A DNA stretch of 37,997 bases from an uncultured Fimbriimonadales bacterium (GTDB taxonomy: Bacteria > Armatimonadota > Fimbriimonadia > Fimbriimonadales > GBS-DC), in the NCBI GenBank assembly GCA_937934465.1, contig CALGZO010000289.1:1-37997 (forward strand), read 5' to 3'. The position numbers and the translations under genes are program-made. Shown here one piece after another: positions 1 through 37,997 of the stretch (positions are counted from its first letter, which is position 1; every line of letters starts with the position of its first letter). The notes beneath the pieces were generated by a model. The model was given only the letters and a program-made list of their open reading frames with translations, was not told where the DNA came from and ran no database searches.

Positions 1-1
1 C

Positions 2-2137
2 TCGTGGTCGCGTGAGGTTCCGACGCTCTGGTTGGGCGTGCTGAGGCGCGAGTTGTCGCCGAACGGGCGCGTGCAGATGACCCTGCAGTGGCGCATCCAG
101 CCGAAACCGCTGCCTGCACAAGCCGCGCCGCTTCAAATAGATGCGCCTGTTCAACCCGTGCCCGACAGCTGGTCGCCCCTGCCGCGAGAGCCTGAGCTCA
201 TGCCGCCGCCGAAGGTGATGCAACGCCTCTCAGGCGCGCCGTTCCGATTGCCTGCCGACCGCACAGCAACGATTCTGATAGAGACCGACTCGCTTCGCCC
301 TGCCGCACGCGCGTTGGAGCAGGAGCTGCAGCGCTACGGCGTCCGCGCCGCCGTGCGCACAGGTTCGCCACAACCTGACACGATATTCATCGGGAGCAGC
401 CCCACACTCCAACGCCGATACCCCGTGCCCGACCAGCAGGGCGCGTATCATCTGCAGGTCAGCGCGGAAGGCGTCGTTATTATCGGGCAGTCGCCTGAAG
501 GCGCGTTCTACGGCGTGCAGACCCTTATCCAACTGCTTCAGCCCGCCGTCGGCGCGTTGCAGGTCGCGCCCGTGCGCATTACCGACTACCCCCACCTCAA
601 GTGGCGCGGCGTCCATCTGTTCGGCAGCACGCAGCCGGGCTTTCTACCGCGCCTGATTGAGAATGTCATCGCGCACGCAAAGTTCAATCACTTGGTGATA
701 GAGTGCGGCTACGGTCAGTGGGAGACCATCCGCAACGCTTGGGTGGACATATCCGCGCCCAAGAGCCTGCTGCGAGAGGCGGTACAAGTTTCACGCCAAA
801 ACCTGATTGAGCCGATTCCGCTGATACAGTCGCTGGGGCATATGTATTGGATGTTCCGCAACGACGCCTACAAAGAGTTGGCGGAGGACCCCGAAACGCC
901 GTGGGCGATTGCGCCGCGCAACCCCGCCACGCGCCCGTTCCTGCAACGCCTCTATGACGAAGTGTTCGAGCTCTTCCAACCGCGCGATTTCCATGCCGGC
1001 TTGGATGAGGTCACCATTCGTGGGCGGTTCCCCCACCGCCCTGAGTCGCAGGGTGCGACGGTCGCCGAGCTGTTCACCGAGCATACCGAGTGGGTGCATC
1101 GCGAGCTCAAGCGGCGCGGCGTGCGTAAGATGTTGATGTGGGGCGATGTGCTGCTGGCGCGCGGCGAGGCAAACGACGGCGGCGCACACGCCAAAAGCCC
1201 CCAAGAAGCGCGATTTACCCGCGAGCGGCTCAGCAAACTCCAAGACTTGGTCATCTGCGACTGGCACTACACCCCCACCGAACCTGAACAGTATACGAGC
1301 CTCACGACGCTCCAACGCGCGGGCTTCAACGAAATTATCGCGACCACATGGTACGACCCCCAAAACATCGCGACCTTCGCGAAGGCGGCGCGACTGCGAC
1401 GCATCACGGGGCTGCTCCAAAGCACTTGGGCAGGCTACAGCCTCAACGAACGCACCCTGCAGGGCGTCGAGTTGCGTCAGTTTATTGCCTACCTCATCGC
1501 AGGCGCGTACGCTTGGGATACCGACCTGCCCGCGCCTGACCAGCTGCCCTACGACTTTGAGCGACTGTTCCACGAACGCTACTATCGCGAGCCTATCGCC
1601 TTGCGACCTCAATCGGGCTTCGTGGTGGACCTCGCACAGGCATACAATTACAACCTCGCGCAGCTGAGTTCGCTCTTTCTGATGTTGCCTGCGGACGATA
1701 GCCGACTTGGGGGACGCCGCTTTGCCCTGCGCGGCGCGCAAGGGCTGATGCTATCGAGTTATCTCGCGCCGAAAAGCCTGCCCCAATCGGCGCGATTGCC
1801 GCTGAACCGCCCCGTGCGCACGCTGTACCTGCTCCACACCTGCGGTTGGCAGACCGAGCAGGGCAATCTGGTGGGACGCCTCGTGATTGAGTACGCCGAC
1901 GGGTCGCAAGTCACGCAGCCTGTCGTGTACGGACAGCACCTGCGCGCGTGGAACGACCGCCTCTACGCCATAGAAGGGTTTCCCATCTGGCGCGCGCGCG
2001 ACAACCTCGGCAACCTCGCAACCGTGCGCCTGATGCGCTGGCGCAACCCGCACCCCGCCAAAACCGTCCGCGCCGTGCAACTCATCGCCGACGACCCCGT
2101 CGCAGGCTGGACTATCGTGGCGATGGCAGGCGAATAG
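2..2137 (+). CDS. Glycoside hydrolase family 20 (beta-N-acetylhexosaminidase-like), probably 5'-truncated by the window edge
   Basis: Contains GAFYGVQTLIQLL, ITDYPHLKWRGVHLF and FHAGLDEV (the GH20 D-E catalytic pair context). The frame is open back to position 2. The listed start at 32 is TTG, with no signal peptide and no obvious SD, so the true start is likely upstream of the window. Confidence 0.8.
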   Translation, partial: SWSREVPTLWLGVLRRELSPNGRVQMTLQWRIQPKPLPAQAAPLQIDAPVQPVPDSWSPLPREPELMPPPKVMQRLSGAPFRLPADRTATILIETDSLRPAARALEQELQRYGVRAAVRTGSPQPDTIFIGSSPTLQRRYPVPDQQGAYHLQVSAEGVVIIGQSPEGAFYGVQTLIQLLQPAVGALQVAPVRITDYPHLKWRGVHLFGSTQPGFLPRLIENVIAHAKFNHLVIECGYGQWETIRNAWVDISAPKSLLREAVQVSRQNLIEPIPLIQSLGHMYWMFRNDAYKELAEDPETPWAIAPRNPATRPFLQRLYDEVFELFQPRDFHAGLDEVTIRGRFPHRPESQGATVAELFTEHTEWVHRELKRRGVRKMLMWGDVLLARGEANDGGAHAKSPQEARFTRERLSKLQDLVICDWHYTPTEPEQYTSLTTLQRAGFNEIIATTWYDPQNIATFAKAARLRRITGLLQSTWAGYSLNERTLQGVELRQFIAYLIAGAYAWDTDLPAPDQLPYDFERLFHERYYREPIALRPQSGFVVDLAQAYNYNLAQLSSLFLMLPADDSRLGGRRFALRGAQGLMLSSYLAPKSLPQSARLPLNRPVRTLYLLHTCGWQTEQGNLVGRLVIEYADGSQVTQPVVYGQHLRAWNDRLYAIEGFPIWRARDNLGNLATVRLMRWRNPHPAKTVRAVQLIADDPVAGWTIVAMAGE

Positions 2138-2185
2138 CTCGACCCCTGCAATTTCTCGGAGCGCACGCCGAAAATCTTATATGGC

Positions 2186-2551
2186 ATGCGTATCCTGGTG
2201 GTGGACGACGAGCCGATGGTGCAGCTGCTGCTCAGCCAGACGCTCGAGGAAGCAGGGCATGTGGTGGACATCGCAACTAACGGCGCGGACGCGCTTGAGC
2301 TGCTGCGCACGCACACCTACGACCTGCTGTTTACCGATGTGCATATGCCCCGCCTGAGCGGTATCGACCTCGTGCGCGCCGTCCGCCAGAGCCGCCCGCG
2401 CATGCCAATCATCGTGATGGACAGCTATCCCGACCTGTTCGCGGAGAGCGATGTCGGCGCGGAGGCGTTCGCCCTGTTAGCGAAGCCCTTCGACCTCTGC
2501 GAGGTGCGCCGCGCTCTCCAAGCCGTCGAGAAGACCATAGTAGCGAGGTGA
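2186..2551 (+). CDS. Single-domain CheY-like response regulator (receiver only)
   Basis: MRILVVDDEP (acidic pair), LLFTDVHMP (phospho-acceptor Asp), IIVMDS and LAKPF (conserved Lys). At 121 aa there is no output domain. Confidence 0.9.
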   Translation: MRILVVDDEPMVQLLLSQTLEEAGHVVDIATNGADALELLRTHTYDLLFTDVHMPRLSGIDLVRAVRQSRPRMPIIVMDSYPDLFAESDVGAEAFALLAKPFDLCEVRRALQAVEKTIVAR

Positions 2552-2554
2552 AAG

Positions 2555-4459
2555 ATGATGATTCGATGCATTCTCTGTTTGGCAGGCGTCGTGAGTATCG
2601 CTGTAATCGCGCAAGCGCAACGCACCTCCGCCACCGGCGAGTGGCTCTTCGCTGACCCCCAAGAGATAATCCAGACCGCCACGCGCACCGAACGCCCCGT
2701 CGCCGAATCGTTTACCACCGTGCGCGTGATTACCCGACGCGAAATCGAACTCTCAGGCGCACAGACCATCCAAGAGCTGCTGGAGCGGTTCGTGGTGGAC
2801 TTCGAGGGGCAAGAATCCTCGCAGCACCGCTTTTTGAGCATGCGCGGCGCGTATAGCTCGTCGGAGTTCAACGAGCGGATGCTCTTCCTGCTGGATGGGC
2901 AGCCGCTGAACGATGTGCTGCTGGGCAACTTCCCCGCGATGAGCCTCAGCACGCACGATGTGGAGCGCATCGAGATTGCCTTCGGTCCTGGCTCGGCGAT
3001 GTACGGACCGAACGCTTTTGCGGGCGTGGTGAACATTCTCACGCAGCAGGGCGACACGGGGCGTCCCTCCCTCTGGAACGGCTACGCCGAGCGCGGCGGC
3101 TACACCGCCTCCCTGCGCTGGATGAACGCCCCCGACGCGCCCAGCAAACTCAGCCTGCAGACCTCCTTCTGGCGCGACCCCGGCAGCGACCGCATCCGCA
3201 ACAACGATACCCAAGTACGCACCGCGCGACTCGCCTTCTCACAAGGTACGCCCGAACGCGGACTGTGGCGCGTCAACTACATCTATAACGACATGGATCG
3301 CGGGCTGGTGGGCATGCGCTACTACACTTACCCCACCCCCACCGACCGACTCTTCTGGCGCACGCACTACTGGCAAGCCGCCTACCAACGCGCCTTCGGC
3401 GACGCTCTGCAAACCACGCGCCTCTACGGCGTCGCAGGCGACACTATCTTCCTCAAGGTGCAAGACCAACCCCCCCTCACAGGCAACGAACCGCGCACGC
3501 GCATGCCACTTAGCCAGAGCATGCTCGCCGCCGAGACCTACTTCCAGTGGAACCTGCCCAACGCCCAGCTGCTCGCAGGCGTGGACTACCGCACGATGCG
3601 CGCGAGCAGCTCCAACCATCTCGGCGGCAGCCGCAGCGCGACCAACTTCGCGTTGTATGCGCAGGGCGAATGGCAACTCGGACGCTGGCGACCTATTCTG
3701 GGCGCACGCTACGACGCGCACTCCCTCTACGGCAGCCAGCTCAGCCCACGCGCAGGCTTCACTTACATCGCCAGCGAGCAGCATCGCCTCCGCGCCTCGC
3801 TCGGACGCGCCTTCCGCGCCCCCAGCTTCACTGAACTCTACTTGCAACGGTTCTATGTGTGGATGCCCTTCAGCGGCAACCCCGTACCGCTCAGCATCGA
3901 GGGCAACGCCGACCTGCGCCCCGAAACCGTCTTCAGCGCAGAGCTGGGCTACCGATACCTCCACCCGCGCTGGCAACTCGATGTGTCCTACTTCACCTCC
4001 GATATCAGCGACGCCGTCAGCGTGTTCGCCAAAGACCCCAACCAGCCTCTGCTGCGCCAGTATCAGAACCTCTATCGCTTCCGCATCTGGGGCTACACGG
4101 CGGACACAGTGGTCAAGCTCGCGCCTGAGTGGACGCTGAGCGCAGGCTATATGCAGGTGCGCTACACGGGCGGCGTGGAGGAAGACTACAAACCCGCACG
4201 CGAACGCGCCGTGATACGCCTCGCGTATTACCCCGAGCGTGGATTGAGCGGACAGCTGGTGCTGGTCTACCCCGCACGCGGACAGGGCTTCAGCGACGCC
4301 TACGGCTGGAACGCCTACCTGAACCTGATGTACCGCCAAGACGCCCGCAGCCGATGGAACCTGCGCGTGGACAATTTATTTAATGTGCGCACCGAGCTGG
4401 CGCGCTGGGTGCCCGGCGGACGGCGCAGCGTGTGGGTGGCGTATCAGAGGGATTGGTGA
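2555..4459 (+). CDS. TonB-dependent outer-membrane receptor (BtuB-like small TBDR)
   Basis: Signal peptide ending AQA. TonB-box/plug-like QEIIQTATRTERPV...TTVRVITRREIE. Long beta-barrel-like sequence ending in the aromatic C-terminus AYQRDW. SD GAGGTGA lies before the ATG. The start is only 4 nt after the receiver gene stop. Confidence 0.85.
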   Translation: MMIRCILCLAGVVSIAVIAQAQRTSATGEWLFADPQEIIQTATRTERPVAESFTTVRVITRREIELSGAQTIQELLERFVVDFEGQESSQHRFLSMRGAYSSSEFNERMLFLLDGQPLNDVLLGNFPAMSLSTHDVERIEIAFGPGSAMYGPNAFAGVVNILTQQGDTGRPSLWNGYAERGGYTASLRWMNAPDAPSKLSLQTSFWRDPGSDRIRNNDTQVRTARLAFSQGTPERGLWRVNYIYNDMDRGLVGMRYYTYPTPTDRLFWRTHYWQAAYQRAFGDALQTTRLYGVAGDTIFLKVQDQPPLTGNEPRTRMPLSQSMLAAETYFQWNLPNAQLLAGVDYRTMRASSSNHLGGSRSATNFALYAQGEWQLGRWRPILGARYDAHSLYGSQLSPRAGFTYIASEQHRLRASLGRAFRAPSFTELYLQRFYVWMPFSGNPVPLSIEGNADLRPETVFSAELGYRYLHPRWQLDVSYFTSDISDAVSVFAKDPNQPLLRQYQNLYRFRIWGYTADTVVKLAPEWTLSAGYMQVRYTGGVEEDYKPARERAVIRLAYYPERGLSGQLVLVYPARGQGFSDAYGWNAYLNLMYRQDARSRWNLRVDNLFNVRTELARWVPGGRRSVWVAYQRDW

Positions 4460-4470
4460 TTCCACGACGA

Positions 4471-4567
4471 TGAATCGGGATTCATCGGGAATGAATCGGG
4501 ATTCATCGAGAATGAATCGGGATTCATCGGGAATGAATCGCGATTCATTCAGATTGAATCGCGATCC
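4471..4567. repeat. Tandem array of five 21-bp units, each carrying the palindrome TGAATC-NN-GATTCA
   Basis: Palindrome copies start at 4471, 4492, 4513, 4534 and 4555. Copies 1-3 are TGAATCGGGATTCA, copy 4 is TGAATCGCGATTCA, and copy 5 is the degenerate TGAATCGCGATCC. The array sits in the gap between the TBDR stop (4459) and the next CDS. Confidence 0.9.
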
Positions 4568-4600
4568 GTTATCATTGGGTAAACTCAGCAGGAGAGAACA

Positions 4601-5284
4601 ATGCCTGGTGGAATCCCTATCCCTACAGGAGGCTTATCGATGGGACGGAGTTATATACCAAGGCCCGACACGGACTTTTTGGCGTGGATGAATAACTTTC
4701 TGACGGCGTTGAACGCGAACTTGAGCGCTTTTGGCTTGGTGGCAGCCGACCTGACGCCGCTGACCAACGCTCGCAATGACTTCCAGACGAAGCTGGGCGC
4801 GTTCCAATCGGCGCAGATCGCCTTGCGCACTGCTTCGGAAGCCAAGAAAGACTCGCGCGACACGGCGGAGTCGCTCTTTCGGCAGATGGCGCAGCGGATT
4901 AACCGCCACCCGAACATGACCGACGCCTTGCGCGCGCAGTTGGGGCTGACCGTGCCGCGCCCGCGCCAGCGTCGGGGCGTGGGACCCGAAATCCCCGGCG
5001 TGCGCTTGGAAGTGGACGCAGGGCGCGTGATTGTCCACTTCGGCACGAACCCCGACGATGAACGGCGCAACGGCAAGCCCGAGTGGGCAATAGGGGCGAA
5101 CATCTACATTCGCGAAGAGAGCGAGAGCGCGTATCGCCTCTTGGCGTTCGACACGGCAAGCCCGTACATGTGGGAATATCGTGGGGCGCCGAAGCGGTTC
5201 TATTTCCGCGTGGCGTATCGGGGCGTGCGGGAGCAAGATGAGGGCACGCCCAGCCCTGAAGAGGTGGTTAGCGTCGGCGGATGA
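4601..5284 (+). CDS. Hypothetical protein (helical N-terminal half, beta-rich C-terminal half); function unknown
   Basis: ORF with SD-like AGGAGAG before ATG 4601. An alternative start at ATG 4640 is preceded by GGAGG. Codon usage looks like the neighbours. I recognise no family motif. Confidence 0.6.
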   Translation: MPGGIPIPTGGLSMGRSYIPRPDTDFLAWMNNFLTALNANLSAFGLVAADLTPLTNARNDFQTKLGAFQSAQIALRTASEAKKDSRDTAESLFRQMAQRINRHPNMTDALRAQLGLTVPRPRQRRGVGPEIPGVRLEVDAGRVIVHFGTNPDDERRNGKPEWAIGANIYIREESESAYRLLAFDTASPYMWEYRGAPKRFYFRVAYRGVREQDEGTPSPEEVVSVGG

Positions 5285-5287
5285 ACC

Positions 5288-7201
5288 TCACCACTCCAGC
5301 ACGCTGACCGACATCGGCGGGAAGGTGTGGCGCATCAGGCTGCCGCCGCGCAGGGTGCGCTGGGCAAGCCCTTTCGCCTTGGCTGTATCCTGCGCCGCCG
5401 AGTAGTACCACCAGTAGACACTGCTCCCAGCGCGTAGCCCTTGCAGCCGAATCGCCACGGTAATCGGCGTGCTGCGCATCTTGTTAATCACCAGCAGTCT
5501 GCCCTTGCCGTTGGGCGTGCGCACGGCGTAAATGCGCAGCATGGGGTTGTCGCAGTTCACGGCGACCAGCGTATCGCCAGGTCGGGCGAAGCGGTTGATG
5601 AGTTGGACGGCGAAGAAGGTGGGGTAGGGCGTGTGGAGCGGGTCGCCCACGCCCGACGGATAGCCTGCCGACACGACGCCGTAGTCGCCCCAGTTGCGCC
5701 AGCCGTAGAGCAGTGCGCTGTTGTTATTGTGCGCCTCCGCCGAGTTGTGCAAATCCCACCACGCATAAGCGTCCGCGCCCGCCAGTATCGCCTGCGCCCA
5801 CGAATCTGCCATGTAAAGCGCGTTCACCACGCTTGTCGTCTGCTTGCCCGGATTGAAGGCGACGGAGTTGTTCTCGGTGACGAAGATGGGGACGCTGTTG
5901 CCTGCCGCGCCCAAGTAGTCGCGCAGGATTTGGCGCATCTGCGAGATAATCTCGCCCCAAGTGCGTGGGTCATCCAGCAGAAAAGCGTCGTCTTCGCGTC
6001 CGGGTTGTTGGGGGTAGTGGTGTACATCGAAAAAGTCGGGGACGACGCCGAAACTGCTGAGGCGGTTGAGCAGCACGGGCGTCCAGCCGTTGTGCGATTG
6101 CCCTGTGCGCGGGTTTGTCACGCTGAACCGCTGGGGGTACTCGGTCTCGGTGAACACGCCGACCACGCCGACCTTGATGGTAGGGTCTACCGCCTTCATC
6201 TGTTGTATCGCGTCGCGGGCGAACTCGGCGTAGGTGTGCGCGTCGTGGCGGTTGGGGTAGGTGTCATGCTCCCACGAGCCGTAGTTCTCGTTGCCAATCG
6301 TCCAGTAGCGCACGCCGCCGTTGCGCTGGATATTAGCATACTGCACCCAGTCGGCGGCTTCTTGGGGCGTCCCCGAACCGTAGTTGACGCAGATAATCTT
6401 CTCCGCGCCCAACTCGTTCGCGACACCGAGAAAGCCGTCGGTGGCTGTGCCGTAGTCGGCGTTGGTGCGCCTGTTGCGGTTGGCGCGCCAGTCGTATTCG
6501 TTGGTGATGGAGCCGCCAGGATAGCGCATCGCGCCGAAGTTCGCCTGCTTCAGCAGGGCGCGCCGTTCAGGACTCGTGAGCGACCAGTCCCAGCAGGCGA
6601 CATTGATGCCCAGCATCAGTGGGGTGATGGTGCGCCCTGAAGCGTTGAAGTTCACCGTCGCCGACGCCTGATTACTGACTTGCGCGCGAACGAGGCGAAT
6701 ATCGTCCAAATAGAACGCGGGCACGCTCTGCCCCGAAAACTCCCGAAAGTGAATGCCCGTGAGACGGTCGCCTGAGTTGACCCCCAACGCGCTCAGCGGA
6801 ACCTGCACGCGCGTCCACTGATTGGCAGGGAGGCTACTCACAAAATTGTTAATCGGCACAGGCGGACGCTCCACGCCGTCCACCTCGGCGCGTAGATGGA
6901 ACTGGGGATTGCCCACGCTCCCCCCATGCACCCAGAACTCCAAGTGGCTGAAGCCGTCAATAACGAAGCCCGTCGGGTTCTTGAACAAGATAGACGACCA
7001 CGGGAAGAACTCCACGCGGATTGAGTATTGTCCCGAGCGCACGGGGCTGGCGTTTTGCATGTTGCGGTTCGCCCACGACCAATCTTCCCAGCGTCCAGCA
7101 GGATAGTCGCGATAGATGGCAGGGTGTGCGAAGTCGTCGGGGTGAGCGACGCCGAACGCGCCCATCAGCGCTGCCGTTAGGATGGCGATTTTGACCGACA
7201 T
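5288..7201 (-). CDS. Secreted clan GH-A (beta/alpha)8 glycoside hydrolase with N-terminal CBM-like beta-sandwich
   Basis: Signal peptide MSVKIAILTAALMGAFGVA, with SD GGAGGA upstream of ATG 7201. WTIGNENYGSWE is acid/base-like (GNE) and PIFVTENNS is nucleophile-like (TEN). I cannot assign the exact GH family by eye (GH5/30/39/51-like). Confidence 0.75.
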   Translation of the reverse strand: MSVKIAILTAALMGAFGVAHPDDFAHPAIYRDYPAGRWEDWSWANRNMQNASPVRSGQYSIRVEFFPWSSILFKNPTGFVIDGFSHLEFWVHGGSVGNPQFHLRAEVDGVERPPVPINNFVSSLPANQWTRVQVPLSALGVNSGDRLTGIHFREFSGQSVPAFYLDDIRLVRAQVSNQASATVNFNASGRTITPLMLGINVACWDWSLTSPERRALLKQANFGAMRYPGGSITNEYDWRANRNRRTNADYGTATDGFLGVANELGAEKIICVNYGSGTPQEAADWVQYANIQRNGGVRYWTIGNENYGSWEHDTYPNRHDAHTYAEFARDAIQQMKAVDPTIKVGVVGVFTETEYPQRFSVTNPRTGQSHNGWTPVLLNRLSSFGVVPDFFDVHHYPQQPGREDDAFLLDDPRTWGEIISQMRQILRDYLGAAGNSVPIFVTENNSVAFNPGKQTTSVVNALYMADSWAQAILAGADAYAWWDLHNSAEAHNNNSALLYGWRNWGDYGVVSAGYPSGVGDPLHTPYPTFFAVQLINRFARPGDTLVAVNCDNPMLRIYAVRTPNGKGRLLVINKMRSTPITVAIRLQGLRAGSSVYWWYYSAAQDTAKAKGLAQRTLRGGSLMRHTFPPMSVSVLEW

Positions 7202-7337
7202 AATCTGTTCCTCCGTAGACCTGCAAAGCCGCCTTCCCAACGCTGACGAGAACGCGCCTTCGCTAACAGTATTATAGCCCAGATTTCAGGTAGTAGGCAG
7301 TGCAGGGCGAGGTATCCTATAGCGCGTTTGACGCACG

Positions 7338-9095
7338 ATGGCGATGGAACCGCAGGTGCTGTTGAAGATAAGTAGGCTCGATGGGCGGAGCGTCTGGCTG
7401 TCGGGTCGAACGCCTGAGAGTGTGCTGGTCGCCGAGTCTTATGCGGATGTGTTGCCTGTGCTATCGGAGGTGGAGCGTGCGACGCAGCAGGGTCTCACAG
7501 CGGTCGGTTTTGTAGCCTACGAAGCCGCGCACGGGCTGGACAGGGCGTTCCCCCAAGCGTGCGCTAAGTCGCCGCTGGCATGGTTCGCGCTCTATCGGCG
7601 GTTGGAAGCGCACGGCGCGGCGCCCTTGCCTCCGCTCGGCTGTGAGCAGCGCATTCGGTGGCGTCCCACGCTGTCCGAACGCGCCTATCGCTGCGCTTTG
7701 GAGCGTATTCGCGCGTACATCGAGGCGGGCGATGTGTATCAGGTGAACTACACCTTTCGCTTGCGCTCGGAGTGGAGTAGCGAGCCGAGTGAACTGTTGA
7801 CTCTGTTCGGGCAGCTCTATCACGCGCAGCCTGTGCCTTACGCTGCCTACATCAACACAGGCGCGCAGGTGATTCTCTCGCTCTCGCCTGAACTGTTCTT
7901 CGCGTTGGAGGGGGAGCGGATTATCACGCGCCCGATGAAGGGCACTGCGCCGCGCGGGGTGGGGCAGGCAGACGACTTGTGGCAAGCGCAGGCGTTGCGC
8001 ACCTGCGCGAAGAACCGCGCCGAGAACCTGATGATTGTGGACATGGCGCGCAACGATTTGGGACGCATCGCGCGTGTGGGGAGCGTGCGTGTGCCGCGCC
8101 TGTTCGAGGCGGAACGCTACGCGACCCTGTGGCAGATGACCTCCACAGTGGAGGCGTGTAGCGACGCGCCGCTGCCCGAAATCTTCCGCGCGCTGTTTCC
8201 TGCAGCGTCCATCACAGGCGCGCCCAAAATCCGCGCGACGCAGATTATCCGTGAGTTGGAGACCACCCCGCGCGGCGTCTACACAGGCGCCATCGGCGTC
8301 GTGGCGCCCCATAGGCGCGCGCAGTTCAATGTCGCCATCCGCACGCTGGTCTACGACCGAGCCGAGCAGCAAATGGAATACGGCGTGGGCAGCGGCGTGG
8401 TGTGGGACTCTGACCCCCACGCCGAGTACGAGGAGTGCTTGGCGAAAGCGCAGGTACTCTTGAGGCGCGCCCCCGAATTTGAGTTGCTGGAGACCCTGCT
8501 GTGGCGTCCGCGCGGGGGCTACTTTTTGCTGGAGCAACATCTGCAGCGGCTCTTACGCTCGGCGGACTACTTCGGCTTCTCAGTGGACGCTGGCGCGGTT
8601 CGGGCGAAGTTGCTCGAGGCGGCGCAGGGGTTCACGGCGTCCCTGCGCTATCGCGTGCGCGTGCGTGTCAATCGGCGCGGCGAGGCGTGCGTGGAGTACG
8701 CGCCGCTATCACACGCCCCCCACCCTTGGCGCGTGGCGCTCGCTGCGGAGCCTGTCAACCCGCGCGATGTGTTTCTATACCACAAGACCACGCATCGGGC
8801 AGTGTACGAGCAGGCGCGCGCCGCGCACCCCAACTGCGACGATGTAATCTTGTGGAACACGCGCGGCGAGATTACCGAGTCCACAATCGCGAATGTGGCA
8901 GTGCGTCTCGACGGCAGGCTCTACACGCCCCCTGTGGCGTGCGGACTGCTCGCGGGCGTCTATCGGGAGCGGCTGCTGAAGCGCGGCTGGCTCCGCGAGC
9001 GTGTCATCCGTGTAGACGAGCTCGCCCGTGCGGAGGCAATTTATCTGATTAACTCCGTGCGCGGTCGCGTGCGTGCGCAGCTGATACGCGCTTAG
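7338..9095 (+). CDS. pabB: Aminodeoxychorismate synthase component I fused to an aminodeoxychorismate lyase-like (class IV aminotransferase fold) domain
   Basis: Chorismate-binding motifs MKGTAPRG, NLMIVDMARNDLGR, SITGAPKIRATQII and RGVYTGAIG. A C-terminal region of about 200 aa has a PabC/IlvE-like pattern (ESTIANV..., LAGV.R..L). Confidence 0.85.
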   Translation: MAMEPQVLLKISRLDGRSVWLSGRTPESVLVAESYADVLPVLSEVERATQQGLTAVGFVAYEAAHGLDRAFPQACAKSPLAWFALYRRLEAHGAAPLPPLGCEQRIRWRPTLSERAYRCALERIRAYIEAGDVYQVNYTFRLRSEWSSEPSELLTLFGQLYHAQPVPYAAYINTGAQVILSLSPELFFALEGERIITRPMKGTAPRGVGQADDLWQAQALRTCAKNRAENLMIVDMARNDLGRIARVGSVRVPRLFEAERYATLWQMTSTVEACSDAPLPEIFRALFPAASITGAPKIRATQIIRELETTPRGVYTGAIGVVAPHRRAQFNVAIRTLVYDRAEQQMEYGVGSGVVWDSDPHAEYEECLAKAQVLLRRAPEFELLETLLWRPRGGYFLLEQHLQRLLRSADYFGFSVDAGAVRAKLLEAAQGFTASLRYRVRVRVNRRGEACVEYAPLSHAPHPWRVALAAEPVNPRDVFLYHKTTHRAVYEQARAAHPNCDDVILWNTRGEITESTIANVAVRLDGRLYTPPVACGLLAGVYRERLLKRGWLRERVIRVDELARAEAIYLINSVRGRVRAQLIRA

Positions 9096-10180
9096 GCAGT
9101 TGAGAGGGTCTGGGCGCGCTCGCCGACGCGCTCCAGAGCGGTGCGCATCACGGCTTCGCTGGGGGCGCGGCTGCGCAAGTGCTGTTCGCACATTCGGAAC
9201 GGATAGAGCAGTCGGTCGTAGCGCGGGTCGGGCAGGCTCAACGGGCGCGTCTCCTGCAGCAGCCACGCCGAGATGCGATCCGCCCACTCGCGCGTGTCGT
9301 CGGGACTGGTCAGCACGGGCGTCTCAACGCGCACCAGCCCATAAGTTGGCGACGCGCCCTGCTGCCAGCGCAACCGCAAGTACCAACTGTAGACCTCGCT
9401 CTGACCCTGACGCACGGGACGAAAGACGCTGCTGCGATAGCCTGCAGGCATGTTCAGCACCTGTAGCATCCAGTTAATCTCCAGATAGCTGGTGCGGTGC
9501 GACTTCGAGACGCCCACTACCTGCACCAGTTTGCGCCGTTCCAGCGCGCTCATCAGGTCGGCTATCGAGCCGTCCACCAGCAGCCAGTTGGTGGAGCTGG
9601 GCGTCTGCTGGTCAATCCACTGCAGGGCGAGTTTGCGCTCCAGATGGTCGCGCACGCGCGCTACAGTCGCTCCCGCACGCACCAGCATCGTGTTGAAGGA
9701 GGTCTTCTCCAGCTCGCGCTCCTCCAACGAGTCGTAGACGGTCAGCCCCGCGCGTTTGAACTTCTTGGCGTCGAACGCTTTGAGCGGCAAAAAGAGCGCC
9801 TCTTCTGCCTGCGTCAGCGCAGGGACAGGGTGCAGCTCGCGCTCGCGTCGCTCCAGCACCATCGCCGCCACATAGCCATACACGACGGGCAACAAACCTT
9901 TTAAAGTCTGCTGATAGTATAGCAAGTGTGAATGCTGGACGCCGTCGATGAAGTGCGTGAACTGCGTTGTCTCGTTGGCGGGCGGCACAGGGAACACGCC
10001 AAACTCACGGCGACCTGCCTCATGCACTAACATCGCGCTTGAGAAGCCCCCCTCCTCCTCTGGCGGCTCGATAGTGTCTTCGCTGCTCACCCGACGCACC
10101 ACTTGCACGCCCTCTGGGTTCTCGCGCAGGAACCGCGCCAACCGCTGCAGAAACTCGGTCATAGAGTTGAAGATTCGCAC
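9092..10180 (-). CDS. NurA-like nuclease domain protein (orphan; no HerA partner in the window)
   Basis: [24 protein letters not shown] and a C-terminal [12 protein letters not shown] resemble the NurA motif series (DGS ... DG ... GvSKs ... yP..l..aH). The listed start is GTG; an alternative ATG lies at 10162. The assignment is by eye only. Confidence 0.5.
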
Positions 10181-10216
10181 GGCGTCGCAGGATTCCTGCC
10201 GTTGTCGCGCCTCAGG

Positions 10217-10222
10217 TATAAT
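10217..10222 (+). promoter_or_regulatory. Candidate -10 hexamer TATAAT immediately upstream of pdxS (near-leaderless transcript)
   Basis: A perfect TATAAT ends 9 nt before the pdxS ATG (10232). There is no SD in the intervening tgtcttgct, and I saw no convincing -35. Confidence 0.3.
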
Positions 10223-10231
10223 TGTCTTGCT

Positions 10232-11158
10232 ATGACACCGAGTGTTTCGACTTCAGAGCAGCAGAGCCGATATGAGGTTCAGAAAGCCACTTGGCGCACG
10301 AAGGTCGGCTTAGCCGAGATGTTGCGCGGCGGCGTGATTATGGATGTGGTGAACGCGGAGCAGGCGCGTATCGCCGAAGAGGCGGGCGCGGTCGCGGTGA
10401 TGGCGCTGGAGCGCGTGCCTGCCGACATCCGACGCGAGGGCGGCGTCGCACGCATGTCCGACCCGCGCATGATTGAAGAGATTATGCACGCCGTCACCAT
10501 CCCGGTGATGGCGAAGTGTCGTATCGGGCACTTCGCGGAGGCGATGATCCTCGAAGCGTTGGGCGTGGACTTCATCGACGAGAGCGAGGTGCTGACCCCC
10601 GCCGACGAGGAACACCATGTGAATAAGCATGCGTTCAAGACGCCGTTTGTGTGCGGCGCGCGCGACTTGGGCGAGGCGTTGCGACGCATCGGGGAAGGCG
10701 CGGCGATGATCCGCACCAAAGGCGAGGCAGGCACAGGCAACATCGTGGAAGCCGTGCGCCATATGCGCGCCATTATGAAAGATATCCGCCGTATCCACAG
10801 CGCGCCCGAAGACGAACTGATGGCGATAGCCAAGCAGTTGCAAGCGCCCTACGACCTCGTGGTGGAGGTTCATCAGACGGGCAGGCTGCCTGTGCCGAAC
10901 TTCTCGGCGGGAGGCGTCGCCACGCCTGCCGACGCCGCGCTAATGATGTGGCTCGGCGCAGAAGCGGTGTTCGTCGGCTCAGGCATCTTCAAATCGTCCG
11001 ACCCAGAGCGACGCGCACGCGCCATCGTCGACGCCGTCACCTACTATCGCGACCCTGAAGTGCTGGCGGAGATTTCCAAAGGGCTCGGCGAAGCGATGCC
11101 CAGCCTCGATGTGCGCAAACTCGCCGAAGAGGAACTGATGGCAGTGCGCGGGTGGTAG
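10232..11158 (+). CDS. pdxS: Pyridoxal 5'-phosphate synthase lyase subunit PdxS
   Basis: [44 protein letters not shown], plus [10 protein letters not shown] and GEAGTGN. The start was trimmed from ORF 10103 to the homologous N-terminus. Confidence 0.95.
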
Positions 11159-11229
11159 CGGATGCTGGGGCAGTCGTGTCGGCACACAACAATGCGGACA
11201 GGACTGCCCAAGCCCTGCTGGGATGCAAG

Positions 11230-11805
11230 ATGAGAGTGGGCGTGCTGGCGCTTCAGGGCGATTTTGCGGAACACCTCGCGACGCTCGCGCGGCTCGATGT
11301 TGAGGCGACCGAAGTGCGCAAAGTCGGCGACCTCGCGCAGGTGGACGCGCTGATTATCCCCGGCGGCGAAAGCACCACCATCGGCAAGTTGATGGCGCGC
11401 TACGGGCTGGATGAGGCAATCCGCGCACGCGCCGCGCAGGGCATGCCCATCTATGGCACTTGCGCTGGGATGATTCTGCTCGCCAAGCACATCGAGGGGA
11501 GCGATCAGCCGCGTCTGGGGCTGATGGATACCACCGTGCGGCGCAACGCCTTCGGCAGGCAGATTGAGAGTTTCGAGGCGGACATCCTGTTCCGCCCGAC
11601 GCCTGATTGCCCCATACGCGGCGTGTTTATCCGCGCCCCGATTGTGTCGCAAATCGGCGACGGGGTAGACACGCTCAGCGAACTTGAGGGCAAAATCGTC
11701 GCCGTGCAACAGGGCAAACTGCTGGCGACGGCGTTCCACCCCGAACTCACCGACGATACCCGCGTCCACCAATATTTCCTGTCGCTCATCTCAGGTACAC
11801 TTTAG
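11230..11805 (+). CDS. pdxT: Pyridoxal 5'-phosphate synthase glutaminase subunit PdxT
   Basis: MRVGVLALQGDF, IIPGGESTT, GTCAGMILL (catalytic Cys) and FHPELT. Confidence 0.93.
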   Translation: MRVGVLALQGDFAEHLATLARLDVEATEVRKVGDLAQVDALIIPGGESTTIGKLMARYGLDEAIRARAAQGMPIYGTCAGMILLAKHIEGSDQPRLGLMDTTVRRNAFGRQIESFEADILFRPTPDCPIRGVFIRAPIVSQIGDGVDTLSELEGKIVAVQQGKLLATAFHPELTDDTRVHQYFLSLISGTL

Positions 11806-11809
11806 CGCG

Positions 11810-12169
11810 ATGCAACGCAAACCGAACGAGACACGCCTCTATCGGCAGGAGATGAACGAGCGCATCCTCAACAGCGGGTTCAAGCCGTTCCAGCGGTTCT
11901 TCGCGCTCGACGCCAGCGCGTACACCGAAGGCGCTATCCCCGTCAAATACAAAGAGCTGATGGGGCTGGTCGGCTCGATGGTGCTTCGCTGCAACGATTG
12001 CATCTTCTATCACTTAGACCGCTGCGTGCAGGAAGGCGCGACGCGCGAGGAGCTGCACGAGGCGATGAACATCGCGCTCATCATCGGCGGCTCAATCGTG
12101 ATTCCGCACCTCAGATACGCCTACGAGATGATGGACGCGCTCTTGGCTGAGCAGGAGGGGCAAGCATGA
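11810..12169 (+). CDS. Carboxymuconolactone decarboxylase / AhpD-like family protein
   Basis: KELMGLVGSMVLRCNDCIFYHL carries the CxxC..H core of the AhpD/CMD fold. The gene starts 5 nt after the pdxT stop. Confidence 0.8.
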   Translation: MQRKPNETRLYRQEMNERILNSGFKPFQRFFALDASAYTEGAIPVKYKELMGLVGSMVLRCNDCIFYHLDRCVQEGATREELHEAMNIALIIGGSIVIPHLRYAYEMMDALLAEQEGQA

Positions 12170-12408
12170 CCAAAGTTCACATGACCATCGCGACCACGAA
12201 CCGCGAGCAGGTGGGCGTTCCGTGGCTGTGGCGGCTCGGACGCGACTTCGAACTGCAAGTGAACATCCTCAAAGCGAACATCAACGAGGACTTCGGCTGG
12301 GCGTTCGTGGCGTTGGAGGGACCTGTAGAGGAGATTCAGCGCGCGACGGCTTGGCTGCACACCACAGGTCTGCATGTGGAGCCTGTGGAGCGTTCCGTGT
12401 TCGAGTGA
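12166..12408 (+). CDS. Stand-alone NIL-domain protein
   Basis: The 80-aa protein contains PWLWRLGRDF..VNILKANI....G.A.V.LEG, a pattern typical of the NIL (MetN C-terminal-like) domain. It has an ATGA start/stop overlap with the CMD gene. Confidence 0.7.
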   Translation: MTKVHMTIATTNREQVGVPWLWRLGRDFELQVNILKANINEDFGWAFVALEGPVEEIQRATAWLHTTGLHVEPVERSVFE

Positions 12409-13331
12409 TGGACGGCGCAGTATCCCTCAAGTCGCCGCAGCCGCCTGCGGATTTCGTGGCGTTCTGGCAGGCGGCGGTCGCCGAAGCCGAGGCGGTTCCG
12501 CTGCGCTACGAGCGCGTGCATTACGAAGACGATGACCAGCCCACCCATGTTGTGTATCGTCTGCGCTGGATGGGCGTCGACCAGCGCGGGCGCGAGGGCT
12601 GGTATGCGCTGCCGCGCCTATTGCAGTACCCCTTGCCCGCCGTGCTGTACCTGCCCGGCTACGGCGTCGGAACTGTGCCCATCAACGAACACACGATGTT
12701 CGAGGGAATGATTACCTTCTCCATCAATCTGCACGGCTACGCGGTGGAGCCGAATGTGCCCTACAGCCCCGAGCTGGGCTACTTCACGCGCGGCGTCCAC
12801 TCGCCGCAGACCTACATCTACCGTCGGTTGGTGCAGGAGAGCCTGCTGGCGATGCGCGTGCTGGCGGCGCAGGCGGAAGTGGACGCGCAGCGGCTGACGG
12901 CGGCGGGGCTTAGCCAAGGCGGCGGACTGGCAGTGATGTTGGGCGCGTGGTGCAAGCACACCAAATGCGTCGTCGCCGAGCTGCCCGCGCTGAGCTACTG
13001 GGAATACTTGCTCAATAGACCTGCATGGCGCTACCCCATCAAGGAGTTCAGCGACTACATCGAGACCACAGGCGTCTCGCGTGAAGCGGTGCTGAGCGTG
13101 CTGCAATACTACGACGCCGTCAACCACGCGCCGTATGTGCGCACGCCCGCGCAGCTGAGCTTGGCGTTGAAAGACCCTGGCATTCGCGCGCCCGTGGTGT
13201 TCTCGCTCTACGACGCGCTGCCCACGCCCAAGCGGTTGCTGATTTACGAAGACTGGGGGCACGATTGGCATCCTGAGATGCGCCCCCAGTTAGAGGCGTG
13301 GGTGCAGGCTCATCTCGGTCGGCTGCGGTAG
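12408..13331 (+). CDS. Acetyl xylan esterase / cephalosporin-C deacetylase-like alpha/beta hydrolase
   Basis: N-terminal PADFVAFWQ..., nucleophile elbow GLSQGGG and C-terminal WGHDWH. It has a TGATG overlap with the NIL gene. The start was trimmed from ORF 12222. Confidence 0.75.
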   Translation: MDGAVSLKSPQPPADFVAFWQAAVAEAEAVPLRYERVHYEDDDQPTHVVYRLRWMGVDQRGREGWYALPRLLQYPLPAVLYLPGYGVGTVPINEHTMFEGMITFSINLHGYAVEPNVPYSPELGYFTRGVHSPQTYIYRRLVQESLLAMRVLAAQAEVDAQRLTAAGLSQGGGLAVMLGAWCKHTKCVVAELPALSYWEYLLNRPAWRYPIKEFSDYIETTGVSREAVLSVLQYYDAVNHAPYVRTPAQLSLALKDPGIRAPVVFSLYDALPTPKRLLIYEDWGHDWHPEMRPQLEAWVQAHLGRLR

Positions 13332-14629
13332 CGTTCGTAGAGCCGAATGTGCTTGCTGCTCATCTCGATAGGGCGTCCAGCAATCCAGACCTGTATCACC
13401 TCGCTGCGGATGTCCAACGGGTCGCCGCTGAGCAGCACTAAGTTCGCATCTTTGCCTGGCTCGATGCTGCCGAGCCGATGGGACAGCCCCAAGATTTGCG
13501 CGGGGTAGAGCGTGATGGCTTTGAGTGCTTCCTCGCGGGGCAGCCCGTGCGCGACGGCGGTCGCCAAGTGGTAGGGCAAGTTGCGGGCGTTGCTGGCGTC
13601 GTTGCTCGCCACGCAGAACAGCACGCCTTTCTCGTGCAGGCGTCGTGGGAGCAGGAACGGCTCGTCGTACGGGTCAGATTCCGCGCTGGGCATATTGTGT
13701 ACGCCCTCCAATATCACGGGTACTTGCTTCTCGCGCAGCAGGTCGGCGACGCGATGCGCCTCTGAACCGCCCACAATCACGAGGCGCACCTGCTGTTCCT
13801 CCGCCCAGCGTATCGCAGCTTGGATGCCCAACGCGCTGTTGACGCGCACAAACAGCGGCAACTTGCCCTCCAGCACGGGCATCATCGCGTCGAAGCGCGG
13901 GTCGCGTTCATGGGCAGGAACGCCCTCCGCGCCCTTCGCTTGATGGGCGCGCAGGTAGCGTCGGGCGTCGTCGAAGAACTCATTAATCGGGCGCATACGG
14001 CTCTCCCAGTCGCGGCGTCGCGCCTCCGCGCTCTGGTTCGGCGCGGCGGACGGGGCAGGGAAGTTCATAAACAGACCTATCGGCGTCTTGATGACCATCT
14101 CCTCCCAAGTCCAACCGTCCAGATTCATCACGCAGCCCATGCCCGAAAGGAGACCGCCCGTCGGTGTGGCGACCACAGTGGTCGTGCCGTTCACCCGCGT
14201 GACGGGAATCAGCTCCGAGTCGGGGTTCAGCGCGATTTCCGCCCGCGAGTTCGGGTTGAACTGTCCTGTCTCGGTGGTATCGATTGTGGCGGCGATGGAG
14301 CCAATCTCGGTCAGTCCCAGCGTCGTGCAGGCGTCGATATAGCCCGGATACAGGTGGTTGCCCTTGCCGTCGTAGACGGCTGCGCCGCGCGGAATAGCGA
14401 TATTTGTGCCGACGGCGGCAATCTTGCCGTCGCGAATAATCACTGTCGCGCCCTCGATTGGCGGCGCGGTGATGGGGTGCGCGGTGACATTCCGTATCGC
14501 GTAGACGCCGCGCGTTCGCACAGGTCGCTCCAGCGACGCCTCATAGCGCGGGGCAATCGGCGAGACGCCCGAATCGCGCCCCGCAAGTAGCATCAACAGT
14601 CCCAATCCATAAACCAGTCCCTTCAACAC
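13310..14629 (-). CDS. Secreted amidohydrolase-superfamily protein with an atypical metal motif
   Basis: The N-terminus is hydrophobic. ATVIIRDGKIAAVG...LYPGYIDACTTLG matches the amidohydrolase beta-1 region, and the C-terminus has IEPGKDANLVLL. GTG start. Confidence 0.75.
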   Translation of the reverse strand: MLKGLVYGLGLLMLLAGRDSGVSPIAPRYEASLERPVRTRGVYAIRNVTAHPITAPPIEGATVIIRDGKIAAVGTNIAIPRGAAVYDGKGNHLYPGYIDACTTLGLTEIGSIAATIDTTETGQFNPNSRAEIALNPDSELIPVTRVNGTTTVVATPTGGLLSGMGCVMNLDGWTWEEMVIKTPIGLFMNFPAPSAAPNQSAEARRRDWESRMRPINEFFDDARRYLRAHQAKGAEGVPAHERDPRFDAMMPVLEGKLPLFVRVNSALGIQAAIRWAEEQQVRLVIVGGSEAHRVADLLREKQVPVILEGVHNMPSAESDPYDEPFLLPRRLHEKGVLFCVASNDASNARNLPYHLATAVAHGLPREEALKAITLYPAQILGLSHRLGSIEPGKDANLVLLSGDPLDIRSEVIQVWIAGRPIEMSSKHIRLYERYRSRPR

Positions 14630-14689
14630 GCCGATTCGATTCGGGCAGTCCTTTCAAAATCCTGCTTTGCCTACGGTTGTCAGGTTCCG

Positions 14690-15112
14690 TCAGCGCGTGA
14701 GTAGGCGCGCCGCGCCCAGAAAGCCCATCAGCAGCAGCCCCAGGATGCCTGCCATCACGACCCAACCCAGCATGCGCCCCCAACGCGCGGCGGCGCGACG
14801 CTCCAACCCAACCGACTCGTGGCGCGTGCGAGTATCCTTGCCGAACAGAAACACAAAGTAGAAGCGCGTCCACAGGAACGGTATCACGCCGCGCACATCC
14901 AGCAGGTGGCGGCGATGGTAGGTGTAAAGCGACTGCTTGAGCTGCGCGTACTGTTCGGGCGAGAGCGACTCCAGCAGGTCGGGGGGCAGGGCGCGCAGGA
15001 TGTGTAGGATGTAAACATCCTGCGGATGCTCGGCAGGTTGCTCGCCTTCGAACGCCTCTTGGATAATCCACAGCGGCGGTTTCTCGTCAGGTTGACGCGC
15101 GGGCGACGCCAT
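14690..15112 (-). CDS. Hypothetical membrane protein (two C-terminal TM helices)
   Basis: ATG 15112 gives MASPARQPDEK.... TM-like segments are VIPFLWTRFYFVFLFG and MLGWVVMAGILGLLLMGFLGAA. The longer ORF start would overlap gnd. Confidence 0.5.
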   Translation of the reverse strand: MASPARQPDEKPPLWIIQEAFEGEQPAEHPQDVYILHILRALPPDLLESLSPEQYAQLKQSLYTYHRRHLLDVRGVIPFLWTRFYFVFLFGKDTRTRHESVGLERRAAARWGRMLGWVVMAGILGLLLMGFLGAARLLTR

Positions 15113-15144
15113 ACCGCCAATTATCGGCAGGGCGCGCGAGGGTC

Positions 15145-16056
15145 TTAACCGTCCAGCGTTTTCACGGCGTGTCCGCCGAAAGCGTGGCGCAGCTGCGCCA
15201 AGAAGCGATACTGAAAGCCCTGCTCGTCTTGGCTGCGGAACCGTTCGTGTAGGGCGAGGGTGATGAGCGGGGCGGGGCAACCCAGATCGATGGCTTCGTG
15301 CGCCGTCCAGCGTCCCTCGCCCGAATCGGCGACATAGGGCGCGACCTCGCGCAGTTCGGCGTCAGTTTGCAGGAAGCCTGCAATCAGGTCGAGGAGCCAG
15401 CTGCGTACCACTGTGCCGTGCCGCCACGCCTCTGCCACCGCCGCGATATCTATGTTGAACTCCGATTTACGGCGTAGCAGTTCGAACCCTTCCGCGTAGG
15501 CTTGCATAAGGGCATACTCGATGCCGTTGTGTATCATTTTGGCGTAGTGTCCTGCGCCGACAGGCCCCACATGCACCCAGCCTGTATCGGGTGTGGGGGC
15601 GAGGTCGCGCAGGAGGGGTTGCAGGTGCGCAATCACATCGGGTTCGCCGCCTGCCATCAGTCCGTAGCCGTTCTCCAGCCCCCACACGCCGCCCGACACG
15701 CCCACATCGGCGAAGCGCACGCCGTACTCTTGCAATCGCTGCGCATAGCGGATGGAGTCTTTATAGAAGCTGTTCGCGCCGTTGACTACGATATCGCCCG
15801 CTTGAAGCAGCGGCGCGAACTGGAAGATAGCGTTCTCGGTCGGCTCGCCAGCAGGATACATAAACCACACCACTCGCGGCGGCGCGAGGGCGTCGGCGAC
15901 GGCTTCAGGCGTGTAAGCAGGCGCGACGCCGTAGGGCACATATTCGTCCACTGTGGCGCGCGTGCGCGAATAGCCGACCACGCGATGCCCGCGCTCCACC
16001 AAGCGGCGCGCCATGTTGCCGCCCATACGCCCCAAACCCACGATTGCCAGTTCCAT
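15145..16056 (-). CDS. gnd: 6-phosphogluconate dehydrogenase, decarboxylating (short, about 300 aa form)
   Basis: MELAIVGLGRMGGNMARRL (Rossmann), GVSGGVWG and GAGHYAKMIHNGIEYALMQAYAEG. Confidence 0.88.
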   Translation of the reverse strand: MELAIVGLGRMGGNMARRLVERGHRVVGYSRTRATVDEYVPYGVAPAYTPEAVADALAPPRVVWFMYPAGEPTENAIFQFAPLLQAGDIVVNGANSFYKDSIRYAQRLQEYGVRFADVGVSGGVWGLENGYGLMAGGEPDVIAHLQPLLRDLAPTPDTGWVHVGPVGAGHYAKMIHNGIEYALMQAYAEGFELLRRKSEFNIDIAAVAEAWRHGTVVRSWLLDLIAGFLQTDAELREVAPYVADSGEGRWTAHEAIDLGCPAPLITLALHERFRSQDEQGFQYRFLAQLRHAFGGHAVKTLDG

Positions 16057-16073
16057 CACGCCAAGTATACCCG

Positions 16074-17402
16074 TCAGCGTCGCTGCTGGGCGATGAAGTG
16101 CGCGTACCATCGCCCGCTGGACTTCATGGTGCGCTGCTGCGTCTCGAAATCCACATAGAGCAGCCCGAACCGCTTGCTGTAGCCGAACGCCCACTCGAAG
16201 TTGTCCATCAGCGACCAGTAGAAGTAGCCTTTGAGCGGCACGCCGTCTTGGAGAGCGCGGTGCGCTTGCTCCAAGTGCGCCTTGAGGTACTCCACGCGCA
16301 GGGGGTCGTCGACCTCGCCTTGCGCGTTCGGTTCGTCGCGGAACGCCGCGCCGTTTTCCGTGATGTAGAGCGGAATCGCGCCGTACTCATCATGTACCCA
16401 GCGGAGTATCTCATATAAGCCTTCGGGGTAGACCTCCCAGCCCATCTCGGTGTGGAGTTTGCCCTCCTGATAGACGGAACGCGAGCCGATGGGGTCGGAG
16501 GCGTCGTAGGCGACCACGCTGCGCGTGTAGTAGTTCACGCCGATAAAGTCGATGGGCGTCTGGATAATCTGCATATCGTCGGGGGCGGCTTTGGGCGCGA
16601 ACTCGCCGATGAAGTTGATGACGGTTTCGGGGTACTCGCCGCGAAAGATGGGGTCTAAAAAGTATCGGTTGATGAACCCGTGCCAGAGCGCAGCGACGAG
16701 CTGGTCTTGGGGGCTGTCGCTTGCAGGTTGCTGCGGTCCGAGGTTGGGCACGATGCCGATTTTTGCGTTGGGGGGAGCCTCAGCGCGGAACGCCTGCACC
16801 GCTTTGGCGTGTCCGAGCAGCAGGTGGTGTCCTGCTTTGGCGGCGGCGCCGATGTCGCGCATGCCAGGCGCGTGCTGACCCCAGAGGTAGCCGAGCGCCA
16901 TCACCACCCACGGCTCGTTGATGGTCGCCCACAGCGGCGCGCGGTCGCCCAGTTCACGGAACATCAGGCAGGCGTAGTCGGCGAACCACTTGGCGCAATC
17001 GCGGTTCGCCCAGCCGCCATGGTCTTGCAGCTCGGCAGGCAAGTCCCAGTGATAGAGCGTAATCATCGGCGTGATGCCAGCGTGCAGCAGTGCGTCCACC
17101 AGTCGTTTGTAAAAGTCCAACCCTTTCTGATTGACGGCGCCGCGTCCGCAGGGCAGCACGCGCCCCCACGCAGTTGAGAAGCGATAGGCGTTCAAGCCCA
17201 GCCGACGCATCCACTCGATATCCTCGTGCCAGCGTCGGTAGTGGTCGCACGCCACATCGCCGTTATCGCCGTTCAGGATGGTTCCGGGCGTATGGCTGAA
17301 CCGATGCCAAATCGATGCGCCTGCGCCATCCGCGAGCGGCGAGCCTTCAATCTGATACGCCGCCGTCGCCGCGCCCCACAAAAAGTCCGATGGAAACTGC
17401 AT
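16074..17402 (-). CDS. bglA: GH1 beta-glucosidase
   Basis: FPSDFLWGAATAAYQIEG, TINEPW (acid/base), YITENGAAF (nucleophile) and NFEWAFGY. The start was trimmed to MQFPSDF. Confidence 0.95.
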   Translation of the reverse strand: MQFPSDFLWGAATAAYQIEGSPLADGAGASIWHRFSHTPGTILNGDNGDVACDHYRRWHEDIEWMRRLGLNAYRFSTAWGRVLPCGRGAVNQKGLDFYKRLVDALLHAGITPMITLYHWDLPAELQDHGGWANRDCAKWFADYACLMFRELGDRAPLWATINEPWVVMALGYLWGQHAPGMRDIGAAAKAGHHLLLGHAKAVQAFRAEAPPNAKIGIVPNLGPQQPASDSPQDQLVAALWHGFINRYFLDPIFRGEYPETVINFIGEFAPKAAPDDMQIIQTPIDFIGVNYYTRSVVAYDASDPIGSRSVYQEGKLHTEMGWEVYPEGLYEILRWVHDEYGAIPLYITENGAAFRDEPNAQGEVDDPLRVEYLKAHLEQAHRALQDGVPLKGYFYWSLMDNFEWAFGYSKRFGLLYVDFETQQRTMKSSGRWYAHFIAQQRR

Positions 17403-17445
17403 AGTACCTACGAATTCGCTCCCCGCGCCAATTCTCCTGCCAGTA

Positions 17446-17641
17446 GCACGGACATTCCTGTCCGTGCGCAAAGAGTTATGCAGGGTAAACCTTGCGACGC
17501 CACGAATGGCGTCGCACCTTGTGGGGCTTGGACACGACTGTCCAAGCCACTGTGGCACGGACATTCCTGTCCGTGCGCACTTGGACAAGACTGTCCAAGC
17601 CACTTGACACACTGTCAAAGTGCTGTTTGACAGTGTGTCAA
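17446..17641. repeat. Cluster of six GC-rich stem-loops, including two duplicated 25-nt modules (REP-like intergenic repeats or a structured RNA)
   Basis: GCACGGACATTCCTGTCCGTGCGCA occurs at 17446 and again at 17555, identically. CTTGGACA(C/A)GACTGTCCAAGCCACT occurs at 17527 and 17580 with one mismatch. TGCGACGCCA-cgaa-TGGCGTCGCA lies at 17493-17516. A perfect 16-bp stem lies at 17604-17619/17626-17641. Confidence 0.85.
17604..17641 (-). terminator. Putative argF terminator or stabiliser hairpin (perfect 16-bp stem, 6-nt loop)
   Basis: TTGACACACTGTCAAA / TTTGACAGTGTGTCAA. The arm on the argF side contains the argF stop codon (17638-17640). No U-tract follows on the minus strand, so it is not a canonical intrinsic terminator. 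Confidence 0.45.
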
Positions 17642-18606
17642 TCTCCAAGTAAGAGCGCGAGCAACGCCTTTTGCGTGTGTAAACGATTCTCCGCCTGATC
17701 CCAGACGGCGGACTGCGCGCCGTCTAACACGGCGTCTGTAATCTCTTCGCCGCGGCGGGCGGGTAGACAGTGTAAAACAATCGCGTCGGGCTTGGCAAGA
17801 CGGAGCAAGTCCTCGTTGACCTGAAACGCCTGAAACTGTCGCATGCGCGCCTCGCGTTCTGTCTCATAGCCCATCGAGACCCAGACATCGGTGTAAACCG
17901 CGTCGGCGTCGGCGACGGCTTCGCGGGGATTGTGTGTCAGCTGCACCTGTCCACCCGATTGACTGCCCAGTTGGCGCGCTTGCTCGATTACGGAGGCGTT
18001 CGGCGCGTATCCATCGGGCGTTGCAATGTGGACTTCGTGTCCCAACAGCGCAGCGAGCATGGTGAAGCTATGGCAAACATTATTGCCATCGCCCACCCAC
18101 GCGAGTTTGAGCGGCGCGTCGCCTTTGCGTTCCTGAATGGTCATCAAATCCGCCAACGCCTGACAGGGATGCTCGCGTTCGCTGAGCGCGTTAATCACGG
18201 GGACCTCCGAGAAGCGAGTCAGCTCTTCCAGCGTGCTGTGCAGGAACACGCGAGCAATCACGCCGCGCACCCAGCGCGAGAGGTTCCGTGCGATATCCAT
18301 GACTGCCTCGCGCTTGCCCATCTGGATGTCGTTCTGTGTCAGGTAGACGCCGTGTGCGCCCATCTGATACAGCCCCACCTCCAGCGTGACTCGCGTGCGC
18401 AGCGACGGCTTCTCGAAAATCAGCGCGAGGGCAGTGGGGGACGCAAATCGGAACAGTTCCTGACCGCTGTGCGTGGCGCGTTTCATCGCGTGCGCGAGCG
18501 ATAGCGCCACACGCGCCGTCTCTAAGTTCAAATCTGCTATCGACAGGTAGTGTCGCGGCGGGTTCGAACCGCGCCACTGCTCAAGGGCTTGCTCATAAGT
18601 TGTCAT
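17638..18606 (-). CDS. argF: Ornithine carbamoyltransferase
   Basis: SLRTRVTLEVG (an S-x-R-T-R carbamoyl-phosphate motif), HPCQALADL, DVWVSMG and HCLPA. SD GAGGAG lies before ATG 18606. Confidence 0.9.
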   Translation of the reverse strand: MTTYEQALEQWRGSNPPRHYLSIADLNLETARVALSLAHAMKRATHSGQELFRFASPTALALIFEKPSLRTRVTLEVGLYQMGAHGVYLTQNDIQMGKREAVMDIARNLSRWVRGVIARVFLHSTLEELTRFSEVPVINALSEREHPCQALADLMTIQERKGDAPLKLAWVGDGNNVCHSFTMLAALLGHEVHIATPDGYAPNASVIEQARQLGSQSGGQVQLTHNPREAVADADAVYTDVWVSMGYETEREARMRQFQAFQVNEDLLRLAKPDAIVLHCLPARRGEEITDAVLDGAQSAVWDQAENRLHTQKALLALLLGD

Positions 18607-18801
18607 GACAGACTCCTCAGATGGTGTAAATGCGTTCTCGCCTCGCCTGAACCGACGGCTGCGTCGTTCCAAGCGAAGCGAGAACTCTTAACTAAGCCAC
18701 TTAGATTGTACCTTCTTTCGCCTGCGCACACCCTGTCTTGCCGAGCGCAGCGAGGCATCTCACTGAGAGGAGTCGCCCCATTTGCCCCGAACTATTGCGC
18801 T

Positions 18802-20580
18802 ATGCCTCGCTGGTGTTGGATGGCTCTGCTTGCGCTTGTGTTGTATGGGGTTTTGGCGTGTCCGCAGGGAGAGACGCATCGGCTGCCGATGCGCGACGGC
18901 GTGCGCTTGGCGACCGATGTGTACCTGCCTGAGGGCAAGCCGCCGTTCCCCGTACTCCTGATACGCACGCCCTACGATAAGAACGCGCTGAAGCCTATCG
19001 GCGAGGACGGCGCGCGGCGGGGCTACGCCGTCGTTGTCCAAGACACGCGCGGGCGGTTCGCCTCCGAGGGCGCGAACCTGCCTTTTGAGGGCGACGGCTG
19101 GTGGGAGAACCGCGCGGACGGCGTGGACACGCTCCGCTGGATTGCCAAGCAGTCGTGGTGCAACGGCAAGGTGGGCACTTGGGGCGGCTCCGCGCTCGGC
19201 ATCAATCAGCTGATGTTGGCGGGGGCGGGCGCACAGCCGCTGACTTGCCAACACATCACGGTCGCCGAGCCAAACTTGCACCAGGCGTTGTTCCCAGGCG
19301 GCGTGTTCAAGAAATCGCTGGTGGAGGATTGGCTGCGCGCCACGCAGCATGCGCCCGACGCGCTGTCGCACTGGACGCGCCACGCCTCGTACGACCGATT
19401 CTGGCAAGCGCGAGATGTGAGCCGTCGATTCCACCGAGTGAACGCGCCAGCCGTGCATATCGGGGGGTACTACGACATCTTCGCGCAGGGCACAATTGAC
19501 GCTTTTATCGGCTACCAGACGCGCGGGGGCAGAGGCGCACGCGGACAGCAGAAACTGCTGATGGGACCGTGGGCGCACGGCGTGCTGCAGACGCGCGTGG
19601 GCGAGCTGCAGTTCCCCAACGCCGACCAGCCGCCATGCACCTTCCACGACCCGTGGCGCTGGTTCGAGCGGTATCTCAAAGGCGTCGCGAACGGTGTAGA
19701 CACGGAGCCGACGGTGGTGTATTATGTGATGGGCGCAGTGGGCGAGCCGAACGCGCCCGGCAACGAATGGCGCACGGCAAACCAGTGGCCTCCACTGCCC
19801 ACGCGCCCGACGCCGCTCTACCTGCACGGCGACCGTACGCTGCGCTTCACGAAACCCACGAGCGGCGTCCCCCTGCGCTACACCTACGACCCGAACAACC
19901 CCGCGCCCACGCGCGGCGGACGCGAACTGAGCATCCCCGCAGGACCGCGCGACCAGCGACCGATTGAGTCGCGTTCCGATGTGCTGGTGTTCACCAGCGA
20001 GCCGTTGCAACAGCCGCTGGAGATTATCGGACGGGTGAAAGCCGTGCTGTATGTCGCCAGCGACGCGCCCGACACGGACCTCATCGTGCGCTTGTGCGAT
20101 GTGTACCCCGACGGGCGTTCCTACAACATCGCGGAAGGCGCACTGCGCTTGCGCTACCGCGAATCGCTCCAACGCGAGCGTCTCCTGCAACCTGGCAAGG
20201 TCTATCGCGTGGAGGTGGACTTGTGGACGACGGCGATGGTGTTCAACACAGGGCATCGCCTGCGCGTGCATGTGACCTCCAGCAGCTATCCTGCCTACGA
20301 TCCGAATCCCAACACAGGCGAGCCGCTGCGCGCCCACACGCGCGTGCAAACGGCGACGAACACGCTCTACTGCGACGCGCAGCGGGCAAGCTATGTGCTG
20401 CTGCCCATCACGAACGCGGCGCGGTCATCGGAAGCCTTGCACCAACGCCTGCGCCAGCACGCCCCAGCCGTTCGCCAAAGTGAACACCAGCAACTTGGCA
20501 GGCATCGACACCACCACAGGCGGCAACATCATCATCCCCATCGAGAGCAAGATGCTCGCCACCACCAAGTCGATAATTAA
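18802..20580 (+). CDS. CocE/NonD-family (X-Pro dipeptidyl-peptidase S15-like) hydrolase, probable lipoprotein
   Basis: Lipobox-like LYGVLAC. MRDGVRLATDVYLPEG..PFPVLLIRTPYDK, plus the C-terminal beta-sandwich pattern RLRVHVTSSSYPAYDPNPNTG...YVLLPI. The start is uncertain (18802 or 18820), and the last 56 aa or so look like non-homologous read-through. Confidence 0.8.
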   Translation: MPRWCWMALLALVLYGVLACPQGETHRLPMRDGVRLATDVYLPEGKPPFPVLLIRTPYDKNALKPIGEDGARRGYAVVVQDTRGRFASEGANLPFEGDGWWENRADGVDTLRWIAKQSWCNGKVGTWGGSALGINQLMLAGAGAQPLTCQHITVAEPNLHQALFPGGVFKKSLVEDWLRATQHAPDALSHWTRHASYDRFWQARDVSRRFHRVNAPAVHIGGYYDIFAQGTIDAFIGYQTRGGRGARGQQKLLMGPWAHGVLQTRVGELQFPNADQPPCTFHDPWRWFERYLKGVANGVDTEPTVVYYVMGAVGEPNAPGNEWRTANQWPPLPTRPTPLYLHGDRTLRFTKPTSGVPLRYTYDPNNPAPTRGGRELSIPAGPRDQRPIESRSDVLVFTSEPLQQPLEIIGRVKAVLYVASDAPDTDLIVRLCDVYPDGRSYNIAEGALRLRYRESLQRERLLQPGKVYRVEVDLWTTAMVFNTGHRLRVHVTSSSYPAYDPNPNTGEPLRAHTRVQTATNTLYCDAQRASYVLLPITNAARSSEALHQRLRQHAPAVRQSEHQQLGRHRHHHRRQHHHPHREQDARHHQVDN

Positions 20581-21168
20581 AAACGGGACATAGATGTAAA
20601 ACCCGATGAGGAAAGCCGTTTTGAGTTCGCTGAGCATGAAAGCGGGGATGAGCGTGGTGAGGGGTAGCTCGTCGGCGGTGCGCGGCGGGGGCTGCTTGCT
20701 TAGCCGAATGAAGAGATTCAGGTCTTCCGTGTAGGTTTGGCGTAGCATGAAAGCGCGGATAGGCTTCTCGGCGCGCTCGAACGCCTGCATCATCGTGATT
20801 TCCTGCTGCATATAGGGCTGGAGGGCGGTTCGGTTCATCTCGTCTAAGGTGGGCGCCATCACATAGAAGGTCAAAAACAGGCTCAAGCCGATGATGACGG
20901 GCGTTGGCGGGATGTTGGGCGCGCCGAGCGCACTCTTGAGGAACGATAGCACAATCACGATGCGCGTGAAGGCGGTCATCATCAGCAGGATCGACGGCGC
21001 GACGGAGAGCAGGGTCAGCAGCGCGAGGATTTGGAGCGAGGTGGAGACCTCTTGGGGGTTGCGCGCCGCGCCCACTTCCACACTCACGCGCGGGATGGGT
21101 ACGGTCTCTTGGGCAAGCGCGAGGCAGGGCAGGAGCATCAGCGCCAGTAGCGTCAGTCGCGTTGTCAT
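20425..21168 (-). CDS. fliP: Flagellar type III export apparatus protein FliP
   Basis: A signal-like N-terminus, then LLTLLSVAPSILLMMTAFTRIVIVLSFLKSALG, PFLIIDLVVASILLSMGMMMLPP and a C-terminal LANGWGVLAQALVQGF. Confidence 0.95.
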   Translation of the reverse strand: MTTRLTLLALMLLPCLALAQETVPIPRVSVEVGAARNPQEVSTSLQILALLTLLSVAPSILLMMTAFTRIVIVLSFLKSALGAPNIPPTPVIIGLSLFLTFYVMAPTLDEMNRTALQPYMQQEITMMQAFERAEKPIRAFMLRQTYTEDLNLFIRLSKQPPPRTADELPLTTLIPAFMLSELKTAFLIGFYIYVPFLIIDLVVASILLSMGMMMLPPVVVSMPAKLLVFTLANGWGVLAQALVQGFR

Positions 21169-21776
21169 GGTTCGCCTCCGATTAGGCTTTGCAGGCGTGC
21201 GCGGGTCTGCTGCAGGCGGGTCTGCACCTGCGCCGCCGCTTCGGCTTGGAGGTCGGTTGGCGGCGTGGTCGGCTGCGCACGGCGCAACGCCTGCTCGAAT
21301 GCGCTGGGCGACGCTTGCAACGGTTCGGGTTTGGGCAGGGTATCGGTCAGGTCAGCGATGAGTTGCATGCCCTGTGCGCTCGCGCCAATCAGTAATAGTC
21401 GGTCGCGCGCTTTGACCAGCATCAGGCTGCCGCCGAGCGCGCTGCGCGTCTCGATAATCTTGATTTGTCCGTCGAGGGGCGAGCCGTCGCCTGTTCTGCC
21501 AGCCCAGCGGAGCAGTTTGGGCAGCCCCCATCGCAATCCCGCTGCGACGATGAGGAGCGCGACGCCCAGCTGCGCCCATCCCAGCGAGGGCGTCTCGGGC
21601 GTACCGATGCGCTGAGTCGGCGCGCCCGTCCGCGTGCCGTATGCGCCCGGCTCCAGCGGCGCAGTCGCCTCTTGCTGGCTCCACGCCGTCAGAATTACCA
21701 GCGTTAAGGCAAGCGTGATGCCTGCGCGTCGCATCCAGCCGTAGGTTGCGCTCAGCGTTTCCTGTTGTGTTCGCAT
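21165..21776 (-). CDS. fliO: FliO-like flagellar biosynthesis protein (longer than typical)
   Basis: The position between fliN and fliP, TM segments, and IIETRSALGGSLMLVKARDRLLLIGASAQGMQLIADL, which matches the FliO core pattern. It has an ATGA overlap with the fliP start. Confidence 0.7.
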   Translation of the reverse strand: MRTQQETLSATYGWMRRAGITLALTLVILTAWSQQEATAPLEPGAYGTRTGAPTQRIGTPETPSLGWAQLGVALLIVAAGLRWGLPKLLRWAGRTGDGSPLDGQIKIIETRSALGGSLMLVKARDRLLLIGASAQGMQLIADLTDTLPKPEPLQASPSAFEQALRRAQPTTPPTDLQAEAAAQVQTRLQQTRARLQSLIGGEP

Positions 21777-21798
21777 CGCCGTCTCCGTAAAGAGGGCG

Positions 21799-22752
21799 CT
21801 ATGCGCCCAACCGCTGCACGCGCTCGGTGGGCGAGAGGATTTCCGTGATACGCACGGCGAAGTTATCTTCCACCACAACCACCTCGCCGCGTGCGATGAG
21901 CCTGCCGTTCACCAGCACCTCCACTGGCTCGCCTGCCGCCTTTTGCAACTCCACGATGGAGCCCGTGCCGACCTCCAGCAGTTCGCGCACCAGCATCGTC
22001 ACGCGCCCCAGCTCCACCGAGATTTCCAAAGGGATGTCCAGCAGCAGGTCGATGTTGCGTTCGGGCGCGTCGTCGGCGTCGGCGAAGGGGTTGAACCCGA
22101 CGGGCGCAGCGGGCGTCGACGTGGAGAGCGCAGATTCTACCTCCATCGTCAGCGAGGCGAGCGGGTCGGCTTCCACAGGTTTCATCCCCAGCAGCGCGCG
22201 CGCCAAGTTCTCAGTGAGCAGCCATGTGAGATTGAACGGCGCACGGTCGGGGATTTGCACCGTGAAGCGCGTGGCGACCACCTCGTCCACCGTGAGAAAG
22301 TTCGGCGGAAAGGTCACAGGCTCGAGGCGCGCTGTAATCTGCTCTGGGGTGAAGGTCTTGCCGCTGATGTTGCCGAACGCGACGGCTAAGCCTTGCATCA
22401 GGTGTCTGCCGAACTCCTGCACGGCGGCGAGCGCGGCGTCGTCGAGGCTTTCGGGCGCGCTGCCCAGTGTGGCTTCCAGCAGTGCTTTTTGGGTTTCCAA
22501 CCGCTCGCTGGGTTGCTCGCCCACGATGAACAGGCACGGCGCGTCGCTCTGCTCGGCGAACTGTGCTTGGATGTGTAGTACAGGGTCTGCCGTCAGCCCT
22601 GTTAGCTCGCCGATTGGGACTGCGCTGCTGGTGGGGGTCGGGATTTCCACCAGCGTATTGCTCTGCTCCGACAGGTGTAGCGCGACGCTTTGCCACACCT
22701 GCGGCTGTTTCGACACGAACTGCGTCAGAAGTTCCACCGAGACTTCGCTCAC
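21799..22752 (-). CDS. fliN: Flagellar motor switch protein FliN with a long FliY-like N-terminal extension
   Basis: The C-terminal SpoA/FliN domain reads LLLDIPLEISVELGRVTMLVRELLEVGTGSIVELQKAAGEPVEVLVNGRLIARGEVVVVEDNFAVRITEI. The N-terminal 220 aa or so are CheC/FliM-middle-like. At the site equivalent to the CheC phosphatase motif (D/S-x3-E-x2-N) the sequence is AAVQEFGR, which looks degenerate by eye. GTG start with SD GGAGGA. Confidence 0.9.
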   Translation of the reverse strand: MSEVSVELLTQFVSKQPQVWQSVALHLSEQSNTLVEIPTPTSSAVPIGELTGLTADPVLHIQAQFAEQSDAPCLFIVGEQPSERLETQKALLEATLGSAPESLDDAALAAVQEFGRHLMQGLAVAFGNISGKTFTPEQITARLEPVTFPPNFLTVDEVVATRFTVQIPDRAPFNLTWLLTENLARALLGMKPVEADPLASLTMEVESALSTSTPAAPVGFNPFADADDAPERNIDLLLDIPLEISVELGRVTMLVRELLEVGTGSIVELQKAAGEPVEVLVNGRLIARGEVVVVEDNFAVRITEILSPTERVQRLGA

Positions 22753-22755
22753 GAG

Positions 22756-23763
22756 TTAGTCCTCCGTAATCACATCTGTAATAGCGACGACGAGTTTCCG
22801 ATTGCGCACGGCGGGTTTGCCCCGAAACTTCACACGGTTCTCCACTAAGACATCGATTTTGCCGTTGTAGGGCGTGTTGAGCAAGATAGTGTCGCCGACT
22901 TTGAGTTGGAGCAGCTCGCTTAGGCGCATCTGCGTTTTGCCCAATCGGGCGTGGCAAGTGAGCGCGGTGCGGTGGAGGTGCTGGGTGAGGGCGCGTCGCA
23001 GGATGGGCGTGGTGCGCTTGCCTGCGCTGGAGACCCAGTTCTGCGAGCTGAGTCGCGGGGTGATGGGTTTGATGACCATGTGGGGCACGCACATGCTCAT
23101 CGCGTCGCGCCGCTCGCCGATACGCGCCTCCATCAGCACGGTAATCACGATGTCGCTCGGCGGGGCAATCTGCACGAACTGCGCGCTGGTCTCCAGAGTT
23201 TCAATCTTTGGGTCTACTTGCAGGATGCTCTCCCATGCGCTGCGGTACGCCATCAGCATCCGTTCGCCCAGCGCCAGCACCAACGGCTTCTCGATTTCGG
23301 TGAACGCGGCGCGCTCAATCGGTTTGCCCACGCCGCCCAACAGCCGATCCAGCATCGTGAAGACCAGCGCGTATTCCATCTCCAGCACTGCCTCGCCCGA
23401 AAGCGGCGGCGCACTGAACACGATGAACGCCGACTGCTTCAGCGAGCGCAGGTAGTCTTCGTAGGGAATCTGCTCCAGCGAGATGAGCTCGATGTGGATG
23501 GGCACGCGCAGGTAGGTGGCGAGGTTGGTGGAGCAGAGCCGTGCGAAGGTCTCGAACACCATCTGCAAGGTGCGCAGCTGGTCGCGCGAGAACTTGTCAG
23601 GTCGGCGGAAGTCGTACACTTCGTAGGCGATGGTCTTTTTGGCGGCGCGTCCACCCCCGACAGGCATGGCGACAGGCGCGCCCAAGTCGCCGCCCGCGCT
23701 CTCCTCCGCCGTGAGCGACGCCAGCAACGCCTCAATCTCCGCCTGTGAGAGGATTTCGCTCAT
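22756..23763 (-). CDS. fliM: Flagellar motor switch protein FliM
   Basis: The N-terminal LSQAEIEALL is the CheY-P binding motif. YDFRRPDKFSRDQLRTL follows, with a C-terminal SpoA-like domain. Confidence 0.93.
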   Translation of the reverse strand: MSEILSQAEIEALLASLTAEESAGGDLGAPVAMPVGGGRAAKKTIAYEVYDFRRPDKFSRDQLRTLQMVFETFARLCSTNLATYLRVPIHIELISLEQIPYEDYLRSLKQSAFIVFSAPPLSGEAVLEMEYALVFTMLDRLLGGVGKPIERAAFTEIEKPLVLALGERMLMAYRSAWESILQVDPKIETLETSAQFVQIAPPSDIVITVLMEARIGERRDAMSMCVPHMVIKPITPRLSSQNWVSSAGKRTTPILRRALTQHLHRTALTCHARLGKTQMRLSELLQLKVGDTILLNTPYNGKIDVLVENRVKFRGKPAVRNRKLVVAITDVITED

Positions 23764-23796
23764 CCGATTCGCCTCCCGCGCAGTATCACAGGCGAA

Positions 23797-23823
23797 TTAT
23801 CGGCGTGCGCGGTACAAAACTTG
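23797..23823 (-). promoter_or_regulatory. Sigma-28 (FliA)-type promoter upstream of fliM
   Basis: The minus strand reads tCAAGTTT-N12-GCCGATAA, against the enteric consensus TAAAGTTT-N11-GCCGATAA. The -10 element ends 33 nt before the fliM ATG, with SD GGGAGG in the leader. Confidence 0.55.
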
Positions 23824-23984
23824 AGTTCAAATGCGTCTTTACATTCCGTGAGCAATCTCCCAACGCCGGCGCGTGGGTCAGAGCGCATAAACCCCACCGA
23901 AGATTTCTCAAGCGCTCTCAGCTTGATATTGCCTGGCGCGCCTCGCGGCAGGAACTTCACGCGCCGATGAGAATCTAAGCGTTT

Positions 23985-25217
23985 ATGCGAGCGTTTCTAC
24001 TGGGCACTGTGCTGGTCGGGATGGTTGCGCTGAGCGCGGCGCAGCCGACTCAAACGACTGACGCGCCGACCTCTGAACCTACCGCGAAACCCCGCCAAAT
24101 CACGCTCGCCTCCACGCAGGAGGGCGAACGCTGGTGGTGGATGGAAGACGCCAAAAGCAACCCGCTCAGCGCCCCACGAAAGACTAACGACGCCAGCTGG
24201 AGTATCGAGGTCCCTGCCAACGCCCAGACACTGTGGGTGTACGAGTCCCAAACGGGCAACCTCGCACGGCTCAAAACCGCCGAACTGAAGGAGAAGAACG
24301 AACTGACGCGCGAGGCGTGGACGCATGTCGCTCGCGTTCAAGTGAACTTGAGAGCGCAGGCGAAGCCCGTCGCCAGCGCGATAGTAACGCTCAAAGACTC
24401 GACGGGCGCGGAACACAAGCGCGTGCTGGAGCCGTCAGCCGAGGGGATTGTGGTGTTCGAGCGCGTGCCGCTGGGCAAGGTGGAAATCGTCGCGCAGTAC
24501 GGCGACGACGGTAAGGCGACGCAGGAGACAACGCTGAAGGCAGAGCGGGAGCTGCGCGTGCCTGTAATTGAGTTGTCGCTCAGTGGAACGGTGGCGACGC
24601 TGGAGCCGAAAGCGGATACCAACGCCGTCGCCAAGCCCTCTGAAGAGACGCCTGCTGGCAGTCGCATCGGCGCAATCGTGATGTTTGCGATTGCGCTGGC
24701 GCTGGCGATTGGCGTGATAGTGTTTCTTGTGCGCTTAGCAGTGCAGAAGCCGCAACAGGTCGGCGCGGCGATGGGCAAACTGGGTGTGGAGCTGCCCCAA
24801 GCGGCGTCGGGCGTCGGAAGCGCAACTGCCACACTTGAACCCCAACAGCCCGACCTGCCGCCGCTGGACACCGCCGGCGTGCCCCCCACAGCGACCGCCG
24901 CGCCTACTATGATTGTCTCAGTGGGACCCGCCACTCGACTCGTCGCCACTCAAGGACCCTACGCAGGGCAGACCTTCGCCATCGACGCCGAGCTGATGAC
25001 CATCGGGCGCGAGGCGGTTCACCCCATCGCGCTGGTGAACGATATGGGCGTCAGTCGCACTCACGCGCAGATAGTCAAGCAGGGCGAAGAGACGCTCATC
25101 GAGGATTTGGGCAGCACGAACGGAACCTATGTGAACGGCGCACGCATCAGCGCGCCCACGCCCATCAAGCCCGGCGACATGTTGCAGCTCGGCGCAAGCC
25201 TGTTCCGTGTGGAATGA
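23985..25217 (+). CDS. Single-pass membrane protein: secreted Ig/CarboxypepD_reg-like ectodomain, TM helix, Pro-rich linker, cytoplasmic FHA domain
   Basis: Signal peptide MRAFLLGTVLVGMVALSAA, TM segment IGAIVMFAIALALAIGVIVFLV, and a canonical FHA domain: TIGRE...VSRTHAQI...GSTNGTYVNG. Confidence 0.85.
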   Translation: MRAFLLGTVLVGMVALSAAQPTQTTDAPTSEPTAKPRQITLASTQEGERWWWMEDAKSNPLSAPRKTNDASWSIEVPANAQTLWVYESQTGNLARLKTAELKEKNELTREAWTHVARVQVNLRAQAKPVASAIVTLKDSTGAEHKRVLEPSAEGIVVFERVPLGKVEIVAQYGDDGKATQETTLKAERELRVPVIELSLSGTVATLEPKADTNAVAKPSEETPAGSRIGAIVMFAIALALAIGVIVFLVRLAVQKPQQVGAAMGKLGVELPQAASGVGSATATLEPQQPDLPPLDTAGVPPTATAAPTMIVSVGPATRLVATQGPYAGQTFAIDAELMTIGREAVHPIALVNDMGVSRTHAQIVKQGEETLIEDLGSTNGTYVNGARISAPTPIKPGDMLQLGASLFRVE

Positions 25218-25220
25218 GCG

Positions 25221-26576
25221 ATGGTGCAGAAGCTGTTTTATCTGATGGTGTTCGGCGCGATTGGGGGCGTGCTGGCGTGGGCGGTGAACGAGCCGTTCAT
25301 GTCGGACGACCTCACGCGCACGGTGGACTGGGGCGCGCTGGCGCGGTTCGGCGCGGCGTCGGGGCTGTGTATCGGCGCGATGATTGGCTTGGCGACAGGG
25401 CTGTCGCTGGGCACGGGAAGACATATCCAGCGCGGCGTGCTGTTGGGCGCGCTTATCGGCGTTTTCGGCGGCTGGATAGGCGTGACGATTGGGCAAGTGA
25501 TTTTCAGCCTGTTCAAGCCTGAGGAGTCGGTTATCGGGATGGTGTTCGGGCGGATTCTGGGCTGGAGCGCGTTCGGGGGCTTGATTGGTCTGTCGGAGGG
25601 GGTGATTGCGCGTTCGCCCAAACGGATACGGAACGGACTGCTGGGCGGCGCGCTGGGCGGCGCGTTGGGCGGCGCAGTGTTCGATTTCTTGGCGTTTACA
25701 GTGGGTGTGACCTTCGGGTTCGCGTTGCGTGCGGAGGGCGAGGCGGGCGCGCCCTCGCGTGCGGTCGCACTCACGCTCATCGGCGCGGGCGTCGGGCTGT
25801 TTATAGGGTTGCTGGAGCTGGCAACGCGCTCGGCGTGGGTGCGCGTCATCTACGGGCGCAACGAGGGCAAGGACTACCCAATCGACCGCGACGGGGCATA
25901 TATCGGGCGTGATGAACTCGCGGATGTGCCCCTGCGCGGCGACCCAAATGTCGCGCCGCGCCACGCCGAGATACGCACGAGCGGCGGCTATGTGCTGGTC
26001 GCGCATGCGCCGACGCTCGTGAACGGTCAGCCTGCAACTGCCCCAACGCCCCTGAATGACGGCGACACATTGCAGGTGGGCGGGTTCCAACTGCTGTTCC
26101 AGTTGCGCACGGGTCAGGCGGCGCGTGCGCCGCGCGACGCCGTGCGGTCGCCCCTGCCGCCGCCGATGCCCACACCGCTCGGCGTGTGCCCCTACTGCGG
26201 GCAACGGCAAGACCCCGCCACAGGCGCATGCGCCTGCACGCCCGTCGCTACGCCTGCCTACACCCCCACAGCCACAGCAACCGCCGTGACGCAAGCCCTC
26301 GCGCTGGTCGGACTCGACGGCGCGTTCGCAGGACAGCGTATCCCAATCACGCCCGCAGGTCTCACTGTCGGACGCGAAGCCGATAATATGCTGATTGTGC
26401 CAGACCCGTCAGTGAGCCGTCGCCATGCGCGCCTCGCCCTCGAAAACGGCGCGCTCGTGGTGTACGACCTCAACAGCACCAACGGCGTGTTCGTGAACGA
26501 GCAACGCGTGAGCCAACGGATTCTCCAGTCAGGCGATGTGGTGCGGTTCGGAAGCGTGCGGTTCCGCGTGGAGTAG
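25221..26576 (+). CDS. Polytopic membrane protein (glycine-zipper TM region) with two FHA domains flanking a Cys-rich motif
   Basis: The N-terminal 190 aa or so are hydrophobic and include GGALGGALGGAVFDF. FHA-1 reads YIGRD...VAPRHAEI...TLVNG. The Cys motif is CPYCGQRQDPATGACAC. FHA-2 reads TVGRE...VSRRHARL...NSTNGVFVN. The gene starts 4 nt after the upstream FHA gene stop. Confidence 0.85.
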   Translation: MVQKLFYLMVFGAIGGVLAWAVNEPFMSDDLTRTVDWGALARFGAASGLCIGAMIGLATGLSLGTGRHIQRGVLLGALIGVFGGWIGVTIGQVIFSLFKPEESVIGMVFGRILGWSAFGGLIGLSEGVIARSPKRIRNGLLGGALGGALGGAVFDFLAFTVGVTFGFALRAEGEAGAPSRAVALTLIGAGVGLFIGLLELATRSAWVRVIYGRNEGKDYPIDRDGAYIGRDELADVPLRGDPNVAPRHAEIRTSGGYVLVAHAPTLVNGQPATAPTPLNDGDTLQVGGFQLLFQLRTGQAARAPRDAVRSPLPPPMPTPLGVCPYCGQRQDPATGACACTPVATPAYTPTATATAVTQALALVGLDGAFAGQRIPITPAGLTVGREADNMLIVPDPSVSRRHARLALENGALVVYDLNSTNGVFVNEQRVSQRILQSGDVVRFGSVRFRVE

Positions 26577-26652
26577 CACATTTATTAAAATCCCCTTAAC
26601 TATCCAGTCGGTATACTTTGCGCACTCGCGTGCAAGCGAGGGAGGGAATGCG

Positions 26653-29214
26653 ATGAAGCGAGCGATGATTCTACTGGGAGTTCTGACAGGGCTGCTGACA
26701 GCAGCGATGGCGTATGGAACGGAGAAGCGACTGCCCGTGCCTGCTCCGGGCGTCGCTGAGGCGGTGATTGCCACTGTAAACGACCTGCCGAGCGGACCGA
26801 AAGCCGACGGGCGCGCGGGCGACTATGTGCTGCGCAATCATCGCGCGACCTTCGTGATAGCAGGGATTCGTCCAACGCACGGCTACGGACGCTTCGGCGG
26901 TAGGCTCGTCGACGCCGTGTTGAACGAGGACGGACGCCGAAGCGACTTTTTAGGCGAGTGGTTCTACGGAATCGCCGATGCGCGCGGGCTGTTGGCGACG
27001 CGCACTATGCGCCCTGAGCGTATCGATATCGTCTCGGCGGGCGGCGCGGGCAAACCTGCTGTGGTGCGCGTGCAGATGGTCGACGAACGCCTGCCCCTGA
27101 TTGACCAGATTACTCGCATACCCACTCAGCCGATGGGCGCGCGCGTGACGATTACCTACACGCTCGAACCCGATAGCCCCACGCTGCTGATGGAGGCGAC
27201 CCTACAAAACCCAAGCGACCGAGCGCAAGCCTACACACTAATGATTGGCTGGATTCAAGACGACGGCATGCAGATGTATATGCCGCCGTTTGGGCACGCG
27301 AAGGCGGCGCAGGGCGCGTCGGCGGGCGCGGGCATGATGGCGTTAGTGAATACCTTGCGCGGCGCGATTCCCTACGCGGCGGCGGTAAATCATCAGCTCA
27401 GCTACGGGTTCTACCCCATCGCCGAGCAGTTGCCGATGGTGCAGAAGGCGCAAGATATCTATATTTTGTATCTATTGAATAATGCTTCTACGGAGCCGCG
27501 CGGGAGCGTAAGCGTGCGTTGGGCGCTCACGGTTGGGAGAGGCGAAACGGAGACCGTTCGCGCCGAGCGCAACCGCCTGTTGGGGTTGAACCCTGAGACG
27601 ACGCTCGCTGCGGGCGTGGTGCGCAACGCCGACGGCGCGCCTCTCGCCGACGCCCGCGTCTACCTGTTCCAGACCAACGGCGAGCGCGAGCAGTTCGTCA
27701 CGGTCGTGCGCACGGATGCGTCGGGGCGGTTCCAAGCGCAGCTCGCGCAGGGCGAGTATCGCGCGATGGCGTTTGCCGACCACCACACGCCTCAGGAGTT
27801 CCGCTTCAGCGCGCCTGTGAGCGCGATGCCGACGGTCAGCCTGCCCGCGCCTGCGCAACTGCGCCTGCGCGCCACAGATGATAACAACAAACCGATGCCC
27901 GCCGCCGTCGTGTTCGAGCGGCTCGACGCGCCCCGCGCGAACGCTGAACGCCTGCTCTATGGCGAGGAGGGCAACTTCGGACGCTGGAACCGTGTCCACT
28001 ACAGCCTCACTGGCGACGAGACGCTACTCGTGGAACCCGGACGCTACCGCATTACGGTAACGCGCGGCTTCGAGTATGAGATTGCGCAGCGCGAGTTCGA
28101 CCTGCAATCGGGCGCAATCGCCGAGTTCAACGCCCAACTTGCCCACACCGCGCCCCTGAACGGCTATCTGTCGGGCGATTTCCACCTGCACACCCTCACC
28201 TCGCCCGATTCGTTCGACTTCTTCGAGGATAAAATCGCCTCCTATGTGGCGATGGATGTGCATATCATGGTGAACACCGACCACGACTACCATGTAGACC
28301 TTGAGCCGACCGTGCGCGCGATGGGGCAACGCAACCGCTTGGCGACGATTGTCGGCAACGAGATTACACCGATGAGCGCGATTGGGCACTTCAACGCCTT
28401 TCCGCAGCGCTACGACCCCAACGCTTGGAACAACGGCGCTATCGAGTGGTACGACCTCAAGGCAGGCGAAATCTTTGCACGGGCGCGTCGGAACTACGCT
28501 CGCGACTCAATCGTGATGATTAACCACCCGCGCGCGCCCACGATGGGCTACTTCGCCTATATCGGCTTAGACCCCAAAACGGGCGTCATTCAACGCTCCG
28601 ACGAGCTCAGCGAGGACTTCGACGCCATCGAGGTGATGAACGGCATGAATGTCGCCGCCGCCGAGACCGTGATGCAGGACTGGTTCTACTTCCTGAATCG
28701 GGGGAAGCGCGTGCTGGGCATCGGCACAACCGATAGCCACCATGTGTTCCGTCTGCAGCCGGGCTTGCCGCGCACCTATGTCTACTACGGGCATCGCAAT
28801 CCTGCGCGTGTCACGCCCGACAACTTGGTTGCGCGGTTGCGCAGGGGCGATGTGGTGGTGTCCAGCGGTGCTGTGCTGACGCTGACGGCGGCGGATGCTC
28901 GCAACCCACGCCGCGCCGTGCGCATCGGCGACACGCTCAAACTGCAGAGCGACGCGATTGTGCTGAATGTTGAGGCGCGTGCGGCGTCTTGGGTGCGTAT
29001 GCAATCGCTGCAGGTGATTGTGAACGGCGAGGTCGCGCTGGAGCAGCCGTTGAACCAGCCTGACGGCAAGCCGCTGAACTACAAAGCGACGCTGAGCGTG
29101 CCTGTTTCGGGCGAGAAGGGCTGGCTGATTGTGCGACTTGTGGGCGACAGGTTCACCGCGCTGCTGCCCGACGCGCCGATGGCGTTCACCAACCCCATCT
29201 ACTGGACGCGCTAA
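26653..29214 (+). CDS. Secreted PHP-domain (CehA/McbA-like) metallohydrolase with a CarboxypepD_reg-like insert
   Basis: SD GGAGGG lies before ATG 26653. Signal peptide MKRAMILLGVLTGLLTAAMA. PHP-like metal ligand series: GDFHLHTLTSPDS, VNTDHDYH, MINHP, IEVMNG, GTTDSHH. The beta-sandwich insert reads GVVRNADGAPLADARVYLF...DASGRFQAQLAQGEYRAMA. Confidence 0.75.
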   Translation: MKRAMILLGVLTGLLTAAMAYGTEKRLPVPAPGVAEAVIATVNDLPSGPKADGRAGDYVLRNHRATFVIAGIRPTHGYGRFGGRLVDAVLNEDGRRSDFLGEWFYGIADARGLLATRTMRPERIDIVSAGGAGKPAVVRVQMVDERLPLIDQITRIPTQPMGARVTITYTLEPDSPTLLMEATLQNPSDRAQAYTLMIGWIQDDGMQMYMPPFGHAKAAQGASAGAGMMALVNTLRGAIPYAAAVNHQLSYGFYPIAEQLPMVQKAQDIYILYLLNNASTEPRGSVSVRWALTVGRGETETVRAERNRLLGLNPETTLAAGVVRNADGAPLADARVYLFQTNGEREQFVTVVRTDASGRFQAQLAQGEYRAMAFADHHTPQEFRFSAPVSAMPTVSLPAPAQLRLRATDDNNKPMPAAVVFERLDAPRANAERLLYGEEGNFGRWNRVHYSLTGDETLLVEPGRYRITVTRGFEYEIAQREFDLQSGAIAEFNAQLAHTAPLNGYLSGDFHLHTLTSPDSFDFFEDKIASYVAMDVHIMVNTDHDYHVDLEPTVRAMGQRNRLATIVGNEITPMSAIGHFNAFPQRYDPNAWNNGAIEWYDLKAGEIFARARRNYARDSIVMINHPRAPTMGYFAYIGLDPKTGVIQRSDELSEDFDAIEVMNGMNVAAAETVMQDWFYFLNRGKRVLGIGTTDSHHVFRLQPGLPRTYVYYGHRNPARVTPDNLVARLRRGDVVVSSGAVLTLTAADARNPRRAVRIGDTLKLQSDAIVLNVEARAASWVRMQSLQVIVNGEVALEQPLNQPDGKPLNYKATLSVPVSGEKGWLIVRLVGDRFTALLPDAPMAFTNPIYWTR

Positions 29215-29221
29215 TCACAAA

Positions 29222-29247
29222 CGCCCCGCCCATCGTCGGGCGGGGCG
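29222..29247. terminator. Bidirectional GC-rich hairpin between convergent genes
   Basis: CGCCCCGCCC-atcgtc-GGGCGGGGCG, a 10-bp perfect stem. A T-rich run (TTTGTGATT) follows on the minus-strand reading. On the plus strand only a weak 'cagcttt' follows. Confidence 0.6.
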
Positions 29248-29291
29248 CAGCTTTAGACAGCGTCGCTTAGAACAGTCCAATCAGTACAATC

Positions 29292-29984
29292 TCAGTGCTT
29301 TGCGCGTCGGCGCAGCAGCAGCCCCGCCAACCCCGCGCTCAGCGCCAGCATGCTCGCAGGCTCTGGCACCCAATCCTGCTCCACGAACTGCAGCGAGGCG
29401 ACTGATGTGCCAGGAGCGCGAGCGCCGTCGATATGCACGATGAAGGTCTCAATCACCTGCACATTCGCAGAGGGCCGAGCTAGCGGAACATAAAAACTCG
29501 ATGCGATGGCTCTATCTGAACCGCCCGAGTAGCCTGATCCGCTGAACATCCCGCCGCCGTTGTAGAGGATCTGGCTTGTGTTCAGGTCAACCACCTTCTT
29601 GCTCCAGATGATTTGCCCCATTTCGTACACAAAGCCGTTAATCACGAAGTTAAATCCGAGCAGGGGCGTGCTGCCAGTGATGGTGTAAGCCGCTGTGTAA
29701 GTGCCGCCCGTGAAGGAAGTGCCGTTGCCAGTGAGAATCGGGTTCGGATTGCCGCTTGCGGTTAGGAAGGTTACTTGCGGCAGTTGGCTCACAAACACCG
29801 TAGCAGGCGAGTTCAAGGGTCCGACATTGTTGATTTGGAATGGCACACTCACTTGCACAGCGGGTTGACTGGGGCGGAACAAAGTGCCCTGACTGGTGGA
29901 CACACTTACCGTCCAGCCACTCGCGAATGCCGCTGAGACCGCTGTAAGGGACAGCGTAATACCGAGTATCTTTAGCCCTTTCAT
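29292..29984 (-). CDS. PEP-CTERM sorting-domain secreted protein
   Basis: Signal peptide MKGLKILGITLSLTAVSAAFA with SD GGAGG. The C-terminal VPEPASMLALSAGLAGLLLRRRAKH is a PEP motif plus TM segment plus basic tail. The gene looks visibly less GC-rich than its neighbours. Confidence 0.85.
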   Translation of the reverse strand: MKGLKILGITLSLTAVSAAFASGWTVSVSTSQGTLFRPSQPAVQVSVPFQINNVGPLNSPATVFVSQLPQVTFLTASGNPNPILTGNGTSFTGGTYTAAYTITGSTPLLGFNFVINGFVYEMGQIIWSKKVVDLNTSQILYNGGGMFSGSGYSGGSDRAIASSFYVPLARPSANVQVIETFIVHIDGARAPGTSVASLQFVEQDWVPEPASMLALSAGLAGLLLRRRAKH

Positions 29985-30025
29985 CCTGTTGTACCTCCAA
30001 GTTAGGATTATTTGAACGCCCTCGA

Positions 30026-30044
30026 CGCGCCATGCCATGGCGCG
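30026..30044. promoter_or_regulatory. 19-nt perfect palindrome in the divergent PEP-CTERM/hisC intergenic region (candidate operator)
   Basis: CGCGCCATG-C-CATGGCGCG, located 117 nt upstream of the hisC ATG and 42 nt upstream of the PEP-CTERM gene start. Confidence 0.3.
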
Positions 30045-30160
30045 CTCGGTAGGATTCGGCGTCCACCTTAAAAGACTCAAAAAACCCCGAAAAACGGACA
30101 GGTTTTGTCAGGATTTCGAGCCGATTCGCAGCAGTTGGGGGTGTAGGGTACAATCTGTGT

Positions 30161-31255
30161 ATGCCTGTTCACGCGCGCGAGCATGTCTATCAGATGTCGC
30201 CCTATCGCCCCGGCAAGACGCCTGAGCAGCTGATGACAGAGCTGGGGTTAAGCGAGTTGATTAAGCTCTCGGCGAACGAGAACCCGCTGGGCGCGTCGCC
30301 GCGCGCGCTTCAGGCAATCGTGCAGCACCTCAACATCATCCACCGCTACCCCGACGGCAACTGCACGGCGTTGCGCGATGCGCTCAGCGAGTTTCACGCG
30401 CTGCCGCCCGACCACTTCGCCTTCGGCAACGGCTCCGACGAGCTCATCCATCTGTTCGGGATCGCTTACTTAGAGCCGAGCGACGAGTTGATAATGGCGC
30501 ACCCATCGTTTGTGCGCTACGAGGCGTCGGCGCAGCTCAACCAATCGACGCTCAAGAAGATTCCACTCACACCCGACTTCCGCCACGACCTCCCAGCGAT
30601 GGCGAACGCCATCACCGAGCGCACGAAACTGGTCTACATCGCCAACCCCAACAATCCGACTGGCACAATCGTCTTTCGGAGCGAGCTGGAGCGTTTTCTG
30701 GAGCGTGCGCCCGACCATGTGTTGGTGATTTTAGACGAAGCGTATTATGAGTATGTTGACCACGCCGACTATCCGAGCGGGTTGGACTATGTGCGTTCGG
30801 GGCGGAATGTGGCGGTGTTGCGCACTTTCTCGAAGGCGTATGGCTTGGCAGGGTTGCGGGTGGGCTACGCCGTCGCGCGCCCTGAAGTGTTAGACCCGAT
30901 AGAGCGCGTGCGCGAGCCTTTTAATGTGAACACGCTGGCGCAGGTTGCCGCCGCCGCCGCGCTGGACGACACGGAACATCTGGAGCGCACGCGGGCGTTC
31001 AACCGTGCAGGGTTGGAATATCTGCAATCGGCGTGTGAGCGACTGGGGCTGCGCACGATACCCTCGCACGCGAACTTTCTCCTGATAGAGGTAGGCTGCC
31101 AGTGTGCGCGTCTACAGCAGCGGTTGCTGCAGCGGGGCGTGCTGGTGCGCACAGGCGAGGCGTTCGGCATGCCGACCTATCTGCGCGTGAACACAGGCTC
31201 GCCTGAGCAGAACGAACAGTTTATCGAGGCGTTGCAAGATGCGCTCCGTGAATGA
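30161..31255 (+). CDS. hisC: Histidinol-phosphate aminotransferase
   Basis: YRPGK, LSANENPLG, IANPNNPTG, DEAYYEY and TFSKAYGLAGLRVGY (PLP lysine). TACAAT at 30149-30154 ends 6 nt before the ATG and there is no SD, so the transcript is possibly leaderless. Confidence 0.93.
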   Translation: MPVHAREHVYQMSPYRPGKTPEQLMTELGLSELIKLSANENPLGASPRALQAIVQHLNIIHRYPDGNCTALRDALSEFHALPPDHFAFGNGSDELIHLFGIAYLEPSDELIMAHPSFVRYEASAQLNQSTLKKIPLTPDFRHDLPAMANAITERTKLVYIANPNNPTGTIVFRSELERFLERAPDHVLVILDEAYYEYVDHADYPSGLDYVRSGRNVAVLRTFSKAYGLAGLRVGYAVARPEVLDPIERVREPFNVNTLAQVAAAAALDDTEHLERTRAFNRAGLEYLQSACERLGLRTIPSHANFLLIEVGCQCARLQQRLLQRGVLVRTGEAFGMPTYLRVNTGSPEQNEQFIEALQDALRE

Positions 31256-31904
31256 GCCTGCGCGTGATGCCAGTAGCAGGGCTTCCAAGCTGCTGGTGAT
31301 GGGGCTATTCGTCGCGCCAGTGGTCTTGACCGTGTTGGTGTTGGCGTCGCCGTGGTTTCGCAGCGTGCGCGCGGCGCAAATCCAGCGCAACGAGCAGTTG
31401 CTGCAGGCGGTGGAATCGGGCGAGATTGAGCAGGTGCGGCGCGTGCTGACAGGCGGCGCAGTGGTGAACGCCCGCACACGCTCAGGGCTAACCGCGCTAA
31501 GCATCGCCGTAATCCGCGGCTACGACGACATCGCCTTGCTGCTGATTGCGAAAGGCGCAAGTTTGGACGCGCGCGATAAGTCGGGCGACCGCGAGAACCG
31601 CACCCCAGGCAACTCGCCAGTGCATTACGCGGCAATCTACGGCAGGACGCGCGTGCTGCAGGCGATGCTCGACAAGGGCGTCTCACCCAACTTGCGCGAC
31701 CGCAACGGACGCACCTTGCTCATGATGGCAGCTGAGAACGGGCATGTGGACACGGTTCGGATGTTACTACAACGCGGGGCTAACCCAAGCGCTCAGAGCG
31801 CACTGGGCGACACAGCGCTGGACGCCGCCAAGCGCAGCGGCGACCCTGAAATCCTGCGCTTAATCCAGAAGCACCTGAAAGCTACGAAGGCTCCTGACCA
31901 CTGA
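31239..31904 (+). CDS. Membrane-anchored ankyrin-repeat protein
   Basis: N-terminal TM segment LLVMGLFVAPVVLTVLVLA. At least four ANK repeats follow: GLTALSIAVIRGYDDIALLLIAKGASLDARD, SPVHYAAIYGRTRVLQAMLDKGVSPN, RTLLMMAAENGHVDTVRMLLQRGANP and DTALDAAKRSGD. The start overlaps the hisC end by 17 nt; an alternative ATG lies at 31299. Confidence 0.8.
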   Translation: MRSVNEPARDASSRASKLLVMGLFVAPVVLTVLVLASPWFRSVRAAQIQRNEQLLQAVESGEIEQVRRVLTGGAVVNARTRSGLTALSIAVIRGYDDIALLLIAKGASLDARDKSGDRENRTPGNSPVHYAAIYGRTRVLQAMLDKGVSPNLRDRNGRTLLMMAAENGHVDTVRMLLQRGANPSAQSALGDTALDAAKRSGDPEILRLIQKHLKATKAPDH

Positions 31905-32994
31905 TAAGCGCGTTCAGTTTCTGCTCAAACGCATCCAGACTGCCGCTGCGGAGCGCTTCCTGCTGAAGCGAGAGCAGCAGGTCGTATTGACGAACCTTCT
32001 GAATGCGTTCGATAAGGGATGCGGGCACTCCGCCGTAAAGAGTCTGCAGCGAGGTTAGTATAACGGTCTGTAGCGTGGCTATGCGTCCCTCGTTGAAGCC
32101 TTCAGCGCGTCCTTCGGCGCGTCCCTCGTTGAAGCCTTCAGCGCGTCCTTCAGCGCGTCCTTCCTCATAGCCTTCGACATACTGCTTGCGTAGCTCGCGC
32201 TCCATAAACGAGGGCATCACTCGGATGCCATGTTCGCGCTTGATCTGCTCCAGCATCTGCTGGAATTCCTGTTCCATCTGTTCTGAGAGTTGCATAATCC
32301 ACTCCAGTAGTCCCAAAATCTCGCTGACCTGCTGATCATTATACCCGCGCTCTATAGCGAGTCTGGCAAGCTCTAAGCGCGCTTGCAGGCGCAGGGACTG
32401 CTTCCGTCGCGTCAGGATGGCGCGTTTAAACGCTACCAAAATCAACCCTGCTGGGCTGCCATCTTCCAGTAGCTGCGTCTCATCCAAATCCAGCACCTTA
32501 ATCGTGTTGAACTCGAACACGACACGAGACTTGCCGATACCGCGTTCGTACCTCGAAGGTCGCCACTTAGGGCTCGAGTCTGCCAAGATAGCCAGCGTCA
32601 GAACCGTTCGGCGATAGCGTAGCCAAATCGCCGCGTTGTAGGCGTACAGCCGCTCCTCAAAGTTCGGGTCGGGCTTGGACTGTATCTCGATGTGGATTAA
32701 AATCCACAGTTCCTTGCCGTTTTTGAGGTAGACCTTGATAAGTTTGTCGACAATTTGCCGCCCTGTGACGCTGCGCGGCGCGATTTGCTGGAGCTCCGTG
32801 TCCAGATACTCCACGCCACGATCCCAGTCCAAAAGGTTGCCCAGTTCTTTGTCGACTATCTCGATGAGATAACGCACATGGTCAGGCGTCTCGACATACA
32901 GTTTCCACGCTGTATCGTAGCGCGGTACCAATGCACTGATAGCAACATTTCGCATAGTGACGGATGTTCGGCGAATGGGGACGATTTCCTGCAA
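31882..32994 (-). CDS. Rpn/YhgA-like PD-(D/E)XK nuclease ('putative transposase') with a DUF4351-like C-terminus
   Basis: N-terminal YDTAWK corresponds to the Rpn HD..FK motif. D-KLIKV...WILIHIEIQS corresponds to the Rpn D...vEhQS nuclease core. A Glu/Gly repeat region (EGRAEGRAEGFN x2) is followed by a helical tail, LQTLYGGVPASLIERIQKV...LLSLQQEAL. An alternative start lies at 32955. GC is visibly lower than the surroundings. Confidence 0.65.
   Translation of the reverse strand: MQEIVPIRRTSVTMRNVAISALVPRYDTAWKLYVETPDHVRYLIEIVDKELGNLLDWDRGVEYLDTELQQIAPRSVTGRQIVDKLIKVYLKNGKELWILIHIEIQSKPDPNFEERLYAYNAAIWLRYRRTVLTLAILADSSPKWRPSRYERGIGKSRVVFEFNTIKVLDLDETQLLEDGSPAGLILVAFKRAILTRRKQSLRLQARLELARLAIERGYNDQQVSEILGLLEWIMQLSEQMEQEFQQMLEQIKREHGIRVMPSFMERELRKQYVEGYEEGRAEGRAEGFNEGRAEGRAEGFNEGRIATLQTVILTSLQTLYGGVPASLIERIQKVRQYDLLLSLQQEALRSGSLDAFEQKLNALISGQEPS
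32083..32163. repeat. In-frame 36-bp tandem duplication inside the Rpn-like gene
   Basis: GCGTCCCTCGTTGAAGCCTTCAGCGCGTCCTTC(G/A)GC occurs at 32083 and 32119 with one mismatch, plus a partial third copy. It encodes (EGRAEGRAEGFN)x2. Confidence 0.85.
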
Positions 32995-33003
32995 GTGGAG
33001 TCG

Positions 33004-34368
33004 TCAGACATTATCCAGCATGCGTCCGAGGGGGCGGTTGAGGGCGTCGAGCAGGGCGGCGGCGACGGCGCGGTTCGGGTCTTCACGCATCAGAGCGCTG
33101 CCGACCAGTTCCTGACGGGTCTCGCCACTCTCCCACAACAGGATAGCGTTGACAATCGCGTGTCCTGTTTCGCCTGTGCTTTCCATCACTTGCAGCAGGT
33201 TCACCTGCACTTGGGGCGGCGTGAGGGGGCGCAGGGCGTTCAGCGTCGCTTCAGCGATTAGGCGTTGCGGCTGCGCCTCGCCCTCGGCGGCGCCTTCCAG
33301 CACGCGGCTTTCCGCCTGCAAGTAGACGCGCGCCTTCGCACGCCGTCCTTCGCGTTCGTAGGAGACGCTCTGAATCTTAATCCGCCGTTCAGGGGGCGGC
33401 GCGGTCTCGACCACCGCTTGGATGGGCAACGCCAGCTGCCCGCCTTGCAGGGCGCGCGGCGCAACGCCTTTCATCATCAAGCACTCCTGACTGGCGAGGT
33501 TCACCAAGTTGTCCACTGTCGCAGCGTAATGTACCTGTTCGCGCTCGCGCGTGCGCTTGCCGCCTTGATAGCCGTAGGAGACGGAGATGGACAGCTCCAC
33601 ATCGGGTAGCTGGATGCCTGCAATCTGTCGGCTGAGGTGATGCGCCAACAGTCCCGCTTCTTCACGGCGGCGCAGGGTGGCTATCGCGAACTCGTCGCCG
33701 CCCCACCGACACACCACATCGGTTTGGGGGTCGGTCTCGCTCAGCATCAACTGTGCTACGCGCCGCAGCACCTCATCGCCCACCAAGTGCCCATACCGCT
33801 TATTGAACACGCCGAAATTGTCAAGGTCGAAGAAGATGACGGTAATCTCGTTGCCTTCCGCCAGTCGCTCAATGCTCCACTCGCGCAGGTAATCCGACCA
33901 AGGCAACCCTGTCATGGGGTCGTAGCTCCGTCCGATTTCTGAAAGCAGGTCGTACACACTGATGACGCCGACCAGTCGGTCGCCCTCGATAACAGGCAGC
34001 ATAGACTGACGATGGCGTTGCATCCATTCGGCGACGATGCGCAGAGGCGTTTGCGGCGTGGCGACCATCAAATCGGTGGTCATCACCTCGCGCACAGGTG
34101 TTTGGGGGTCAACTCCCAGAAGCCGCTCCGCTTCCACGATGCCCTGTACTTGCCCACTTTCGTACACAGGCAGCCCCTGAAGCCGATGCCCCCGCATCAA
34201 CACCAGCGCCGTCTCCGCTGTGTGGTCGGGGTTGACCCACACACGGATTGGTTGTATGAGTTGCTGAATCGTTCGCATGAACGGTTCGCGCTCCCCCTTG
34301 AGGCGCTCCGCACGCTCGGCAATCACGATGTAGTCGCCCTCCAACACGCGAAGCGACTTCGGGTTCAT
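33004..34368 (-). CDS. CBS-pair / GGDEF diguanylate cyclase with an uncharacterised C-terminal domain of about 150 aa
   Basis: SD GGAGG lies before ATG 34368. Two CBS-like units (LMRGHRLQGLPVYE..., MQRHRQSMLPVIEGDRLVGVISVYDLL). The GGDEF domain reads FFDLDNFGVFNKRYGH.VGD..L...RWGGDEFAI. I saw no RxxD I-site 5 residues upstream of GGDEF. Confidence 0.85.
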   Translation of the reverse strand: MNPKSLRVLEGDYIVIAERAERLKGEREPFMRTIQQLIQPIRVWVNPDHTAETALVLMRGHRLQGLPVYESGQVQGIVEAERLLGVDPQTPVREVMTTDLMVATPQTPLRIVAEWMQRHRQSMLPVIEGDRLVGVISVYDLLSEIGRSYDPMTGLPWSDYLREWSIERLAEGNEITVIFFDLDNFGVFNKRYGHLVGDEVLRRVAQLMLSETDPQTDVVCRWGGDEFAIATLRRREEAGLLAHHLSRQIAGIQLPDVELSISVSYGYQGGKRTREREQVHYAATVDNLVNLASQECLMMKGVAPRALQGGQLALPIQAVVETAPPPERRIKIQSVSYEREGRRAKARVYLQAESRVLEGAAEGEAQPQRLIAEATLNALRPLTPPQVQVNLLQVMESTGETGHAIVNAILLWESGETRQELVGSALMREDPNRAVAAALLDALNRPLGRMLDNV

Positions 34369-34450
34369 CGCCGCGCCTCCGTTATCCCTTCCACTATAGT
34401 ATACGATAACTCTGTCATTGTTGGATACAGCATAAATACGAGTTTTGTAA

Positions 34451-35377
34451 TCACCGCGCGCGCCACTCGTAAGGCACATAGACAATCTGCAAGTCGCCGC
34501 CGCGCCCTTGACTGAGGTTGCGCAACAGGTTCGCAGCACGCACGCCTATCTCCTCAGGTCGCTCCAAGATGAGTAGGTCGATCTGTCGCGATAGATACCA
34601 GTCCTTTGCTGTTTCGCGCCAACTGAGGACGCCTAAGTTCGTTCGGGGCGCGACGCTGATTCCCTGCTGAGCGACTTCCGCGCCCATTAAAAAGATACCC
34701 TGCAGGCGCGGCTCAGAAGCAAGGGCTTGAATCACAGAAGGCGTGTTTTCGCTGTCGGTTAGAGGCGTGAACCTTGCTTTCACGCGCGGGTTGAACAGTA
34801 GCCCATGTCGGAACCCTTCCCAGAACTCGGCGACGGCGCGCGGCACAGGATGCCCTGCCACCACTGCCACTTCGCCTGCAGGTACGCGCCGTGCATACCA
34901 TGCGCCTGCGCGTCGCCCAGCGTCATAGTAGTAAGTGCCCACATAGGCTAAGCGCGTCGTGTTGGGCAGGTCTGCGCCCACCAGCACGACGGGCACGCCC
35001 TGTTGAATGGTCTGCTCCACCGCTTGTTGGCTCCACTCGTCGTTGGGGGCGCACAGGGCAACGGCGCGCCAATCGCCTTCGCGCAGCCGTTCGGCAATCG
35101 CCTCACGCTCTGCCGACCTAAATAGAGTTTTTTCTAACTGCACGCCGGGCAGCTGCAATCGGCTCTCCAGCCCTTGCAATACCGCTTCCCAGAAGTCGTT
35201 GGGGGTACCTTGAATGAACACAGCGATTGGAAACTGGAACGGCTCTGTCGGCGGGGTTTCGGATGTACGGCAAGCGGTCAGGAGCAGGAGGCAGATAACG
35301 CTCACGAACGGTCGTCGTCTGTGAACGCCTGCGCGTGGTATGCGCCGCGCGACGCCTCGCAGAGCGTGAAATCTCAT
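34451..35377 (-). CDS. Lipoprotein with a periplasmic-binding-protein (sugar-binding/LacI-type) fold; no cognate ABC transporter genes adjacent
   Basis: SD GGAGGG, lipobox LLLTAC, and an alternating beta-alpha pattern with VVLVGADLPNT...YVGTYYYDAGRRAG typical of Peripla_BP domains. The family assignment is by eye. Confidence 0.65.
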   Translation of the reverse strand: MRFHALRGVARRIPRAGVHRRRPFVSVICLLLLTACRTSETPPTEPFQFPIAVFIQGTPNDFWEAVLQGLESRLQLPGVQLEKTLFRSAEREAIAERLREGDWRAVALCAPNDEWSQQAVEQTIQQGVPVVLVGADLPNTTRLAYVGTYYYDAGRRAGAWYARRVPAGEVAVVAGHPVPRAVAEFWEGFRHGLLFNPRVKARFTPLTDSENTPSVIQALASEPRLQGIFLMGAEVAQQGISVAPRTNLGVLSWRETAKDWYLSRQIDLLILERPEEIGVRAANLLRNLSQGRGGDLQIVYVPYEWRAR

Positions 35378-35395
35378 TGCCCCAGCCCTCCGATG

Positions 35396-35860
35396 CTAAT
35401 CCTCCAGCAGCTGTTTCAGCTCGGGGTAGAACTGGTTGTATTGTTCAATATTCTGGGTAGGGTTGCCCAGCAGCCAATCGCGCAGGTAGCCTGCCAGCAG
35501 CGCGCCGCCCGTGAGGGTGAGAATGCCGTACTCGCGGTAGGCTTCGGCGCGCACGGGGTCGTTCACTTTCGCGGCGACGCGCTGCACGCCGAACAGCTCG
35601 CGCGCCATCTGCACCACCATCAGGTTGGTGTTGTCGCCGTTGGTGCAGGCGATGAAGGCGTCGGCGCGCTCCACCTCCGCGCGGCGCAAGGTGTCCTCGT
35701 CCAATCCATCCCCTACAACGATGGCGCAGCCGTGCCGTTTGCCCAAGCGCAACAGCGCGTCTTGGGATTTCTCAATCACTGTTACCTGATGCCCCGCGTG
35801 GCTCATCAGCAGCGCGAGAATCGAACCCGTGCGTCCGCAGCCCATAATCACGATGCGCAT
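35396..35860 (-). CDS. TrkA-N (RCK N-terminal, NAD-binding) domain protein
   Basis: MRIVIMGCGRTGSILALLM (GxGxxG Rossmann), VIEKSQD and ACTNGDNTNLMVVQMA. SD GAGGAGGGG lies before ATG 35860. Confidence 0.8.
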   Translation of the reverse strand: MRIVIMGCGRTGSILALLMSHAGHQVTVIEKSQDALLRLGKRHGCAIVVGDGLDEDTLRRAEVERADAFIACTNGDNTNLMVVQMARELFGVQRVAAKVNDPVRAEAYREYGILTLTGGALLAGYLRDWLLGNPTQNIEQYNQFYPELKQLLED

Positions 35861-36354
35861 GCTTGCCCCTCCTCTTGCGACGCGCCGTAGAGCCAAACTT
35901 GGCAGCGCGCCTTCCGCAGCACGACTTCCACCGTGTCGTTGAGCGCGAGGCGTGCGCTGCCGTTCTCGCGATAGCGCGCGGCGATGAATAGCAGCTCGGT
36001 CTGGAACTCTTCAGCTGCGCTTACAATCGCGTAGCCGCAGTGATGAGTGGGACGGATAATCGTTTGGAGGTGGGGTAGACCTATCTCTTCGGCGATTTCA
36101 CGGGCAGCAGCGGCGACCAGTTCTCCCTCTTGCAGGCGGGCGGCAGGGCAGTTGTCCAGCCCGATGGAGCGCGGCGTCTCCACCAGACACAGCACGGTCA
36201 GATGCGCTTCGAACACCTGCGCCAGTTCACACGCGAAGCGCAGCGCGTCGCGGTCGTCAGGCGTGTTATGGAACGGGATTAGCAACCGTTTGGGCGGCGC
36301 AGCCGCCATGTTGTCTTGCCGATGTTTTCTCCAACTGAACAGTTTCAGCCCCAT
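35848..36354 (-). CDS. Universal stress protein (UspA) family protein
   Basis: KRLLIPFHNTPDDRDALRFACELA...LTVLCLVE...GYAIVSAAEEFQTELLFIAAR...ALNDTVEVVLRKARCQVWL. SD AAGGAG lies before ATG 36354. The gene overlaps the trkA-N start by 13 nt. Confidence 0.7.
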   Translation of the reverse strand: MGLKLFSWRKHRQDNMAAAPPKRLLIPFHNTPDDRDALRFACELAQVFEAHLTVLCLVETPRSIGLDNCPAARLQEGELVAAAAREIAEEIGLPHLQTIIRPTHHCGYAIVSAAEEFQTELLFIAARYRENGSARLALNDTVEVVLRKARCQVWLYGASQEEGQACAS

Positions 36355-36368
36355 CGCTTGCACTCCTT

Positions 36369-36557
36369 CTAACGCATGCGTCGCTCCACAAACTGGCGGA
36401 ACAGCCACACGCGCACAAACGCCCATAGAATGAGCAATCCGCCCAGCAGCAGCGCTTCGGCGCGCTGGAACAAAAAATACTCATAGTAGATAATCCCGAC
36501 GCCCAGTGCAATCATCACCAAGCTCACGCCGTACCGAAGAAACCTGCGTGTACCCAT
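36369..36557 (-). CDS. Small two-TM membrane protein (hypothetical)
   Basis: The 62-aa ORF has two hydrophobic helices (VSLVMIALGVGIIYY, LLLGGLLILWAFV). It fits snugly between gatB and usp. No clear SD. Confidence 0.4.
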   Translation of the reverse strand: MGTRRFLRYGVSLVMIALGVGIIYYEYFLFQRAEALLLGGLLILWAFVRVWLFRQFVERRMR

Positions 36558-36565
36558 AGTTCGTT

Positions 36566-37997
36566 TTACCCCAGTTCCTCACGCAGGAGTTCCTGAGCGC
36601 GTTGCGGGTTCGCGCGTCCCTGTGTTTCGCGCATCAGCTGCCCGACCAGGAAGCCCAGCACGCTCGTTTTGCCCGCGCGATACTTCTCCACGACATCAGG
36701 GTTGGCGGCGATGACCTTGCGTGCGGCGGCGCGTAGGGCGTCTTCATCCGAAATCTGCACCAAGCCGCGCTGCTGCACTATCTGAGAGGGCATCTCGCCT
36801 GATTGGAATACCTCATCGAAGAGCTCTTTCGCGATACGCCCCGAAATCACATTTTTCTGCAGGAGGTCGATCAGGTCGGCTAAGTGTGCGGGCGTGAGTT
36901 TGGACTCGCGGATAGGCAAGTTAGTCTCATTCAAGCGCGCCTGCAGCTCGACGGTAATCCAGTTGCTGGCGGTTTTCGGCTCGACGCCCATCTGCACACA
37001 CTGCTCAAAGTAGGTCGCAGTGTCGATGTCGGCGGTCAGGATGCGCGTCTCGGTCGCGCCCAAGCCGTACTCGCGGCGGTAGCGGTCGGCTTTTTGTAGA
37101 GGCAGCTCGGGAATTGTGGCGCGCAGCTGCTCCAGCCACTCGTCGGTAATCCGAATCGGCGCGATATCGGGTTCGGGGAAGTAGCGGTAGTCCTGCTCGA
37201 ACTCTTTGGTGCGCATGGGGAAGCTGTATGCGCCTTCCTCGCTCCAGCCGCGCGTTTCTTGAACGACTTGCCCGCCCTCTTGGAGGATTCTGATTTGCCG
37301 TTCCACCTCGAACTCGATGCCGCGCACAACGGAGCGGAATGAGTTGAGGTTCTTGAGTTCGGTTTTGACGCCGAGTTTCTCGCTGCCTTCAGGGGCGACG
37401 CTGATGTTGGGTTCACAGCGCAGCGAGCCTTCTTCCATCTTGCCGTCGCACACGCCCAGATAGGTCAGCACGGCGCGCAGCTGCACGAGGTACTCTTTGG
37501 CGGCTTCGGCGGAGTGGATGTCGGGTGGGAAGTCGGTGACGATTTCCATCAGCGGCGCGCCCGCGCGGTTGAAGTCCACCTCGCTCTCGCCCGGCAAATA
37601 GTGGAACAGTTTGCCAGTATCTTCCTCCAAATGCACACGGCGGATGCGCACGGGGAACCGCTCGCCTTCCACCTCAATCTCCAAATATCCCGATGTGCCG
37701 ATGGGATGTACCTCGCCGTACTGGGAAATCTGGTAGCCTTTGGGCAGGTCGGGGTAGAAGTAGTTCTTGCGGTAGAACATCGTGAGCGGAGCGATTTGGC
37801 AGTTCAGCGCGAGCGCAGTGCGTATCACATGCTCAATCGCTTTCCTGTTGGGCACAGGCAGCACGCCCGGCATGCCCAAACAGATGGGGCATACATTCGA
37901 GTTGGGTAAATCGCCGAAGCGTGTGGGGCATGCGCAGAACATCTTGCTCTCCGTCAGCAGCTGCGCATGCACTTCCATGCCGATGCTCGGTATGTAC
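36566..37997 (-). CDS. gatB: Asp-tRNA(Asn)/Glu-tRNA(Gln) amidotransferase subunit B, 5'-truncated by the window edge
   Basis: [49 protein letters not shown] and the C-terminal YqeY-like tail [17 protein letters not shown]. The frame stays open to 37997 (..YIPSIG upstream of the listed Met). Confidence 0.95.

Follow-up and report, generated by a model that had tools for sequence, protein, structure and literature searches.

The window, a chromosomal stretch of 37,997 nucleotides from an uncultured Fimbriimonadales bacterium that was analysed over its whole length, codes for PabB, PdxS/PdxT, ornithine carbamoyltransferase, flagellar proteins and glycosidases. The sources of its closest proteins likewise point to Armatimonadota (Fimbriimonadales-like), and look-ups of its own proteins by exact sequence gave no record. 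Within it, the gene for a TonB-dependent receptor (2555-4459) lies upstream of a tandem array of short palindromes, which begins 10 bp past the stop codon of the receptor (4457-4459) and is followed by a gene for an uncharacterised protein. The features of this region are:

4460 to 4666, plus strand: hypervariable cassette of the array, the leader and about the first nine codons, with limits inferred from related loci
4470 to 4574, no strand: tandem array of five 21-bp units (starting at 4470, 4491, 4512, 4533 and 4554), from Tandem Repeats Finder and autocorrelation
4471 to 4484, no strand: box 1, TGAATCGGGATTCA
4492 to 4505, no strand: box 2, TGAATCGGGATTCA
4513 to 4526, no strand: box 3, TGAATCGGGATTCA
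4534 to 4547, no strand: box 4, TGAATCGCGATTCA
4555 to 4568, no strand: box 5, TGAATCGCGATCCG, decayed with 2 mismatches and overlapping the promoter-like hexamers
4548 to 4585, plus strand: promoter-like TTCAGA-16-TATCAT (4548-4575) and TAAACT (4580-4585), from a consensus scan only
4588 to 4593, plus strand: GCAGGA motif, conserved after arrays of all sequence types
4594 to 4639, plus strand: leader with a Shine-Dalgarno sequence AGGAGG (4627-4632) and an alternative in-frame ATG at 4601
4640 to 5284, plus strand: gene that the array travels with, coding for 214 amino acids and belonging to an uncharacterised family

Tandem Repeats Finder delineates the array in the window at 4470-4565, with a period of 21, 4.6 copies and 90% matches, and its autocorrelation at lag 21 is 0.81, as against a shuffled maximum of 0.45. 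Matches to the box with at most 2 mismatches occur 6 times in the window versus 0.74 expected, a count reached in 0 of 100 shuffles; the sixth, at 12092, is at chance level. The palindrome starts given in a preliminary description of this DNA (4471, 4492, 4513, 4534 and 4555, each step being 21 bp) were confirmed, as was its proposal of an operator-like geometry, in which the palindromes recur every two helical turns and share one face of the DNA. Boxes 1-3 are identical, as had been stated, though their spacers vary by one base (TCGGGAA versus TCGAGAA). Of copies 4 and 5, which had been said to decay progressively, box 4 remains perfectly palindromic around a GC centre and box 5 is decayed. 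Each arm of the palindrome is in fact 7 bp long (ATGAATC-GG-GATTCAT), and the unit thus reads as the arm ATGAATC, GG, the inverted arm GATTCAT and CGGGA. Since successive arms point in opposite directions, each spacer is in turn spanned by a second palindrome of the same arms (GATTCAT-CGGGA-ATGAATC). The array is not of the CRISPR type, given that its units are contiguous and its 7-bp 'spacers' are themselves repeated.

The likely start of the downstream gene is the ATG at 4640, because nearly all homologues have about 214 residues; the in-frame ATG at 4601 is conserved solely in the closest relatives. Hence the gap of 141 bp between the receptor and the next start codon, as first described, applies if the gene starts at 4601 and becomes 180 bp with the ATG at 4640. 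The promoter-like elements sit within and just past the last array units, and their matches to the consensus are weak. One of them, TAAACT, is also present in a syntenic orthologue (L169; L numbers designate related loci), where GGGTAAACT is conserved. A -10-like hexamer often precedes the GCAGGA motif, for example TAAACT in the window and in L169 and TATCCT in L008.

The 214-aa protein has no match in Pfam, NCBIfam, PHROG or PADLOC, and sequence and profile searches of the PDB with it returned nothing significant. Its AlphaFold model, which is confident (pLDDT 88), predicts an N-terminal domain that consists largely of one helix of 54 residues, followed by a β-sandwich of FN3-like form at the C-terminus. 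In fold searches the C-terminal half matches merely a generic FN3 domain, and a separate model of the N-terminal domain (pLDDT 89.5) resembles no solved structure significantly. No ribbon-helix-helix family was recovered in a Pfam scan (E up to 10) of 40 N-terminal fragments or in the fold search with the N-terminal domain; as a monomeric model cannot show a dimeric β-ribbon, such a fold is still conceivable. Across sequence, profile and fold searches, no recognisable DNA-binding domain was found in the gene product.

A comparison set of 71 metagenome loci (L001-L071, from metagenomes of the Yellowstone type) was fetched via relatives of the 214-aa protein, with many of them coming from a few hot-spring metagenomes and not being independent. 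None of the genes that neighbour the array in the window recurs among these 71 loci. An array of 21-bp period lies within 320 bp of the start in 50 of the 66 loci that have at least 200 bp of upstream DNA available; at the other 16 the 5' end has been replaced by a MITE or rearranged. Relatives also harbour a true MITE, with TACCAATCGC ends, which is a separate element. The distribution across these loci indicates that the array belongs to the downstream gene of about 214 codons and not to the neighbouring genes. Its copy number, which ranges from 2.6 to 8.6 across related loci, differs even where the flanks are identical (3 in L013 versus 5 in L001; 5, 6 and 7 in L028, L003 and L005, respectively). 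The array is therefore a true VNTR, a possibility raised earlier and now borne out by this variation between near-identical loci. Homogenised arrays often display a super-period of 42 bp. A terminator-like hairpin that belongs to the upstream gene precedes the array by about 20 bp in several of the locus types.

The family itself is large: a profile search recovered 482 relatives, every one labelled 'hypothetical', and an exhaustive search yielded 6136 representatives (at 50% identity) when E values up to 1e-3 were admitted, or 3354 with a limit of 1e-10. It was not found in IMG/VR viral contigs, and a phage origin was set aside on that ground. Clear 21- or 42-bp arrays are seen in five of the eight distant members with readable DNA. 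The representative from Bacteroidota (L107, Tannerellaceae, 30% identity) has 19 copies of TCGAATCTGGATTCAAGTCAC followed by GGCAGGGA; clear arrays are also found in L157 and L158, L163 has an array of GGGGAAGTCCC..., and that of L165 has a 42-bp super-period. The signal in L167 is weak and its array decayed, L161 is without a 21-bp array and L168 has a 9-bp repeat instead. In seven further members, upstream extensions of the open reading frame show a periodicity of 7 or 14 residues, which implies arrays of 21 or 42 bp.

About a dozen unit types, each of 21 bp, were found in the Armatimonadota loci. They are listed here along with the lengths of their parts (arm, first spacer s1, inverted arm, second spacer s2) for the types in which these were delineated, including three further loci:

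Window: ATGAATCGGGATTCATCGGGA, 6-2-6-7
L003: CGATGAATCCCGATTCACTGA
L009: GTCGCGATCGACGATTACAAG
L004: TCTTCCATCGGAATGGAAACC, 6-4-6-5
L007: GCTATTGATCGTCGATCAATC, 7-1-7-6
L008: CCATCGGCGATGGAAACTGTA, 6-1-6-8
L024: ATCCTATCGATAGGAACGGCG, 6-0-6-9
L040: CTATCAATCGTCGTCTGATAG, 6-0-6-9
L022: CGCCGAAGTTATCGATAACCT
L051: ACGCCATCTTTTGATCTTTAG
L170: ATCGAACGCCGATCGATAGCT
L169: 5-5-5-6
L107: 5-2-5-9
L158: 5-7-5-4

Most pairs of units resemble each other no more than random 21-mers do, agreeing at 8-12 of 21 positions when compared in all rotations and on both strands, versus a random mean of 9.8. Yet the period is kept: the best autocorrelation lag is 21 or 42 in 18 of 20 loci, distant homologues included, and in every one of the Armatimonadota unit types, with an autocorrelation of 0.73-0.90 as against at most 0.50 for shuffles. 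The window unit matches the L003 type at 17 of 21 positions in reverse and at 15 of 21 directly; an inversion of the window array relative to that type was considered and set aside, as this reverse excess is too weak to claim.

The replacement of sequence within a constant frame is most apparent in the syntenic orthologue L169 (contig JBKBKS010000181, MAG GCA_046294565.1). This locus is collinear with positions 3642-6919 of the window (86.6% identity over 3281 bp, ungapped) and shares with it the TonB receptor, the array, the gene (with a protein that is 93% identical) and a convergent gene for an unknown protein. Its array has exactly five 21-bp units in the same frame and between the same flanks (TTCCACGACG ... 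GGGTAAACT). Unit 1 (ACGAATCGCGATTCATCGGCG) is like that of the window, and units 2-5 are TGGAAGAGGATTTCCATCGCG, with a different palindrome (TGGAA-N6-TTCCA). Thus, frame, period, copy number and dyad positions have been kept between the two loci while the sequence has been replaced, which by itself dismisses any site of conserved, specific sequence, ARG boxes included. With a geometry conserved across phyla and a sequence that is replaced even here, the array is an uncommonly clear example, in nature, of selection that acts on helical phasing and not on sequence.

Examination of the units reveals a common anatomy of arm, s1, inverted arm and s2, with arms of 4-7 bp and a total that is always 21, so that a change of length in one spacer is offset by the other. 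Geometrically, two-fold axes then follow one another at intervals of 10.5 bp along a single face of B-DNA. The distance from dyad to GCAGGA, taken modulo 10.5 bp, is 7.5 +/- about 1 in 13 array types, the Bacteroidota type included (R=0.80, Rayleigh p about 3e-5), whereas the phase of the dyads relative to the ATG is random (R=0.08). The L022 type, a later addition to this set, has a value of 9.5. Both this phase and the frame could partly be inherited, if units were replaced in register. In several units (CCTATCGATAGG, TGATAGCTATCA, TTATCGATAA) the palindrome is perfect and its two arms adjoin directly, which suits two-fold recognition of duplex DNA and not hairpin loops. The arms of different types have changed in a complementary manner; such changes may come from template switching within palindromes, without selection, and are therefore no proof of it.

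The array is part of a larger hypervariable block, which we delimited by comparing loci that have different array types and the same neighbours (L005 with L001; L003 with L024 and L040). Coding DNA from about codon 10 on is 92-100% identical across array types, the DNA of L005 and L001 being 95% identical over 1556 bp, and the upstream gene is 80-87% identical between loci of differing array type. In between, about 250-300 bp comprising the array, the leader and about the first nine codons are unalignable between array types. The N-terminal residues of the protein track the array type, and read MAAGYIPRND, MAREYIPYND, MTRYIPPND, MPRTDYIPNPD, MANRDYLPRND and MGRSYIPRPD. Proteins of the types A, A', G and H differ almost exclusively at residues 2-9. 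Given the low divergence of the flanks, point mutation cannot account for this hypervariability; the cassette must have been exchanged by recombination, or that old alleles must have been kept while the flanks were homogenised.

Together the above observations point to a function of the array as double-stranded DNA. With terminator-like hairpins about 20 bp before arrays, and the receptor stop codon 10 bp before that of the window, there is little room for a promoter further upstream. This constraint, along with the strict period, the compensating spacers, the dyad lattice and the fixed phase, indicates a duplex-DNA function that depends on the helix face. We propose that the array is a helically phased, dyad-symmetric platform of variable copy number, on promoter DNA, for a putative protein, and we give this proposal an even chance of being correct. 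It would thus be the upstream control region of the gene of about 214 codons, with its dyads in fixed helical register with the GCAGGA motif and the -10-like region downstream. A dimeric DNA-binding protein might cooperatively fill the successive dyads, and a one-sided filament or wrap could form beside the promoter or overlapping it, thereby setting the transcription of the gene. Gain or loss of whole 21-bp units would alter the number of sites with the phase kept, and copy number could in this way serve as a tuning parameter. The evidence for such a platform is wholly comparative and computational, and it is on this basis that we infer protein binding and an effect on transcription, which might be either activation or repression.

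The nature of the recognising factor is constrained by the cassette. A sequence-specific factor acting in trans would need to change with every array type despite flanks that are 95-100% identical, which is hard to reconcile with these data. As the array type changes at near-identical flanks, the recogniser must either read DNA shape or be encoded by the cassette itself, and the sole coding sequence in the cassette is the N-terminus of the protein. On these grounds it is conceivable, albeit distinctly speculative, that the array and about the first nine codons constitute a matched, co-varying specificity pair, and that the protein binds its own array. Binding would occur via a hypervariable N-terminal arm of the form x-x-x-Y-I-P-x-x-D, with the protein oligomerising along the 10.5-bp dyad lattice. 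Each copy of the gene might then be a self-addressed module, which is autoregulatory or marks its own DNA, and its code could diversify, in the manner of plasmid centromere/ParR pairs or of pherotype loci, as recombination homogenises the remainder of the gene. The hypervariable block has sharp edges that coincide with the limits of array, leader and N-terminal residues taken together, in agreement with such self-recognition, and a factor encoded elsewhere could scarcely keep pace with a dozen array types. If true, this would be a DNA-recognition system of a new and widespread kind that needs one gene alone; its DNA-binding domain would likewise be new, and its code fast-evolving.

Several other explanations account for part of the evidence. 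The array could act at the level of RNA, with tandem hairpins or a long fold-back in the 5' UTR controlling mRNA stability or translation, or binding a protein. The region does fold well (-71.4 kcal/mol, z=-3.9), the arms change complementarily between unit types, and read-through from the TonB receptor is possible because no terminator is predicted in the window. Against this, folding is just as good for the antisense strand (z=-4.4), mismatches of the G.T kind (G.U in the sense RNA) do not exceed those of the A.C kind (40 versus 71), and hairpins need neither an exact 21-nt period nor a 10.5-bp phase to a downstream DNA motif. Further, the arms are A/T-rich and, at 5-7 bp, weak for a hot-spring organism, and several palindromes have no loop. 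Searches gave no Rfam match at the gathering threshold in the window and none with E up to 1 in 4380-4720, no terminator-like site in 4300-5400 and no conserved or consensus structure in the leader. With no terminator-like site, Rfam match or G.U bias, the earlier suggestion of a terminator, attenuator or other RNA hairpin finds no positive support, and we consider an RNA-level element unlikely. An intrinsic DNA structure, in which bends that add up in one plane or extruded cruciforms modulate the adjacent promoter without any protein, would account for a conserved period with a free sequence. A dinucleotide wedge model, crude and unvalidated for thermophile conditions, predicts for any array of 21-bp period a bend of about 80 degrees per 7 units, roughly double that of random DNA (37) or of 20-bp arrays (15-40). 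However, the real units are not more bent than shuffled ones (means of about 76 versus about 81 degrees), and curvature leaves the inverted-repeat arms unexplained. We see no sign of selection for curvature, which in this model may be a by-product, and regard a protein-independent structure as quite unlikely.

It is likewise rather improbable that the array is a functionless minisatellite, inherited with the gene and sustained by slippage and gene conversion. Copy number does vary freely (2.6-8.6), units are homogenised within arrays, often with the 42-bp super-period, and the unit sequence is unconstrained; but place and period persist from Armatimonadota to Bacteroidota homologues of 30% identity, compensating spacer lengths hold the total at 21, the phase is locked to GCAGGA, and neutral repeats are normally deleted from bacterial genomes. 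Given that 21 bp equal 7 codons, the repeats might also be translated as 7-residue repeats, in a leader peptide or an N-terminal extension. Some loci have an array that is free of stop codons and in frame with the gene, which leads to gene calls of 270-300 residues, and every unit in the window holds an ATG (MNRDSSG frame). That frame nevertheless differs from the frame of the gene, in which a stop codon (TAA, 4580-4582) lies between the array and both candidate ATGs; frames are inconsistent between loci (L107), variation within arrays is not concentrated at third codon positions, peptides of different types share nothing, and the share of 'long' members is that of chance open frames in G+C-rich DNA. 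Translation of the repeats is thus very improbable. Still less credible, in our view, is an operator array for ArgR/AhrC. The ARG box is an 18-bp imperfect palindrome, TGAAT-N4-ATTCA, with an A/T-rich centre, and such boxes stand in tandem with their centres 21 bp apart; both the core sequence and the distance seen in the window fit this geometry. The centre of the boxes, as the preliminary description had itself observed, is instead G/C-rich (CGGG/CGCG), and the gene that follows has no connection with arginine metabolism. Even with 1 mismatch allowed, TGAAT-N4-ATTCA occurs nowhere else in the 38-kb window, the ornithine carbamoyltransferase gene (17638-18672) included. L169 has TGGAA-N6-TTCCA in four of its five units, and other orthologues carry different units. 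The G/C-rich centre, the lack of a second box and these orthologues leave the earlier ArgR/AhrC identification without a basis, and illustrate that a textbook-looking match, here of ARG-box half-sites at 21 bp, can be coincidental.

A generic dispersed repeat of the REP or MITE type, scattered over unrelated sites, had been named as a finding that would refute the first reading. In the window the unit is present here alone, and in 241 kb of related loci solely upstream of this gene; a dispersed element was thus rejected for this lineage, in which the unit is confined to this locus. A scan of 185,579 species genomes for phased pairs (GAATCNNGATTC-N9-GAATCNNGATTC) returned 85 loci, one of which (L107) adjoins a member of the family. 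About half of the 85 are 7-bp microsatellites (GAATCNN/GATTCNN), and the true 21-bp arrays among them, which come from Acidobacteriota, Bacteroidales, Poribacteria and others, lie beside unrelated genes. A sigma-54 promoter was considered and rejected: by eye, the GG-N10-GC spacing (TGGCAC-N5-TTGCA) fits just L169, L004 and L008, and misfits the window and most other array types. As for plasmid iterons or parC-type sites, the geometry of the array fits tandem repeats of about 11-22 bp; the context is chromosomal, and no Rep, ParA, ParM or ParR family was detected in the linked gene or its neighbours.

Comparison with known systems helps place the array. ARG boxes are bound cooperatively by an ArgR/AhrC oligomer, and share with the array the TGAAT...ATTCA core (in the window), the distance of 21 bp centre to centre and the use of one helix face. 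They differ in comprising two sites and serving arginine genes, whereas here there are five or more sites with a sequence that is unconserved at orthologues. Repressors of the DeoR type, such as GlpR, bind cooperatively to adjacent operators about two helical turns apart. GlpR-type operators have a conserved consensus, a defined regulon and a known repressor gene, in contrast to the lineage-specific sequence and the restriction to one gene seen here. More than to either of these, the geometry is similar to that of the arrays bound by ParR and omega-type proteins. These include the 20-bp tandem repeats of ParR-parC of pSK41, the 11-bp iterons of R1 parC and the 7-bp heptads of the omega protein. 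In such partition and ribbon-helix-helix arrays a dimer binds about every helical turn, and the sequence diverges quickly while the architecture is kept. As in the array described here, the repeats follow one another without a break immediately in front of a gene that they regulate, or in the present case may regulate, and overlap its promoter, which is putative here; the present array, however, is chromosomal, with housekeeping genes near it, no ParA, ParM, ParR or Rep gene and no ribbon-helix-helix signal.

Among intergenic repeats, BrickBuilt of Porphyromonas gingivalis is a 23-nt minisatellite within a MITE that has inverted-repeat ends and is dispersed in 19 copies per genome (PMC4596501). 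The array is similar to BrickBuilt and to contingency loci in being an intergenic tandem repeat of variable copy number, of a kind that can carry or modulate promoter activity. It differs from BrickBuilt in that the arrays are single-copy, are tied to one gene family, have no terminal inverted repeats and keep a strict 21-bp period. The TAACTGA heptamer direct repeats of Beggiatoaceae, Cyanobacteria and Bacteroidetes are associated with many unrelated genes and have been proposed to act as RNA (PMC4679880). Like the array, they occur in several phyla as short direct repeats that lie just ahead of start codons, but they have a conserved, non-palindromic 7-nt unit, whereas the unit here is 21 bp, palindromic and variable and accompanies one gene family. 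In the literature we found nothing that matches 21-bp phased intergenic repeats, nor a gene family with a period-locked hypervariable array. The family comprises thousands of sequence clusters in environmental bacteria, none of them annotated, and its cis element has a geometry that is conserved across phyla while the sequence is replaced even between syntenic loci of 87% identity. The array, which provides a directly testable handle on this uncharacterised gene family, is thus kin to phased operator arrays or to promoter arrays of the VNTR type, and there is a real possibility that it is novel in kind.

Many of the 21-bp arrays show a 42-bp super-period of alternating A and B units (loci L004, L007, L008, L009, L022, L040/L063 and L165); identity within the L022 array is 97% at a lag of 42 versus 76% at a lag of 21. 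The working unit of such arrays could be a pair of sites across four helical turns. Protein P0176 is a further example.

The 5' part of the ~214-aa gene appears to be a rearrangement hotspot. Truncated copies retain a type-H array (one of the array and N-terminus classes) and leader followed by just the first ~45 or ~20 codons, 3' of which lies either an amidase-like gene or mutS with a LAGLIDADG intein:

L061:3255-3400, truncated copy
L065:1846-1960, truncated copy
L070:765-830, truncated copy
L071, truncated copy

A MITE-like element is inserted within or next to the 21-bp arrays upstream of this gene family:

L011:5855-5995, MITE-like element
L066:495-820, MITE-like element
L130:3335-3520, MITE-like element
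L010, L015, L016, L019, L020, L030-L032, L053, L056 and L057, further loci with the element

It is bounded by terminal inverted repeats, TACCAATCGC...GCGATTGGTA, contains internal hairpins (GGTTCCCCCTGCAAGCAGGGGGAACC), and in many hot-spring contigs fuses the first array unit straight to codon ~18 of the gene. The element ends, CCAATCGC, are similar to the frequent array motifs AATCGCGATT and CAATCGC.

In the window and its closest relatives (L004, L169 and L170), an in-frame ATG lies 13 codons 5' of the usual start, ~7 nt past the conserved GCAGGA motif (window 4601-4639), with conservation of the stretch GGAATCCC; the true start codon is therefore uncertain in this subclade. Of two sizeable ORFs in the window that lack a Pfam or PHROG match, the 650-aa one is conserved and syntenic in L169:

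5288-7240, minus strand, 650-aa ORF
9092-10180, minus strand, 362-aa ORF

Among the loci from the scan for phased box pairs (L072-L156), GANTC-containing heptamer microsatellites (GAATCNN/GATTCNN) are common in Acidobacteriota, Planctomycetota, Bacteroidota and others, and certain Acidobacteriota carry long 21-bp arrays based on GGAATCGCGATTCC; the genes beside both have no relation to the ~214-aa gene family. Examples among these loci are:

L089, L099, L126, L129, L146; L100, L102, L138, L140, L155

At L004:4780-5800, heptamer arrays in inverted orientation, (GGGATTA)n opposite (TAATCCC)n, break up a coding region 5' of the 21-bp array at several points and would form long hairpins. The window itself contains a 36-bp tandem repeat (32083-32175; 2.2-2.6 copies, 12-bp sub-period CCTTCAGCGCGT) that lies within a long minus-strand ORF (31882-32994) and is probably a coding repeat.

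The PEP-CTERM/dockerin-like gene upstream of arrays in relatives is internally repetitive, giving many offset BLAST alignments, and is preceded by a promoter (CTTGACATCCCACAGGATGTGCTATAAT):

L001:4612-4640, TTGACA-17-TATAAT
L011:4391-4420, TTGACA-17-TATAAT
L005:195-222, TTGACA-17-TATAAT
L019:263-292, TTGACA-17-TATAAT

As this is the textbook arrangement, these organisms use canonical sigma-70 promoters.

Follow-up and report, generated by a model that had tools for sequence, protein, structure and literature searches.

A conserved pair of membrane FHA proteins in Armatimonadota, a probable arm of a Ser/Thr kinase, PP2C and vWA signalling module

Overview of the locus

The window analyzed here, a 37,997-nt stretch of DNA from an uncultured Fimbriimonadales bacterium, contains two adjacent genes, A and B, whose products are probably a conserved pair of co-translated FHA adaptors of the inner membrane, specific to Armatimonadota, that read phosphothreonine (pThr). 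The pair is likely to form one arm of a signaling module with Ser/Thr kinase (STK), PP2C and vWA components, separated from its partners in this genome, with the downstream gene C and the divergent fliM as incidental neighbors. Membrane FHA adaptors of STK/PP2C/vWA modules are already a known kind, and A-B would be an uncharacterized variant.

Genes A, B and C are co-oriented, with gaps of 3 nt (A–B) and 76 nt (B–C), and a 221-nt intergenic region separates A from fliM (Table 1), in agreement with an earlier sequence-only reading of the locus. That reading also found kinase and phosphatase genes to be absent locally, and no Pkinase or PP2C family matched any ORF scanned in the 38-kb window. 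Genes for T6SS or non-flagellar T3SS were found neither in the window nor among the 15 shared gene clusters scanned with Pfam (c1–c8, c12, c19–c21, c29, c30 and c36).

Table 1. Genes, protein domains and regulatory elements of the locus (positions in the window; ~, approximate)
Feature	Position (nt)	Strand	Remarks
fliM-fliN-fliO-fliP block	20425-23763	-	fliM first; Pfam FliM, FliMN_C, FliO, FliP
fliM	22756-23763	-	Divergent neighbor of A-B; Pfam FliM, 180 bits
Putative sigma-28 (FliA)-like promoter of fliM operon	23797-23824	-	TCAAGTTT (23824-23817), 12-nt spacer, GCCGATAA (23804-23797)
Putative ECF-sigma-like promoter of A-B	23951-23978	+	GGAAC(TT)-N18-TCTAA, conserved in window clade
GCCGATGA	23963-23970		In non-conserved promoter spacer
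Gene A	23985-25217	+	ORF, 410 aa
A, ectodomain	24087-24584		aa ~35-200; two β-sandwich domains (AF2 model)
A, TM helix	24663-24746		aa ~227-254
A, FHA	24936-25211		aa 318-409; canonical; PF00498, 65 bits
Gene B	25221-26576	+	ORF, 451 aa
B, membrane domain	25221-25826		aa 1-202
B, FHA1	25833-26105		aa 205-295; degenerate
B, Cys motif CPYCGQRQDPATGACAC	26187-26237		aa 323-339
B, FHA2	26301-26570		aa 361-450; canonical
Gene C	26536-29214 (ORF)	+	Likely start ATG 26653; 853 aa; GGAGG-like site 5′ of ATG
C, CarboxypepD_reg β-sandwich	~27613-27804		Pfam, 44.3 bits
C, CehA/McbA metallohydrolase domain	~28162-29205		NF038032, 156.7 bits (cut-off 80)
GC-rich hairpin	29221-29248		12 pairs, 10 G-C; between convergent gene ends
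PEP-CTERM gene	29292-30080	-	Convergent with gene C

Architecture of the A and B proteins

The A protein has a hydrophobic, signal-like N-terminus and a single TM helix, both located by a hydropathy scan, after which a disordered linker connects to the FHA domain at the C-terminus. In the AF2 model (overall pLDDT 76.7), the ectodomain is all-β over residues 35–200 and both it and the FHA domain reach pLDDT >90. Foldseek matches the latter to the FHA domains of GarA/OdhI, FhaA, DgcB and ArnA, and residues R342, S357, H360 and N379–G380 are invariant among 20 homologues.

The B protein is polytopic, beginning with six predicted Gly-rich TM helices (residues 2–26, 37–63, 66–97, 104–130, 133–170 and 177–202 in an AF2 model with pLDDT 77.5). 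Strands begin at residue 205, where the first of two FHA stretches (PF00498, 107.8 bits) follows directly on the membrane domain. In this FHA1, APxH replaces SxxH and the S-T-N-G loop is missing (alignment A1); by sequence it probably does not bind pThr. A disordered linker that carries the Cys motif leads to FHA2, which retains GR, SRRH and STNG in the same alignment. The pThr-contact residues GR, SxxH and (S/T)xNG are invariant in the FHA domain of A and in FHA2 of B, whereas FHA1 has lost them. The sequence-only reading had described A as a single-pass protein with an ectodomain and a cytoplasmic FHA domain, and B as a Gly-rich polytopic protein with two cytoplasmic FHA domains. Both descriptions hold, and the two genes are in addition a tightly coupled, conserved pair.

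The membrane domain of B matches 988 representative proteins. In nine of ten representatives scanned, an FHA-type domain comes next; the tenth (232 aa) gave no Pfam match. In two proteins (P0343 and P0354) the membrane domain is fused in the arrangement TM-FHA-VWA(-FHA), and the genes on either side of P0354 encode FHA, Pkinase-PP2C, VWA, FHA and Pkinase proteins.

Conservation of the pair and its partners

We compared the best 80 of 210 species-level genomes that encode a B relative; all phylum-named genomes among these 80 belong to Armatimonadota. Of the three-gene cluster proposed earlier, it is the A-B pair that is conserved: the two genes are directly adjacent at 70 of the 73 informative loci and are usually separated by −4 to +8 nt. 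Among distant relatives (B identity 32–45%), the pair lies in a larger cluster with the order Nnr, A, B, vWA, soluble Zn-ribbon 2xFHA, PP2C and receptor STK; in one such locus (L041), Pfam identifies FHA, 2xFHA, VWA, 2xFHA, PP2C and Pkinase+TPR. The Nnr gene is upstream in 43 of 47 distant loci versus 0 of 16 in the window clade, and a vWA gene is downstream in 34 of 47 versus 0 of 17. Downstream PP2C (12/39 distant loci versus 0/14 in the window clade) and STK genes (11/39 versus 0/14) adjoin the pair in only ~30% of distant loci, so their link to it looks looser there than that of vWA.

The lack of a kinase had been read as a property of the system. Because distant relatives carry the pair within a cluster that includes vWA, 2xFHA, PP2C and a Hanks-type kinase, the missing kinase of the window is, on the evidence of gene order, a derived local state and not a system trait. 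The ordinary STK arrangement, with kinase and PP2C genes close by, with which the sequence-only reading had contrasted this locus, is approached in these relatives and not in the window.

The relatives' receptor-type kinase has one TM segment, between its kinase part and its outer TPR part, and no TM segments were predicted in their vWA, 2xFHA and PP2C proteins. The soluble vWA protein carries 2–4 N-terminal ‘DPN(R/K)TQ’ repeats. Of 120 vWA homologues, 111 have at least one [RKNH]T[QRKV] motif in their N-terminal 80 residues, and 85 have at least two. In B, as in the 2xFHA protein of the relatives, FHA domains occur together with Zn-ribbon-like Cys motifs.

These features suggest a mechanism in which A-B was ancestrally one arm of a Ser/Thr phospho-signaling gene cluster. 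In the window clade, the pair would have been relocated away from its partners and would now travel as an independent two-gene unit under an ECF-sigma-type promoter of its own, and the kinase gene may lie elsewhere in the organism's genome. The kinase would phosphorylate Thr residues on partner proteins, with the TQ repeats of the vWA protein as the best candidate sites. By docking on the resulting pThr, the FHA domain of A and FHA2 of B could then bring the partner proteins to the membrane, and PP2C would reset the system. To such an assembly A would supply two extracytoplasmic β-sandwich domains, and B a six-helix glycine-zipper bundle rigidly joined to the degenerate FHA1.

Relation to known kinase-FHA systems

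A vWA-STK-FHA-PP2C operon has been described in Deinococcus (bioRxiv 10.64898/2026.01.23.701218), and Kaur et al. 2020 (PMC7159879) drew attention to neighborhoods of STK, PP2C and standalone vWA genes. The domain set of D. radiodurans DRA0331–DRA0334 (vWA, TM Hanks kinase, FHA and PP2C; bioRxiv 10.64898/2026.01.23.701218) matches that of the relatives' cluster. In contrast to operons of this type, the Armatimonadota cluster adds the membrane FHA proteins A and B, without a described counterpart, and B joins a 6-TM Gly-rich domain to a degenerate FHA; the 38 kb of the window hold A and B only and none of the other components.

A-B might instead be the counterpart of actinobacterial FhaA/FhaB(FipA), coupling kinases to cell-wall synthesis and division. 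We regard this as unlikely, although such a role would be compatible with the preferred reading as an output of the module. The fhaA-fhaB(fipA)-pstP-rodA-pbpA-pknA-pknB locus also has two adjacent FHA genes (one product membrane-anchored) together with PP2C and Hanks kinase genes, which here occur beside the pair in relatives. FhaB/FipA Rv0019c is the best NCBIfam match of both FHA regions (80 and 83 bits), but with an equivalog cut-off of 125 these scores fall short, and the matches are confined to the FHA domain. Foldseek matches include the FHA domain of FhaA (3oun, 3po8 and 2lc1), and an envelope-stress-like ECF promoter type (see below) might suit an envelope role. Against this, no RodA/FtsW or PBP was found among those of the clusters common to at least four loci that were scanned with Pfam, and the most constant partner of A-B, the vWA protein, is absent from the actinobacterial locus. 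The architectures outside the FHA domains also differ: B combines six TM helices with two FHA domains, and A an ectodomain with one.

Predicted promoters and the flagellar neighborhood

The putative ECF-type promoter ends 6 nt 5′ of the ATG of A, with no Shine-Dalgarno site in between, so the A-B transcript probably has no leader or only a very short one. For this promoter, sigma factor and transcription start are both predicted. The element GGAAC-N18-TC[TC]AA is positioned 6–8 nt 5′ of the A start codon at 13 loci of the window clade, whose spacers have diverged (background, 0.007 per 310 nt on the plus strand of all loci), and it accompanies A-B regardless of the upstream gene. The sequence GCCGATGA, which the sequence-only reading had rejected as a promoter, lies in this variable spacer, in keeping with that rejection. 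The promoter region was aligned with those of the two nearest relatives, L015 and L007.

On the opposite strand, a sigma-28-like element is located 33 nt 5′ of the fliM ATG and putatively serves the fliM operon, not A-B. The GCCGATAA part of this element is unchanged in both L015 and L007. The Escherichia coli sigma-28 consensus is TAAAGTTT-N11-GCCGATAA.

The divergent arrangement had raised a link to flagella, in which A-B would act as a motility regulator exerting phospho-dependent control over the flagellar switch, export or gene expression. There is precedent for FHA/vWA/kinase control of a motility organelle (PMC6509490, PMC5300886), and the analogy drawn here is to ArnA/ArnB, an archaeal FHA/vWA pair and repressor of the archaellum. 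Kinase- and phosphatase-controlled FHA-vWA partnership is established for ArnA/ArnB (PMC6509490), which in Sulfolobus acidocaldarius comprises a Zn-finger-FHA and a vWA protein regulated by Hanks-type kinases and a phosphatase (PMC6509490, PMC12852372). Structural matches include the FHA domain of ArnA (5a8i), and the Cys motifs accompanying FHA in B and the 2xFHA protein extend the likeness. However, A and B are membrane proteins whereas ArnA and ArnB are soluble, the window contains no vWA gene, and the sequence relationship is limited to the FHA domain. The adjacency to motility genes is also not conserved: fliM is 5′ of A-B in 5 of 63 informative loci, all from close relatives within the window clade, a ~780-aa gene intervenes in four loci (L001 and L011–L013), and where 5 kb or more of upstream sequence is available for distant relatives (47 loci), fliM is never near the pair. 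Together with the separate promoter types, these counts make a motility role improbable and leave fliM as a likely incidental neighbor with its own sigma-28-type promoter.

Similarity to secretion systems does little to change this picture. A and B both match Pfam Yop-YscD_cpl, but this is an FHA-like model that covers the same stretches as PF00498. Inner-membrane FHA proteins are combined with kinase, PP2C and vWA components in the T6SS Fha1/TagH-PpkA(vWA)-PppA pathway, and T3SS SctD/YscD is comparable. The scores against TIGR03354 (34 and 80 bits; cut-off 120.25) and against the SctD equivalog TIGR02500 (21 bits; cut-off 86) are nevertheless low, and the C-terminal FHA of A reverses the SctD domain order.

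Gene C and the end of the transcription unit

Gene C encodes a protein with a signal-like N-terminus, an N-terminal region of no assigned family, a CarboxypepD_reg sandwich and a CehA/McbA domain. The NF038032 match to the last spans profile positions 1–314 of 315, and His/Asp motifs are present (HLH 511–513, DHD 543–545, NHP 624–626 and DSH 694–696). C resembles the CehA/McbA family in these respects, but differs in its sandwich and large extra N-terminal region. The earlier description of an 853-aa secreted PHP/CehA metallohydrolase is borne out for the CehA assignment and the signal-like N-terminus; Pfam PHP models gave no match at E ≤ 0.01. A PDB sequence search returned no relative.

C had also been assigned to the FHA module itself, with A, B and C forming a single envelope-spanning unit in which secreted C works with the A ectodomain and FHA signaling proceeds without a dedicated kinase. 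The co-orientation, the short gaps and the lack of a terminator-like site between B and C fit this proposal, as does the same arrangement in L015 and L007. These two, however, are the only ones of 80 related genomes with C 3′ of B; where 3 kb or more of downstream sequence is available, C is present in 1 of 64 loci, with L007 in addition. In other window-clade genomes, B precedes unrelated genes, such as those for an amidohydrolase, an S1 protein or CoaE, and elsewhere the pair is accompanied by vWA, PP2C and STK as its conserved partners. The CarboxypepD_reg-like fold claimed for the A ectodomain is weakly matched in 12 of 20 A homologues (best E 2.2e-4), but not in the window's own A (no match at E ≤ 1). 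Sandwiches of this type are, moreover, very common in secreted bacterial proteins. The synteny data largely refute a three-gene module, which we consider highly improbable. Judged from sequence and gene order, C is a predicted secreted CehA/McbA-type hydrolase unrelated to A-B, a lineage-specific neighbor that may have come to adjoin the pair recently.

Membership of A-B in a vWA/kinase-type anti-phage or conflict system is the least probable reading and can be given hardly any weight: predicted conflict systems make use of vWA, kinase, PP2C and FHA domains alike (PMC7159879) and the relatives' kinase matches the PADLOC PD-T4-6 kinase models, but we judge these matches to be generic Hanks-kinase similarity, PADLOC has no match for A, B, C or the relatives' vWA and 2xFHA proteins, no effector-type domain was found, and the pair keeps, throughout the phylum, a single conserved syntenic position by housekeeping genes (Nnr, SprT-like), unlike mobile defense islands.

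A terminator-like scan of the B–C gap gave no site, so C may still be co-transcribed with A-B in this genome. The same type of scan placed the GC-rich hairpin where gene C and the PEP-CTERM gene converge, and it is likely to act as the terminator that ends the plus-strand transcription unit.

Genomic context of the A–B gene pair

The window contains three co-oriented genes beside the flagellar gene fliM. Gene A encodes a membrane protein with an ectodomain and an FHA domain, gene B a six-helix membrane protein with two FHA domains (FHA1 and FHA2), and gene C a secreted CehA/McbA-type hydrolase. The sequence-only reading had proposed these genes as a single FHA–FHA–PHP module lacking a kinase. 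Its description of the locus is confirmed, since the ORFs, the gaps (3 nt between A and B, 76 nt between B and C), the domains and the absence of kinase and phosphatase families were all found as described by ORF, Pfam, NCBIfam and hydropathy analyses. The FHA model (PF00498; Pfam gathering score 20.7) matches gene A with 65 bits and gene B with 107.8 bits across two stretches, and a CarboxypepD_reg domain is present in gene C. By hydropathy, the N-termini of A and C are signal-like, and A has one TM segment and B six. No Pkinase or PP2C family was found in any ORF scanned across the 38-kb window, which has a G+C content of ~63% and, going by the names of homologues, belongs to the order Fimbriimonadales of the Armatimonadota.

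Coordinates of genes and predicted promoters in the window
Feature	Position	Strand	Remarks
fliP	20425-21168	-	3' end overlapped by hydrolase ORF
fliM	22756-23763	-	divergent from A, 221 nt away
Sigma-28 (FliA)-like promoter, TCAAGTTT-N12-GCCGATAA	23824-23797	-	33 nt upstream of fliM
ECF-like promoter, GGAACTT-N16-TCTAA	23951-23978	+	ends 6 nt before ATG of A
Gene A	23985-25217	+	410-aa ORF
Gene B	25221-26576	+	451-aa ORF
Gene C	ORF opens 26536; likely start ATG 26653	+	853 aa; start follows GGAGG-like site
PEP-CTERM protein gene	29292-30080	-	convergent with gene C

The assignment of gene C to the PHP/CehA-type hydrolases holds for its CehA part: residues 505–852 (the C-terminal 350) match the CehA/McbA model NF038032 over profile positions 1–314 of 315 with 156.7 bits (cut-off, 80 bits), but no Pfam PHP family was matched at E ≤ 0.01. 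HLH, DHD, NHP and DSH are putative metal-binding motifs in this protein, and a comparison of its sequence with the PDB gave no relative at E ≤ 1. Gene C and the PEP-CTERM protein gene converge, and the gap between their ends contains a strong GC-rich hairpin (29221–29248; 12 pairs, 10 of them G-C) that is likely to be a bidirectional terminator.

A one-genome-per-species scan identified 210 genomes with a relative of gene B, and synteny was counted by tblastn on the best 80 of the 210 loci. Every title that names a phylum among these 80 gives Armatimonadota, and several say only 'bacterium'. Gene A adjoins gene B in 70 of 73 informative loci, usually with a gap of -4 to +8 nt. Gene C lies downstream of B in just one of 64 loci, together with L007, whose flank is short; the two loci are L015, from the same species as the window (96% identity), and L007, from its next nearest relative (79%). 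Upstream fliM is similarly restricted (5/63 loci overall and 0/47 in the distant group, where B identity is 32–45%), and all five cases fall in the window clade, the close relatives represented by loci L007–L030. In four near-fliM loci (L001 and L011–L013), a ~780-aa gene with a faint match to PD40, a β-propeller repeat, intervenes between fliM and A (L001:6605-8716). From these synteny counts across the 80 loci, A–B is the conserved unit and, judged by gene order, C and fliM are recent neighbours of it. The proposed three-gene module therefore dissolves, and the counts do not support the flagellar link that had been suggested from adjacency to fliM.

The distant group places the pair in different company. 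Clustering of the flanking ORFs gives the order SprT-like, Nnr, A, B, vWA, soluble 2xFHA, PP2C, Pkinase+TPR. A vWA gene lies downstream in 34/64 loci overall, comprising 34/47 of the distant group and 0/17 of the window clade. The corresponding counts in the distant group and the window clade are 12/39 and 0/14 for downstream PP2C, 11/39 and 0/14 for downstream STK, and 43/47 and 0/16 for the NAD(P)HX repair protein Nnr (YjeF_N/Carb_kinase) upstream of A. The ancestral company of A–B, as read from these arrangements, is a standard set of kinase, phosphatase, FHA and vWA genes. No Hanks kinase or PP2C gene occurs within 7–10 kb of A–B in 14 window-clade loci. A canonical STK arrangement nearby, which would have made the cluster an ordinary STK module, is thus absent from the window and from these 14 loci but is seen in distant relatives. 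In the distant Armatimonadota loci (L031–L086), Nnr sits directly upstream of A–B and a SprT-like gene often precedes it, a placement that may come from coupled function or from stable synteny of housekeeping genes. Other conserved clusters in the flanks encode Tpt1, LacI, GFO/IDH, SDR, cytidylyltransferase, Zn-ribbon, SprT-like and PD40 proteins.

Predicted structures of the A and B proteins

The AF2 model of gene B, calculated from a 10-sequence alignment (pLDDT 77.5), predicts six long helices (residues 2–202) that lead straight into FHA1 without a linker, the FHA strands beginning at residue 205. A predicted disordered linker follows FHA1 and connects it to FHA2. The gene A model (20 sequences; pLDDT 76.7) consists of an all-β ectodomain (residues 35–200) with pLDDT >90, one predicted TM helix (227–254), a disordered linker and an FHA domain. 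The FHA regions of both models have pLDDT values of about 85–95, and nearly all Foldseek matches of the two models in the PDB are FHA domains (GarA/OdhI, FhaA, DgcB, CT664, ArnA). The fold matches to GarA/OdhI, FhaA, DgcB and ArnA have target TM scores of 0.75–0.92 and an rmsd of about 1 Å. Foldseek found no PDB counterpart of the gene B membrane domain; for the gene A ectodomain, the 50 listed matches include a single one outside the FHA class, SpyCEP at rank 48, with a TM score on the target of 0.06. The sequence-only reading had placed this ectodomain in the CarboxypepD_reg class of gene C, a view that receives faint support from weak matches in 12/20 gene A homologues (best E 2.2e-4) but none from the window's own A, which has no such match.

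Residues expected to contact pThr were taken as the Arg of GR, the Ser and His of SxxH, and (S/T)xNG. These are invariant among homologues in the FHA domain of gene A (R342, S357, H360, S377, N379-G380) and in FHA2 of gene B (R385, S399, H402, S419, N421-G422). FHA1 of gene B retains just GR, the His and the final NG of this set. In 10/10 aligned homologues the Ser of SxxH is substituted, giving the motif V-A-P-x-H-A. The window clade has no S-T-N-G loop, and other homologues have G-S-P-(I/M/A/V)-G in its place. Because the Ser is replaced and the loop is lost, FHA1 is a degenerate FHA domain, probably with a structural role.

The disordered linker of gene B contains a four-Cys motif, C-x2-C-G-x4-P-x-TGACAC (aa 323–339, window 26187–26237). 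The same motif is found instead in the cytoplasmic linker of A in some relatives (P0480, P0481) and is missing from many distant homologues. It may form a zinc knuckle, recalling the Zn-finger- and FHA-containing protein ArnA and the Zn ribbon of the relatives' 2xFHA protein.

The membrane-domain family and its predicted partners

With an E-value limit of 0.001, a full HMMER scan with gene B residues 1–225 recovered 988 cluster representatives. All members with an organism name come from Armatimonadota, among them the class Armatimonadia, in which a shorter form of the B-type protein stands alone. The six-helix membrane domain matches no Pfam model, none of its homologues in the collections searched has a functional name, and a literature search on this membrane FHA family and on Armatimonadetes FHA domains and kinases found nothing. 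Among ten sampled representatives, nine carry an FHA-type domain directly after the membrane domain; the tenth (232 aa) has no Pfam match. Two of the nine are vWA fusions, with the architectures TM-FHA-VWA-FHA (P0343, 785 aa) and TM-FHA-VWA (P0354, 512 aa), and these provide an independent tie of gene B to a vWA partner. The locus of P0354 (L087:1321-2859) also encodes FHA, Pkinase-PP2C, VWA, FHA and Pkinase genes. L087 has a Pkinase-PP2C fusion protein as well as a second VWA-FHA-Pkinase set.

The relatives' kinase carries a TM segment that separates its kinase portion from its TPR portion. The other three products are predicted to be soluble, namely the vWA protein, the PP2C and the 2xFHA protein, which has a Zn ribbon at its N-terminus. 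The relatives' vWA proteins (e.g. L032:9366-10751; P0121–P0240) open with 2–4 tandem DPN(R/K)TQ repeats. A homologue search with the vWA protein of L032, a distant-type locus with partner genes, gave 1340 matches, and none of the best 120 of these could be linked to a genome of the window clade. Of these 120, 111 have one or more [RKNH]T[QRKV] motifs within the first 80 residues and 85 have at least two. We infer that the DPN(R/K)TQ repeats may accept phosphate at several Thr residues and serve as docking sites for FHA domains. In that case the system would be multivalent, as five FHA domains, of which four are canonical, would meet a number of pThr sites.

Predicted promoters in the fliM–A intergenic region

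The 221-nt region between fliM and A contains a predicted promoter for each direction (see table). The element facing fliM is close to the E. coli sigma-28 consensus, TAAAGTTT-N11-GCCGATAA, and the -10 block of this element is unchanged in both L015 and L007. The element facing A, GGAAC-N18-TCTAA, fits the pattern of ECF (group-4, RpoE-like) promoters, namely a -35 GGAAC, a -10 of the TCxAA type and fixed spacing. GGAAC-N18-TC(T/C)AA occurs 6–8 nt before the ATG of A in 13 window-clade loci with differing spacers and upstream context; the chance rate of GGAAC-N18-TC[TC]AA is 0.007 per 310 nt. In L001, L012 and L013, where A lies downstream of the ~780-aa gene, GGAAC-N18-TC(T/C/A)AA stays with A, and none was detected upstream of A in L011. 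There is no Shine-Dalgarno site between the ECF-like element and the ATG of A, and the layout suggests a leaderless or near-leaderless A transcript.

The divergent fliM and A–B units thus appear to use different sigma factors, which argues against their shared control. No ECF sigma gene is present among the ORFs scanned in the window, and a sigma-70 promoter scan of 23600–29500 gave results no better than shuffles. The sequence-only reading recorded only the weaker GCCGATGA, on the strand opposite to the sigma-28-like promoter, and rejected it as a promoter; we agree, as GCCGATGA falls within the variable spacer of the ECF-like element and is not conserved in L007. The block GCCGATAA occurs 6 times in the window (15121, 16539, 19505, 23797, 25453 and 26379) versus 0.82 expected from shuffles. 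The site at 23797 is intergenic by a flagellar gene and that at 15121 lies between called genes; the other four are within genes, two of them inside gene B.

Comparison with known FHA systems

The closest described systems are a Deinococcus vWA-STK-FHA-PP2C operon (bioRxiv 10.64898/2026.01.23.701218), the archaeal FHA–vWA pair ArnA/ArnB (PMC6509490), the actinobacterial fhaA-fhaB-pstP-pknAB locus and T6SS Fha/PpkA/PppA. An ArnA/ArnB-type module would pair an FHA protein with a vWA protein that it binds and that Hanks kinases phosphorylate. The window has no vWA gene; in the distant group one lies directly downstream of B in 34/47 loci, and in P0343 and P0354 a vWA domain is fused to the TM-FHA unit. 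The FhaB/FipA model (NF049868) scored 79.9 and 82.6 bits, over the FHA region only, against a cut-off of 125. RodA/FtsW and PBP families, to be compared with pstP-rodA-pbpA-pknAB, are absent from the conserved neighbours scanned with Pfam. T6SS TagH/Fha (TIGR03354) scored 34.4 and 80 bits (cut-off, 120.25), and no T6SS genes occur in the window or in 15 shared gene clusters scanned with Pfam. T3SS SctD/YscD (TIGR02500) reached 21.2 bits against a cut-off of 86. In SctD/YscD proteins, a cytoplasmic FHA-like domain at the N-terminus is followed by a single TM segment and by periplasmic ring domains, whereas gene A has the reverse order (ectodomain, TM, C-terminal FHA) and gene B has six TM helices instead of one. 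The OdhI and GltG equivalogs also scored below their cut-offs, and a PADLOC defence scan returned nothing for A, B or C. With FhaB/FipA, TagH, SctD, OdhI and GltG all below cut-off and PADLOC blank, A–B belongs to none of these named families. Judged by its domains and relatives, the pair works as an FHA adaptor would in a module of STK, PP2C and vWA proteins.

A model for A–B function

Taken at the level of sequence and gene order, A–B represents a two-gene family of membrane FHA proteins that is uncharacterised, restricted to one phylum and, in this window, detached from its kinase locus. We propose that A and B would form a membrane complex whose canonical FHA domains bind pThr that the receptor kinase makes, with the vWA protein as its likeliest target, and that PP2C would remove this phosphorylation. 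In the window lineage the partner genes would sit elsewhere in the genome, and the A–B pair would be part of an ECF regulon. By analogy with FhaA/FipA, an envelope or division role is no more than a reasonable guess. It is very improbable that A–B is instead a self-sufficient trans-membrane device. In such a device the conserved six-helix glycine-zipper bundle of B would act as a gated pore or lipid-facing effector set by pThr binding at the FHA domains; in the window clade the pair would have lost its ancestral kinase, phosphatase and vWA partners, come under the control of an ECF sigma factor for envelope stress and possibly acquired new wiring to the adjacent flagellar switch.

If the adaptor model is correct, the apparent kinase-less FHA module gives way to something more ordinary but better defined: a phylum-wide membrane FHA adaptor family whose predicted partners are a TQ-repeat vWA protein, a 2xFHA protein with a Zn ribbon, a PP2C and a receptor kinase with TPRs. 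The model would supply a concrete, testable view of Ser/Thr signalling in Armatimonadota, where experimental genetics is nearly absent, and an example of a signalling arm split from its kinase locus and placed under a separate ECF-type promoter. The inferred flagellar and PHP hydrolase links would fall away and need no chasing.

Flagellar block

The flagellar block of the window consists of fliM-fliN-fliO-fliP only, with neither fliQ nor fliR after fliP. A convergent CocE/NonD-family hydrolase ORF (18550–20580, + strand) overlaps the 3' end of fliP by 156 nt (20425–20580), and the same overlap is present in L015.
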